From Adineta vaga (taxonomy: Eukaryota; Animalia; Rotifera): DNA of 64,000 nt. Made by a program: the position numbers and the translations under genes. Location: NCBI GenBank assembly GCA_021613535.1, contig CP075495.1, positions 15,314,001 to 15,378,000 of the forward strand. The letters run 5' to 3'. The notes below the pieces were generated by a model, which saw only the letters and a program-made list of their open reading frames with translations, did no database searches and was not told the DNA's origin. Shown piece after piece: positions 1 through 64,000 of this stretch (positions are counted from its first letter, which is position 1; the number at the start of each line of letters is the position of its first letter).

Positions 1-240
1 ATTACTTGAATTGAACCATTATTACTTAGAATATTTAATAAAACAAATTCATTAAAATCAATTTTTTCATCTTGATTTAAATCAAATAGATCAAATAATT
101 GTTCAATAAATGGTATAGTAAATGTGTATAATATTCATCGCGTAAATGTTGATAATAAAGAATAAATTGTCTTTTCGATGTAAATAACCATGTGGATAAC
201 AATGAATAAAATTCGAATACCATTCTTGTAGATCATCACT
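1..240 (-). pseudogene. Neuronal calcium sensor (recoverin/frequenin-like) EF-hand fragment, frameshifted, runs off window start
   Basis: Minus strand after an AG acceptor reads DDLQEWYSNFIHCYPHGYL / SKRQFILYYQHLRDE / PFIEQLFDLFDLNQDEKxDFNEF, resembling NCS ELQEWYKGF...FDxNxDGxIDFxEF; two frame changes needed. Confidence 0.55.
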
Positions 241-811
241 ATTTGAATAAAAAGATACGGTTCTAAAAAAGGTCATTTTTTTCTTTTTGTAGAAAAATAA
301 CGAATAAATATTTAACAGATTTGGTGCAATGATTAGTGATAAAAATAATAAATTAGATTATTCTCACAGATATCCTGAGAAAAATATTAGTGCGGTACAA
401 AAATAAAATAAATATTCCTCGCGGGACAATTCAATATAAGTTTTATCCCGTCCCGTCGGTCTCTGGTACATTATACATGTTTCTCGAAAATGATTCATTA
501 ACATAAATATTTCTTATATGATCGACGGAATGGTTTCAAACACATGATGAATAACAACATTTCATTTGAGACAAAGCTTCATGTGATCTCATAGAAAGAG
601 ACATTTGATAGTTTTTTATGAATAATAATGAGAAAATAAATGAAAATTGATGTTGTCTCTATATGTTTTCACTGAATATTCCTGAAAGAATACAAGCACA
701 AACTCAACTTTCAAGAAAACAGTATGTTTCGATCGATTACTATAAGTATAGTCTTTGTTTTTCAGTTTTTGTTAGTTTTAGTACGAAGATTATTTCTGTT
801 GATAAGTAGAA

Positions 812-2982
812 ATGAAATCAACAATAGTACCGATCAATACACAAAATAATAAATGCGAGTCATTGTCAGTAAACTCATTTGTCTCATCAGAACAAATCCA
901 TTCTACTAGTAACGATCAGGTATAATGAGATACGCTAAAAAGTGAATCATCAATTATCTGAATATTTATTATAGAAATGGACTTCATCATTGATATGGGC
1001 TGTAATTATTGTAACGTTTTCAACAAGTTTCGTGATGGGAGTCAACACAGGTGGTCCCAATCTCTACAATGGAGTAAGATAGTTTTAGTTTAATATTCAT
1101 GGTTTTAATCTTAATTTTTAGTTTATTACTCCATGGTTACGAGGATATCCATTTCCTTGTCAAAAAGAAGATAGTACATCTCAATGGATAGCACGTGTTT
1201 GGTTAGGATGTGATTATATCAATACAGCATCGAAAAATCAAAATGGTTATTATTATTTACCTTCTATTCCAGAAAAACGACGTGTTGCACAAAATTTTAT
1301 TGATTCACTTCATGGAATTATTTTTGTTATTGGAGCAGCAATTGGAAGTTTTACTGGACAATATTGGTATCTATTTTTAACAAGGTTTGTATAAATAAAA
1401 TGTCGTTCCTTTTTTCGCTTACAAAAGATTTTGTGAATAGACGAAATGCACTTATTATGGCAATGTTATTTCAAATCGTCGCATCAATTTTAATGATCTC
1501 TACACTTTTGATTTATCATGCAAATAATCTAAATGATCCAAATCTTCTTGATATTCAATTAGCATTACAAAATAAAGATTTAGCGATTAGTTTGTTCTAC
1601 CTATCACGTTTTCTTTCTGGTTGGTCAGCTGGTAAGTATATCATTATTTCGTATGATTATAATGATTATAATAGTTACAATTGTTATTCCTATAGGTCTA
1701 AGTTGTGTTGTAACACCTATCTATCTAACTGATATAAGTCCTCGTAAGATGCGTGGTACACTTGTTACTTATCATCAATTATTGATTGTTATCGGTGTTC
1801 TTATTGGTCAAATTGTCAGTCTTCCTTGGTTACTTGGTCAACATGAGTAAAAGTTTATGATCATTTTATTTAGATAATTCTTTGTCTTTTCTAGTAAATG
1901 GCATTTGGGTATGGCATGGATTGGAATATTTCCTCTAGTTGGTTGTTTTTTAATGTGGACTTTAGATGAAAGTCCACGATGGTTAATACAAGATCGTCAA
2001 CGCCATGCTGCTATTGAATCATTACGTAATTTACGAAAAACAAATGATATTGAAGAAGAAATCAAAGAAATTGAACGAGAAGAATTAACAGTTAATATCC
2101 AAGATTCATCGTTATTTCGTCTATTAACATCATCTCGATTTCGTTGGCCATTATTAACGAGTATAATTCTAACAGGTGTTTCTCAATTTTCTGGTATTAA
2201 TGCTGTAAGTATTATTAAATAATTGATTTTCTTTTATATATCTAATCTAAATATATTTTGATGATTGATCAAAAGGTTTTATTTTATTCTCATGGAATAT
2301 TTTCACAAATGGGTTTACTTGAAGATAAAGTTTATTGGACTGTTCTTTCAACTGGAATGTCACTTGTTATTTCAACATTATTTTCTATTAAACTTATCGA
2401 ATCGTTTGGTCGACGTCCTTTAATACTTTATCCACTTGCAATAATTGTTATTATTATGATTTTATTATCTATATTTTTAAAAATTAATCCAGGTATGTTT
2501 TTTTTTCTTTCTTACTTTTTTTCTTATAAAATTCTTTAATTTCAAAAAGAGGGTTTGATCATTGTAATTTTATTACTTATTTTACTTTTTATTACTTTAT
2601 TTGCTGTTGGTTTGGGCACTATACCTTATTTATATCCCAATGAAGTATTTACTATTAGTGTTCGACCTATAGCTCATTCTATTGCGATGTTTTCTCTATT
2701 TTTCAATGATGCATGTAAATATATCATTTATCTTCGAGATATAATTAATAAAATAAGATTTTTTTTTTTTCTTTAGTAGTTATTGTTCTCTTTCCACTTC
2801 TACATTCTATACTTAATAGTTATGTTTTTTTGATATTTTGTATTTATTGTTTATTATCATTTGTTTTTCTTTGGAAGAAGGTAAATATGAAATTTCTTTC
2901 GGTAATTGAATTTTGATTTGTATTTTAGATGCCTGAAACAAAATATAAGAAATTTCATGAAATTGAAGAATTTTGGTGGTAA
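812..2982 (+). CDS. MFS sugar porter, SLC2A/GLUT-like facilitated hexose transporter (multi-exon)
   Basis: ATG 812, ~10 short GT-AG introns; PIYLTDISPRKMRG, ESPRWL, SQFSGINAV, ESFGRRPL, GLGTIPY, MPETK motifs; TAA 2980-2982. Confidence 0.9.
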
Positions 2983-3093
2983 GATTTGTAGCATTTCAAA
3001 TTCTATTCACAACTAATCAGTTGGCTGAAGTTAAATCCAAAGATATGACTGTATTTTTATGAAATAAAAAAGAAAAGAAAAGACTGTTGTAGT

Positions 3094-6000
3094 TTAATTT
3101 TGTTTTTTCATTAATTCAAATGGTATTGTTGTTGGTTTCGATGGAAATAATTCATAAATCTCTTCAATTGAAATATCATCTTCAATTACAATTCGATCAT
3201 CATCCGTTAAAGCATATAATTCATATAAATGATAATCTTCTTGAGAAATATGTAATTTTTCTAATGTTTCTTTAAGAATTCTATTTACTAATATATCCGA
3301 AGTACATGGTAAAACAATTATTTGTTCATTGAATTTAATTGAACTATAAATTGATGTTGTTGAAATCAATTGTAATTGAATTTCTGTCATTTGAGAATCA
3401 ATATCATCTAAAGTAATATCTTCATCATCAAATAAACAATCATCATTCTTTAATTGATAATAATTTTTGTTTATAGAAAATAATTGACAAGCAATAGAAC
3501 GTAAATGTTCAATAGTTATTGTTAAAGAACAAGAAAATCGAATAGTTTGATGATTTTCAGTATTTTCAATGATAACATTGACGGGTAAATTTTGTTGAAG
3601 TAAAGTAAATCGAATTGGTGAAGTTGATCCAAAGGAAAATAATTGTGTATTGAGTGATGGAACAAAACTATCGGATGAAAGAAGAAATTGATGATCAATA
3701 TCGAATTGATTTTCTTGATAAATATCAGAAATCTTTGTAAATATTGTATATCGTTGATGAATATCATTATCATCTTCATCTAATTCAAGTAATTGATTAT
3801 TTTTAGGTTTTTCAATTGAAATAAGACATGTTTCATTTTCTTTAACTAAAATAAATTTTGTCTCACGTAAATTTGATAATTTTTCACAATAATCAACAAT
3901 TTTTTTTGTAAAATTTGATGCTAAATATTTATAAATATTTGATGAAACCTTACTTGATTGTAAGATATATTCCATAGTTACATTTCGATTAGGAAGAAGA
4001 ATTGAAATCGATTCGGAATTATCATATCGAACGATTTGTACCAAAATTGATATACGAAAATCAATAGATTGATTATCTGTAGTTATATAATTATCTACAG
4101 ATTGTTGCATATCATTTTGAGAAAGAATTTGTTCATTTGTTTCTCCTAAAACAAGAACACAATCATTAGGAGATATATCAATGAGTTTTAATTGTCGAAG
4201 AAGTTGATCATTGTTTAATAGATGAGAAATTCTCGTGGATTTTAATGCATAAATTGATGCTTTATTTGTTTCATAGGTAAATGTTACTTTTGTTGTTGTA
4301 TTACGATCTATTCCATCGATAATTATTGATTTTGTTGGTTCAAGTATCGAAGAAATCGATTGATCTTCATCAAGAATAAGTTTTTGTTCTTTATGAAGAA
4401 AAGCGAATTCATTCGTTGGTGAATCAATAAATTGAGCGAAATGTTTCAACCAATCATTAACATGTTGCCAATTAGCAGCTGAATGAAATAAACCGATTTG
4501 TTCTTGATCTATAAATAAACAAAAGTTAGGAAGGATTCAATTTTCATATGAAAGAGATTTTATGTACTTTGTTTTGTTTGTAGAGTAATTTGACAAAGAA
4601 AATTTTGATTAATATTCTCTTCAGTAACAATAATTGGAATGACTTTTGTTTCTGAATTATCCATTTGTTTGATCAGATCATTAATTGTTCCCTTTTCAAT
4701 TGTTGTTCCATGTTCGTTGAAGAAACAAAGATAACTTTCATCTGATGAAGGTTTTATATCTTGATCAGTAAGATAATGATGGATAATTGTTGAAATATTA
4801 CATTTTGATGTAACTAAATATTCGATTTGAGTTTCTTGAAATCGAAATTGAATTGTAAATAAGTGTTCTTTTTCAATAATAAAATATTCTTGAGAGATTT
4901 GTTTTGGTAATTTTCCATTAAAATCCAATAGAATATCATTTTTATCGCAAAGTGCATATTTATTCACATCATGTTTCTTCTCATCAAATAATTTACGTAA
5001 TCTCTCAAATAAATTTTCACTTTTCCCCATACTTGAATGAACATTTCCATCTGGATGAGTTACACTAAGTTTTAATCCTCCTTTTACAACTGTTATTGTT
5101 TGGTCATTTTCTGTACGAATTTGTTCGAATAAACTTGATGTTGTTAACGGAACTAATTTCAAATCCAATTGAAAAAGAGAAGAATAATCAAAAGATTCCT
5201 CTGAAGTTGTTGTTGTTATGGGTTGAGGAATTGGAACTATCTCTTTTTGTTCAGTAAATTCAATACCATCACCAAGTAAATCTTCTCCAATAATTGTATT
5301 CGATGACATATATTCTGAAAGATCTAACCAAATAGTATCGTCATCTGGGAGAGGTAGATTCTCTTCTACTGTTGTTTCATTAAGATAATTAAGAAAACGG
5401 TTGGGTTGTTGATGAAGAGATTTGTTATTAATACTTTCATTCCATTGTGTACTTTGTTTTTCTTCAATATTAACCATTCGTTCTTGTAATATTGTTCGCA
5501 TTCGAATTAAATGAATACAAAGTGCAACATAATTTTCACATTTAATTTCATTTGGAATAAAATTCAAAATCGAACTTTCAATTGCTAAGATTTGACATGT
5601 TTCTTTCAATGAATCTGCCCATTGTCGTTGAAGAAAATATTCATTTGTTCGAAGATCATTTAAGAAATCTGTAAGAATTTGAATAAACGATTTAATTCTT
5701 TCAATATCATCAATACTAATCGTTGCAGCTTGTAACATATCTGTAAGTTCATGATCAATTTGTAAATCAATAGATGTTCGTAAAGATTGAGAAACATCTG
5801 TGAATAAATGTTGAAAATCACTAATAGAATTCGCATATAATTGTCGAATATGATCAAAATAACATAATTGAAAATCTTTAATTTCGTATTGTTGAATTTG
5901 TTGATAAAGATTCTTTTCATGATCAAATGTTTGAATAAATTCATAAAGATTTCTTTGAGAAAGATCAGTTTGTTGATGTTTTAATTGTATGGCTATTTGT

Positions 6001-9000
6001 CGAAGAAGATTATAACCATGATAAAGTTTATCTAAATACATTTCTTTTAAATAATTCCATTCATTTTCTAATTGTTGTTCATTCAATGAAATACAATATT
6101 CTTTATTTAAATCAAATGTTTCATTGATTGTATTCTGTTGAGTTCGTCGAATATAATATTGATAATTTTGTATTATATGTTGATAATTAATACGACAAAG
6201 TAAAAGATATGTACGAATTAAATATGATTGAAGATAAAGAAAATCAAAATGAAGTTGAGTATCTAATTGTTGAAAATATTCATCATTTTCTATTAGAAGT
6301 GTTGCACGTGTTAATTGTTCAATCCATGAACAATCATGATCTGTTAATGTAATGACACCGGTATTATCATGAACAATTTGTAAAATGGAAACTTCTTTTG
6401 AAATTAAATTATTTACTAAAGTTTTCAATGCTCCAATGATATGATTATTATCATCATCATTTACTTCTTGTTCAAGTAAATTTAATAAACTATTGTGATA
6501 ATCAATCAATACTCTAAAATATTCAAAATAATCTTTATACTTGAATAAGAATGTGTTACATATCCAATCCTTACCTGAGTATACGCATAATAATATCTCC
6601 TTCGTCAGTATTTCCTGTTGTAACGAGATAATGTATTGGTGTATTACGTGTTATTTTTGTAAAACGTTGTGTAAGATCACAAGCACCTGGTCGAATAAGA
6701 CCATCAGTAAAATCATGATAGGCATTGACAGCTTCGATTCCATGATCGATAATAATTGAATAATTGGTATTATGATTATGATGTTGGAAATTTTGATGAT
6801 TATTCGAATGTTTTTCACCTCGTTTGTACAATTCTTCTAATGTAACATTGAGAAATTCATCTCGTTCAACTAATTGTGTATAAGTTTGATGAAGAAGAAG
6901 ATAAAATTGACTAAGATTATAAATCCATTTCATAATTTTCAAGAAATCAGTTGAATCAAGAATATGTCGTAAGACTTTCAGAGGTAATTGAAATGATACT
7001 GGATTATGTAATTCAGTTTTAAAATCTCGAAATTGTATTTGAATTGGAAGTTTTGTTATAAAATTTTGAAGATTTGATTGAATTTCTGATTTTAAACTTA
7101 ATCGATTAATAAAACTTTTATATTCTCCTAATTTTTGATGAATATAATAAAAGATTTTATTTTGAAATTCTTCTCCAGCTTTTAATTGATCATTAATCGT
7201 ATTATAAACAGGTTTTATCCAGGAATTTTCTGCTTGTTGATAATTTAATGTTAAAAATGCCATTCGTTCAAAACAACGATTTAAAAGAATACATGCATCA
7301 TTACAATTCGAATGAACTGATAAGAAATTAAATGTCGATAATAATCTTGCTCGAACAAAATGACAAACTTTTGTTCGTTGTTCATTTCCTGCAAGACGAT
7401 GTAGAGCTGTATTATCACCTATGGCATGTGGAGCAAGAATTGGTCCATGTAAATTTTGAACTGATTCACTGAATAACAATAGATGCCAAGCCTAAAATCA
7501 AGTATAAGAAATAAAAAACAATGAGATTCGAAACAAAACAAAAAAATACATACCATTGCACCAAATGTTGCAAAATATGCGACATAAATCGCTGGAACAT
7601 TTAATGCATTAGCATGTCTTTGACCGAAATGCATTAAATCGCCATTTTGTGTGATAATACAACCACAATCATAATGAACACCATGTTGTTCAATAGTTTG
7701 ATGTGCTGTTGATCCAAAACCTAAGAGAAAAGAAGAATAAATGTAAAAAATATATTCTTGTATAAAGATTTTACCAAATGTATTGAGTAATGTTAATGGT
7801 TGAAATGTAAATGTCCATAGGAAATTTTGTTTTCCTCCTAAAAGAATCATTGCTAAAAGATTAACTAATGAATGACGAATACATAATTCATCTTCATCTT
7901 TACAATCAAGATGAAATAATTTATTTAAATAATTTTGTTCAAGATTTTCATTTCGTCTTGGATATCCAATCATATAATGTTCAGGTTGTAAGAAAACACG
8001 AAAAACTCGTAATTCTTCAGGTAAAGGTTCTAATGTATTTTCAATAAATGCTAATAATGTACTGAGAGATACTAATCGATTTGTACAATAATAATCATAA
8101 TAAATATTTAATAATAACATTATTTTTATTTCTTTAAGATCGATAATACATGGATTTGTATTTCGTTGTAATTGAATCCAATCGAATAAACTCTTCCATT
8201 GTTGATCATTAACAAGATTTTCTTGAATAGAATTTGTAAGAATTAATTTTAATTGTTCGTAAGATTGATGAAATTGTGGAAAGATTGATAAAGTATTATC
8301 TGTTGATAAAGTAAATTGAATTTGATGACATAATTGTAAATGTTCATTTCGTTGTGTTGTTTGTTGAATTTCTAATAATTGAGATAATTGCTTTGCCCAT
8401 TCATGATGAAAACGTTGAATTGAATCAGATTTGAATAAATTTAAAAGAAAATTCCATGAACGTTTTGAAATAATTGTCGAAAGAAATAATTGAAGATGTT
8501 CATTCAATTGAATTATCTCACCATTTATAGTTAAATATGATGGAATAACCATTGCTAGAATTCGATCAATACTTCGTTTATCATCAGGAGAAATATTACT
8601 TTGACATAATAGAATCGCTGTTAGTCGTACGAGAAAATAGATTTGTAAATGTGTAAAAAATTCTTGAATAATATTTGTAAAACGTTGATTTCGTAAATTT
8701 GGAAGTTTTGATTGCATTATTTTATTAACAAATTTACATGTTATAATTTCATCATTAATCGATCGTTGAAGATAAAAGAAATATAAATCGAGAAGTGGTT
8801 GTCGTTGTTCATCAATCGAAATAACAGATGGATGATAAGGTAAATGATAATTTTGAATAATTAGTTCATCATTTCCAATACAATCAATAATCAATGTTAA
8901 AAGTTTGATTCCACGATCCCAACAATCTAATTTTTGTCGATTATTTCGTTCCGATTCTTCAAGATATAAATTAGCTAATTCATCAAATAGAAATTGTTTC

Positions 9001-12000
9001 ATTGGTAATGATAAATAATATGTTGATTGATTTAAATCTTTGAAAAGATTCTTTATTTCTTCATGATAAGAATCTGTTGTTGATTTTAACATTAAAATAA
9101 TCCATTGTTGTAAATCAATCATTAATGTTGAATTCTTAACATTATGATTATTTAAATATTTCTGAATAAATTCAATAATTTTCGGAATTAATTTAAAATA
9201 CATTGATTTACCAAATTGATTTTGATTTTTCAAATGAATATCATTTAATAAATTTCTTACAAGAGTTTTTGGTTCAGGTGTTTTATCATTAAGAAGAATA
9301 AGATATGCTAAATTCATAAAATTAATCTGATCAATTATTTCAGCAAGTTGTGTACGTGATAGAACTTTATTCGATGGATAATATTTCGAGATAAATGTAT
9401 AAGCATGAATCCATTTTTCACTATTTTCAAGATTATTTAAACAAAGATATTTCCAAAGATAATCGAACATTAATCGAAATAATTTTTCACGAACATCCGA
9501 ACGTGTTGTATGTTGTTCATCATTAAGAAATAAATCATTATAGAATGATCGAGTAGAATCAAGATGATCTGTTATACGACAAGCTGAATAGAGAGAAAAA
9601 AGATCATTTTGATCATATTCAAATGAAGTATAAACATGTGATAAAAGCCAAATAGATTTTTGTGAACAATCTTCAAGAGATTGTTGATCGTTTTCATCGA
9701 CGAGTAATAACCAACGTGAAACAAATTCAATTGTTTTTTCACATTCAGTAAGATTATCATCGAAATTTTTTTCTACAATTGTACAAAATGTTCGAACGAG
9801 ATCATTGGAATATGAATTAAGAATTTGTTCATTAATTATTTCAGTTAAAACTTTATCATTTAAAATTGATTTCATTAATCTATATCGAAAATGTTCAGAC
9901 GAATCATTTTCATCATCATTATAATGATAATCGACAGTAGTAGTAGTTGGTGGAACAGCATAATAATCTTGACGAAGTTCATCGGAATTGTTTTCTAAAT
10001 AATGAATAAAAAAAGTTTGAAATTTGTTTGTATGTAGATCGAGTTATCACTCAAAAATAGAAAGAAGTTCACGAACCTTTTTGTTGATTTTGTTTGAGAA
10101 TAGTTGATAATTTAATTTCATCAGCATATGATTTGATTCGTTGATGAAATAAATGATAAAGTGGTGTTTGTGGAATACAAGCATAATGAATACTAAGTTG
10201 AATAAGACCTTGTGATATTGTATCTTTATTTTCATCAGTTGAAAATGATGAATAATCAATTAATTCTAACATTGAATGATAATCATTTGTATTAGTTGAT
10301 AAAATCGAGAGAGTATCTAAACCATAATCATTAATAATAAATTTAAAAACATTAGAAACAAAATTTGTAAATGCAATTCGTGTTTGTGATTGAATTGAAT
10401 CGACAAGACCATCGAATCGTTTTCCACAAAGAATATCTTTCGATATTTGATAAATTAAACTATAAATTTTCTTTGATGAATCTTTTCGATTTGATAAATG
10501 TTCATGATAAATATTCATAATACGTTTTTGTAATTGTTTCGATCGTTGAAGAATTTGTTTGAAACATTGAACACGTCGTAAAGTATTCGTTTGAGATTGA
10601 TAAAATTCATAGGCTAATTTATCTTTGAACATATCAGGTGATAATTGTTGTTGAGAAATTTGAATACGTGAACAAAAATCCCATAAACAATCTTCAAATA
10701 AAGCATTTAAATCACATAGAATATTATCGGATGAATCACGTTGATCTGATGAAGAAAGTATTTGTAACATTTTTTGCAGATGAAATGCACTACCAGGTGA
10801 ACAACTATCAAAGAAATAGAAATCCCAATCTTGTAAGAAAATTGATGGAAATGATGATTGATGATAAAGTTCTTGTGGAGGTGAATGAATAAGAATTAAA
10901 AAGTATTTGTCTTGTTTTTTATTCAAAATATTCGATGTATAATCACTTTTGTCAATCAATTGTCGTACGTATGGAATATGTAAACGTTGTTGATTAATTC
11001 GAGCATTGATAACAATAAGAAGAACATTTTTTTTGTCATTTTTTTCAAAATTTTGAAATCTTTCTTCTAATTCAATGGAATTTTCAATGACAGCCTATAT
11101 AGAAGAAAATGAAATTATTTTGAAAAATAAAAGATAAAATAAGAACCTACTAGATTAAGTATATCGATTTTATCTGGATTATCCGTGTATTCATCATCAT
11201 TTAAACTACCAAATAGTTCATGACTTGATTGTTCATGAAGTCCAACAACATAAGATGATGTACGTGTAAATATCATGACTTTTCTAGTCATTTTTACTTG
11301 ATTTAATTGTGGTAATGGTGCATCTGTTGTTATTGCTGATAGATCATAAGTTTGAAGATCGAGTGATGGATTGGAAAGAAGTTGTTGAATAAAATTTTCA
11401 ATATGAAAATGTTCTTGTTGTTGAAAATAATTAATACATAATGATCCTGCAAGTTGATCTTCAAAAGTACGTAATTTAAGAACAAGTGATTCAGGTGAAA
11501 CTAATTGTAATAATTTTGATAGAACTGAACGTAAAATACATTGTTGAATATCACTTGGATTTTGTTCAATAAACGATTTTGAACGAATTGTTAATTGTGA
11601 ATAATGTTGATGTGTATTTAAAAAATAAGTTTGATCAGTTTCATTGAATTTCATTAAAGATAATAAACATGAATATAAAGTATTTTCATTAATACCATAG
11701 AAATATTGTCGACCAAAATGTTGAATAAATGATTGAAGTTTATCTTCAACATTTTTCATTAATGTTTGATCATTGGGTGAAAGTTGTTCAAATTGAATTC
11801 GATAAAAATCATTGACACTTAAAGAATATTTTTGAAAACGACTTAGAAATGGTGCTGGAATCTCTTTGAATTCACTTCGTTTAATATGTATAATACATTG
11901 AAAATCTTCATGAACAACAACATCAATGGTTTTCGGACCAATAGCTACTTTTGAAAAGATTTTTCTCATATCACCCGTAGCCATAATGGAAAAATTCTGA

Positions 12001-15000
12001 TTAAAAACATCATAAAGTGATCCATGAATTCGTCCGGTATTTACCATTAATATTGTCTTTCCAGTTTCCATACATAATTTGATAGTTGATAAAATTTCGA
12101 CATTTCGTAATTCATTATGAATATCATCAGGAAAATCTGACATTCGAAAAACAGTTGTACGATTAGGATCTAAATTAATAATTCCACTTTGTGAAAGTAA
12201 ACGAACAGCACTTTCATCTTCGGATTCATCAATAATTAATTTATATCGTCCATAAAGACGACGTCGAACTGAATCAAGTTTCATTGATTGACTTAAAATT
12301 GTTGGAACATTACGACGATTTGAAGGTAATCGAAAGTCGCGACATTGTTCTTGAACAGCTTGAAAAAATATTTGTACTAGTTTTTCAAAATCATCTTTTG
12401 ATATTCCATTAAAATTATCTTCCAATGCATGTAAAAGACTTATGGGTGTTATTCCTGCAAAACGTGCGTCTTGATTATTATTATTATTAGTATCATCATC
12501 ATCATTTGTTGTTGGTGTTAGTTCAAAACGTAATTCACGTAACATATAAATAAAATCACGATCGTGATAGATATGTGGAATATTTGGTTCATTCAATATT
12601 CGTCGATACCCTTGACAGAGACCATAAATAATCGACTGAAGACGCTGATCTACTACTTGTTGATTATCATCAATTCGAAGACCAAGACAACCATAAGCTA
12701 AAATCTTTTGATCATCTTTCGATGGTAAGGAACGATAAACACAAATCATTCGATTTGCATTTGCTGCATCGAAAGCTCTATTTGCTACAGCCACGAATGC
12801 TACTTTACATTCATCTAAATAAGGATGTAACACTTTTAACACCATTTTCTTTTCATCAGGTAGTGAAGCTTCATCCAAGAAAACAACCTATAAATTACGT
12901 AATTATTTTAATTTCTAGTTGAAATTTTGGCCATAAACTTACACATCGTGTATTCATTCGATTTTGTTCGTAATGTTGTTCACGTTTAATTGCTCGTTCG
13001 AATATATATGCAATATCTTCAGAACGACTATATTTTGATCCAAGACAAAAGAATGGATCAATAGCTGGCAAACGTTTACAGAATGGTTTCGTTGATAATT
13101 GGGAACCTTGAAGATTTTGTAAAACAATTTGAAAAGATAATGTTTTGGATTGACCTTAAATAGAAAAAGAAGTATATTAACAATGTTTACAAGTATAAAG
13201 TTAGCTGACCTGGTGCACCAATTATACACAATGGTGTTCGAGTGACAACACTAACCACAATTGAAAAGATATGTTCACGAACCTATCAAATAATAATAAT
13301 AAAGAGAAGAAAAGTCGAATGATTTCTCGAAATATAATTCACATACAGCTTGATTAATGGCAACACCATGTGGAATAACAAAATTATCTGTATTAACAAA
13401 TTTATCTAATTCATTTTGAATAATATTAATAAAATCAGGTATCGTACGAGAAAGTACTTCAGCAAGTTTTTCTCGTGGTGGTGTTTCATCGTCTCCTCTT
13501 TGTTCATTATCTTCAGCTGTGGGCAAACGAAAATAATAAATTAAAGCTAATGCTAATGCAATACATCGAATAGGATTTGGTTGATACATATCATTTTTTA
13601 TATCAATTTCATCATCAAATCGAATTTTCCAAAAGAAATCAATTAAATTAAAACATCGTTGAATTTCACGTTGAGAAACAGAATTACGTCCTAAAAAATA
13701 AAGATGTACATCAAAGATAAAACGATAGGAAAAAAATCTCAACTATTTACCAAGATATCGTTCACAAAATTCTTGTGCATTAAGAATCGATTCAGCCAAC
13801 ATTTCTTGAGCATATTTTTCTAATGGCATCTCCATTTGTTTTTTATCTATAGAATTTCCATGAAGTCTCTCAATTTTCTTATCAATATAACTTTTCAATG
13901 ATGATTGTTCTAATGCACCATAACAAACTTTTAAATTTTCTAATGCTTGTGGTAATTGATGGACGAGAAAATCTCGTCGATGAACAGCTTTCTCATCTGT
14001 TGATTGTACAAATGGATTGATTGCTGCTGTAAAAAAGATATTTTCGGGTAAATTTTTGCCATGTAATGTTCGATCCATAAACATTTCTTTGAAGAGACCA
14101 AGACATGATGCTGTATTAACTTCATCGAAAAAGACAACTAATTCAATATGAGATAATTCACGTGCTAATTGACAAATAGGAAACATAAATTGTTCAAGTT
14201 CGTCTTCTGTTATACCTGGATGTAATAATAAACGATAGAATAACGGTTTTATTTGACTATATATCACATATTCATTGAATATTTCAATAGATTTTTGCAC
14301 AGTTAATGAGCGAGTGTCTTCGAGTAACGTTCGAAGACGAAAACCAGTTTCAATTAAAGGAAAATTAGTTAACTGATAAGTGACATATTCAAGTAATTCA
14401 TTCATCAAGTTTTGAGCAATATTCATAGCATTTTCGCTGGCGACAATCATAAGTGTTTTCCATAAATATCTTAACATTTCATTGTTATATTCAAAATTTT
14501 GTAGAGATTGTTTAATATCTTGTAATAACGGAAGATCGATTGGTACTATTGGTCGAATAACTTGTGCCGCTGCTACTGGCGGTGGTACAACATCTGGTTC
14601 AGGTACACGATGCGCCAAACTTTCGTTGAATTCATTTTCAAAATCATCGTTTAACTGTTGACGATAGATATGCGCAAGTTGATTTTCTCTTACTTCACCA
14701 TCATCATCATCATCATCATCATCAACAACAACTTGATCGTCATTATCAAGACCCATAAGTTTTGGTTTTATTCGTTGTAAAAATGTATTTAATAAATTTG
14801 TTTCACTTTCTAATATTTCCGAAATAATTGTTGTTAATAACCATAAACTAATTCGTTCTCGTACTCGTGGAGCAACATTATCATTAATTGGTGCATTGAT
14901 TATATTCGAATTCAATAACAGAGAATAGAATTTAAGAAGAAATGTTTTTCCAACTCCCGTATCACCTTCAATGATCAACGATAATTTCGTTAATTTTCTT

Positions 15001-18000
15001 TCATGAACATGAAATAATTTATAAGCAAAATTTTCTGTTAATATAAACTTTGTTTCATTCATAATTTGAATGAAATCTTCATATTTAATATCGATTAACC
15101 ACGATAAACATTTCGCATAATAATCTTTACCTCGAAATTCTGGTCCAGAAAACGGATTTTCATTATGAAATAATTGTTTTAATGGTCGTGAAACATGATT
15201 CCAATCATCATGTAATAAATGCAAAGCAAAATATGGATCATAAACAAGATAAATTCGTGGATAATTTCTAATACTGAAGTCAATTTGAGAAAGAGATTTT
15301 GCTTCATTGATCATTTGTTTTAAAGCAGTTGAACCAAGAGTTTTATCTAACATATTATAACGATAAAAATGACCGGTAAAAAATTTCGCTCGACGATATA
15401 AAAATTTCGTAAAGGAAAGTTCGGAAATTTTATTTCGTGGTAATTCTGGTGCATATTTTTTAATACAATCATAAATATAATGACGACATTCATCTGGATC
15501 GGTTAGTTTGTCGAAATCAACAGGTTGATCTTCACCATTTGATTTCACAATACATTGACGATCAATAGTTTGATTTTCATAAGCTTTTAAAAATCGAGCA
15601 ACTAATTCTTCTTCTTCTCCGATGAATAATTGATAATTTTCATTCGTAATTTCATCTAACGTATTTGATGAAATGATCGATAAAATTGGTAAAATTCGAT
15701 CGAAATTTTCTTTTATTGTCATTTGATATTGATCTGTATGAGGAATTTCTATAAAAAATTTCCATTGTTTATTTTCCGGTAATGAAAATGTAAGACCAGT
15801 TGTATTATCTGTTAATGCTCCACTAATAAATAAGGAAAGTAGAGTACGATTCAGTTGTTCAAATGGTGCATGAATTGATATATTAAATGAAACAGATGGA
15901 TTCGTTTCATTTGAATTTCTTGAATCAAATGAAAGAAATGAACTAATTAACATTGATAAATTTAAAGTATCATTAATACTAAAACAAGATGTTTCAGATT
16001 TTTTATATTTTGTATTGATTCGATGTGTTTTACCTAATGAAAATTAAATGAAGATTACGGAAATGAAAAAATAAGAAATGAATTTACCAATTCCAGCTTT
16101 TCCACAAATGATTTGAATTTGTGATTGTATCCAATTATTTTGTTGAAATAATCGTGTTATTTGTGTATATGTATGATAAGGATGACGAAATCTAGGTGGA
16201 ATATGAAATAATCTTAAACCTTTTCGACTTATTGTTAATTCTTTTGAAAAATAATAAACAGTTCCATGTGGTTGTTCGAATTTTGTTAATTCTTCTTGTT
16301 CTTTTAGAAGAATTTCACGAAGACGATGATGCATTTTATCGATATCCATAATAACAAATATTAAATGTCGAAAGATTCGTATACGAAGAAAAAATAATCG
16401 AATATCATCTTCATTTACAATTGAACACCATAGAATTTGATAAACCGATGGTAAACGATCAGCAAAGAGATTTAAAAGAACACAACAAGTATCAAGATCA
16501 AAATCATGTTCAATAGATGTTTGTTCAGATGGATGTGCCCGTGTAGAATGAATTGTAACAAGATATTGTTGATTTTCATTCGTTGTTTTATTTCTTTCGA
16601 ATAATTCTCTTCCATTATTAAAGATTTTTTTTAAAAATTCAGATAATTGTTCTAGACCGGTTTTTGCTGGTGAATTTGGTTCAATTTTATAAATTTCATA
16701 AAGACGTTGAACATTTGCTTCTGATAAATCACAATTATTAATTTTTAAAGAACGTAAATAATGTATTAAACATTGAATTGTTAATTGTAATTCTTTATCT
16801 TTATTTTTAGAAATATCTTTTGATAATGAGAATTTTTCGAGAAAATGACATTTAATTTGATTTTGTCGTGTTGATGTTGTTAAAAGAATGATAAGAATCA
16901 TTATTTGACGATTACAAAATAAATTAACTAGATGATTATGTTGTCGATATTCAACTAAATTTTGTATCCACATATCATAACTTGTTTTTAATGCACGATA
17001 AATTAATTCTAAATTATCTGTACGTGTTTTCACAGCACGTTTTAATCGATCTTCTCGTATACGATGATCATCTCTTAATTCGGAAAGTATTTGATCGATT
17101 TCACCTGAAACGATAAAAAGCTTTTAGTGCTATTGCTTCGGGATTGAAAACGTGAAACACGATAGATCTGTTTTTATTGATAGTGAGGATGAATGTGGGC
17201 TATTCTCATCCACGTCCAAACCCTCAAAGTGGTCCAAATGTCTGCTCATAAACACTTCAACACTCTCTTTCAGATCGTGTTTCACAAAACAATAAGAATT
17301 AAAGTAATTGTTCATTAATTTGTTTTGTTTTTCTTACCTGATCGATCGGATATTTCATAATCTTCTTCTCTCACTTGATATTCAGGATGTCCAGCTGTTT
17401 CTAATTTACAAAGAATATGAAAAATATTTTCAACAATTTTTAATAATTTTAATTGTTCATTTAATAGAATCTTTTTATAGAACATATTTTCTTGAAGATC
17501 AACATTACAAAATGTTAATTGACGTTTATGATCATCAATATCACTTTTTGTCAAAGTAAATTTCAATACTTCAGATCGATTATATTCATCATCATCATCA
17601 TCAGTTTCATTTGGAAGTTTTTTAATTGAATATCCAATTTCGAAAAAAGATTGTTCATTAAGTAAACGTCGAAGATATATTTTAACTGTTCCTGTTCTAT
17701 ATAAATGTTCCATTGTTATTAAGGCATTATCTAATACTGTTGTTTCTTCAGCTGATAACCACATTTTAATAATTTGTGCATTTTCATTAACAACTAAGAA
17801 GAGAACGAAAAAGATTTTTCTTTTAGAATTTCAAATTAGATTACTTTGCATATGTTTAACTGAATGTTCTTCAAAATTTGATAATCTTGCAATACGATCA
17901 ATAAATTCATCAAAAGTTTTTGCTTGATGAACAAATGGTTCACATAAAGCATAAGCAATAATCCATGAATTTAAAATCATATTATTACGTTCTTGTAATT

Positions 18001-21000
18001 GAAATTGTGTTGTTAAATTATCTCGTAATTCTTGAAATCTTCTTCGACCATGTGGAGAATAAAGATCAGATTTTTTCATAATTTCAATAATTAATGAACA
18101 TTCCGAAGCTGTTTTAATCAATTGTAAATGTTGACTTGAAAGACTTTGAAATTGTTGTTTTAAAATATTATATGCTTGAGTTATTTCTCTTAATGAACAA
18201 TTTTCATCTCGTAAACGTTTTAAATGATTAATAAATTCATCATCATTATCATTGGATAAAATATCAAATTTTTCAATACAATCAATAATAATATTAATAT
18301 GACTATAATATTGATAAATTTGAAGCCATTCACAAACTTGTTCAATTTCTTGATCAGTTGGAATTGTTGTTAAATGTTGTCGATTATTATCTGATGAACG
18401 ATTTGTAAAAAGTTTTTTTACTTCTTCACGTATTCGAATATTTTTATCACAAAATATTGTTTTTAAATCTGTCATTTCTCTTAAACTAACACTACCATTT
18501 AAAACTTGATCAATAAATTTAAAAACTTTATCAAGTAATTCACTAATATCCTTTTCTTTTATTGTTTCTATTGATCCTTTATGATACGATTGATAAAACA
18601 TATGAAATATTCCATTAAATAAATGACAAGTTGATAATGGTTTTTCAATGATTCGATACCAAATCGTTCGTGGATTATGAAGACGTTCATTATCAATTCG
18701 AATGATTAATTCACCGGCTCGTTGTGTTTCAAATTCTCCTTGTAAAACATATTTTTCAATTGAAACATCTTTCTTGTCAAACAAACGACCAATATCACCT
18801 TGTACTTCTGATGATTGATATTCAATATGAATATTACATGGATGTTTATCACTTGCAATCGACCATTGAACATGTTGACGATCGTGAATAGGAAACGGAT
18901 TTATGATATTTGATTTTGCGGGTACAGGAAAAGAATTATTTGGTTGAAGTCGTTTTAATTCACGAATATAATTTGTTGAATCCATTTGAATATTCAACAT
19001 ACCCGAATCAATCACTTGAAATGGTGATAAACAATTAAATAAATGACAAAGTCGTCGAAGATCAGTAAAAACTCGAAGAATTTTTAATGTTCGTTCAACA
19101 ATTGTCTTCATATGAAGTAGAGGAATAGATGATTGACTTTCTTTTGCATTGCAAATTTCACGAAGTAATTGAGCAGTTCCTTCAACATTGCAATTTCTAA
19201 GCCATTCAATAATATGTAATGAAATTGTTAAGAATTTATCAAACCATTGTAACCAATCATTAATTTGTTCAATAAATTGTTGGAAATATTTTTCTTCGGA
19301 ATTATTTAATTCGATGTTGACATCTTTTGGGATAGGAGAGAGAAATGATTCGATTTTTGGTGGAATAGAAGGAAATTTATAATGTTGTGGATTGATTGTT
19401 TTAAATATTTGTTCGAGATCGGAATTGACAAGAAAAGAATATGCAATGGTACGATTGAGTAGATCACGATATGTTAAACAAGATTCTAAAAGGAAAGAAA
19501 TGGATTTATTAAATTTATCTTTTTTTTATTGAAAATAAAATAGACCTTGTAAAAGTAAGATCTTTTGAATTGATTTTTGTCCATTTGCCATGAATTCATC
19601 TACTTGTTTTATATCTATTGGATACATTTGTTCTTGTCGAATATTTTCGATAAAATAAATGATTGATTCAATATTAGGAAGTGATAAAATTGATTTATTT
19701 GATTTAATAATATAGAATTCAAATAGATTGATAACTAAAATAATTGTTAAAGTATCAGAACTTTGATAAATATCATGTTGAACTACTTTCATCCATTCAT
19801 TTAATTTAAATAGTGCCTCATCTGCATTCTCTGTTCTTGATTTGAGAATACTTAAATGTATTATTCTATTCCATATGTAAATTGTCCATCGATTATTATG
19901 ATGATGATCACATAAAGATTGGTAAGTATTTACATATAAATTTTGTGTAAAATCTTCAGGAATACGTAGAAGAAAATCTTCTAACCAGTCATCACGAATG
20001 ATCGATTCTGGATCATTGTTTTCACATAAATTTTGATCGAAATCATTTAAATTACGAAAAAGATTTTTAATTTTGTCAATTTTATTCATTGATCCAGTAT
20101 TTATTTGAAATAATAAACGACGAAGAATGAGTAAATAAGCTGGTTGATGTAAATCATGTGTTGTTGACATATCAAGACCAATAGCCAAAAGTTTTTTAAG
20201 ATCTGATTCTATATATTGATAAGAGTACTGCTCATTATTCAATTGTTTATTGATAAAACTATCGAATATTTTTTCATATATTTTTAGAAAACGTGAACGA
20301 TACTCTTCTTTAATTTTTGGTATACATTCGCTGGCAAATCTTGTATAACGTACAAAGTTACTGATACTTGTATTCATTGTGCGACTCGTAAGTTTAAAAG
20401 TGAGATGTTTTTGAATAATTTCATTCATTTCACTATCTGTTGATATTCGAAGAAATATCGCCCACAAATCATCAATATCGACACTTGTAGAATAAATTGA
20501 AAAATAAAGATCGAATAGTGACTCGTGACGACCAAGTAAACATAACAAACCACTAATTTGTGGAAATGTAAATGACTTTTGTTTTACACCATTCTCAAAC
20601 ATTGGTCGAAATTGTTCAAAAAATTCATCGACTTTCAAATTTAATATTTTACAAAGACGGAAGTAAATATTAAAAGGTGACTCAGAAGATTGTTTTGGAA
20701 TTGGATTTTTACTGAGAAGTTCAATAAATCCTGATAAATTGAATGGAAATTCTCGAAATGCTAATTCATAATCAATATATTTAGCGATAAAATCTTGTAA
20801 AGATATTTTATAATCTTGTACATTGAATATGATCTGTTTCCATTGTAGATTATCTTCTAATAAATAAGATGATTGTAATGATAATTTAGCTAGAGCAAGA
20901 AATAAGGGCATTGTTTGTATATCGACTTTAGTTATTGACATTAAATGTTGATTAATATCGAGTTTTCTCAATTGATTTCTGTCTGTTATTGATAAATTTG

Positions 21001-21550
21001 GTTGCAAACCTTTTTCTTTCACAAAAACTTGTGATAATAATTCGAATAATTTTTCTTTGAATTTTTTCAAATTGTCTTGATAACCCCATTTCCGATATAC
21101 TGAGTTTTTAATAATTGCCAGATATTCTTCGATTCGACGATACATATATAAATATGAATCAATGCGACTTGAGAATTTTTTCTGTAATTCATCGGTTGTT
21201 AGACTACTCATTATGCATTGAATAATAAAATCTACATCATTTGAAAACGATTTATTCTCATCAGCTTGATTTGCTTGATCGAAATTTTCAAAACGGGCCA
21301 GCACAGCATCATAAAATGATACACCTTCACTGTCTTCATCAAATACATTGCTAATACATACAGCCGATCCAGTCAATTTTTCTTTGCCAGAGAAAATTTC
21401 GTAGAACTTTTCATTAAACCCATTGAAATATTTGTTTTTAAATGTCACAAATATCTTAAATTAAACAAGAAAAAAATACTTCTAAACCTTGACACTTTTC
21501 ACAGATGGGCTTAAGAAGAAATGAAAGATTTGTGTTATGAAAGAATGCAT
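3094..21550 (-). CDS. Giant RNF213/mysterin-like AAA+ ATPase (~16 exons, ~5,800 aa est.) with GOLD-like domain and C-terminal tandem ubiquitin-like domains
   Basis: Consecutive minus-strand ORFs joined by short GT-AG introns, in frame where checked; P-loops GKAGI/GKT (split by intron ~16035-16087), GDTGVGKT (14943-14966), GAP/GQSKT (split by intron ~13155-13209); Walker B VVFFDEVNT and FLDEASL; FTAAINP, VSQREIQR, ANRAFDAANANR, RDF, PFLSRFQK; start ATG 21550 needs a 33-nt first intron (uncertain). Confidence 0.85.
17152..17285. mobile_element. Small inverted-repeat (MITE-like) element inside the longest intron of the RNF213-like gene
   Basis: gtgaaacacgat(aga t)ctg at 17152-17170 vs cagatcgtgtttcac at 17271-17285; intron ~230 nt versus ~55 nt for the others. 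Confidence 0.5.
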
Positions 21551-22704
21551 GCCGTCGATGAAGAAAAAAACCCAGTCTTTTTCTTTCTTTCTTCCAACAG
21601 AAAGGAAAATAAAAAACACAAACTCGACTTTCCGTTGAAATTCTATATTTCACGTTATTGTAAAATAAACTTTCATATGTATGGTTTTATTGCTGTCATT
21701 CTCTAAAGTTTCTTATGAAAAAATGTATCTATATATCATTTATGATATGTTTCGAAGAGTAACGAAAAACAATGTTGTTCTTTCAATGTGAAATGTGAAT
21801 TTTTACTGTTGACTTCATTTCTTATCGCAAAGCGGCGCATTAGAGAAAGAAAAAATATTCTTGACATGACTCATCAACTGCAGCTAGGGAAGTTTTATTC
21901 TCCAGGAAAATGGTAATAAAATAATCAGTTTATTTGAACTATAAATAATGAAGAACATTTTGTTGAGAAATGAATTATACTTAACATAATCCATCAAATT
22001 AGGCTGAGCATTTTGAAAATTCTTAATTGTGGATAAATTAGTTGGTTCTTATCACAATCAAATGATGTTACTCGTTATAAACATTGAATTAAATCGAATT
22101 TTTTGATCGCCTACAAAATAAATCGTTTTTATTAAAACTGATTGGAACAACAACCTGAAACACTTTGCATTGAAGCTAAACGTTTACATTCTTTATCATA
22201 CAATTTTTTTGTCTTGATAGAACGACGGATCTGTGTATATAAACATGCTGGTTAGAACTAATAGAAACCGTAACTATCTATCAATCAAGATAACGAAATT
22301 TCATAATGTCTACATAAGACAATTCATTGTCGATCGAATGGAAAAAACTTTATTGATCAATCTGTATCTTTCGCTTTAATTTTTATTTGTTTGAGAGTAA
22401 GCGTGGGCGTCATTATTTCATGTACACACGTCTCACTCGCATTTTTGTATGTTGCATTGAATAGATAGTCAAATAATAAAATATTTATCTAAATGCAATA
22501 TGTCATGATTACTTGCCAAGTGTTACGTGTTCTTCTAAATTAGAACATGGTCGAATGTCTTACAAAACATAATCTATGCGCGAAAAGAATAAGTATATTT
22601 ATGTTGTGATCTTAACAAAAAACGAAAGATGACATTTATACAATCGCGTTCTCAATCCTTTCATATCTTTATTGTAGATATTGTCGTTGACAATCAAATT
22701 CAAA

Positions 22705-23988
22705 ATGTATTGCAGGCTCTGTGTACTTTATTTCTTTACTTTGATTCTAAATGGAATTGCTTTGAAAGAAGTTGATTCCAATGTTCGAAAACAAAAGACA
22801 ATTGATAATAATTTATTGGAACGATTGCGTGCAATGCAAACTGAATTGAATGTAATTCGCCATGATATTCACGCTCATCCAGAAACAGCAATGAAAGAAA
22901 TACGTACTTCTGCATTGGTCGCTGTTAAACTTAAACAATGGGGTATCAATGTTACTGAAAAAGTAGGTAAGATGGGTGTAGTCGGTACATTGAAGAGTGA
23001 TGAACTAGGCTATGGTTCGATCGGTTTACGTGCCGACATGGATGCTCTTGAAATTAATGAACAAAATAATCTACCGTATATTTCCACAATTCCTGGTCTC
23101 ATGCATGCTTGTGGCCATGATGGACATACTACAATGTTGCTAGGTGCAGCTAAATATCTAGCAGAACATCGAGATTCATTTCGTGGAACTGTTCATTTTA
23201 TCTTTCAGCCAGCCGAGGAAAAAGAGAATGGTGCCTTAACCATGATCAATGATGAACTTTTTGATCGATTTCCAATGGATGCAATCTACGGATTACATAA
23301 TTCTGCAGGTATTTCTGTTGGACAGTTTGCTACACGATCGGGTCCATATATGGCAGCGTCTGGAACTTGGATTGTGACGTTTCGAGGTACTGGTGGTCAC
23401 GGTGCAACACCACACTTAGCTACCGATGTTACTATACTACTAGCACAATTCATTGTCTCATTACAAACTATCGTTAGTCGTAATGTTGCACCAATGGATG
23501 CAGCGGTCATCAGCGTAGGTGTTATCCAAAGTGGTTCCTTTAGTTCATTGAATGTCTTACCATCGGAAATTCGTGTTGGTGGTACTACACGTAGTTATAC
23601 GAGAGAGGTACGTGATACAATCGAACGACGGATACAAGAACTGGCACAGGGTCTTGCTACTAGTTTTGGATGTACTGCTGAAGTGGTATTCCATCGAAAA
23701 GGATCTCCACTTGTCAATGATTTGCTGTCCACGCAGAGAGCTATTAAAGTAGCTGAAACTCTCGTGGGTCCTGAAAACGTCGATGGAAACGCAGCACCAA
23801 TAATGAGTTCAGAAGATTTTGCTGAATTCCTTGTAAAAAAAGCGGGTGCCTTCATTTCTATGGGAATTGGAAATCGAAATGGTGAACTCCATTCACCAAC
23901 ATACAACTTCAATGATAATGCAACTATTTTCGGTGTGGGCTACTGGGTAAGTCTTGTGCAACAAGAACTGCATACATCTAAATTGTGA
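22705..23988 (+). CDS. M20D amidohydrolase (hippurate hydrolase/Acy1-like), intronless, N-terminal signal peptide; HGT candidate
   Basis: RHDIHAHPE, LRADMDAL, MHACGHDGH, FQPAEE, GLHN, GTGGHGA, SEDFA, LHSPTYNFND; first ATG 22705 followed by hydrophobic leader. Confidence 0.92.
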   Translation: MYCRLCVLYFFTLILNGIALKEVDSNVRKQKTIDNNLLERLRAMQTELNVIRHDIHAHPETAMKEIRTSALVAVKLKQWGINVTEKVGKMGVVGTLKSDELGYGSIGLRADMDALEINEQNNLPYISTIPGLMHACGHDGHTTMLLGAAKYLAEHRDSFRGTVHFIFQPAEEKENGALTMINDELFDRFPMDAIYGLHNSAGISVGQFATRSGPYMAASGTWIVTFRGTGGHGATPHLATDVTILLAQFIVSLQTIVSRNVAPMDAAVISVGVIQSGSFSSLNVLPSEIRVGGTTRSYTREVRDTIERRIQELAQGLATSFGCTAEVVFHRKGSPLVNDLLSTQRAIKVAETLVGPENVDGNAAPIMSSEDFAEFLVKKAGAFISMGIGNRNGELHSPTYNFNDNATIFGVGYWVSLVQQELHTSKL

Positions 23989-24438
23989 CTTAATAATAAT
24001 GATTTTCATAATCAATAAAACCATATAAATCACTTTTCACATTAGAAAAGACTGTTTTTCGAAGCATTATCATTCTAAGGTTACAATCGAATATGTAATA
24101 ACTGAAGAGACCGTAATAGGATGAAATATATGTGTGACTATATGATAGAGTCAAAAGGATAAGTATTATCAAGGAAGTTAATAACAACTACAAAACGATG
24201 CATCTTTCATTTTAATCTTGCTGAAGACAAATCGAATAAAACGTTCTACATTCATAGTAATTTGTCGAACATTAGACTGATACTCTTATAATAGAGAATA
24301 AAAAGCATATCATGATGAAAATGAAAAGTAATGTTGTCTTATCAAACATAAACGAAAATATAGCTGACAGGTGTGATAGTTAAGTAAAAGAATAGATACT
24401 TTCATATCATAAAATCAAAATAGTGCTCTCTGTTGTAC

Positions 24439-25377
24439 ATGGACAAGATGTTCTCAAATGCAGATGATGAAAATATTGTTATCGGAAATGATTCTAATTT
24501 TTGGCGTTATTCGAGTAAAAATGGATTTGATCTAACTCGACAGGGTGATCATTCTCTTCGTTTACAGACAACAACTCAACCTATTAAAATTGATCCAACA
24601 CGTACAGCACTAGTCATTATTGACATGCAAAATTTTTTCTTACATCCCGTTGTACGTTCGCACAATACAGGTCTTGCTGCATGTGAACGACTTCTTCAAT
24701 TTGCTATCCCTGCAGCACGCAAAGCTGGTATTCAAATTATTTGGCTCAATTGGGGTCTAACGGAAGAAGATGTCGATCAAGCTCCACCATCGTTAAAACG
24801 AGTTTTTGCACGTGGATTAATAACTGAATCAAATAACAGTGGAACATCATCATCAAAACCAATCTATACAGGTATTGGCAGTGAAATGGGCGATGTTACG
24901 TTGTCTAATGGTGAACAGTGGATGGCGGCAGATTATTGATGCGTGATACTTGGAATGCTAATCTTTACGATCCACTTCTCGAAAATTATAAAAATAGTCA
25001 ATTGAGTACAAAACCTGATCAATGGTTTCATAAGGTAAATATATATTACTATTATTGAAAATGACACATTTATTTTTACATATAATTAGAATCGTACTTC
25101 TGGTTTATGGGCTCATGATTCTCCATTACTCGCGTATCTTCACACTAACAAATTTGTTACATTAATCTTTGCTGGTGTTAATACAGATCAATGTGTTTCA
25201 GGCACATTACACGATGCTGATAATAAAGGTTTTGATTGTATTCTACTAACTGATGGATGTGGTACGACTAGTCCATCATTTGCTCGTGAATGTATTGAAT
25301 ACAATTGTGCTCGAGGTGGTGGATTCATTATAGATAGTGAAACATTTGCTAAAAATGTTGATGAATCTTCACACTAG
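24439..25377 (+). CDS. Isochorismatase-family cysteine hydrolase (fungal type), one intron, 1-nt frameshift at ~24919 (possible pseudogene or sequence error)
   Basis: TALVIIDMQNFFL, WLNWG, then after shift DGGRLLMRDTWNA, WFHK / intron ~25034-25089 / NRTSGLW, FAGVNTDQCV, DGCGTTSP; TAG 25375-25377. Confidence 0.85.
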
Positions 25378-25559
25378 TTTTCTTTCTCTATTTGAAATAA
25401 ATTTTAACATTCGAGAATTGTTGACAAACAATCAGCAAGTCAACACACCTTTAAAATGATAAGATTCTTCTCTTTATCTATATTTGTAGAGAGACAAACA
25501 GAAGTTAATATCAATAAATTTTAAATTACTGATAAACTATAATATTTATAAAACATACA

Positions 25560-26576
25560 ATGTCATCTTCACTCTCAGTAACACCAACTCTACCACTTGT
25601 TCATCCTGTTACAAATCCAATTTCAGTAACTTCTGAAGATATTGATACCTATCGTCAAAATGGTTATCATGTTGTACCAAATCTACTTTCTCCCTCTCAA
25701 CTTGAACAATGGCGAACAATAATATTCAATGCTGTACAAGATCGTGCAGATAAAAAATATAAATTTGCAACAGTATCTGAAGAAGATCACACAAATGTCG
25801 ATTTCGAATATTATGATAATGTTTTTACACAACGTGTTAATCTATGGCAAACACATTCATCTGTTAAGGAATTATTATTGGCAAGTGGTTCAGTTATTGG
25901 TAAAATTGCTGCTGAATTAGAAGGAATTGATTGTATTCGAATTTGGCATGATCAAGCATTGATTAAAGAACCATTTGCAAATCCAACTGCTTGGCATTTA
26001 GATGTTCCTTATTGGTCATTTACTTCTTTACATGCAATTAGTGTTTGGATAGCATTAGATGATGCAACATTAGAAAATGGTTGTATGTATTTCATGCCAC
26101 AATCACATAAAGTATTGATATGATATTTATTTTGATAAAATTGAAAAGTAAATCTTTCTTTAGATTACTGAACATCGTTTTAATGAATCGAATAAAACAT
26201 TTCCTGAAATCAAAATTGGTAAAAATCTTTCTGATATATTTACAATCTATCCTGAACTGATGAAATATCCAACCGTACCTGTACCAATGAAAGCAGGAAG
26301 TGTTTCATTTCATAGTGGTCATTTAATTCATGGTGCAGGTGCAAATATGACATCAGGACGAAGAGCAGCAATGACAATTCAAATGTAAGATTTTTTAATA
26401 GACATAGAAAAAAGAAATATGAAGAGTTTTATTTTGATATAAGGATGCCTGATAATATGATTTTTAATGGTAGACAAAATATTCTAACAGAAGAACAAAT
26501 GGATCAATTAGAAATAGGTGTTTCAATTTTCAATGATGATAATCAAAATCCAATTCTATATAGAAAAACGAATTGA
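25560..26576 (+). CDS. Phytanoyl-CoA dioxygenase (PhyH) family 2OG-Fe(II) oxygenase, 3 exons; HGT candidate
   Basis: RIWHDQALIKEP, TAWHLD (HxD), WIALDDATLENGCMYF, FHSGHLIHGAGAN, RRAAMT; introns ~26112-26163 and ~26384-26443; TGA 26574-26576. Confidence 0.9.
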
Positions 26577-26688
26577 ATAAACGTTAGTACTTTTAAATAT
26601 TGATGATGTAAGTGTGTTCTTGATCTCACACTCACATCTTCCTACAATTATCATTTCAATATAAGTTCGTTTTTTTTCTTCTAAAAAA

Positions 26689-28502
26689 TTAATACCGAAC
26701 AAATTTCTGAATACGATGATTAGCACTATCAGCGACATATAAATTAAGTTGATTGTCTAATGCTACACCATAGGCAGTATTTAGATGTGTAGCATTATCA
26801 CCGGGTATAGTAGAAACGCCAGCAATAGTTGTACCAATAGAATCGCCCGATAGAAAGAATTGAATACGATGATTTAATAAATCTGCAACGTACATATTTC
26901 CCATTGGATCAAATGTCATACTCGTCGGTGAATGAAGAAGTGTTGATGTTGAACCAACTGATCCATTTATGCTACCAGCGATTAAAGTCCAACGGTTATC
27001 ACCTATTTTCCAACGAACAATATTATTGAGATTATAATTAAGAATTATAAGACTATTTATTGATGATTCAAAATAAACACTCGTAGGAGAATATAGCTGT
27101 GAAGAATTTTGTCCTACTCCATTTCCTCCAGCAACTATTATTCCAGAAGTTGCATTTAACAAATAACGCATTATACGATGATTATAAGTATCCGCTATAT
27201 AGATTGTACCTGAATTGGAATCTCGTGCCAGACGAATGGTGAATACAGTTCATTGTTTGCATTACCGGCAAAACCTAAAAGATATAAATTTAACATTTAT
27301 TTATTAACAAAAATGAATAAATAGCTTTCATTCACTCACCAGTACCAGCAATTATTCTTCCTGATGTCGCATTATGTGCCCATAAAACAATTCTTGAAAT
27401 ACCTTGATCTGCTATATACATATTGTTATCGGAATCAAGAAGAACATTAGTAGGATAATTCAATTCACTCAAAGTTGTTCCTAAAGTGCAATTTTTATTT
27501 CCAGCAACTGTTGTACCTGATGATGCAGTTAAACCAACGCTGAATTCGATGACAAGAATAATCAGCAATGTACAAAGTATTAAGATGGTCAATTATTAAA
27601 TTAATTGGTGTGTTTAAACGATCATTGGCGGAACCTGATAGTCCAGTAATTCCAGCAACAGTTATACCACTTGAATTCCAACGTAATTTGGCTTCAGGAG
27701 CTATTTACAACAAGAATAATAATAGATTTATTATCAAGTTTAGAAATCTTACGATTTATTTTCGTCGTTGTTCGTGTCAAAAGAATCGAAGGAACAATAA
27801 TAATTGGTAACAATAGCAAAATACCGATTATCACTGATATAATTATACAGTTTCTCTTGTTTCTAGAATGTTTTACATGACAATACGTACGATTTACTAT
27901 AAAAAGAAAGTTCAATACTTTTTCTTGTTCTTTCGATCCAAACTATTGTGATGTTCTCTTGTAATACCAAGGCGACTTGGACTCGGATGAAATATCTAGA
28001 ATAACAAATCAAAATCTTATCTTCTGTCTATTCTGATAATGAACTTACTTTTGATTCTATTAATTTTGAACTATTGTTTGGTGTCACTGAACGATTATTG
28101 AATTCTGGTGAAATTCGATTCGAACTGGATCGATTTTCCTATGAAAATTGAATGATTCGTCATTAATCATCCTATAATTTTATTTACTTCTAAAACAGAA
28201 CGAGTATATTGATGAAGATCAGTTGATCTTGATTCATTCAATGATTCATTATGATAATGATGATTAGTAATAATTGGCATTGGTTGTGCATTCTTATGAG
28301 ATTTTGTTTTAACCTCGTTTGTCAAAGCAGTTTTAGGTGTCGATCGTATCGATACATGAATGATTCTAGTGGAGTGTGAGCACTATTATTGAGTTTATGT
28401 TGCTATATAAGATACAGATGAAGATAGAATTGATGTAATTGAATAACTTACTTTATGTTTTAATGATCGATGACGATGTCGATAGGTTCCCTTTTTGATC
28501 AT
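26689..28502 (-). pseudogene. Single-pass membrane NHL-repeat beta-propeller protein with ~3 frameshifts
   Basis: ATG 28502, TM IIISVIIGILLLLPIIIVPSILL, repeats GITVAG, LYIADxxxHRIQ, DPMGNMYVADLLNHRIQFF; frame breaks at ~28365, ~27527, ~27232. Confidence 0.75.
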
Positions 28503-28862
28503 AATCTCAGTAAGTTTTGAAAAGAAAATGTAATGATGATTTGTTTTAACAGAGATGTATAAATTATGCGAGAAAGAAAAACAAATCTAATTATAATTCT
28601 TCAAAATAACAACATAGAAAGATGTTTTCTGGTCGTTATAAAGGTTTCTTTGTTTTTGATCAAATAAAGAAAAATAATTAATTGTAGTTGCATTTTTTTT
28701 TCTTTTCATCAAAAAATCGATCTGAAAATGATGAAAAGTGTTTTCTAGAGCATACTGGAAGTTTGAAGCAAAAAAATACTCTCCAAAAAGTAGATGGGTC
28801 TCCATGAATTCATCCAATATTTCTCTTAGATCATTTCTCATTACGTTCGTTTGATTCATTCG

Positions 28863-28919
28863 ATCTTAAGGGTGTGAATGTAGACCTAAATTGGTTATCT
28901 ACACTTACGCCTTCAAGAT
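28863..28919. repeat. Degenerate palindromic element of the atcttgagggtgtgggtgt family
   Basis: atcttaagggtgtgaatgtaga ... tctacacttacgccttcaagat are imperfect inverted arms. Confidence 0.55.
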
Positions 28920-29015
28920 GTTTTGTTAATGAATATATTATTGTACGATAGATAAAGTCACTATGTCACAAATAAGCATTATGTACAACGTTGATCGAAC
29001 AACAATAATTTACAT

Positions 29016-32000
29016 CTACCAGAAGCGTTTAATTGACTCTTTGAATCCTTTCATATATATCTTTGACGGCAGAACGAATACAGCAAAGATCAACGTTGAT
29101 GGAATGAATGAAATAAAATATCCAATTAGATAGAGCCATGGATTTCTAGCAGATTTCATACATCCAGATAAGAATGAAATGATTAGACGAGGAAGTGCTA
29201 ACAGAATAAGAATAAATGGTGAAATCAATAGATGTTTATGATGTTGAAATTGCTCATGTAATATTTTTTTATAAGATTGTGTTTTCTGAATATTCGAACG
29301 AGTACGAGCTGTAGCAACAATGATGACTAATGCTGAAATACAATTGATTGCAAAGGGTACAGAAAAATGAAGAATATTCAAAGCCCAATCATACATTTGT
29401 ATCGATGTTGAATATTTAACTATACACCATGTACGTTGTTCTTCTTTATCATCGATTAAATTACGGTAAATGGGATCATGAATATGTGTAGTAATGGTGA
29501 ATAATAATACAAATAGAACCATCCATTTAGCGTATTGTTTGCTCTTTACTTTATTAAAATAGATTCCTTTTAAAACATTCACCGCTCGTTCCGTAGCTAC
29601 ACAAGCACTAAGCCAATCACCAGTGCTTAGAACAAATCGAAGAAGAAAATCGATAGATATACATTGTATTCGTAAAAACCAACGGTTTTGGATCCAATTC
29701 ATTTGTGATGCAAGAAGAATCCAGAATTTAAATGTTAATATAATTATTGTAATCATAGATGTAATCGAAAATGTTAACAGATAGAATCCACAACCGACAT
29801 TACATATTGTTTCTCTTTGAAAAGTGAGAAATGAAGAAAAACTATTAACAAAGCCTAAAACGAATACTATAGTAGTAACTGCAGTAGTAATATGAACAAT
29901 GAGAGATTGTTGAATAATTCCAATGTTAGGACGAATTTGATAGCCCAAAATCGTATCTAGTGAAAAAGTCGATCCTTTAGTAGAAAATTGACATCTTGAC
30001 CCATAAAAACATTCAGGACAGACACAAATCGATGATGTTGGACACTTTGGATCATCTGTAAAGCATTGACCTCCGTTTTCACATGAATTTTGACCATGAC
30101 AATCGTTAGTAAGATTATGTTCAAATTCAAAACAATTGCTTCGTCGATTAAGATCACATAAACAGAAGTGAATATCATCATAGAAACAAACTAATTCGAG
30201 TCGTTTTTGACAAGGAATATGATAGGATTTAATACGTTTTAATAAATGTTGATTAGCAAAAGAATTATTAAATAAGTCATGAATAGATGCGCATCGAAAA
30301 GAAGGCATGATTTTTGTAGAAAGATTTACTGAAATAATTCTCTGTTCTCGAAGAATAATCAAATAATAGTTGTTGAATATTTCGACAAAAGCAATATTAA
30401 ATGCAGTTGATATGTAGAATAAAAGTGAATTCTGATCAAATGCAATGTGTTTCATTAAACTTCTTCGAATGGGTTCTACATCTTTTTCAATTGTAATAAA
30501 ATGAACGAGTAATGATTGTGGAATCGTAAGTGTTTTATGAAACGATATATCGATTCGAGTCTGTCGATATTGACATCGATCTCCATAATATTCTTCGGAA
30601 CAAATACATGTGGATTTATTTAGGTATTTATCTATATAACGTTCATCAGTAGGTACACATTGACCACTGTTAGTACATGATTGACTATGACATGAAGAAT
30701 GATGAAGATAACATCGAGGACCAAAATGATTGAGAGAACATATACAAATGAAATTATTGATACATAATGAATGAGATGCACATTTACATGTATATTTAGT
30801 AGAACATTGATTTCCTGACCAACCATGTTCACATTGACAGAAAGTTAAACTTTGATTATTGACATAATGAAAACGACGACCATGAAAACATGATTTTGCA
30901 TGATTTTTTAAAGGTTCAACAGCTGATATAGGAATGATAAGTAGTAAAGATAAACGATGTACAGGTAGAAATGAAAATTGAAGTGGAAAGATCCAACTAG
31001 CTCGATAAGTCAATGTCAATTTATTATATGCATCAATCCGCACTGAATAAGTTTTTGATATATTTTTTGGTCGAGTTGAATAGAGTAAATATATATTAAA
31101 TTTAGTGTCACAATCTCGAACAGCTAAATATTCAATATAATCATGTGATTCTATATTTTCTTCATCGTCGATCAATGTAATTAGAAAAGTGAATAAAGTG
31201 CGCCAATCTGATGTTACTCGTATTTGAAATGTGAGACTAACACGTTGATTTTGATATTGACACATATCCCCGTAGTAACTGGGTGAACAAAGACAAACTA
31301 ATTCATCAGTCTCATTATCAACTCGAACATGCATCAGTAGACCTCGATTACATCGCCATTCGTTATCATATTGCATGTCATCAATTTCATTGTTACTATT
31401 TATCACCTGAGTTTTATTCTCAGATAACGATACAAGTGTAATATTTTCAGTCATAAGTTGTAGTGGATATATTGGCATATCACGTAGAGTAAAATAGATC
31501 TTTCGTGGTAATATCATATCACAAAACGAACGAGTTAAGAAACTTTCAATTCCCGTTTGAGGCAATAAATTGTGTTCACAATATCCGTAGGAATTAAAAG
31601 ATTGTTCACTCGTACAGGATGATTCATCGTCGCCAGATGGACAATTTTTTTCTCCATTACATAGATAAATACTACTAATACATGTTTTATCGTTCTGACA
31701 GTAATAATTTTTCCCAGCCCTAGTCAGATAAACTGATTGACAATAATTACGTTCATCTGTTGCACCAAGACAATCGATAATATCATCATTAACTTGTGAA
31801 ATTGGCAAACACGATACTCTAGATGTATCGTTCAGAAAAATGCAACTTTGATGTAAATCAGGACAAATCCAAGGTAAACAATTAAATTCATCAGCTCCAT
31901 CTTCACACGACCAATATCCATCGCATCTAGTATACGTATTATTACATTGCCAATGTATACATTCTGTTTCGTCTGTCTCATTCTGTCCATCAATTAATAT

Positions 32001-33864
32001 AGGCAACAATTCTTCAATTCCATCACATATCTTTTGAAAATAAATGTGAGTTTTTAAAGACATATTCTGTTTTCTATATTCATCCTCACCATATGGGCAA
32101 TCTTTCTTTCCGTCTTGAATGTTCAATGGTGCGACACACATTGTGCTGTTATTTACTGAACAACTGAAACGATAATTAGCATATCTGAGTGAGCAGCTCT
32201 GATTAAATGTTTCATCGTCATGCAATGGACAGTCTTGAATACCATCAACAAGACGATGTTTCGATATAAATTTTGTAGAATTTTCACAATGATACATCGT
32301 GGTGTAATTAATATAATATGTTTCATTTGACATAACTAAACATACACGAAATCGGTCTTTCACATAACTGACGAGCGTATCCCAAAATTCATCCGAATCT
32401 ATTTCATCTAGTCCTAACACATTAAAATGTTGACAAGCCGAACCATTTATATATATTGCATCTGTAAGAAAGTCTTCACAAAGTTCTTCATTATAACAAA
32501 CGTAAACTGGTAGAGGAAGATCATCAGGATCGGATTGATTTCCGTCATTCATAAAGAGAAAGCGTACATGTCCAAATAAGATCGGATTTGAAGGAAATTG
32601 ATACAATGAAGGACATTTGTCTTTTACACAATCACCTAACATACAATAATCATCACACCATTCACGAATACGATCATGAAGTCTCATTAGACAAGCCATG
32701 GCACGTGCACAATCATTCTCAATCAAAAGATTATCACGACCATTTTTGCACATTGACCATATACTTATTTCACGCATACATGTACCATCACCACACGTAA
32801 ATTCTTCTTCTCCTGGTCGACATGCATGTTCTTCACATCGCATAGAAGGATCATCAGAACAATATTTCGGATAATCAAAATATGAAGGTTCATCAGTTCG
32901 ATCTAAACAATCTGGATTGATTAAACCATCATGAAAAAATTCTTTTGGAATACATTGACCATTGTAACATCGATATTCATTTTCATTACATTCGTTTATT
33001 TCAAGTTGCCAACAATTTAACTCATCCGACGCATCTAAACAGTCGATTTTTCTATCACAAATTTCACGCCAGTCCAAACACAGATATGATGTTTGACAAT
33101 TAAGATGTGTGTAACATGTTACTCTTGATGTCTCCATAAGATTATCTTTAGATTTCAACATGCGAACGACCAATTCAGCAAATGATCTATCGTTATCTAG
33201 ATCAAATGCAAAGCGACAGAGAGGACCAAACCATGGTGGTGTACAATTATAGAATTGTACTTCGTTATCAAACAATGATAATGACGAATTTGATTGATTA
33301 TTCAAAAAGATTTCGTAATGTTCAGCTAGATCAATAGAAGCTGACCAAGAAAGTAACGTTTGGCTGCTAATATTTTTCTCTTCTAATTGAGCAAAAGTAA
33401 ACGAAGAATCCATTGTATTGGTAAAATTGGAGTATTCAAAAGTAAAAATATCATCCGATGGTCGGAAGCAGTATGGAATTACTTGATGTCCTATTGTCCA
33501 TTTAAGAAAAGAAAAAGCACATAAATAGTTTTGAATAACCTTTTAGTATATCGATATAACGAGATGATGAAGTTTATATGAAAAGTTTTCTTTATAAACT
33601 TCAACACATCATCATCAATCCTCTGTAGAACAATTTTTTTAAGCAGTTATTTAAAAAAAAATATTCACCTGTCTTTCTTTTTGAAATGGGCCCTAAAACA
33701 TATAATTGTTCATGAATATCATAATCCTCAGTATCGTTGGGTACATAATATAAAAGACAATATCCATTTTGAAGATGATTAGTATTGTACATATTAAACA
33801 GAAGATGGGACAATACATGAGTTTGGCAAATAATAAATATATAGAATAGTAACATATTGAACAT
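29016..33864 (-). CDS. LDLa- and EGF-repeat rhodopsin-class 7TM receptor (2 exons, ~1,550 aa)
   Basis: Signal-peptide exon 33864-33669 spliced in phase 1 to exon 33490-29016 (HQVIPYC); LDLa motifs CDxxxDCxDxSDE, EGF motifs, C-terminal 7TM with ACVATERA and LPRLIISF. Confidence 0.88.
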
Positions 33865-34110
33865 GGAATTATTTTAACAAAGAACAAATACATTCATGAT
33901 ACATGGTAGAGTTAAAAGCCATTTGGAATATAGAACATGATTTTACTTACCTATATAACTTCTTCACTACAAATATGAATTCAGATAATAATCACGTTCA
34001 ATAAAGTCAAATATATAGAATATTTTTATCGGTTTCATATATCACATCAGTTATTAATTGTATTAGAGAAAAGTATTGACAAACGAAGAATACTTTGATG
34101 CAGAAGAAGT

Positions 34111-34148
34111 ATCTCGAGGGTGTGGGTGTGGGTGAAATTTCACCCAGG
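34111..34148. repeat. TGTGGG-containing arm of the same element family plus palindrome gggtgaaatttcaccc
   Basis: atctcgagggtgtgggtgtgggtgaaatttcacccagg. Confidence 0.55.
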
Positions 34149-35046
34149 TAGTTATGTGATAGCTAAGGACACCAGACTGTCTGTGACACTTCCGTATGTA
34201 ATGGGACAAGTCGAGAGGGACGGGGAAGAGACGGAAGTTGGTTGAAATTTAATCCAATTTCGAGCAGCTCATTTGATCGATCTTTTGAGTGTTCATCTAT
34301 TACTACGCTTCCATTCTGATATGAGTGTGTTGCATGGAAGTAAGGGTGATTTAGAAATAAGATACTCATCTTCACAAAATGTGCGTTGGACTTTTGTGCT
34401 TTATCGTGGACGTGTGTGCATTCGCGATAGATGAAACTTTAATTCGAAGTCCAAGGCTTTTCAGGTCGGAATTGAAATGGATGGATTTGGAATGCTACAT
34501 AGTATAATTTGTTCTATTTTAGATATACGTGACGGGATAGTTGTGGTATAGATGAAAATTTTCAAGGACAACGCTCTGTGCGTCCTCTGTCGTTTTGTGA
34601 CATATGAAGTTTTCAATCTGGAAGGTTCTGAACCAACATCGGGTACCTCCGCTAGTAGTTTATATTTTAACATCTCGCACTTTTTTGTGATGCATTAATC
34701 CAAATAATTTCTTCGCTTTTAGCATAAATGCATTGTTTTCGATGTATATTACCTTCATAATCTTCATTAGCAAACTTATTTAATATTTTCCTGTTTTTTC
34801 CCAGACTTTTATTTTGATTAAACAAAAATAAATTTGATATATGATAATATTTCATTCAAAATACATTTGTGTCGCTCGAATAATGAAAGTCATTCCAGTT
34901 TATTCGTTCGATAATTTGATAAAAGAAGAATGATAAAGAAAATTGTCATTTGTCAGTTTTCTTTTTTCACATAATATGCTTATCTATTTTCATTCTCAAT
35001 CTTAGTATAGAAAGCATTTTTATATTCTATTTTCAAGGTATTTAAT

Positions 35047-37341
35047 ATGAAATTCGATGATTTTTTATGTACAATTAATGATTTTGGTCGTTATCAAAAA
35101 TTAAGTTTATTCTTCATAGGTCTTACATATTCCATTACACCAAGTAAATTTCTTTTTCCTAATCACATTGACTTTTTTCAATATATGTTTCTATTTTTAT
35201 TCAGTTGTTGTTTATACTTGGTCATTTGCTGCTGCCACACCTTCATTTCGTTGTAAATTAGATGAAAATGATGAAATTTATTCGAAAAATCTTTTTAATT
35301 CAAATCAACCCGATGAAATTTATTGTAAAACAAATATGAAAATATCTCTTAAAGAATGTCAACGATGTTATATAAAAATAGAAAATCAAACAAAATCATG
35401 TCATAAATTTATTTTTGATCAAAAATATTATGATTATACACTTGTTGAAGAAGTAAACATTTAATATCATAGAAAATACTAATCTTTCTATTTATTTTTC
35501 AGTGGTCAATGATTTGTGATCGAACGGTATTTCGTTCAACAGTACAAAATATCTTTTTCGTAGGTTATATGATTGGATCGATTTTCTTTGGAATTATGGC
35601 TGATAAGTAAAAGTTTTCTTCTTGAAAATAAATTAAATTGCTAGAAATTCTATGATTAAGATATGGTCGTCGTCCAATTATTAGTATTTGTCTTGTATTA
35701 ACAGCAACTGCTGGATTTATTTGCACATTTTTCCCACAAAAAGCAATTTTTGGATTTTGGCCAAGTTATTTAGCATATACTTTTGGTCGATTTATTTTAG
35801 CTTGTGCAACTCGAGGTGTTGGAATTGCTGGTTTTGTTTTAGGTAAATTAGATCGGATTTTAATTGAAAAGATATAATTTTATTTTGTTCTTAGCAACTG
35901 AACTTGTTGGACCAAAAAAGAAATTTCTTGTTGGTACAACTCTTCATTTATGTTTTGGATTTGGTCAATTAATTTTAAGTTGTTTTGCTTATTTTATTCG
36001 TCAATGGAGATATTTAACATTTGCTTTATCAATATTTACAATTCCATTTATATTTCTTCATTTGTAAAATATTCATTTGTTTTTTTCATTTATAGAAAAC
36101 AATGTTAATTCATTTTATAGTATTTTACCAGAATCAGTTAGATGGATGATTAGTAAACATCAATATAAACAAGCTGAATTATTACTTAGAAAAATTGCTA
36201 AAATAAATCAAAAACCATTTGATGAAGATGCTTGTCAACGAATGATTCATGATTTAGAAAAAGTATGTTTATAGTTTTTTAGATTTAAAATATGTTTTGT
36301 TTAAAATTGTGAATAGAATTCAAATGATCCAAAAGAACAAATTGGAATATTAGCATTATTTCAATCAAAAATTATGTTAATTATAACTTTGAATTTATTT
36401 TTTCAATGGTTTGTTCAAAATTTAGCTTATTATGGTGTTTCACAAAGTACTGGTTCATGGGGTTTTGATCCATATTGTAAAATAGAAATTAGTTTTTCAA
36501 AAAAAATCTTTGATAATAATTATTTGAAATTTTTTAGTATCATTTACAATCTCGGCTTGTGTAGAAATTCTTGCTTATATTGGACTTTATTTTGTTTTAA
36601 ATCGTATTGGACGAAAATTACCATATTTAATAGCAATCATTTGTTTTGTTTTTATTTCTTTATTGAATATTTTGATACAAAATAATCAATGTAAATTTAA
36701 TATGTTTATTATTATTAGTGAAAATGAGTTTTTTTTGTGTTTGTGTGTTTAGATCAACGAATTTTAACATTTATAATGAATATTTTATCAAAATTTCTTG
36801 TTTCTGTTAGTTATGGAACGATTTATATTTATTCAAATGAATTATTTCCAACTCGAGTACGAAGTACAGGAATGGGTTTATGTTCAATGTCAGCACGTAT
36901 GAAGAATTATCTTTTCAAAACTTCAATTATATATATCTATTCCTCACCTTTCAGGTATTGGAGCAATTGTAGCAACAACAAGTAATGATATGTTGGTATG
37001 TATCAATTATTTAAAATCTAAGTTTAATCTTTTAAATATATTTCTAGACGCGTGTTTGGATAAATTTTCCAACAGTTTTATTTGGTACATTATCATTAAT
37101 TGCTGCTCTTGTTGTTCTTATATTACCTGAAACATTAAATAAACCATTACCACAAACAATTGAAGATACAGAACAAATGGGTTTACTTTGGTATGTATTG
37201 ACAAAGAAAAGATTTTTTTTTATTGAACAAAATTTCAATTTTAGTATTCGTACTCGTCATTATGCACAAACAAATCATAAAATTGAACCATCTTTTGAAT
37301 CAACAAACGAAGAAAATCTATTAAAAGAAGATTTAATATGA
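35047..37341 (+). CDS. SLC22-family organic cation/anion transporter (multi-exon)
   Basis: FGRYQK, WSMICDR, ADK/YGRRP, ATELVGPKKK, ILPESVRW, YSNELFPTRVRSTGMG, LPETLNKPLPQTIED; TGA 37339-37341. Confidence 0.9.
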
Positions 37342-37779
37342 TTTTAGTTTTGAGTTTGTTTTTTCAATAGATGATTATCAATTTGTTCAACTAATAAATT
37401 GTCCATTGAACTTTGATTAATAATTTCAAAGTAAAGTATCGAATCATTTGATTCAGACTAAGACTTTCTTCATATCTTCCACTCGTGTGGAAATTTGTCG
37501 AATATTATCAATACCATCAGCTATATTTGTTATAGTTTCTGCAGTACCAACTATTTTGACTTCTCTCAATGTTTTGATTGTTTGAACCAAATAATTTAAT
37601 GAAGAATTAAGACATAGAAGATCCATTATATATTTTAGAAAATAAATACTATGGAACATCGAAATCAACTCTTATTTTTGTTGCTAAAGCTGATCCGTAG
37701 CATATGGAAAAGTTTCACCAATAATCTACGCTATGCGCCCATAAAAAAGACAAGTACTGCTTTCCATCACGATCATTTT

Positions 37780-38460
37780 AGTTCAATTGATTAACTAATT
37801 GTTTTGTTTTTAATGGTAAAGTATCCATTGTATATAAAAATTCTCCACGCATTTTCTTATCTCTTTCTTCTTGTAATTCCCATTCGGTTCTTTTACGTAA
37901 ATCTCAAACAAAAATTTCTCATCCCTTCTTTCTTCAATTTCAATTAAATTAATCTGTTCATCGAAGAAATTTGTTGAATATTATTGAGAAAACTTCTGGA
38001 TCGTCATTGGATTGTTGACGTGCAAGACGAAAATTGTTATTGATGATCGCGAGAGAAAGATACTAAGACAAATGAAAACAACAATCAGAACAAATAAAGT
38101 CAATGTAAATGGACTAAAAAATGAATCTGTTCGAGATAATTGATTTGAATCAAATTTAACTAAAATCGTTTCAAATAACATTCGACAAATTTGAAAGAAA
38201 CAAACTTTTAGTTGATGAAAGGATTTTCGAAGATGTTGAAGTTGAAATGATACATTTTCATTTTCATTGGAATAAACAACGACCGAAACAAGTGTGACAA
38301 AGGAAATATAAAGAAAAATTTCTCGAATAATTGACAAGATTTGTAATTCACGGAGACGAATTTGACGAGCACAAGCGATTTCATTTAGAGTTAAACGATT
38401 TGGACGAATAGTTGAAACTTCATTTGATAAATGAAGATATTTTTCATCTTTATTGAGTAT
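37780..38460 (-). pseudogene. Polycystin-like (PKD1L/PKD2 channel) remnant with large internal deletion
   Basis: RPNRLTLNEIACARQIRLRELQILSIIREIFLYISF...LQHLRK joined at ~38200 to MLFETILVKFD...LFVLIVVFICLSIFL..NDNFRLARQ; frameshift and stop. Confidence 0.7.
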
Positions 38461-38499
38461 TAAGTGGATTTATGGTGAGATTTTGCCAACGAAATGCAT

Positions 38500-38880
38500 T
38501 TATCATTTGACATTTTACTAAGAAGGAATTCAATTATTCGATATGAATATCAAGTAAATTGAATTGATCAACTGCAACGGCATAATTAAATAAATGTTCG
38601 ACTTTCATATATTTTATCATTGGCAAACACTGAAATAATTGAATTATTACTTCCAACTTACAATTAATAATACATAACGATTGAATTAACATTTGTTCAT
38701 ACATATAAAATATATGTTGGTGAAATTGTGAACAAGAAATACGTATAATGAAATATCTCGAATAAGTTTAGAAAAACGACAATCTAATTGATCGAATGAA
38801 TAAACAAAATCTAGTGCATTATAAGATATTCAAAGAATTTTATCAAAATTTTATTTGGAATGAGAATTGAGTGACCATTG
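38500..38880 (-). pseudogene. Degenerate F-box gene N-terminal remnant
   Basis: PNKILIKFFEYL / NALDFVYSFDQLDCRFSKLIRD with frame breaks. Confidence 0.55.
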
Positions 38881-39645
38881 TCGTATATGATTTGTATATA
38901 CATGTTTTATCAAAGAGTATGTCCGCTGACGACACTGAAATATTTAGCATACTGAGTTTTTCTCGACAATAGCGTATAGGAAATTGAATATTTGAACGTT
39001 GATGTTCCCACAATAAAATAGTTTGTTAGCTGAGCTTGATGATATTCAATTTATGATATATTAAAAAAAAAGAAGAAGAATGTTTGAAATAAATATCGAC
39101 ATAAACTTACCTTTTGTTATTAGGAAAATGAAGTTCATCAAGATGAGTATTTATTTATCGAAATTTACTTTACACCATAAAAAATATGGAAATATTCAAT
39201 GAGAATAGCACATTTAAGAATATTATTGAACAAATATTTGTTAAGATAAAATCACTATTTTATTAAAACTTCTCGTTCGACTATATTCTAACATCATTTC
39301 TATAAAGTAACCAACAGATTTCGTCGAAGAAATAATTATGTCTTACCCATATGACTTTTCCACATGATAGAGTGCTTTTTATATTTTATCGCATCATATC
39401 AAATCACTATGCTTTCCTTGCTTTTATGCTCATAATAGATCGCTACTGAGAGATCTTTCAATGAAATCTATAGAATTAACAGAGATGTGAGCGTGAGATG
39501 ATGATTCCATTAGGGAAGTCCTACTATTGTTATGATGTCCTTTGATTTCTATCGAAGTTTGCGTCACATAAAGATCTGAATGAACTTACAGTTTTTTGCA
39601 TAATAATAAATTTCTATGGTCCATCTAATAGACTTTACAAATGAT

Positions 39646-39670
39646 CATCCACATCCACACTCTCAAGATG
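39646..39670 (-). repeat. Solo arm of the catcttgagggtgtgggtgt element family
   Basis: catccacatccacactctcaagatg = reverse complement catcttgagagtgtggatgtggatg. Confidence 0.45.
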
Positions 39671-39915
39671 ATGGGGTTGTTATAGTATAAGTTTGTATAT
39701 TGATTCTAGTAAAAATAAGACAAAGAAAAAGAATTCTTTATCTTCGTAAAGATTGAATTTAAAGTGGTACGATTTCTTGAGCTCCTTGAATTCCGTGAAA
39801 ATTGGTCTTGTTTCTATTTCTAAGTATCTTGCTAGCTGTTAAATAGAGATTTCAGGGAATCCAGACACTACTGGTCTCAATTATTTAACAAAATATTTCT
39901 GACAAAAAAACTTAT

Positions 39916-41663
39916 TTACAACAATGAAGGAAAATAACGATAATAGTCTTTCGAATGTACGAGTGCCATTCGAGAGGAATTAATATATTTCAACTGGGCA
40001 CAATTCCAACGCGTTGTATTTCTTGTGAAATTTTTTGTTACATATGACAATTGTTGATATGAAATACGAATCTTGTTCAAACAAGGAAGTCGCGTGTTTG
40101 AGTCACATAGAAATTGTTCCACATAGTCAACGTGAACTTCAAAATATTCAAATTCGACAAGATGAGAAAAGTGAATTATTGCAGATTTATCTTCATGTTT
40201 TTCTTCTTGTTTGTTATCATTCGAAATCTCCAAACGACGAAGTAATGGAAATGAAGTGGAAATCATAGCAAAGAATTTATGTTTGAATGGATGATTCAAG
40301 TCTCTCATACACAAAACACCAACATTATTGAACATACCACCAGGAAAATTGTGTCTAATATGAGATATACGTTCCATATTAAATGGAAGTGAATAAACAT
40401 GTCATTGCCCAAAATTATAAACATCATAATCACTGTAACAATCAACATGATATCCTCTTTCTACAAATGTCTGCGAATATCATGAGATGTTGGTTTCGGT
40501 TCGAATTCATCAAATCTAATATTTTCAGTAATAATATTGAAATGAAATTTGTGTAAATTCGGTAATTGACTGACAAGATAATTATCCAAATATCTTCCAT
40601 CAATGAAGGAATCTCTTTCACCAAAACGAATAGATAAACTAAGCTTTTCTAGATATGTCATTCGATGAAGAAACGGCAATATGACGCTATCAAATACACT
40701 TGTTATCAAATATACATGTAAGGAAAAACATTTCAGTTGACATGGAATGACCTATCAGAAAAAAAAATAAAAAATTCATTTTGAAGAAATTTGACTCGTT
40801 ATTTATTGTAACTAAGAATTATTTACCATCTTATTCATGATTGTCAATGAACGTCGTATCATCTTTTGCGAATTTCGTCTGATTAATTGTGGATCAATAA
40901 CATAATCAAGATTCACAATTAATGTTTGTAATTGACTACGACGACCATCAAGTAAATAGAGACAATCATTAATGTTATGCATTTTAATACGTAAATGAAC
41001 AATACTCGATGAACTACATATTGTCAACGGTAAACCAGTCAATAATGATTGAGAAAAAAAAGAATTATCAGTACCATCTAAATCCAGGTATTTAAGATTT
41101 GTACATAATATAAAAATACGATTGTATATATAAGTTATTAATTTCACATGTAATTTACTTCGAATCTCCTCATTAATCATTAAGACAAGATCAGAGATTT
41201 GTTGTAAAACATGAATAAATGTAGATTTCTCTAAACAAATAGATGTTTTAATTGGTTCGGTATAATGATAAATGAATTACATACCATTGAATATCTGATA
41301 AGTCATACGAAGTTTGAAATTATTAATAACAAGTTTTCGTAAGTTAGGATAATTGGTAGCATAAAGAACTCGTGGTAAGATAGTTGCTTGAAGAGTAAGA
41401 CACTCCACTTTATCGTAAATTCGAGGTAATATATCAATACAAAATCGATCGAACATTGCATTACTTCTTTCATCCTTCATTTCATATGGTTCGGTTGACA
41501 TAAGATCGACAAGTCGAGTGAAATCATCATCACATACCACTCGATCGAGTTTTTTATCAATACCAACCAATGAATGTAAAATATCGAAATTCTTCAGTTT
41601 CTTGAAAATGCTAAGCAATATTTCATCAGGCAAATCAATAATGTTCACATTTGAATGATTCAT
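39916..41663 (-). pseudogene. F-box/LRR-like protein (expanded rotifer-type family), 3 exons, frameshift plus premature stop
   Basis: MNHSNVNIIDLPDEILLSIFKKL F-box; introns ~41232-41281 and ~40753-40826; 1-nt loss at ~40469; TGA at 40404-40402 in GQ*HVYSLPF. Confidence 0.8.
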
Positions 41664-41847
41664 CTTCGCTCTGTTTCACCTGTTTCTTAACAACTGAATG
41701 TGTATGTATGTATCTATATATGTGACTGAATTCCGTGAATGTTCATTGTTTATGTTACGTATATAAATATCGCTTTCTTGTCGTCCTTTGTGATCGTGAT
41801 GCTATAACTTTGAATACAGTTTGTTTGCTTGTTCGTTTATATCAGTC

Positions 41848-41987
41848 CCAAGCAGACTGAAAAAATAAGACGGATTAGGTATAAATCAATCACTGACGGT
41901 CATCTTTAGACAAAACTTATATTCAAATGAATTCATCGGGTTTTTTAGTCAGATTTAAGTTAATTTATTGTCTTTTTGTCTGCTTGG
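41848..41987. mobile_element. MITE-like element with 10-bp perfect terminal inverted repeats
   Basis: ccaagcagac (41848-41857) ... gtctgcttgg (41978-41987). Confidence 0.6.
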
Positions 41988-43674
41988 CACTACTGGGAGA
42001 TTCGAAAGAAAAAAGAAAGAGTACTTTTTTGAAGATAATAAACTTTTCTTGCTTCATATAAGAGAATGTTGACGAGTCGCATGGTTTTTTTCGATGAAGT
42101 AAAAGTGAAGATAGATAGTACATTTCTCATCAAATCATTTGTATTATAAATGATGGTTAACCGTTTACTTCATAATTCATGTGGAACGGACATTGTGATA
42201 TGTAATGACAATCATCCTTCCAATCGATTATAATCACATGAAACCTTCAATGATTGACAGAACAGTGAAGAATTTGATACATTGTATACGAAAACTTTGA
42301 CTGTTTATAAAGATAGAAGATTTCGTCACGTATTTTGCTTCTGATTCTATGTACGCCTGATTCTCAATATTTTTCACATACTTTATCTGTTTATAAAAAG
42401 AAGTTCACACACGAACTAACACTTACACAAATACTTAATTTTAGTTTTTCACTGCAAAAATTGTATTTCCACCAATATACAGAAAAGAGTATGAACATGT
42501 TATTATATACAAGAGTTTTTTTTATCATATTCTAGTAAAGAGAAAAAGCGATATGAAGCGAGTGAAGGATAAAAATCTCTATAGGAGAAATAATCAATTC
42601 AAACTGATTTGTTTTCGTATAAACAGACTACAACCAATCAAATAAAGCACGACGTAGTAACGTTCTATATATAAAATTAAAATAACGAAATGATATAGAT
42701 TATTATTGACTGAATGATGTTGGGGGTACAGTTGTAATTGATCAGATGATCTTGAACTAGATAAATTTCGTTGTGATTGATTTGAATGAAAAGTATTTGA
42801 AATGTTCTTCTTTAAATAACTTAATTTGACATTTATAAAAGCGTAAAATGTGAACAATGTTAAAAAAAGTTCCATCAATTCTAATATAAGTCCACGATTT
42901 TTCATTGCCATTCTCTGATTTTATACAGTTGATATAGCATTTAAGTAAACCAAATATTAATACAATATTTGTTGATACAATTTGAATAGTATTGAATGAT
43001 TAAAGTGTTACAAAACGAGAAATGGTTAATCATAAATAATAGCAAATAAAATAAGAAACATTGTTATTATAAATTCAACGTTATCGAGTTATTCAACAAC
43101 GACAATCAGTTATCCATACTTTTAAATTACGTTTAATACCTTAGAAAAAAAAAACAAGTTTTTTGCTTCACCTAATGCACAAAGGAATAAGTAGGATAAG
43201 GTTAATTTCTTTTGTGATGATGATTGCATATCTGAAATGATAATACTTATGTTTTTCAAACATGGCGAAAAAACTTTGATTATAATAGATGATTCAATAA
43301 AATCAATTATGTCAATGCATCTGTAACAAAAGGTTTTTTTTCAACGTCCTGCTTCAATCATTCTACGCTTACCAGGTATTCGAGTCATTAATGATTTTAT
43401 CAAAACGAATCAATACGACAATATTTTATCTAATTAAATCATTTACTAGCAAATTCTATTTGAATAAAATCATTACAAATTTTCTACTATTTTCTCAAGA
43501 AAAGAAAGCAGTACCTATTTCCGAATGATAGGTATCATAGAAGTGTTCATTTAAATGAAAATTTTCATATTATATGTTTATTGGAACGGTTCCTCATTAT
43601 AAAAAGCGAATTTTGTGAAAAAAGGGATCAGAAAAGCGAAAATCTTTGAAAAGAATCGTTCGAAATTGTTTTTT

Positions 43675-44432
43675 TTATAATTTTGAAGCAGCAGCTTTAT
43701 CCAAATACCAAATAAGATCATTCACCCGGCCAATTGGATATTTTGTATTTTTATCTTGTAAAACTTCTTTCACAATCGTTGATTTACTTTCACCAGTAAC
43801 AACAACAATTTTATATTTCGATTGATTTATTGTATTTAATGTCAATGTAACACGTTCAGGTGGTGGTTTTGGTGAATCTTTAACAAATGTTACTAAACCT
43901 TGATTAACATTTAAAGCAGAATGATCAGGAAATAGACTTGCTGTATGTCCATCTGGTCCCATACCGAGTAAAACAATATCAAATGTCTAAAAAATGAAAC
44001 TATTTCTTTTTTTTTGTTTTTTGAAAACTTAAAACGAACTTGATCATTTTCATTTAATATTTCGATTAATTTATTTTCATAATCTTGTGCACATTGTTCA
44101 ACAGATTTTAAATCTGGATCGATTTTAATAACATTTTTTTCAGTTAAGGGTAATTTTCGAAATAATTTTGTTTGATAACCTGCATAAGTTGAATCATCCG
44201 ATGTAAATGGAACAAATCTTTCATCAACAAAGAAAAATCGAAGATGAGCCCAAGGTAATTGTAAACGAGGAAGAATTGATGGTAAAAGCTCAATTATTGA
44301 TCCACCTGACAACCCAATTGTTATTAATTGTTTTTCATTAATTAATTTTAAAACAATTTCTTCAAGTTGATAACCAAATTTTTCAGATAAAATTTCATTA
44401 TCATCAAGTATATTGATATTTGATGATGACAT
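43675..44432 (-). CDS. PGLS: 6-phosphogluconolactonase (2 exons)
   Basis: IGLSGGS, FFVDERFVP, intron ~43987-44040, FDIVLLGMGPDGHTASLFP, DSPKPPPERVTLT, WYLDKAAASKL. Confidence 0.93.
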
Positions 44433-44629
44433 TCTTTTCTAAAAATCTTGAATTAATTAATAATTTATATTCAAACATACTTTACGATTAGTTTTTAATA
44501 AAATCAGAAGAATTAGTAAAGAGATTTGTTCAAATTTCATCGATCTGAAAAACATTTCGAATGAACAAAAATGTTTATTTTACTTAAAAAGAATAACTTT
44601 TGTCCAAAAAACAGAATATTGTTATAACG

Positions 44630-45020
44630 TTTCACATTTTGAAAAAGAACTGATTTTAATTGTTGATAATAATCTAATCTTAATTTAACATAATTTATAT
44701 GTGTATATTGAAAATCAATAAAAGAAATTTGTTCAGTTTTTTCATCGTAAATTATACTTTGAACTAATAAATCATTGATATCCATACGATCGAAATATCG
44801 AGATAATAACGATTTTGTTGCACGACCAATTCCACAACCTAATTCAAGACAATATGATGTACTTAATTATCCATTGTATTGCTAAAAACAGAGATATAAA
44901 TAGATAATATTTTTGTCTTTGAATAAATTGATTTGATTCTTGAATACCTGGGTCATGTATTTGTCTATATCCACCTAACATTGTATCAAATGTTTTTGGT
45001 CCTGATGAATAATAATCTTA
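44630..45020 (-). pseudogene. Chimeric remnant: N-terminal protein methyltransferase (NTMT1-like) 5' part fused in frame to ethanolamine kinase fragments
   Basis: PKTFDTMLGGYRQIHDP / intron / CLELGCGIGRATKSLLSRYFDRMDI-NDLL-VQSIIYDEKTEQISFIDFQYTH-INY-VKLRLDYYQQLK. Confidence 0.7.
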
Positions 45021-45690
45021 TGTTATTGATTGTCTTTTGTTCACATCTTCACGTTAACCTTTTAGATATTAAGATATTTTCGACATGATTTCAAGAGAAA
45101 ATAAGGTTTTCGAATAAATATGCCAATATCTATCTACTGTTTACTCATACATATTGAATGGTAGCTTTTCAACCAATAAGATGAAGTTGAATATATATAT
45201 TGTGAGAGAGTACGGTACACTTCAGAAAAGAAAAAATAATTGAAATAAATGAAATCAAGTTAAGACTTAAATATATTTCAATCAATAATATACTATGACT
45301 ATAGGTTCTAGACAAAAAGATTATTGTTTCAGTCAATAATAATACCCTTTTCTTATGACATACAATCCAAAAGAATTAAAAATTGCTGAACTTTGATATC
45401 AAAATTTGAAATGTACGCAATTGAGATATATTCTTCAAAACAACTAGATTAAAACTGATCTATTGTCTAAATAATTTCAGTTATTGAATATGAGAATACG
45501 CAATCATAAAGAAACAGATAAGCCAATATCAATTTAATCATTGAAGCTCGATGTCTTTAAGTCGGAGACAAATATTACAAAAAAAGGATATTTTTTGGTT
45601 GTGTCATATCATTGAATGTATGGTCAGGAGAACGGATACCAATACGATCGAAGACGAATCCATAGGCATTACAGTTATAAAACATAGAAA

Positions 45691-46102
45691 ATGTGCTTAT
45701 GTGGCAAAGAAGAACGAAAAATACATATGTAGTGATGTTAAGTTATTTCCATTGACGAAAAAGAAGAGACGATTAAATTTAGATAGTAAATGGCTATTTC
45801 CCCGTTCGCAAAACAAGTATGCGGATTGTTATTTAAATATCAATCTTTATTATTTTTCGTCTTTTTCCAATCAATATAATTTATTTCTTTTACATATGAT
45901 GTTTAGCTTTTAATTGGAACTTTTGTTTTCTGTTCTGTTAGTACAATTGTTAAACATTTATAATACAACAAAGCAAAAGTTAGCTCAATATTCGCCATTA
46001 TTTGAGCCTGTTCGATGGAATAATTTACTTACAGATACTCAAGATATGTCAATGAAAATTAAATTAGAACGTATGTTGATTGAAATTGCATAAAGCATTT
46101 TT
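45691..46102 (+). repeat. Diverged dispersed non-coding repeat, copy A
   Basis: atgtgcttatgtggcaaagaagaacgaaaaatacatatgtagtgatgttaag and ttgttaaac...ttagctcaa..ttcgccattattt...taaagcattttt recur at 60054-60138 and 60932-61111. Confidence 0.8.
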
Positions 46103-46814
46103 CTTAGCTAAAAGTCACAAATATTGATTCTTTATCTTTTTATTATTTGATAAATAAATCTGATCATAATCAATAAACGTGATTCTAAATCACAATTTAT
46201 TTCGAAACACGTTCGAGACTTTGTTTTTTATTTTGTCTATTGATGTTATGAAATTATACACCTACAGATTAGTTCTCTTCATCAGGGAAAAAAGTGTTCG
46301 AATGATTCTCATAGAGAACATTTATGTATTCAAGTTAGTAAGACGCAATTTGACAAGTTATTCTGTTGATGATCTTCAAGTAAATCTCGGGAAAATGGCG
46401 ATTTTCCTGAATTCCTTGATGGATTAATAGATGATTAAGGAATTGAATTCCAATAACTGCTCGTAAGTGATTTCAGAATGTACACCATCGTGGAATACGA
46501 TGGGTGTTTGTTTTAGTTATGAAAGTAGACACAATATTTTGTAAGATGATTGAGAAACACTCAATCGATTTTAAAGAAATTCTTTCTTCATTAGTGCATA
46601 GAATATATCTTTACCTTATTTCAACGGACCTTCGTCTATTATAACATACATGTGTACATGTTCTCAAGCTTTTGCTATAAATATCTTGATATCACAATAA
46701 GGTTTGTTCTCGTTCTCATCTATAAAAATCTGTCTTATATTTCAATGAGACAAAAAAAATAAAAATAAAACATAAACAATTTTCTTTTCTTATTTTATTC
46801 TAAAATCAAATCGA

Positions 46815-48660
46815 ATGCATCGATATTTGTTTGTTTCTGTATTAAGTATAATATTATTCGGAATTCATAATAGTCGAGCAGCAAATTGGGCAGTTCTTGT
46901 TGCTGGTTCAAATGAATGGATGAATTATCGTCATCAAGCTGATGTTTGTCATGCTTATCAAATTTTACATAAAAATGGAATTCCAGATTCAAATATTATT
47001 GTGATGATGTATGATGATTTAGCTCATCATTGGAGGTCAATTTTGTTATTTATATGAAAATATTTCTTTCAAAATTTATTCTGTTTTTTTTTCTTCAAAT
47101 AGAAATCCAACAAAAGGTGTTATTATTAATCATCCTAAAGGTGAAGATGTTTATCATGGTGTTCCACATGATTATACTGGCAAAGTAATAATTGTTTTTA
47201 TTTCTTATTTGTCTTTTTCATATTATGATCAATAGAATGTTACACCTGAAAATTTCATGAATGTTTTATTAGGTAACAAAGAAGCATTACGAGGTGTTGG
47301 TAGTGGAAAAGTTCTTGAAAGGTAAAAGAGAAAGATTAATTCAAAATTTTTCATCTTATTTTCTCATTTAGTGGTCCTGATGATAATGTATTTATTTACT
47401 ATACAGATCATGGTGCTGTTGGTATGTTTTTCTTTTGATTTAAAACATTCTTATCTATATATATTCCATTGTAAAGGTCTCGTTGCTTTTCCTCATGGCG
47501 TCGTATGTTCAAATATAGAAATCTTCTAATTTCCCTTCATTTTTTTCTTCTCTTAGCTCTATGCAAAAGATTTCAATAAAACAATCACAACAATGTACAA
47601 TGAAAAGAAATATAAACAAGTGAGAATATTCGATAGAAATCTTGACTTAATTTTCTTTTCTTTAGATGGTTATTTATATTGAAGCTTGTGAATCTGGTTC
47701 GATGTTTGAAGATATACTTTCCGATAAAATCAATGTTTATGGAACAACAGCAGCAAATGCTCAAGAATCATCTTATGCTTGTTATCATGATCTTTTACGT
47801 GGAACATATTTAGGTGATGTTTATTCAGTTGTTTGGATGGAAGATTCTGATATTGAACAACTTGATCAAGAAACTTTATTTCAACAATATTCAATTACTC
47901 AACAAAAAACTAATACAAGTCATGTGATGCAATTTGGAGATTTAGTAAATACGAATTATGGAATTCTTTTTCTTCGTAAATTATTTTATTTAGAATTTAG
48001 GAAAATCTCATAATGTTAGTGAATTTCAATGTGGAAATCATTCGAAAAAGAATATTTTTGTAAATCGATCTAATGATTTACTTCGTGTAAGTTTGATTTG
48101 ATGAAAATCATCAGTGAAAAGTTTTATTTATTTAGCGTGATGCTGTACGTACTGAAGATGTTCGGATTGAAAGTATTAAACATCGTTTAGCAATTTTAAA
48201 AGAAAATTCGATTGAAAAACTCGAATTACAAAATGAACTTATTGATTTGTACAATGTTTGTTTTCTTTGACTTTTTTTATTTTTGAAAATGAATTTCGAC
48301 TTTCTTTTATTTAGCTTCGAAATCAAATTTCTATTTCTATTAATCAAATAGCTTCTTTATCTTTATCAATCAATCGTCGAAATTATATGGAAATGATCAC
48401 AGCTAAACGTATGAAATTAACTGAACATGATTGTTATATTTCTGTTACAAAAAATCTTCAGAAAAAATGTTTCGATCTTCAAGTTAGTTTGTTTGTTTGT
48501 TTATTTCTTTTCTTCTCTTTCATTTTTTTCATTTTAGCATGAATTTGTTCTTAATAAACTTTATATCATGGCAAATTTATGTCAAATCGGTTTAATGGAC
48601 TTAACAATTAATCAAGCGATTGATCAAGTTTGTCAACAACGAATTCATTTTACTTATTGA
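46815..48660 (+). CDS. LGMN: Legumain / asparaginyl endopeptidase (peptidase C13), multi-exon
   Basis: Signal peptide, [22 protein letters not shown], catalytic His in YTDHGA, catalytic Cys in [11 protein letters not shown]; TGA 48658-48660. Confidence 0.93.
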
Positions 48661-49421
48661 ATTCTATCAGAAAATAAATAATAAAATATTCTTGACCTGG
48701 AAAATAAGGAGCAGGTCCTGGTGGGGGAACAACACTTTCATATTCTTTTATAAAACATGCAACGTCTTTCACTTTTTTTGGCGTTGGAATTGTTTCACAT
48801 TTCAATTCTCCTTCCTCGCAGCTTTTAAACGATACACTAACAAAACATTCACGATAGGCTCCAGTGTAGCTATATATGACATTACAGAATCGAGAAGTAT
48901 TTCTCCCTACGATAAGCAATACTTATACCGGAATGATAATTTTTAGTTCTATTCCTTCCATATTCACATCCAAGAAAGACATTATGTTTTTCTATGATGG
49001 GACTTGGACAACCTCTAGAATTAGGTAAGATTATTCTTGCTATTGCTCACACAATTATAGAGCTCAGTGAGTAAGATACGTCTCCGCGCACTCCAGCCCA
49101 TTGTAGAAATTTACAAGCTTCGCTCTTCTCATAATAAAGACAAGTCTTCAGCGGTAAGTGAAGGTAAATTAGAAGCATTTGAATTCTTTTCATTAGGAAT
49201 ATTCTGAACTAAAGATGAGATAGGTATCGAACTTTCATCTATACTATTAGGGTGTGCATGTCATGGGAAATCCAATAGCAAATAAAAAGAAACCACATAT
49301 TTATATACTATATCGTCATCTAAGGATAAAGTTGTAAATGAAAATGAAGACTCAGCGAGTAATTTTTACTCAAGGATAAACAATGCGCGGAAATGTTGAT
49401 CAACGATCAAATTAATTCTAT

Positions 49422-50900
49422 TCATAATTTTGATATATCCCAAATTTTAATTGTTCCATCATAAGATGCACTTAATAATTGATTATCATTTCGAAGTTCT
49501 AAAGATTGTACAAAATTTTCATGCTGAAACTCTGCAATACATTGTTCATTTTCAATATTCCATATTTTAACTTTATTATCTTCTCCACCACTTGCAAGAT
49601 ATTTATGATTTAATTTTAATAGCGTTCTAACAATACCCGTATGTCCTAAAATTCTTCCTTGTTTTATTTCATTGAAATCATTTGATAATTCTCGAATAAC
49701 AATTTCACCATTGAAATTTCCACTTATAAGCACATTTGTCACACTATCATAGACTAAACAAATGATCGGATAACTTTCCATAAACGTTTTTATCGAATTT
49801 TTCTTTCCATAATCCCAAATTTTGATTGTTTTATCTTCTGAACATGATGCTATATAATTATCAGTTAGTTTTATGATTTGCCAAACCCAATTGGTATGTT
49901 CAGTTAATTCTTGTTGAATATTTCCATTGATATGAACTATTTTAATCAAATTATCACCTCCACTCGAAGCAAAGAAATCTTCATTAAGTTTACAAATTGA
50001 TAAAACAATTGCTGAATGAATTGTGAATGAATTAATCAGTTGAAAAGTTCGATTTTCTTTTCTTTCCCAAACTTTAACTTGTTTATCTCTTGAACCTGAA
50101 ATAAACATCGTTGAATTCCATTTTTCTAAACATAATATCGAATTTTGATGTCCAAATAAAGATTGACACAAATCTCCATTTAAATTCCAAATATTAATTA
50201 CTTTATCTCTTCCACCACTTAGAAATGTTTCATTATCAAACATTAATATCTTCCAAATATATCCTAAATGTCCATTAAATGGTTGTTTTATATTTATATC
50301 TTGATCTTTTGTATATAAAATATCACTTCTTAAAACAAATTTTTCTCCATTTTTAACTTCTTCACCTTCATGCCAAAGATTATGATCAAATACCATGAAA
50401 TCACCTTGATGAGGAATATAGGATGTCCAAATTTGAGTATCATCTTTTGTTTTATAAAATAAAGTTCGACCTCCTTGAAATTCATTTGCATTATTTAAAT
50501 AAATCATAAAAGTTAATTTCGATTGTTTTGTATTTGAAACATAATGAATTCCATCGAGATGTCGATGAAAATATTGATTTGATGAGTATTTACAGAATCT
50601 TAAACGATTATTTAATTCAGATAAAGTCCAAAGACCATTTTCTGATGGAATTTTGATTTGATTTGGTAAATAAATTTTAACTTTTTCAAATAATTCATTC
50701 GATAATTCGAAATCATCAATAACTAATCTCTCATTGTTACGATAATACGTTGGATAATTGAAAATAGCTTTTTCAAATGAATCTTTTCTTTCGGAGTTCA
50801 ATAATTTTTCACATTCTTCTTTTGTAAATAATGAACAAACAACAAAACAGATCAAATCAGTATCAGGTAATAATTTTTGTATTTTAATATCTGATTCCAT
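49422..50900 (-). CDS. 2OG-Fe(II) oxygenase (prolyl-4-hydroxylase-like) fused to a WD40 propeller, intronless; HGT candidate
   Basis: RFCKY, FHRHLDG (HxD), LTFMIYLN, GGRT, LWHEG, KFVLRSD followed by ~7 GH...WD/WN repeats. Confidence 0.88.
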   Translation of the reverse strand: MESDIKIQKLLPDTDLICFVVCSLFTKEECEKLLNSERKDSFEKAIFNYPTYYRNNERLVIDDFELSNELFEKVKIYLPNQIKIPSENGLWTLSELNNRLRFCKYSSNQYFHRHLDGIHYVSNTKQSKLTFMIYLNNANEFQGGRTLFYKTKDDTQIWTSYIPHQGDFMVFDHNLWHEGEEVKNGEKFVLRSDILYTKDQDINIKQPFNGHLGYIWKILMFDNETFLSGGRDKVINIWNLNGDLCQSLFGHQNSILCLEKWNSTMFISGSRDKQVKVWERKENRTFQLINSFTIHSAIVLSICKLNEDFFASSGGDNLIKIVHINGNIQQELTEHTNWVWQIIKLTDNYIASCSEDKTIKIWDYGKKNSIKTFMESYPIICLVYDSVTNVLISGNFNGEIVIRELSNDFNEIKQGRILGHTGIVRTLLKLNHKYLASGGEDNKVKIWNIENEQCIAEFQHENFVQSLELRNDNQLLSASYDGTIKIWDISKL

Positions 50901-50952
50901 CGAAATCTTGTTCTAAAATAATGATAACATTCTATTTATTCATATTGAAAAC

Positions 50953-51012
50953 TGAGTCATAAGTGATTATTGAATAATATTGACGTCAACGATTATTTCT
51001 TAGTATGAGTCA
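50953..51012. promoter_or_regulatory. Cluster of bZIP consensus sites upstream of the oxygenase-WD40 gene
   Basis: TGAGTCA 50953-50959, TGACGTCA 50981-50988, TGAGTCA 51006-51012, all within ~110 nt of the ATG at 50900. Confidence 0.4.
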
Positions 51013-51618
51013 TTTTAGTTTTTGACGCATGTTTTTTATTTCTTAGTATGGTGTAATTTGGATTTGTTGATAAACTTCAATCAGTATGAAACTTGCACGA
51101 ATAGAAAAACAAATTTTATTGGTGCAAAATAAGTCAATAGGAAAATCAAAAGCATCGTTGAAGAAAGACGGTCGAAATACGCCATTCGATTGAGAATGCA
51201 TTTACTGCTCTAGTTTCATTTCGCTCTGAACTGGCCAATGTGAGTTATCATTGATCAAGAATATTAGAAAATAATATGTAAATGTCGAAATGTTTATTGA
51301 ACAATAGTATCAAATTGATCTTTATAAGTTTTTGATGGTAAAAATGAAAGAAAGTAAGCAGATAAAAATATCCAAGAGTGATTTGATGATTTCATACATT
51401 CATTTGTAAATGATATAATAAGACGAGTTAAACCTAAGAAAACTATGTTTATATTGTTTAAATTGTAATTTTAAATGTTCAGTATATAATAATCTTGGTT
51501 GAACGATGACGAGCTAATGTTATTATAATAATTAGAGTTGAAAAAAATGAATTGTAAATAGAACGAGAAAATGAAATAAAGTTATAAATGAATTATAAAT
51601 ATTTATTGAAGAAGAATA

Positions 51619-52109
51619 CAGTGAAACCTCTGTTAATGAACACCTCCCTACTCTGAACATTGAACACTTTTCCGGTCCCTTCTATGTAAGAAAACCTTTG
51701 CATAATGAATATACCGAATAAACATGCTTTCTCGTATGCAACGAGAAGCAGGAGGTTGTCTAGCTGAAGTTCATGGACTCCCTTCAAATGGATTTGAAAA
51801 CGTTTTGAACAGTTAAGTTCATCAATTCGGACCTCATAATTGAACGTGTCCTACTCCAAATAAGGACATAAGAAAATAAGCTATATAATACAGTAATCAC
51901 AAATAAAACTTGGAGAGATGAAAAAGACAATTTTTAAAATTTTATATTGGTTGTCACAGATATTAATATAAAAAGAATATAGTATCCATTATCATTTGTT
52001 TGTACTTATCATACACTATATACATAAACCTCTATATAAGATGAACACCTCCTCTAATGAACACCTTTTATGCGGTCCCGTTAATGTTCATCTTAGAGAG
52101 GTTTCACTG
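51619..52109. mobile_element. Non-autonomous Tc1/mariner-pogo (Tigger-like) MITE, 491 bp
   Basis: TIRs cagtgaaacctct.. / ..agaggtttcactg, TA on both sides, subterminal atgaacacct repeats. Confidence 0.85.
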
Positions 52110-52346
52110 TATATTAAAATTTGTTCATTTTCAAATGAAATGTCGAAGTTTTGTATTCGTTTAAGATGTTTATTTAGAAGATCTTTTTCTTGATTTACTA
52201 CATCTTAATAACTGATTTAACTTGATCAGTATGTTTCTTATGAATATCAACTGATAAACAAACAACACAACATAAATCCTACAAAATATATTTCAATTCA
52301 TTTATTGGATAAGATAAACATGCACTAGTAGTTATTCACTAGAAGA

Positions 52347-54138
52347 TTATTTCTTCAAAACGAATTCATCACCTATTCTATCATCAACATTATGTCGATA
52401 TATGAAATGTAAATGTGTTTGATTCGCTACAATCTGTGTATAACCAAACTGTTGATCATGATATAAATTCCATTTAGCACCGGTATATGTATCGAAATCT
52501 AAATTATGTCCTGCCATTCCAATTAATACATGAACAATACCATCGTCAACACATTGTTCTTGATACATTCGACATGATCGTTCATACGAATGAATATGTG
52601 CAAATAGATTTAAATCAACATGATATTTGTAGAACATGGGTTCTAGAGAACGATGTAACATTTCTGTTATTTTATTACCAATATCACGTACAATCGTTGT
52701 ATACATAGGACGATGTGAACCAACAATCAACCATGGTGTACGTGAACGATTTACTGATTGAAGATCTTTTTCAAGCCACACGTACTGTGTTGATGTAGGT
52801 AGAAAATCATGTTCAGTTGAATAATATAGAATATGAATTGGACCAATATCAAAACTATACCAGAAGAGACCATTACCATTTGATGGTGAATGAAAACGAT
52901 GAACCATTGGCACAGCACATTCACCACCTGAATCATAACCATAATTTCCCCATTCTGGTCGAAATCCACCAGGTCCCGGTGCACCACTTGGATCTTTTTC
53001 ACCTCCAGTAACATGATCATATTCATGATTACCAATACCAACCATATATGGTACTCGAGAAGCAATTGCTTCAATTTGTGTCATAAATGCATCCCACAAT
53101 GCAGCAATACCTCTTGCATAACTTATATCACCAATATGTAACACACAAGTTATATTATCTGTTAATGTTCGTGCATAAACACGATCCATTGTTGATTTTG
53201 CACCAGGTTGTACAGGTGAAACACCCATATCACCAAAAGCAATTAGATTTACTTCGATATTTTTATCAGCAGGTCGATTTGTAAATGAATGAATAGAAGA
53301 CCAACCATGTTCATCACTTCCTACACGATAATAATAAGTTGTTGATGGACGAAGATCTTCTAAAAGTATAGTTTGCATATAACCAGGATCAATGAATGTT
53401 TGTGATCCTGTTATATTTGCTGGTCCTTCACACATATCCGATGCTTGATAAGTAATCGTTGTTCCATGTGCACTCCATTGAAGTAATGAAGGACTTAAGC
53501 CATATTGACATTGAGGTGTAGAAGTTGTTGAATTTGTCACAAATGAAATAAACATTTGATCTATTCGATCACTGTAAGCTAAATGAATTTGTTCTGGTGC
53601 ATTGTAATTCTTTGGTTGAATCATAGGAGATTTGGCCATTAATGTATAATTATCGGAACAATTACCTTCTCGTGAATAATAACGAAATTGCAGTGGACGA
53701 CGTAAATTAATCATTTGCCAAGACATTTTTGTCTGATTAATTTGAATAAATTCATAATCAAAATAATTACATGCACCTAGAGAATTCTAATAAATATAAT
53801 ATTCAATTGAAAAATATTAGTATACCTGTTAATAGTGGAATTTCAATAAAATAAATTCCAATAAAATCATCTTTACAAGATTTCATTGTTGCATTCCACA
53901 TGACAATAATATCTTCATTACTCAGATAAAATGTTGATGAAACATATAAATCATTTATAATTCGTTTAGATGATACAATGGAAAGAAGTGAATCACCTTT
54001 AGTACGATTACATCCATATGGACTTGGTAGATCTTCTAATGAATGATATTTACGAAAAGGTCCATTAAAATTTTCATGATTAATATCACTTCGGATAACA
54101 ATCAACAAACACGAAAAAAGAAAAAACCGACACAACAT
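52347..54138 (-). CDS. Secreted purple acid phosphatase (fn3-PAP + metallophosphoesterase), 2 exons
   Basis: Signal peptide; intron ~53778-53826; PEQIHLA, FGDMG, GDISY, GNHE, GSHRPMY, AHIHSYER. Confidence 0.9.
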
Positions 54139-54763
54139 CAGTTGAAATATAATATTCTTCTGTTAGATACCAAAATTGTTGTTTTCTTTTCTAACATGAT
54201 ATACTGATATCATTCAAGAGTTTCATAGATGAAGAAAGAGAATATAAATGCACTCTTCGTCATAAGAATATTTTCTATATTATAACGGAATTGATTATTC
54301 TCTAGATCGATAATAAGTAGAAACTAAGAGTTATTTTCTAAATATATCAAAGAAATTAGAATGATAGCAGATTCTGATTATATATTTGAAAATGTTACTT
54401 TTGGTTAATGATGAGTATAATACGAAAAGAATCTTTGCCTTTAAAAAGAGATATTGTCACATTGAAAAAGGATATCAAAAGTTTGATTTTATAGTAGAGT
54501 TACATTAGTAAAAGTACTGAGCAATTTAAATATTCCGTATTTCTCTAAGAAGAATTACCTCATTATCGAGGATATTTCTCGAAAGTAAATGATGATGTGC
54601 ATGTATGAATAATTCTTTTTTATCATTATCGGTATTTTGACATTCTGCGATATGCCTATAAGAGTTGAATTAAAATATTAAAAAAAAGTATTTTTCAACC
54701 AAATAAAATAGATTTATTTGTATAAGAAAAGAACAATATACGATTCATAATCTCAGTTCATAA

Positions 54764-55054
54764 TTATTCGATATTCGGCGCGACGGCTGTAGCTTTGTAC
54801 CCGCCTCGCTGCCAATCAGTACTGAGAATGCCCTTCCCAATGATGTTACAAAATAAACGATTTCTCGCTTCTTGAATTCCAGTGTCTATATGATCAAGTA
54901 AATTTTCGTTGACATAATCAAGAATATACTTTTGCTGTTTCATAATCTCATGTTCAGATGCAGCGATATTCGCGAGTAGATGGAGAACTGTTAGAACGCA
55001 TGTTCTGTCTTGAACTTGTACAGCTCGTTTAAGTAGAAGCATCAATTGATTCAA
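54764..55054 (-). pseudogene. Coding-like exon of unknown function interrupted by the MULE insertion
   Basis: ~96 open codons LNQLMLLLKRAVQ...APNIE* start right at the element edge; frame continues on the far flank (SFFSHYSSTPSK) up to a stop. Confidence 0.35.
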
Positions 55055-57057
55055 CGGGAAACGGACAGTTGCTCGCGCGGACAGTTGCGAACGGACATTT
55101 ACTCGTTCGGACATTTGCTCGTTAGGACAATTGCTCGCTAGGATATTTGCTCGCATAATGTAAAATAGAGACGATGTGTAGTGAGAAGAAATAAATTATA
55201 TTATGGAACATTGAACAATATTACAAGAAATATTCAACAATGATATCAAATAATTACACAGTATGTAAAGAAAAAATTTAAATATTATAGAGACAGCAAA
55301 CGTCCAATGTATGTTATTTGATCATATATATTTTGATGTGGATTTTCTACAAGTTCTCGAAGTCGTCTGTTGAATTGTTCGTGTTTTCCTGCAGGTGGTC
55401 GTCTTCCGGTCATAGCATTAATAATATCCACATGAACATTATTTTCTTCTCTGATTAATTTGTCTAAGAATGCCCATAAAGTTGGATGACAACATTGAAA
55501 AGCACAATTTAATTTTCTATGCCAACCTTCCACATGATTGTTGGTTCTATGAAGATCGAGTTTTACACGAGCCGACATGTTCCAAAATGCAACTGGATAA
55601 GATGGTTGTCTTCTTGTACGACCACGTATTCGTCCGATATAATTATCTTCTATATAATCTAATATTGGTTGATAGACATCGTCCAACTTCGAACAAAGTA
55701 ATTCAAAACCATCAATAATATTAGTTGGATCAAGAAATGCTAATGCTAATATTTTGTGTATATTGTCAGCAAATATTACATCTGTTTCGTAGTTTTGCTT
55801 GAAACCATGGTTCTAGAATTACAATTAGTATTATGGATTTAACAATGAAAACATTGTTTCTAAAATTTACCTGTAAAAAACGAAGAACGTTCTGACAAAA
55901 ATGGAAATAACATCCACTAAGTTCAATACCAGGAAATGTACGTTCAAAAACATTTTGTGTAGCTTTCTCAAAATCCATCATAACTCTATGTGGTTGCCAG
56001 GCTGGAACCATTTGGCGAATTTCGTCCAACATTTTTTGATAAATTTGTTCTTTTTTCGATGGTAAAAGGACAAATGCTACTGGAATAACATGGTCACGAT
56101 AACTTGCATGTATAGCAAACAATTGGAAAAAAATCTCTGGAACGACTTTAAACGTTCCATCAATAAAAAACTCCTAAAGAAAATCAATAATTTGTTGAAT
56201 GTAAACCTTTGAAAACTTACTGCAGCATTTTCCATGATGGATTGTTGCTCATCAGTAAAAAATAATAAGAATCGATTCGGACCTGGACCAGTATCTTTTC
56301 GAAAAAAAGAAGAATTTCGTGTTGTATTGTGATATTTTAATGGAACAACAGGAAAATCAATATTTGTCGGTGTTGGTTCAGTAGTATGTTCTTGACGCCA
56401 ACGACGAATATTCCGTTTTAAATTAGAAGTACTTGGTAAACAAACGAGCACTTCATCAGGTACGCCGATATTTGTTTGTGTTAAAACATTATGTGTAGTT
56501 GTTTGATTTTGTTGACATTCAGAGCGTAAGTGTTCATAATATTTACGAGTTGCTTCATCTTTTGAGTTACCAATATGGTTTTCATGTTGACCAACAGTTT
56601 TAATAAATTCATAATTTAATTTTGTATGTAATCGACCATGACAAACATATTTTCTCGCATAAATACATTTCCACAAAATCTTTGTTTCATTTTTATGATC
56701 AATTGTATAAGAATAACCATTATATATTAATAAAGGTTTCTCTTTAGACGTTTTTGTTATAGTGACAGACATATCTCTTTTTGTGAAATGACTATTGCAT
56801 ATCTTATTTATAGAGAAATATCTTTTATTCAATGTGGCTTATCATTAAGTTTAAATTATCAATCAAAGAAACAGGACAAAAATTAAGTCAATTTGTTCCT
56901 TAAGGTGATCATTCTTCAATCGGATATCAATTTGCTTTATTGGTTTCTTTTTCATGATTTTATTCACATTTTTCATAATAGTCTCTTGTACGAGCAAATA
57001 TCCTATCGAGCAAGTGTCCTAGCGAGCAAATGTTCGCGCGCAACTGTCCTAGACCCG
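55055..57057 (-). mobile_element. Mutator-like (MULE) DNA transposon, ~2.0 kb, with internally repetitive TIRs
   Basis: Ends cgggaaacggacagttgc.. / ..gcaactgtcctagacccg; TIRs made of ~15-bp ggacanttgctcgnn units (about 6 left, 4 right). Confidence 0.9.
55285..56772 (-). CDS. FLYWCH-type Zn finger + MULE DDE transposase, 3 exons, ~460 aa, apparently intact
   Basis: WKC..CHGRLHT..HENH; FIDGTFK (D), MMDFEKA (D), GCYFHFCQ (CxxH), RTNNHVEGWH (E); phase-0 introns ~56173-56220 and ~55813-55870 give an open frame. Confidence 0.92.
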
Positions 57058-58088
57058 TTTTGAAGGTGTTGATGAATAATGACTAAAAAAGCTACGTCAT
57101 ATTTCCAGTTTTATCATAAAATTAAAGCCAGAAAATATCTAGTAACGATTCATTTCAAATATTAGAATATGTTTTCATGATGACTAGAATTTGAAGATAA
57201 TCGTCAATGTGAAACTATCTCTATTACAAGTATTGTTTGTAATTCAAATTTTATCAATAGAATTTTCAAATGTGATTATCAATTTCTTCCTTAAACAATT
57301 AGAGATACATTTAATTTTGAGTAATTGTGACAAAAATCTAAATGTACATCAAATTTTGAAGATACAATCTCTGTGGTTGTACATACTGGTAGAAATTACA
57401 TATATTTTATTTGATATCATTGATAAAACTAGATTCTTTTGTTTTCATGAATTTATTGACTTTAAAAAATGATTATGAATGAGATAATGACTTGCCTTGA
57501 TTATCTCCGAATACACATGTTTTCTATTGCGATGAAAATGCGTCGTAATTACTCGTAACTGCGACGTAGGTGTTAAAAACTAAGTTACATGGGTATGAGT
57601 AAAGCGAGAAAAAAAACACTTTCTACTTATTATGATACTAGATCGAACTTCGTTTTCTAAAATGGAAAAACTATGGTTTTGTCTTCTAGACTATCTCTGT
57701 TTCTCAAATACAGTAGTCAGAATTTGCGTAAGTATTAAGTCCGAGTAGAGGCCCCCAGCCTCCCATAGTCTCCTCCGTGACTCTGGTAATAATTATAAAC
57801 TCAAATCATCAGCCATCCTTGGGAATATTTTTTAATAAATTAAATTTTTCGTGTAATAAAACATCAATGATTAGCGACATACTTCGATATATTTACCTTT
57901 TTATATTTCTTTTTTTTTCTATATCAATCTGTGGATGTAAGATACACAACGAAAAATACATCAAACATTGTCTCTCGCTATGAATCGTTTTCATACAACT
58001 AGTGAAGCATATATTTCGCCTACCATTTATTCTAATCAATACCTAAACGAATATTTCTTTTTCTACCTTATTAATCACAACGATAAAA

Positions 58089-59225
58089 ATGAATATAACA
58101 AATATTAACATGATAATTCTGATCTTTGTCAATGTTCTGATCATTCCTTTCACATGGTTTCTATTGCGTTTTATTTTCAAACCAAAATCCTTGGAAAACA
58201 AAAGTGAAACAAATGAACATGATGAACATTCGATATTAGTTGTTGCTGATAACAGTGAAGAGAAGTCCAAAGGAAATATTCGTGATATTTATGAAGGTGA
58301 ATGTGCAGGTGATTATTCAACAAAATGGACATTAACATATGATTTGGTATTTTTAATTATTATGATTTGTTTTCTCATTATTCTTTGTACTTTAACAACA
58401 ATTTATACGCCAATTATCTGGAGTGATTGGAAATTTTGGTTAAAAGAATTCATATCATTTATTTTAATTATTATTGGTGTCTTTTGTGGTGGATTAATAT
58501 GTCGACATTATTGTGAAATTGATGACAATGGTTATATTCTAACAAATAGATCAAGTCATTTCAAAGTGAATTATACAAAAAAATTTCAACATTTGTTTGT
58601 TCATTTAGTTCCATTAGTAATATCAAGAACTAAAAAACATGATTTAACAGCAAATAGTCTTATCTATTTATGTTGGAGTTATTACGTAATGCTTTTATCA
58701 AATTTAATTTTGATCAAACCATTGCGTGAACGATCAAAGTTTTTGATGATACAATTCAATTCGATTGATCGTCCGGAAGACCGCCCAAACACATTACTAT
58801 GGGTAACTCTTTGTAATATGATTTCAAGTAATATCATTACAGTATTTTATCGTTGGTTGTATCAAGTGGCTGGTCTTAATTATTATTTAATTTTTATATT
58901 TTCATTAGTTAATACAGTTGGTGATGGTTTAGCTGAACCTATTGGTGTTTATTTCGGTAAACATCGATATAAAACTCGGGGTTGTTGTAATCGAACAAGA
59001 TATGAACGATCATTTGAAGGTTCATCATGTGTTTTTATCTCTACAGTGTTTTTCATATTGATATTTTCATTTGCTTTTCGTACTGATTCTCAATTATGGA
59101 TTACTTTACTTATACTTCCAATATCCATGACAATAGCAGAAGCTACAAGTCCACATACATGTGATTCACCATTTTTACAAGGTACTGGTGGTCTTATTAT
59201 ATTTCTAATTGTTTATTTTATTTAA
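58089..59225 (+). CDS. Polytopic membrane protein of the CTP_transf_1 / phytol kinase / dolichol kinase superfamily, intronless; HGT candidate
   Basis: KVNYTKKFQH, DRPEDRPNTL, VGDGLAEPIGVYFGKHRY, RSFEGS, AEATSPHTCD; ~9-10 TM segments. Confidence 0.75.
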   Translation: MNITNINMIILIFVNVLIIPFTWFLLRFIFKPKSLENKSETNEHDEHSILVVADNSEEKSKGNIRDIYEGECAGDYSTKWTLTYDLVFLIIMICFLIILCTLTTIYTPIIWSDWKFWLKEFISFILIIIGVFCGGLICRHYCEIDDNGYILTNRSSHFKVNYTKKFQHLFVHLVPLVISRTKKHDLTANSLIYLCWSYYVMLLSNLILIKPLRERSKFLMIQFNSIDRPEDRPNTLLWVTLCNMISSNIITVFYRWLYQVAGLNYYLIFIFSLVNTVGDGLAEPIGVYFGKHRYKTRGCCNRTRYERSFEGSSCVFISTVFFILIFSFAFRTDSQLWITLLILPISMTIAEATSPHTCDSPFLQGTGGLIIFLIVYFI

Positions 59226-60248
59226 AATGAAATAAAAAAAACTGACATCGTAAAGAAATTATTAGTTTTTTGACGAAGAGCAACGACTATTGAAATGAAC
59301 CGTATCTGTTCTGATTAAAATAGAAAGATAATGTATGACATTGAATCATCAGCGTTGGCGGTATGGTGGCAAAACGGCGCAAAACGTGTGAGCGAAAAGT
59401 TTTTTTCTGAAATATCACTAGTACAAAGACTACGGGTAAATGTCGATATTCTCCTTTAGCTTTAAGCAACTGATCGTTTGCATTAGTAATAATAAGAAAC
59501 ATAGTTCGAGATAACCAAGTATATCAAATCAAGAAAGTTGTCTAACTCAAACAGCTTCTACCGTTTTACTGATTAAAACAAATGAGTTGTCACTGAAACG
59601 ACGTCGTCATCACGTTGACATATATAGAGGTGATTTAAAAACAAATATGTATATATTTTCATGCGTATAACATTTATTTGAAAATGTAACAGAAAAAAAA
59701 CAAAATCACTAAACGCTTTGATAGAACGTTATGATATGAGTTAGAATATAAATGAAGATTCAACTGTTTGTTATAACTTCGAAAATAAATGGTAAAAAAG
59801 ACAACTATAACTTGTAGATAACGTAGGAGTAGATGCATTTATATTGTATTTCTATGTCCTTCTGTGAAAATAGGAATCGATTTATTTTGGTTTTTTTTAA
59901 TTCTAACTCACATATATAGAAATGTCTATATCCAAATATGAATTAGAGGTACGTACAACTGAAACTCTGTCTTCCTCAAGAATTAATTTTATGTTAAGAT
60001 TTGTTTTTGAAATCTCCATTTATATTTGAACTCGAATTCGACATCTACTCGACATGTGCTTGTGTAGCAAAGAAGAATGAAAAAATACATATGTAGTGAT
60101 GTTAAGTCATTTCGATCGAACGTAAAAGAAAAGACGACAGATTCACCATTCGAAATTGACTGTCGCTGTTGAATTCAGATACAAATCTATAGAATAGTTG
60201 CAACAAATATGACATCAATGTTTCCATTTTTATATTCATCTCATGACT

Positions 60249-60382
60249 TCAAGTCGAACAATCTGTCGAGGAACCGGTCGGTTCCGTAGTATTTCGTCAG
60301 GAATCCTGTCGGAAACGGTGAGTTTCCTGAGGGTTTTCACCGGAAATTCATGGAATACTCCGTTAGGAATCATCGATCTGGG
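60249..60382. mobile_element. GC-rich short element ending in gga..catcgatctggg (MITE-like)
   Basis: Imperfect TIRs tcaagtcgaacaatc / gaatcatcgatctggg; internal cgga/tccg palindromes. Confidence 0.5.
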
Positions 60383-60829
60383 ACGACTTCTGCCGAAATG
60401 GCGGACACGTACGATGCCGTATAGTATGTATCACCTGTTATTCTTCTTGGTCGAGATTAGACGTCTTGAGAAAAAGTTCATCGAAATTTAGAAAGTACAT
60501 GGCTATTTTTCCATTCATGCAACACGTATGTAGACTGTTATTTAACCTCCTAAGTACCGAAAAAATTCTGTCGTTCTGTTGGATACGGAAGAAAGACGGC
60601 GAATCATTCTCGCTCTAGTGAATAGAGCTGCTGAACTGTCTGGCAGAACGAAAGAAAATATTTTGTGCCTCCATCTTGTCTTCAGTCTGAAGGCAGCGGT
60701 ATCCAAGAGGTTAAACAACCTTAATAATTTTTCGTCTTTTTTGCATCAATATAATTTTTTTGAAAAAAATATAATGTTTAGATAATTGTAAGTTTTTTTA
60801 TGTTCTAGGCATTGCTCTTGAAACAGAAA

Positions 60830-60920
60830 CTCAGGTCCACCAATCTCATGCTCGGATCCGATCGGATTTTGTCGCATCATCGGATCCTATAAGATCCGTT
60901 GTCGGATTCGTGAATCTGGG
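60830..60920. mobile_element. Second GC-rich short element of related type
   Basis: ctcaggtccaccaatc ... gattcgtgaatctggg; repeated cggatcc motifs. Confidence 0.5.
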
Positions 60921-61133
60921 AGCAAATGCAGTTGTTAAACGTTTATGATAGAACAAAGATCAAATTAGCTCAACGTTCGCCATTATTTTAACCTGTTCAA
61001 TGGAATAGTTTACTTACAGCAACTCAGCAGATGTCATTAAAAATTAGTTTGATTGCTATGGAATTACATGGATTAGAACGTAAGTTGATTTAAATTATAT
61101 AAAGCATTTTTATTGATGATTTTCTTTAGAATT

Positions 61134-61198
61134 CATCTTGAGGGTGTGGGTGTAGGTGTTAGATAGATGTAATACTAACACACCCACACCCAGCTCAG
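61134..61198. repeat. Hairpin element with telomere-like TGTGGG arms
   Basis: catcttgagggtgtgggtgtaggtgttag ... ctaacacacccacacccagctcag. Confidence 0.65.
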
Positions 61199-61944
61199 TA
61201 TCGGTTCACCATCCATCCAATATCTGTTGGATTTTTTCGGTGCTCGGATGCCTGCACTTTCCCTCTTGGTATCCATACCAAAAATTCTGCTTTGTCTGAG
61301 CATTAGGCGAGAGCAAAATAGCTGTCCTGATTTCTACCGTGTTAAACTTCTACATGTTCTCATATATTGACTAATTCTTAATATGTTTTATCTCTTCCTC
61401 TGTTGGTTTTCTCACTAAATAAAATAAAGTTTTCTTTTATCTTCTTTACAATGTTTGACTCACACACTCTTTTCTAACGAATATTATTGCAAATAAACAA
61501 TGAATAAATAAAAATGACTTGTATATAAAATTATTCTACGCTTAGAAGCAAATCACGTTACTATATTCAACATCTTGTTTTTTTAATTACTGATGTTCCA
61601 AAATTTTCACTATATCAATTTACAAATGAATGCACTTTGGAAGAACAGGCATGCGAAGATATCGCCACAAAACGTTAAAAGAACAAATATTTATTTTACT
61701 ATGTAATATAAAATAAAATGAGTTATGAATTTATTTCGTATTCAATAATAATGTCAATAAAAACGCTATTTGTTTTTCTTCTTATCTCACCTTTAATATA
61801 CAACTAAAGTAGTGACAAAAAATTCGGCGAAATGAAGTTAATAGATTGTTGTGTATATATTGCTTCTGTATAGCTCTCTATGAATCTGAGTGTGTTTTAA
61901 AAGAAAATTATATTTGAGATTTATATAACGCAAATACAAAAATA

Positions 61945-63166
61945 ATGGATGTTGCATACAAGTATATGAACGAAGCTGATATTAGTAAAGAGTTGATTTG
62001 CAGTATTTGTCAGTCGCCTTTTCAGAATCCATGTTGTACTCCATGTGGTGATACATTTTGTAATACATGTATTACAGATTGGATTCAGGCATCAAATAAC
62101 TCTTGTCCTCTTTGCCGATGTATTATATCGATAAATACACTTACTCAAGTTCCTCGTGCTCTACGCAATATACTAGATCAACTTCCGGTCAAATGTATTG
62201 CATGTGGGCAGACTGAAATACAACGAGTGAATATTGATGAACATATTCAAAAATCTTGTCCTAAGAAAATAGTTGTATGCCTAGCAGCAGATATTACATG
62301 TCCATGGATAGGACCACAAGATCAGCTTAATATACACTTATTGAATTGTCGATTTGAACCAGTTAGATCTATAATTACCGAACTTATGGAAAAAAATCAC
62401 CATTCAGAAGAACAAAGACATGAATACATGACTCAAATAGTTGAACAAGTGGATGAAATTGAATATCTCAGAGATAAAGTACATCAGCAAGGAGATGAAA
62501 TAAGAAGACATGAAAATCAAATTGGACACCTTCGAGAACAAGTAGCACGGTTAAGTACGCAAGCTAATACACACGAACAAGACGAACGACAACTTCAAGC
62601 AGAATTAAGAAGAAAAAACAATCAAATAGAATCTTTAACAATTGAACTACGTAAGTGAAAGGATCTGAATAACACGTGTACATATGAAACGTTATCTGTT
62701 ACGCATACATTTGTTTCTCTAACTAAATATTTTCTTGAACTCACACTTTTTATTGCTTAATGACGAGATAGAGTCAGAAAGTGTCTTATTTATCTGTATC
62801 CAGTAATTATGTTTCCATTAGGAGAATCACTTACAGTCTTGCTCTTTCTCTGCAGATTGATTGATTGAAATGATTGTTCATTTAGAAGAACAACAAGCCA
62901 GGATTGGTACACGAATTCGAACTTTATTCGACACTTGTATTGGTACCTGTTCTCGATGCAACGATTGTACTGAAAATGTTCGTTGGCGTCATATTTACAT
63001 TTTTGTTTTTACAGCTATTGCCCTTACTTGTATTATTGCTGCTGTTATTTTTGGCGTTCGTCATCAAAATACTACTGACATTTATCGAGCTGTTTCTCTT
63101 TTCTTTGGTGCTATTTTTTGTACTGCTGCTGCTTTGACTATATATTGCTTAAATCATGATACATAA
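61945..63166 (+). CDS. RING + TRAF-type Zn finger + coiled-coil protein with two C-terminal TM helices (2 exons)
   Basis: CSICQSPF..CGDTFCNTC..CPLCR; CIACG..HIQKSC, CPWIG..HLLNC; phase-1 intron ~62651-62885 joins an exon with two hydrophobic helices. Confidence 0.8.
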
Positions 63167-63279
63167 TAAAAATATATGTCGAAAGTTACAGTTGCTTTTT
63201 TTGCCTTTCATCAATCATTATGCTTTATTACGTTCATGAATTTTAAATACAATAAATGGTCATGTCTAACTTATAAATC

Positions 63280-64000
63280 AACTAGCGGAGTTACCCGCTG
63301 CAAAGAAGACGCAAATTCACTTTTTTCGTCTACAACAGTGCTCTTCTCGTCACGTTCCGAACCTCTCCATTGATATGCACCCGTCGCGTATCAAAATATC
63401 CGGCCACTCTCCTTTCCACTGTACCTTAGTCAGTGTAATCCTACTGGACGTCGCTTAGCGCGTATCAGGTGCCTTCGACAGGTCTTTTTTCAGAAGTTTC
63501 AACATCTTTTCTTTAGGTGTTTCTTACTGGTCTTCTCTCACTATGTATACGACACACAGCTCTGTTCCTTTTAAACCCACTCCTCGACAGATGTGCGTAT
63601 TATCAGACGTCCGCTGCAATCCATTCTCTAGTTTATAAACTCCACTTTCACTCCCTCCCGGTAGAGTAGTCACTTTGCTCGAGATTCAGTTCTTTTTGAG
63701 AACCCAATACATGTCTTGCAGTTGTCCACCTTGGATACAGACAGTTTATCGCCGCTGGATCAACTCTCACCCAATCTCATTCCTCCATCACCCTTGGAGG
63801 TGAGGATCCTCCTCGAATTTCCGTAGAGTCAAGGCGAGTTCTGTGAAATATTTCGTCACGCTGGCTATCGTAGGAACAAAACATATTTCCTATAGTATGA
63901 GTTGGGCGAACTTCACTCAGTCCCTCTCCCTTGCCCCGGATGGTGATACTAAACCCACATCGAACTTCCTTGGGATCTAGGGAAGTCGTGTTTAAAGTTT
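63280..64000. other. Compositionally distinct GC-richer segment, unidentified; runs off window end
   Basis: Abrupt rise in GC relative to the window; no intact ORF; minus-strand frame with scattered stops. Confidence 0.35.

Follow-up and report, generated by a model that had tools for sequence, protein, structure and literature searches.

To our knowledge, RNF213 (mysterin) is the only ligase that ubiquitylates bacterial lipid A; its activity resides in the RZ finger, and its core is a dynein-like array of six AAA modules. The vertebrate protein is an ATP-activated E3 whose RZ domain contains a Cys4462/His4483 dyad (PMC12075652), and its published domain map (PMC7311170) was used for the comparison that follows. 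Two other groups of described proteins also bear on the locus, namely the GOLD domains of ACBD3, SEC14-like proteins and p24 cargo receptors, and the head-to-tail beta-grasp arrays represented by linear poly-ubiquitin and by the HUBL tail of USP7, in which five such units are joined to a deubiquitinase. Likenesses to all of them occur in a single minus-strand gene of 16 exons in Adineta vaga, located in the window (the entire stretch of 64,000 nt that was analysed; contig CP075495.1, positions 15,314,001 to 15,378,000; Table 1) and entered at NCBI as 'hypothetical protein I4U23_010595 [Adineta vaga]' with 5,692 aa. It is likely, in our judgement, that the locus is one gene, intact and spliced, for a giant AAA+ relative of RNF213, that it belongs to a clade with neither RZ finger nor RING and carries GOLD and ubiquitin-like (Ubl) additions of the bdelloids, and that it works along the lines proposed below.

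Table 1. Features of the RNF213-like gene, with positions in the window
Feature	Position	Strand	Basis or remark
Whole coding span	3097..21840	-	NCBI I4U23_010595; stop codon 3096-3094
Annotated first coding exon, MRRFAIRNEVN	21807..21840	-	From P0139 N-terminus; 5' end uncertain
Helical N-terminal extension, bdelloid-specific	18935..21381	-	phmmer; no Pfam family
GOLD domain, eight-strand beta sandwich	18638..18934	-	AF2 (mean pLDDT 82.6) and Foldseek
Body collinear with canonical RNF213 (distal N-arm, linker, AAA ring, hinge, E3 scaffold, CTD)	5499..18571	-	hhalign
AAA2 Walker A, GKAGIGK/T	16026..16103	-	Split by intron 16087-16034
AAA3 Walker A, GDTGVGKT	14943..14966	-	phmmer; faces RNF213 GETGCGKT in PDB chain
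AAA3 Walker B, VVFFDEVN	14115..14138	-	Faces RNF213 ILFFDEANT (mouse construct 6tay 1917-1972)
Intron, 60 nt	13691..13750	-	Removed in probable RNA contig; CT..AC on plus strand, i.e. GT..AG on minus strand
AAA4 Walker A, GAPG/QSKT	13141..13219	-	Split by intron 13209-13155; exon conserved in both paralogues
AAA4 Walker B, VVFLDEAS	12864..12887	-	phmmer to RNF213 chain 9jwg 2474-2815; match starts at VVVLDEVGL
Position equivalent to the vertebrate RING, without zinc ligands	8694..8825	-	hhalign; bird CKSC...CKIC faces VISIDEQRQPLLDLYFF...KFVNKIM
In-frame intron, 54 nt, concealed in long open frame	7721..7774	-	Ends GTAAAA..TTAG; database matches break here
HYDCGC loop at RZ-finger position	7659..7676	-	hhalign; HYDC faces WYEC
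RNF213 CTD-like region (HYLVTT, VLIDYHN, FDFLYLQ)	5499..7491	-	Profile-profile match to RNF213 C-terminal region
Eight tandem ubiquitin-like (beta-grasp) domains	3103..5078	-	AF2 and Foldseek; C-terminus ...FELMKKQN

When the family profile was compared with that of canonical RNF213, the two aligned with a probability of 100 (E = 3e-161; hhalign) over 3,219 columns. In terms of P0139, the database protein that is 99.97% identical to the gene over 3,744 aa, residues 929-4911 align to residues 1004-4917 of the 4926 residues of a bird RNF213 (hhalign), the collinear body beginning just after the GOLD domain and reaching to within at most nine residues of the canonical C-terminus. Giant size and a collinear layout from N-arm to CTD are common to the rotifer protein and vertebrate RNF213 (PDB 6TAX, 7OIK), as are the Walker A motifs of AAA2, AAA3 and AAA4 and the Walker B motifs of AAA3 and AAA4, which stand at equivalent positions and in the order of RNF213 AAA2-AAA4. 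This order of three P-loops and two Walker B motifs had been noticed before, as had a CTD-like segment; all five motifs can be read, phmmer aligned them to RNF213 among PDB sequences (E = 4.6e-5, and 1.4e-17 for the AAA4 Walker B), and the three strings that mark the CTD-like segment all lie within the profile-profile match. Together, the hhalign and PDB matches uphold the RNF213-type AAA+ machine that the earlier note had proposed. Among the differences from RNF213 is an acidic, proline-rich insert of 190 aa in the rotifer AAA3.

Other searches were less productive. Across all exons, Pfam returned only a sub-threshold AAA_22, and the four C-terminal exons had no phmmer match among PDB sequences. 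The E3 region likewise failed to match PDB RNF213, whether the query was one sequence or an HMM built from 16 sequences, and is tied to RNF213 solely through profile-profile comparison. Judged from its sequence, the gene product is a member of the RNF213 superfamily in the broad sense, with a collinear AAA core, hinge, E3 scaffold and CTD; a six-membered AAA ring is predicted from the collinearity alone.

What became of the zinc domains in this otherwise collinear body? The protein contains neither a C3HC4 pattern nor a C-x2-C...C-x2-C pattern over its entire length, no Pfam zinc finger was matched, and the segment that aligns with the RING has no ligands. The RZ finger is missing by three measures, since there was no Pfam match to PF20173, no C..GH..CG..C..C pattern and no RZ hairpin in the profile alignment. 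The reading that the protein has no RING and no canonical RZ finger is therefore sound; the RZ site, however, is not empty, being occupied by a D-C-G loop under strong conservation. Where RNF213 has the RZ finger with its Cys/His dyad, the rotifer protein has the six residues HYDCGC, and the surroundings are clearly alignable, residues 3830-4629 of P0139 matching the canonical RZ finger with 400 aa on either side at a probability of 98.7 (E = 4.7e-16; hhalign). The loop reads HYDCGC in bdelloids and D-C-G throughout the clade described below, with the Cys conserved in 65 of the 71 clade members. In the hhalign register this Cys stands opposite the first RZ zinc ligand and not the catalytic Cys, and nothing conserved in the clade corresponds to the catalytic His of RNF213. 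The missing RING, for its part, does not distinguish the rotifer protein in the way first thought: of the proteins collected, the RNF213s of birds are the only ones in which a RING occupies this position, and the RZ-bearing members sampled from outside the vertebrates lack it as well.

Forms with neither RZ finger nor RING are found in sponges, a choanoflagellate, Amoebozoa, Discoba (Heterolobosea, a diplonemid and a kinetoplastid), a malawimonad, Picozoa, a diatom and bdelloids, a range that spans eukaryotes and outgrows the 'distinct invertebrate class' of the earlier note. In a tree built from AAA3-AAA4, a branch of length 1.83 (SH-aLRT 100) parts 54 RZ-less rows from the RZ-bearing ones, and in precomputed Pfam lists PF20173 is restricted to the latter, distant group. 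On these comparisons the gene belongs to a separate, old, eukaryote-wide clade of the RNF213 superfamily, of which no description was found in the RNF213 literature on rotifers, protists and evolution. The bdelloids are monophyletic in the same tree (SH-aLRT 100), and their sister group is left open among sponges, Gefionella and Picozoa, so that horizontal transfer into bdelloids is neither supported nor countered by it. Uncharacterised sponge and protist members such as Gefionella okellyi EP00698_P000161, Sycon ciliatum XP_065175970.1 and the Dictyostelium DDB_G0290641 type share with the rotifer protein both the clade and the D-C-G loop, and all are devoid of RING and PF20173; phmmer detects their likeness to the rotifer protein in the E3 region, with an identity of 28% for Gefionella. 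These relatives differ in their accessory domains, which include SAM, USP/UCH, SPRY, vWA, SH3 and FN3, and the GOLD-arm and Ubl-tail regions have no phmmer match in them. The fusion of some clade relatives to USP-type deubiquitinase domains (PF00443) ties the clade to ubiquitin biology.

The extra modules that had been suspected at both ends of the protein are indeed there, and they are specific to bdelloids, most clade members having no Ubl tail. The full architecture is conserved in two further full-length paralogues of A. vaga and in about 20 bdelloid proteins, in which the Ubl tail again forms the C-terminus. Compared with RNF213, the first 930 aa of the rotifer protein, the GOLD domain included, are unrelated, and the C-terminus is about 780 aa longer, eight Ubl domains being part of this excess. 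Tiles covering residues 1-900 of P0139 matched rotifer proteins only (phmmer), and an Atlas feature search with the first 780 aa returned nothing but generic helical scaffolds with scores <0.9. The GOLD-like arm was checked on the predicted structure, and the top 23 Foldseek matches in the PDB are all GOLD domains, ACBD3 being the best (E = 2.2e-7, target TM 0.73-0.79, rmsd 2.4-3.3 A), followed by SEC14L and p24. The beta-sandwich fold is thus common to all of these (target TM up to 0.79), whereas the rotifer domain matches no GOLD-type Pfam profile at E <= 0.01 and is set into a helical arm belonging to an AAA+ giant, a combination of which no description was found in the literature.

At the opposite end, the poly-ubiquitin-like tail of the earlier note takes the form, in the AF2 model (mean pLDDT 83.5), of eight beta-beta-alpha-beta-beta units, for which Foldseek ranked head-to-tail beta-grasp arrays highest (linear tetra-ubiquitin 7yui, E = 1.3e-13; USP7 HUBL, E = 1e-10), with di-ubiquitin, ISG15 and OASL also found. 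Sequence identity to the USP7 tail and to poly-ubiquitin is 8-16%, there are three units more than in USP7, and the array is joined to an AAA+ machine instead of a deubiquitinase. It does not end in Gly-Gly after the last unit, and hence the tail is not a conjugatable precursor.

How might a machine of this composition operate? On the pattern of RNF213, the state of the E3-like module would be set by the ATP that AAA3 and AAA4 bind; in this module the RZ-site Cys is the likeliest reactive residue and might, without the help of zinc, accept the ubiquitin or Ubl that an E2 delivers. Its conservation makes it a candidate zinc-free active site; because it pairs with the first zinc ligand, however, and because the catalytic His has no conserved counterpart, ligase function is only putative, as is the different Ub/Ubl chemistry that the earlier note proposed. 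The GOLD arm may direct the protein to membranes or to other proteins, and the Ubl array could serve either as an internal regulator or, like the HUBL tail of USP7, as a surface on which ubiquitin-binding factors dock. A role in cell-autonomous defence is plausible only by analogy with RNF213. A bolder version of this scheme, which we put forward very tentatively and think rather unlikely, would make the D-C-G loop a zinc-independent site that accepts ubiquitin or Ubls and the clade a class of transthiolating E3s under ATP control that would be new, spread across eukaryotes and sister to RNF213, and whose bdelloid form would in addition display its own eight Ubls as a 'ready-made coat' on the targets that the GOLD arm selects.

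Conversely, transfer activity may have disappeared along with the RZ finger, leaving a ligase-dead scaffold with no role beyond that of an ATP-gated sensor or remodeller, whose Ubls, in bdelloids, replace the ubiquitin coat and recruit ubiquitin-binding factors. The loss of the Cys/His dyad and of three of the four RZ zinc ligands in the hhalign register would agree with such an outcome, as would the lack of a RING and a tail that, among fold classes, comes closest to linear poly-ubiquitin. Nonetheless we hold it to be doubtful, since a Cys kept at the exact RZ site by nearly all clade members across more than 1 billion years of divergence would be hard to explain, and the Ubl tail cannot be the ancestral output when most of the clade is without it. 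Far less probable still is a plain rotifer orthologue of RNF213 that ubiquitylates microbial surfaces through an RZ finger as the human protein does: strong as the collinear homology is, and although some sponge relatives bear the automatic name 'E3 ubiquitin-protein ligase RNF213', both RZ finger and RING were looked for and are absent, the tree places the gene in a different clade, and A. vaga has two other, distant RNF213-like genes that do carry RZ-type (PF20173-type) fingers, above the Pfam cut-off.

If the gene product is, as we favour, a giant relative from the RZ-less and RING-less clade, its significance would lie in the existence of a large sister clade of RNF213 that retains the whole ATP-gated scaffold with the finger swapped for a conserved Cys loop. 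Which part of the work falls to the E3 scaffold and not to the finger? Was the RZ finger inserted into a D-C-G loop, or was it lost from one? The clade makes both questions testable. The bdelloid fusion of GOLD with eight Ubls is rare and amounts to a natural experiment on how such machines have their output read, and bdelloids are tractable for infection and desiccation challenge.

All of these considerations presuppose one continuous gene. Fifteen coding exons, separated by GT..AG introns of 51-233 nt, form a continuous, stop-free frame of 5,703 codons; P0139 is collinear with positions 21382-3097 (tblastn), and the paralogues and bdelloid homologues have the same order, all of which agrees with the single gene of about 16 exons that had been described from the letters. 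The limits given for it, 3094-21550, hold at the 3' end, where the stop codon lies, but not at the 5' end, because the annotated first exon, with its ATG at 21840, carries the gene beyond 21550; the acceptor after this exon, at 21382, is weak and is spanned by no read. The new model encodes about 5,770 aa and differs from the shorter deposited protein in a segment of 79 aa, encoded at 9212-8976. At the point of the concealed in-frame intron, tblastn against the C3 paralogue shows a gap, which is consistent with an intron in that paralogue too.

In a word search of sequencing runs, no run recorded as RNA contained the gene, and three runs guessed as RNA carried 5-7% of the sampled words, yielding short contigs at a depth of 2-9. 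For the proposed check of splicing, the RNA evidence is thin: one predicted intron is removed in a probable RNA contig (Table 1), and a contig of 151 nt, whose label names a different organism, continues through the acceptor at 17104 without being spliced. Even with the 5' exon unconfirmed, a 79-aa discrepancy and sparse RNA coverage, it is barely credible that at least two genes, or a pseudogene, were joined in one frame by an annotation artefact or by decay, given 17.1 kb of coding sequence in 15 exons with no stop and canonical splice sites, a CTD-to-Ubl boundary within a single exon (6513-4568), and an end-to-end order of modules that is the same in two paralogues and in about 20 proteins of other bdelloid species. 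Two candidate features were rejected during modelling: the stretch 13347-13210 is not a frameshift and consists of a 64-nt intron and a 73-nt exon, and the two mini-exons considered between 17338 and 17104 gave way to a single intron of 233 nt, as in the deposited model. A high-copy repeat lies inside this intron.

Judged by sequence comparison, the giant minus-strand gene encodes a protein that is RNF213-like from the distal N-arm up to the extreme end of RNF213 (domain nomenclature after PMC7311170), as follows from exon matches and profile alignments. Among PDB sequences, the AAA4 exon matches RNF213 chains over 340 residues from Walker B onward (E 1.4e-17) and the AAA3 exon matches RNF213 at Walker A and Walker B; the nucleotide-binding set is intact, like that of RNF213. 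For the region downstream of the AAA core, neither single-exon queries nor a 16-sequence HMM of the E3 region found a match among PDB sequences. Around HYDCGC, the short loop at the position of the RZ-type zinc finger (RZ, PF20173), a profile of 47 family members aligned with one of nine RZ-bearing RNF213-like proteins (probability 98.7, E 4.7e-16, 596 columns). The full-length profile alignment with RNF213 reached probability 100 (E 3e-161, 3,219 columns), with residues 929-4911 of P0139, the deposited NCBI protein, facing 1004-4917 of bird RNF213 (4926 residues). The full-length profile and the AAA4 exon thereby bear out the RNF213-type AAA+ relationship proposed in an earlier note. Compared with RNF213, residues 1-928 and 4912-5692 of P0139 are extra. 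Between the AAA3 Walker A and B motifs lies an acidic (poly-Asp), proline-rich insert of ~190 residues (~14723, model residues ~2006-2196), which has no counterpart in canonical RNF213.

The same note saw neither a RING nor a canonical RZ finger, and both statements hold. A pattern search of the entire protein found no paired C-x2-C motifs, and the rotifer segment aligned to the bird RING has no Cys/His ligands. Since only two bird RNF213s among the more than 100 giant relatives collected have a RING at that position, its absence is no rotifer peculiarity. In RNF213, the catalytic dyad Cys4462/His4483 belongs to the RZ domain (PMC12075652). The profile alignment shows that the protein lacks the RZ hairpin and with it the His ligand, the catalytic Cys and the third ligand; GCIITQNG faces C-x3-IGG, and HYDC faces WYEC, the Cys of which serves as first zinc ligand, in a register that so short a motif makes unreliable. 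Because the catalytic Cys of RZ fingers likewise stands in an [E/Q/D]-C-G context, the D-C-G of the loop could, from sequence context, be its counterpart. Conservation of the RZ-site Cys is solid: of the 71 clade members aligned, which range from bdelloids to Naegleria, Pelomyxa, Balamuthia and sponges, 65 keep it (D-C in 63, the following G in 53).

With the Gefionella homologue as seed, a search collected 133 giant proteins, the nearer of which carry neither PF20173 nor a RING; RZ-bearing proteins, cnidarian and vertebrate RNF213 included, ranked much lower. The RZ-less clade takes in bdelloids (Adineta, Rotaria, Didymodactylos), sponges (Sycon, Oscarella, Amphimedon), Amoebozoa (dictyostelids, Pelomyxa, Physarum, Balamuthia, Mastigamoeba and others), Heterolobosea, one diplonemid, one kinetoplastid, one malawimonad, Picozoa and one diatom. 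The idea of a 'distinct invertebrate class' therefore has to be given up, RZ-less, RING-less relatives being found in Amoebozoa, Heterolobosea, the malawimonad, Picozoa and the diatom as well. In a separate search, a protein of the choanoflagellate Codosiga matched an E3-region exon. In an AAA3-4 tree, 54 RZ-less rows stand apart on a branch 1.83 long (SH-aLRT 100) and bdelloids are monophyletic (support 100); the tree singles out no bdelloid sister among sponges, Gefionella and Picozoa. Accessory domains of clade members comprise SAM, USP/UCH, SPRY, vWA, SH3 and FN3, and the USP-domain fusions link the clade to ubiquitin biology.

The GOLD-like arm and poly-ubiquitin-like tail were likewise recovered by modelling. 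An AlphaFold2 model of P0139 700-1000 (14 bdelloid sequences, mean pLDDT 82.6) contains an eight-strand sandwich at 808-906, and its top 23 PDB structure matches are all GOLD domains. The model of 5040-5692 (19 sequences, mean pLDDT 83.5) comprises eight beta-grasp units, best matched by linear tetra-ubiquitin (E 1.3e-13), the USP7 HUBL tail, di-ubiquitin, ISG15 and the OASL tandem Ubl. The protein ends in ...ELMKKQN, with no C-terminal Gly-Gly. Because the CTD passes into the first Ubl inside a single exon (6513-4568), this fusion is independent of any splice call. In phmmer tiles, residues 1-900 and 4801-5692 matched bdelloid sequences only.

How might such a machine work? Its established parts are an RNF213-like nucleotide-binding set, an RNF213-type E3/CTD scaffold, a conserved RZ-site Cys loop, GOLD and eight Ubl units. 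ATP occupancy of AAA3 and AAA4 would, as in RNF213 (PMC12075652), gate the E3-like module; the D-C-G cysteine would be the reactive centre, GOLD may direct the protein to membranes or partner proteins, and the Ubl array may regulate the enzyme or recruit ubiquitin-binding factors. The chief alternative is a ligase-dead scaffold in which the Ubl array would itself serve as the signal. A part in immunity is plausible by analogy only. The gene and its relatives carry only hypothetical or unnamed entries, bar a few sponge transcripts auto-named RNF213, and in the literature searched, all outside subscription journals, no paper was found that describes the RZ-less clade, its D-C-G loop or the GOLD/Ubl architecture. 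The RZ-less protein should be of real interest to researchers of RNF213 and ubiquitin.

Two further full-length paralogues with identical part order lie at C3:12.40 Mb and C1:11.24 Mb of the A. vaga genome (100.8 Mb, six contigs). RZ-less and RZ-bearing machines coexist there, because two distant RNF213-like genes (C1:11.16 Mb, C6:6.30 Mb) have open frames with PF20173-type fingers, of a variant (..FRCSKDCDW..NCGVP..CPLCKKQIGA..) with Cys in place of the RZ His ligand. The PF20173 matches on C4 and C5 may belong to ZNFX1-like genes.

Features of the gene (window coordinates) and PF20173 matches on A. vaga contigs (G000)
Feature	Position	Strand	Remark
64-nt intron and 73-nt exon	within 13347-13210	-	accounts for apparent frameshift
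In-frame intron, 54 nt	7774-7721	-	concealed in open frame
Additional first exon, 11 codons	ATG at 21840	-	deposited NCBI model
RZ-type finger variant	G000:C1:11163638-11163766		above Pfam PF20173 cut-off
RZ-type finger variant	G000:C6:6303378-6303512		above Pfam PF20173 cut-off
PF20173 match, intron-split	G000:C4:12206563-12206758		
PF20173 match, intron-split	G000:C5:2011436-2011633		

The gene region is AT-rich (24-31% GC), with a series of long open frames on the minus strand; the spliced model has 15 exons, 5,703 codons, no stops and GT..AG introns of 51-233 nt. Exons were joined in local scripts only (frame check, coordinate mapping, local comparison with deposited P0139 and P0140); search and folding queries were single exons, P0139 or other database proteins, never the joined model. 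The gene is 99.97% identical over 3,744 residues to P0139 ('hypothetical protein I4U23_010595 [Adineta vaga]', 5,692 aa). This match and the stop-free 15-exon frame agree with the single gene seen earlier; its proposed end at 21550 falls short, because the deposited first exon begins farther out. A frameshift at 13347-13210 was rejected in favour of the short intron and exon, whose product ...VVTRTPLCIIGAPG supplies the N-terminal half of the AAA4 P-loop. At the 54-nt intron, database matches are interrupted and the alignment with the C3 paralogue has a gap. The deposited model treats 9212-8976 (79 codons) as an intron, yet it forms an open in-frame stretch that bdelloid homologues keep (consensus MKQFLFD), so its removal is likely an annotation error.

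Reads provide little evidence: one contig, from a presumed RNA run, has intron 13750-13691 spliced out, and other short contigs on exons have depth 2-9. A 151-nt contig matching 17028-17178 perfectly, from run X2 (labelled as a different organism), is unspliced over acceptor 17104 and represents either DNA carry-over or pre-mRNA. Within the longest intron (17337-17105), 17227-17290 showed a ~16-fold excess of depth (1,971 versus ~120) and many loose ends in a 2013 DNA run, and is probably a high-copy repeat or transposon fragment. A divergent 435-aa open frame on the plus strand (22681-23988) starts ~840 nt upstream of the annotated ATG.

Follow-up and report, generated by a model that had tools for sequence, protein, structure and literature searches.

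The window analysed here is a 64,000-nucleotide stretch of the Adineta vaga genome (contig CP075495.1). A gene on the minus strand of this bdelloid rotifer DNA encodes a giant RNF213-like AAA protein, and the features at its 3' end are listed in Table 1. RNA data show that the host gene is expressed and that its splicing follows the model. A spliced RNA contig from run X18 omits exactly 59 bases, passing from 4508 to 4568, and the loose end of a contig from run X9 corresponds to the end of exon A, the upstream exon. DNA run X1 is unspliced and continuous across the intron. In the paralogues, the interrupted unit is one uninterrupted stretch and the intron is absent. The linker has a mean identity to paralogues of 26%, compared with 43% in the helical domain.

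Table 1. Features at the 3' end of the host gene, numbered by window position. Unit folds are those of predicted models.
Feature	Position	Strand	Description
Tail coding parts	5201-4569 and 4506-3097	-	two exons
Exon A	6509..4568	-	tail portion begins near 5201
Exon B	4508..3097	-	470 aa
GT..AG intron	4567..4509	-	59 nt, within U3; read from sequence and spliced RNA contig
Stop codon	3096-3094	-	directly after U8
Linker	5202 to about 5320-5330	-	indel-rich, poorly conserved; joins helical CTD-like domain to tail (alignment)
N-terminal element	5085..5201	-	strand a10-18 (conserved Y-S-S-L-F-E-L type), helix a23-31, short connector
U1, UBX-like fold	4866..5084	-	VIA to UBXD7 UBX (5x3p) Z 8.2, rmsd 2.6, 73 aligned
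U2, SUMO/ubiquitin-like fold	4605..4865	-	VIA to SUMO-2 (4bkg) Z 8.4, rmsd 1.9, 70 aligned
U3, intron-split	4300..4604	-	strand 1 in exon A (4604-4569); one codon split; remainder in exon B (4506-4300)
U4	4051..4299	-	DSSP topology b71-152; HUBL and polyubiquitin multi-unit alignments
U5, RBD-like fold	3832..4050	-	VIA to SIN1 Ras-binding domain (7lc2_D) Z 10.8, rmsd 2.3, 72 aligned, model 153-227
U6	3589..3831	-	DSSP b226-303; within tetra-Ub 5b83_A alignment
U7, most ubiquitin-like unit	3355..3588	-	VIA to FAT10 (6gf1) Z 12.1; to Ddi2 and Dsk2 UBLs 11.8; rmsd 1.4-2.2
U8, FERM-F1/RA-like fold	3097..3354	-	VIA to IDOL FERM F1 (6qly) Z 12.1; to 4.1R 11.4

RNF213 is a central factor of cell-autonomous immunity in vertebrates. 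The rotifer protein resembles RNF213 (mysterin) in its giant size and in a homologous, dynein-like AAA core. The exon at 13743-15953 of the window matches RNF213 chains (E 3.5e-5), and a full-length relative, P0130, matches RNF213 over about 730 residues (E 7.6e-34). The C-terminal regions differ. In mammalian RNF213, the C-terminus is a bilobal helical CTD that binds E2, and UBL domains are absent (PMC7311170, PMC12075652). Conversely, the rotifer protein has an added linker and an array of eight UBLs, and Pfam detected no RING in the window's exons or in the 4911-aa full-length relative. No USP domain was matched by Pfam in the gene pieces examined. Our literature searches found no RNF213-type AAA machine described with an eight-unit array, or with even a single UBL.

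As confident AF2 models show, ~640 residues at the C-terminus of the protein form a tandem array of eight very diverged beta-grasp (ubiquitin-fold) domains, preceded by a short strand-helix element. The AF2 model of exon B, made from a 56-sequence alignment, has a pLDDT of 92.7 and a pTM of 0.86; for the exon A tail (211 aa) the values are 87 and 0.80. DSSP applied to the exon B model gave repeating strand-strand-helix-strand-strand(-3_10)-strand units. The exon A tail model contains two full units and the first strand of U3, which was thus observed as two halves in separate models. In total, there are eight units of 73-87 aa, with the beta-beta-alpha-beta-beta(-3_10)-beta topology, and the helix across a mixed sheet, that define the beta-grasp. 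An earlier note, made from the sequence alone, had proposed about eight tandem diverged domains of this type. The fold models and structural matches bear out its coordinates, its unit pattern and the presence of repeated beta-grasp folds, and the two stretches that it quoted are U7 and U8, the best-matching units.

Structural searches of the models with Foldseek and VIA returned almost exclusively UBL, UBX, SUMO, RBD and FERM-F1 domains, with VIA Z scores of 8-12. For exon B, the top Foldseek match was linear tetra-ubiquitin (7yui_A, E 8.2e-16); the HUBL of USP7 (E about 1e-11), di-ubiquitin, OASL and ISG15 were also matched. The exon A tail, comprising U1 and U2, matched linear di-ubiquitin (E 3.2e-6), as well as ISG15 and FAT10. 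In VIA, tetra-ubiquitin 5b83_A spans U5-U8 (model residues 154-470, 273 aligned). A shape search of the ESM Atlas yielded polyubiquitin-type clusters only. Note that U3, U4 and U6, which have no single-domain match, were assigned by model topology, the polyubiquitin and HUBL multi-unit alignments and a weak feature search.

The units are individually distinct. The N-terminal element forms an AF2 block with pLDDT 86-92 and its consensus is conserved in the alignment. U1 also matches the FAF1 UBX (VIA Z 7.8), and has an Asp and a Tyr that are invariant across the family. UBX domains of p97 adaptors have a conserved Arg and a Phe-Pro-Arg loop that enters the p97 N domain. The FPR motif is absent from the U1 sequence, so that U1 is UBX-like in predicted fold and not a UBX domain as such. 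For U3, DSSP places a strand at residues 201-209, closing the exon A model, and a helix (13-27) and strands (34-38, 43-44 and 63-67) in the exon B model. U6 has a long acidic insertion in its first hairpin, where the loop pLDDT falls to 77-79, and no sequence-level match to any family. Profiles of U4 and U6 matched no PDB sequence, and Pfam gave noise only. U7 is the sole unit with a sequence-level UBL alignment; its profile matches the NP95 UBL with E 0.031. In paralogue P0005, U7 matches TUG-UBL1 (31.9 bits), as does U8 in P0007 and P0008 (36.7 and 24.0 bits, respectively).

At the level of primary sequence, the relationship to ubiquitin is faint. In the window's own tail, Pfam gave sub-threshold matches only, to RBD (E 0.13) and Med26. 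Across 56 family members, TUG-UBL1 was matched in 21 and RA in 18, alongside SNX17-F1, PI3K_rbd and ubiquitin; paralogues exceed the Pfam gathering threshold for TUG-UBL1 and RA, in U4, U7 and U8. A phmmer search of PDB sequences with exon B and the upstream C-terminal exons found no match, and self-BLAST of the tail detected no significant internal repeats. When the units were compared with hhalign, the best pair was U7-U8 (E 7e-6) and most pairs were unrelated by sequence. Structural alignments give the units 10-18% identity to ubiquitin and UBLs. Most units are strongly acidic by net charge. None of the eight ends in Gly-Gly, and the same is true of the paralogues; U8, for instance, ends in ...MKKQN. 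Hence, the units are non-conjugatable, as had been proposed in the earlier note. A single Gly-Gly is present in the tail, at the start of U1. We asked whether this dipeptide might be the vestige of a processing site, and discarded the idea because the dipeptide is not conserved.

The earlier note went on to compare the tail with that of OASL and to suggest a genetically encoded mimic of a ubiquitin chain, an array that docks proteasome, p97 or autophagy receptors, or a decoy for pathogen deubiquitinases, any of which might make up for missing ligase fingers. The comparison is sound with respect to structure, since the OASL di-UBL (7sbi), ISG15, FAT10 and linear polyubiquitin are among the best structural matches. 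In the form of the mimic proposal that we considered, a built-in copy of polyubiquitin or ISG15 would be read by the proteasome, p97 adaptors or autophagy receptors, so that the machine, perhaps lacking ligase fingers, would tag whatever it binds. The missing Pfam RING is consistent with this, and the linear di-ubiquitin conformer 2y5b_F fits one unit pair with a TM of 0.66 by target (Foldseek). Furthermore, work cited in PMC12075652 gives mammalian RNF213 a functional link to conjugated ISG15, itself a di-UBL. As in linear (Met1-linked) polyubiquitin and its precursor, the beta-grasp units of the rotifer tail are arranged head-to-tail in a single chain. However, the rotifer units are barely recognisable as mutual repeats, lack Gly-Gly ends and have a predicted rigid packing; near-identical ubiquitin repeats with the Leu8-Ile44-Val70 patch, which mark polyubiquitin, were not found in the tail. 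In U7, the residue equivalent to Ile44 is not hydrophobic, but Lys in the weak alignment to the NP95 UBL. The Pfam 'ubiquitin' family was matched in 3 of the 56 members, each time below threshold, and the global TM of the tail model to polyubiquitin is 0.19-0.30. Given the low identity, the Lys of U7, the acidic surface and the confident predicted packing, a plain ubiquitin mimic is disfavoured, and we consider this explanation unlikely. The structural part of the earlier interpretation is fully borne out; the roles that it suggested are putative.

Other matches might suggest modules of the Ras-association or FERM-F1 type. By binding small GTPases or membranes, such modules would bring the machine to organelles, lipid droplets or the surfaces of pathogens. 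Pfam repeatedly gave weak matches to RA, PI3K_rbd, RBD, Ras_bdg_2 and SNX17/FERM-F1. U5 matches the SIN1 RBD and U8 matches FERM F1 lobes (Table 1), and the F0-F1 pairs of talin and kindlin appear among the structural matches. These matches do not discriminate, because the beta-grasp is a generic fold common to RA, RBD and FERM families. The tail yielded no GTPase-binding motif, and most units have a net acidic charge, which is unfavourable for contact with anionic membranes. We therefore give little credence to a role of this kind.

Tandem UBL arrays have been described in a few proteins, among them the HUBL of USP7 and the pairs of OASL, ISG15 and FAT10; the latter three are tied to innate immunity. 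Like the rotifer tail, the OASL di-UBL is appended to the C-terminus of a larger protein and is not conjugated. However, OASL, ISG15 and FAT10 have two units rather than eight, ISG15 and FAT10 are conjugatable via Gly-Gly, and the sequence relationship of the tail to the three proteins does not extend beyond E 0.04. The HUBL of USP7 (HAUSP) is likewise a C-terminal array of non-conjugatable, mutually diverged UBLs on a large enzyme of the ubiquitin system, and the Foldseek alignment to it takes in the whole exon B model (about 540 columns). In USP7, five UBLs in a 2-1-2 arrangement follow the USP catalytic domain; in the rotifer, eight are found on an RNF213-like AAA protein. The likeness is architectural only, because the overall arrangements do not superpose (TM about 0.15, rmsd about 30 Å). 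The HUBL, in addition, has an activating C-terminal peptide.

On balance, we favour an explanation in which the tail is a semi-rigid UBL interaction arm, akin to the HUBL of USP7 and with fast-evolving surfaces, rather than a faithful replica of a ubiquitin chain. The array would have been added after a helical region that appears to occupy the position of the terminal E2-binding CTD of RNF213, to which the poorly conserved linker would tether it. Both models have a high pTM, which points to a defined packing between domains, and the array may fold as a semi-rigid multi-domain arm instead of a floppy chain; the term 'semi-rigid' is taken from pTM, with the inter-domain geometry predicted from a paralogue-only alignment. 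Such an arm would most likely serve as a platform for protein-protein interactions, as does the five-UBL HUBL. Surfaces specific to each unit, and evolving quickly, could regulate the AAA machine or bring it partners or substrates.

The family to which the tail belongs is consistent with such a scaffold. All named members are from bdelloid rotifers, and those in databases are 'unnamed' or 'hypothetical' proteins. The paralogues form 108 clusters at 50% identity, and a homologue search with the exon A tail added just 3 further sequences. Unit identity across paralogues is 32-41%, with conservation at hydrophobic core positions; a scaffold whose surfaces vary would be expected to show this pattern. 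The nearest copy in the same genome is 42% identical, and the nearest in the database 60%. Synonymous sites are saturated between paralogues and, hence, within-species variants were used in place of paralogue dN/dS. The variants, which are few and were read from assembled contigs of several runs, give a pN/pS of about 0.63 in the tail and 0.07 in the helical domain upstream. Nonsynonymous and synonymous variants number 15 and 6 in the tail, compared with 3 and 10 upstream (Fisher p 0.012); for run X1 alone, the same contrast has p 0.021. The raised pN/pS of the tail could reflect relaxed constraint instead of adaptive surface change.

Rapid change might also be expected of a decoy, shaped by an arms race, that baits pathogen enzymes acting on ubiquitin or UBLs, such as deubiquitinases and ligase effectors. 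The contrast in pN/pS with the adjacent domain and the many diverged paralogues are in keeping with this proposal. So is the description of mammalian RNF213 as an antimicrobial factor targeted by a Shigella effector (PMC11958729). However, the junctions between units offer no Gly-Gly or scissile site for a deubiquitinase to engage, and the recognition surface of ubiquitin is not kept. In addition, all eight units have been conserved long-term across bdelloid genera, which also fits a structural role. Taken together, these observations make a decoy very unlikely.

A rival to the interaction arm that we favour is an intramolecular regulator. Both the Parkin UBL and the USP7 HUBL tail dock back on the body of the protein that carries them. 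By analogy, one or more of the rotifer UBLs might dock on the helical, CTD-like or E3-like body and gate E2 access or ATPase-coupled activity. The flexible linker does place the tail directly after the region matching the position of the RNF213 E2-binding CTD (PMC12075652), and the nearest sequence relative of U7 is the NP95/UHRF UBL. A complex prediction for the helical domain (exon A residues 1-400) and exon B scored 0.00, a result that is neutral on docking. The genomic distribution of the tail points the other way. The A. vaga genome has three giant-gene loci where the tail lies beside the helical domain, and one apparently stand-alone tail gene (G000:C5). The latter is an intact 703-codon tail ORF, and the 20 kb upstream and 7 kb downstream of it contain no other giant-gene exons. 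A tail gene without the body argues for autonomous function, and we regard an intramolecular regulator as distinctly improbable.

A more speculative extension, to which we attach only a small probability, is ligase-independent tagging. Here, an RNF213-like machine without RING or RZ fingers would carry a permanent eight-unit UBL 'chain' in cis. Were this true, binding to a target (pathogen, organelle or lipid droplet) would deliver a degradation or autophagy signal without ubiquitination chemistry, and the stand-alone paralogue would be a soluble competitor or adaptor. A lineage that has hard-wired UBLs onto an RNF213 chassis, and that also keeps a free-standing copy, offers a natural experiment on the coupling of UBLs to the machine. 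Because the tail is small, can be expressed and is modelled with confidence, the hunt for partners and structure determination should be straightforward.

Among the units, U4 is the best conserved between paralogues. In P0005, this unit gives an RA match of 21.6 bits. Its nearest language-model clusters are of the Rad60-SLD/ubiquitin type, at 0.88, which we record as a lead only.

The tail of the giant protein, its C-terminal ~640 residues, is encoded by two exons (A and B) that we searched and folded separately; unit U3 was hence modelled only as two halves, although it is encoded contiguously in paralogues. For exon B, AlphaFold2 (56-sequence alignment) gave a mean pLDDT of 92.7 and a pTM of 0.86. 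DSSP assigned successive strand-strand-helix-strand-strand-(3_10)-strand units to this model. The exon A tail (4569-5201, minus strand; 19 sequences; pLDDT 87, pTM 0.80) was modelled as a strand and helix, then two complete units and one additional terminal strand. The earlier note had proposed about eight tandem diverged ubiquitin-like (UBL) domains of 75-85 residues, starting at 5080. Count and length agree with U1-U8 of the models, U1 begins at 5084, and the two example units quoted are U7 and U8. The features are listed in the table.

Features of the tail and of its paralogue on contig C5 of the source genome (G000).
Feature	Position	Strand	Basis or remark
Exon A	ORF 6509 to 4560; donor a/gt at 4568/4567	-	sequence
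Exon B	start 4508 after ...ttatag acceptor; in frame 4506 to 3097; stop 3096-3094	-	sequence
Intron within U3	4509-4567, 59 nt, GT..AG	-	sequence and spliced RNA-type contig
N-element	5201-5085	-	
U1	5084-4866	-	
U2	4865-4605	-	
U3, intron-interrupted	4604-4300	-	
U4	4299-4051	-	
U5	4050-3832	-	
U6	3831-3589	-	
U7	3588-3355	-	
U8	3354-3097	-	
C5 tail paralogue (N-element and eight UBLs)	G000:C5:816256-820647, ORF 793..2904	+	703-codon ORF

Foldseek searches of the PDB with exon B returned linear tetra-ubiquitin (7yui_A, E 8.2e-16; also 5b83), the five-UBL HUBL arm of USP7 (~1e-11, ~540 aligned columns), linear di-ubiquitin, the chicken OASL di-UBL and ISG15. The exon A tail matched linear di-ubiquitin (3.2e-6), ISG15, FAT10, OASL and the talin head. 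The AlphaFold and Foldseek check suggested in the earlier note thus found repeated beta-grasp units, with linear tetra- and di-ubiquitin and HUBL as best matches. In VIA-align comparisons tetra-ubiquitin spanned U5-U8, and most single units had their own matches: UBX domains of UBXD7 (Z 8.2) and FAF1 (Z 7.8) for U1, SUMO-2 (Z 8.4) for U2, the SIN1 RBD (Z 10.8) for U5, the FAT10, Ddi2 and Dsk2 UBLs (Z ~12, rmsd 1.4-2.2) for U7, and the FERM F1 lobes of IDOL (Z 12.1) and 4.1R (Z 11.4) for U8. The predicted beta-grasp fold of the units is close to certain. The weak points of the eight-unit count are U3, U4 and U6. In the model, U4 and U6 have the correct topology, and multi-unit alignments extend over both; neither had a single-domain match by structure or sequence. 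The nearest protein-language-model clusters to U4 were Rad60-SLD/ubiquitin (0.88), which is a lead only. Searched by shape, the ESM Atlas gave polyubiquitin-type clusters only (TM 0.22-0.30); the fold is shared, and the predicted global arrangement of the tail is in no deposited cluster.

The C-terminus of mammalian RNF213 is a bilobal helical CTD that binds E2, and the protein has no UBL (PMC7311170; PMC12075652). By comparison, the rotifer proteins carry an extra, poorly conserved linker and a UBL array past the CTD-equivalent position. No RNF213 relative with a UBL tail was described in the literature that we searched; neither the beta-grasp fold nor the concept of a tandem UBL arm is new. 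The HUBL arm of USP7 is an array of diverged, non-conjugatable UBLs with roles in partner binding and in regulation of the enzyme. It is the closest architectural precedent, but its geometry does not superpose on that of the tail (TM ~0.15). We favour, with moderate confidence, reading the tail as a semi-rigid interaction arm. Interaction would then take place through surfaces that are particular to each unit and evolve fast. A role as intramolecular regulator seems less probable than such an arm.

We also consider an interaction arm more probable than a ubiquitin- or ISG15-like signal read by receptors. Several observations speak against a literal poly-ubiquitin mimic. Structural alignments gave only 10-18% identity to ubiquitin, and the Pfam ubiquitin family was matched, below threshold, in 3 of 56 family members. 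In the only alignment obtained at sequence level, between the U7 profile and the NP95 UBL (E 0.031), the Ile44 equivalent is Lys in the window's U7. Net charge is negative in most units, reaching -9 in U7 and U8, and U1 is without the UBX FPR loop. Furthermore, both models have high pTM values, from which the packing between domains is predicted to be fixed. As the earlier note had observed, no unit ends in di-Gly. The single Gly-Gly of the tail, where U1 begins, is unconserved, and no C-terminal Gly-Gly was found at unit ends or in paralogues. Judged from these sequences, the units are not conjugatable.

Although clear in the predicted structure, the repeat is hardly detectable by sequence. 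Self-BLAST of the tail gave no significant internal repeats, a PDB sequence search gave no match, and Pfam matched only the last unit (Raf-RBD, below threshold). Profile-profile comparison of the units linked U7 with U8 (E 7e-6) and, weakly, U2, U4 and U8, but no other pairs. An exhaustive HMMER search with exon B collected 108 representative clusters, of which 56 had E values under 1e-30. Pfam matches in these 56 members were nearly exclusively to beta-grasp families: TUG-UBL1 in 21, RA in 18 and, more rarely, SNX17-F1, PI3K_rbd, ubiquitin, Par3_HAL_N_term, Ras_bdg_2, FERM_N and YukD. Several, in U4, U7 and U8 of paralogues, exceeded the gathering threshold. RA/FERM-type targeting modules are a less favoured reading than an interaction arm.

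Paralogues share 43% identity with the window in the helical domain, 32-41% in the units (most in U4) and 26% in the linker. The near-invariant columns of the units are core Leu/Cys. In the exon A tail, the sole positions invariant in 19 paralogues were Asp a93 (...LLDF motif) and Tyr a106 (...QEYFII motif) of U1 (numbering of window:4569-5201:-), which may mark an inter-domain contact or binding site. Within-species variants were read off assembled contigs of four public runs, a small sample. The tail (3097-5084) had 15 nonsynonymous and 6 synonymous variants (pN/pS ~0.63), whereas the 1.4 kb immediately upstream (5085-6509) had 3 and 10 (pN/pS ~0.07; Fisher p 0.012 for four runs, 0.021 for run X1 alone). 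This is only an indication: it suggests tail surfaces that evolve much more rapidly than the adjacent helical domain, on a fold that has long been preserved. A pathogen decoy is rated below an interaction arm.

The host gene is multi-exon, lies on the minus strand and runs from ~21.4 kb down to 3094, in an AT-rich window (24-38% GC). Its AAA exon (13743-15953) matched RNF213 structures (E 3.5e-5), and P0130, a full-length family member from Didymodactylos carnosus (4911 aa), matched the RNF213 AAA core over ~730 residues (E 7.6e-34). Hence, on sequence similarity, we assign the host protein to the RNF213-family AAA giants. An RNA-type contig from run X18 jumps exactly from 4508 to 4568 (GT..AG on the coding strand), an X9 contig has a loose end identical to the end of exon A, and the DNA run X1 is contiguous through the intron. 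Thus, the tail is transcribed and spliced as read from the sequence. In family members P0109-P0111 and P0001, database ORF calls either end at the corresponding intron or continue through it.

All named relatives are from bdelloid rotifers (Rotaria magnacalcarata, R. socialis, Rotaria sp. Silwood2, D. carnosus and Adineta vaga) and are annotated as 'unnamed' or 'hypothetical'. Four full tail copies and two fragments are present in the window's genome (100.8 Mb, six contigs). Three full copies sit directly after a helical CTD-like domain, and two of these three lack the U3 intron and form one open frame each; the paralogues without it, all in single open frames, are on C3, C1 and C5. The fourth, on C5, is an intact ORF starting just before the N-element; 682 aa of it are annotated as A. 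vaga UJR19001.1 (hypothetical protein; 100% identical). An NHL-repeat ORF 5' of it is terminated by a stop, and no other exons of an RNF213-like giant gene were found in the 20 kb upstream or in the 7 kb that follow. The tail module therefore seems to exist also as a free-standing gene, which argues for an autonomous function. Separately, a fragment at G000:C2:15307610-15307939 (minus strand), ~6 kb ahead of the start of the window, resembles the final ~110 residues of the tail, comprising the end of U7 and U8, at 81% identity. It contains three stop codons and has the appearance of a decayed partial copy, situated downstream of the giant gene.

Other putative genes were seen in the window. 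At 22681-23988 (plus strand) is an intron-less 435-aa ORF with amidohydrolase/peptidase M20-like sequence and locally richer GC (0.36 against ~0.27); genes of this sort often figure in discussions of horizontal acquisition by bdelloids. A 1465-aa ORF at 29016-33413 (minus strand) has many Cys-rich LDLa/EGF-like repeats, then a seven-helix membrane region. Directly downstream of the 3' end of the giant gene, three ORF pieces at 1364-2539 (plus strand) resemble exons of a sugar-porter-type MFS transporter.
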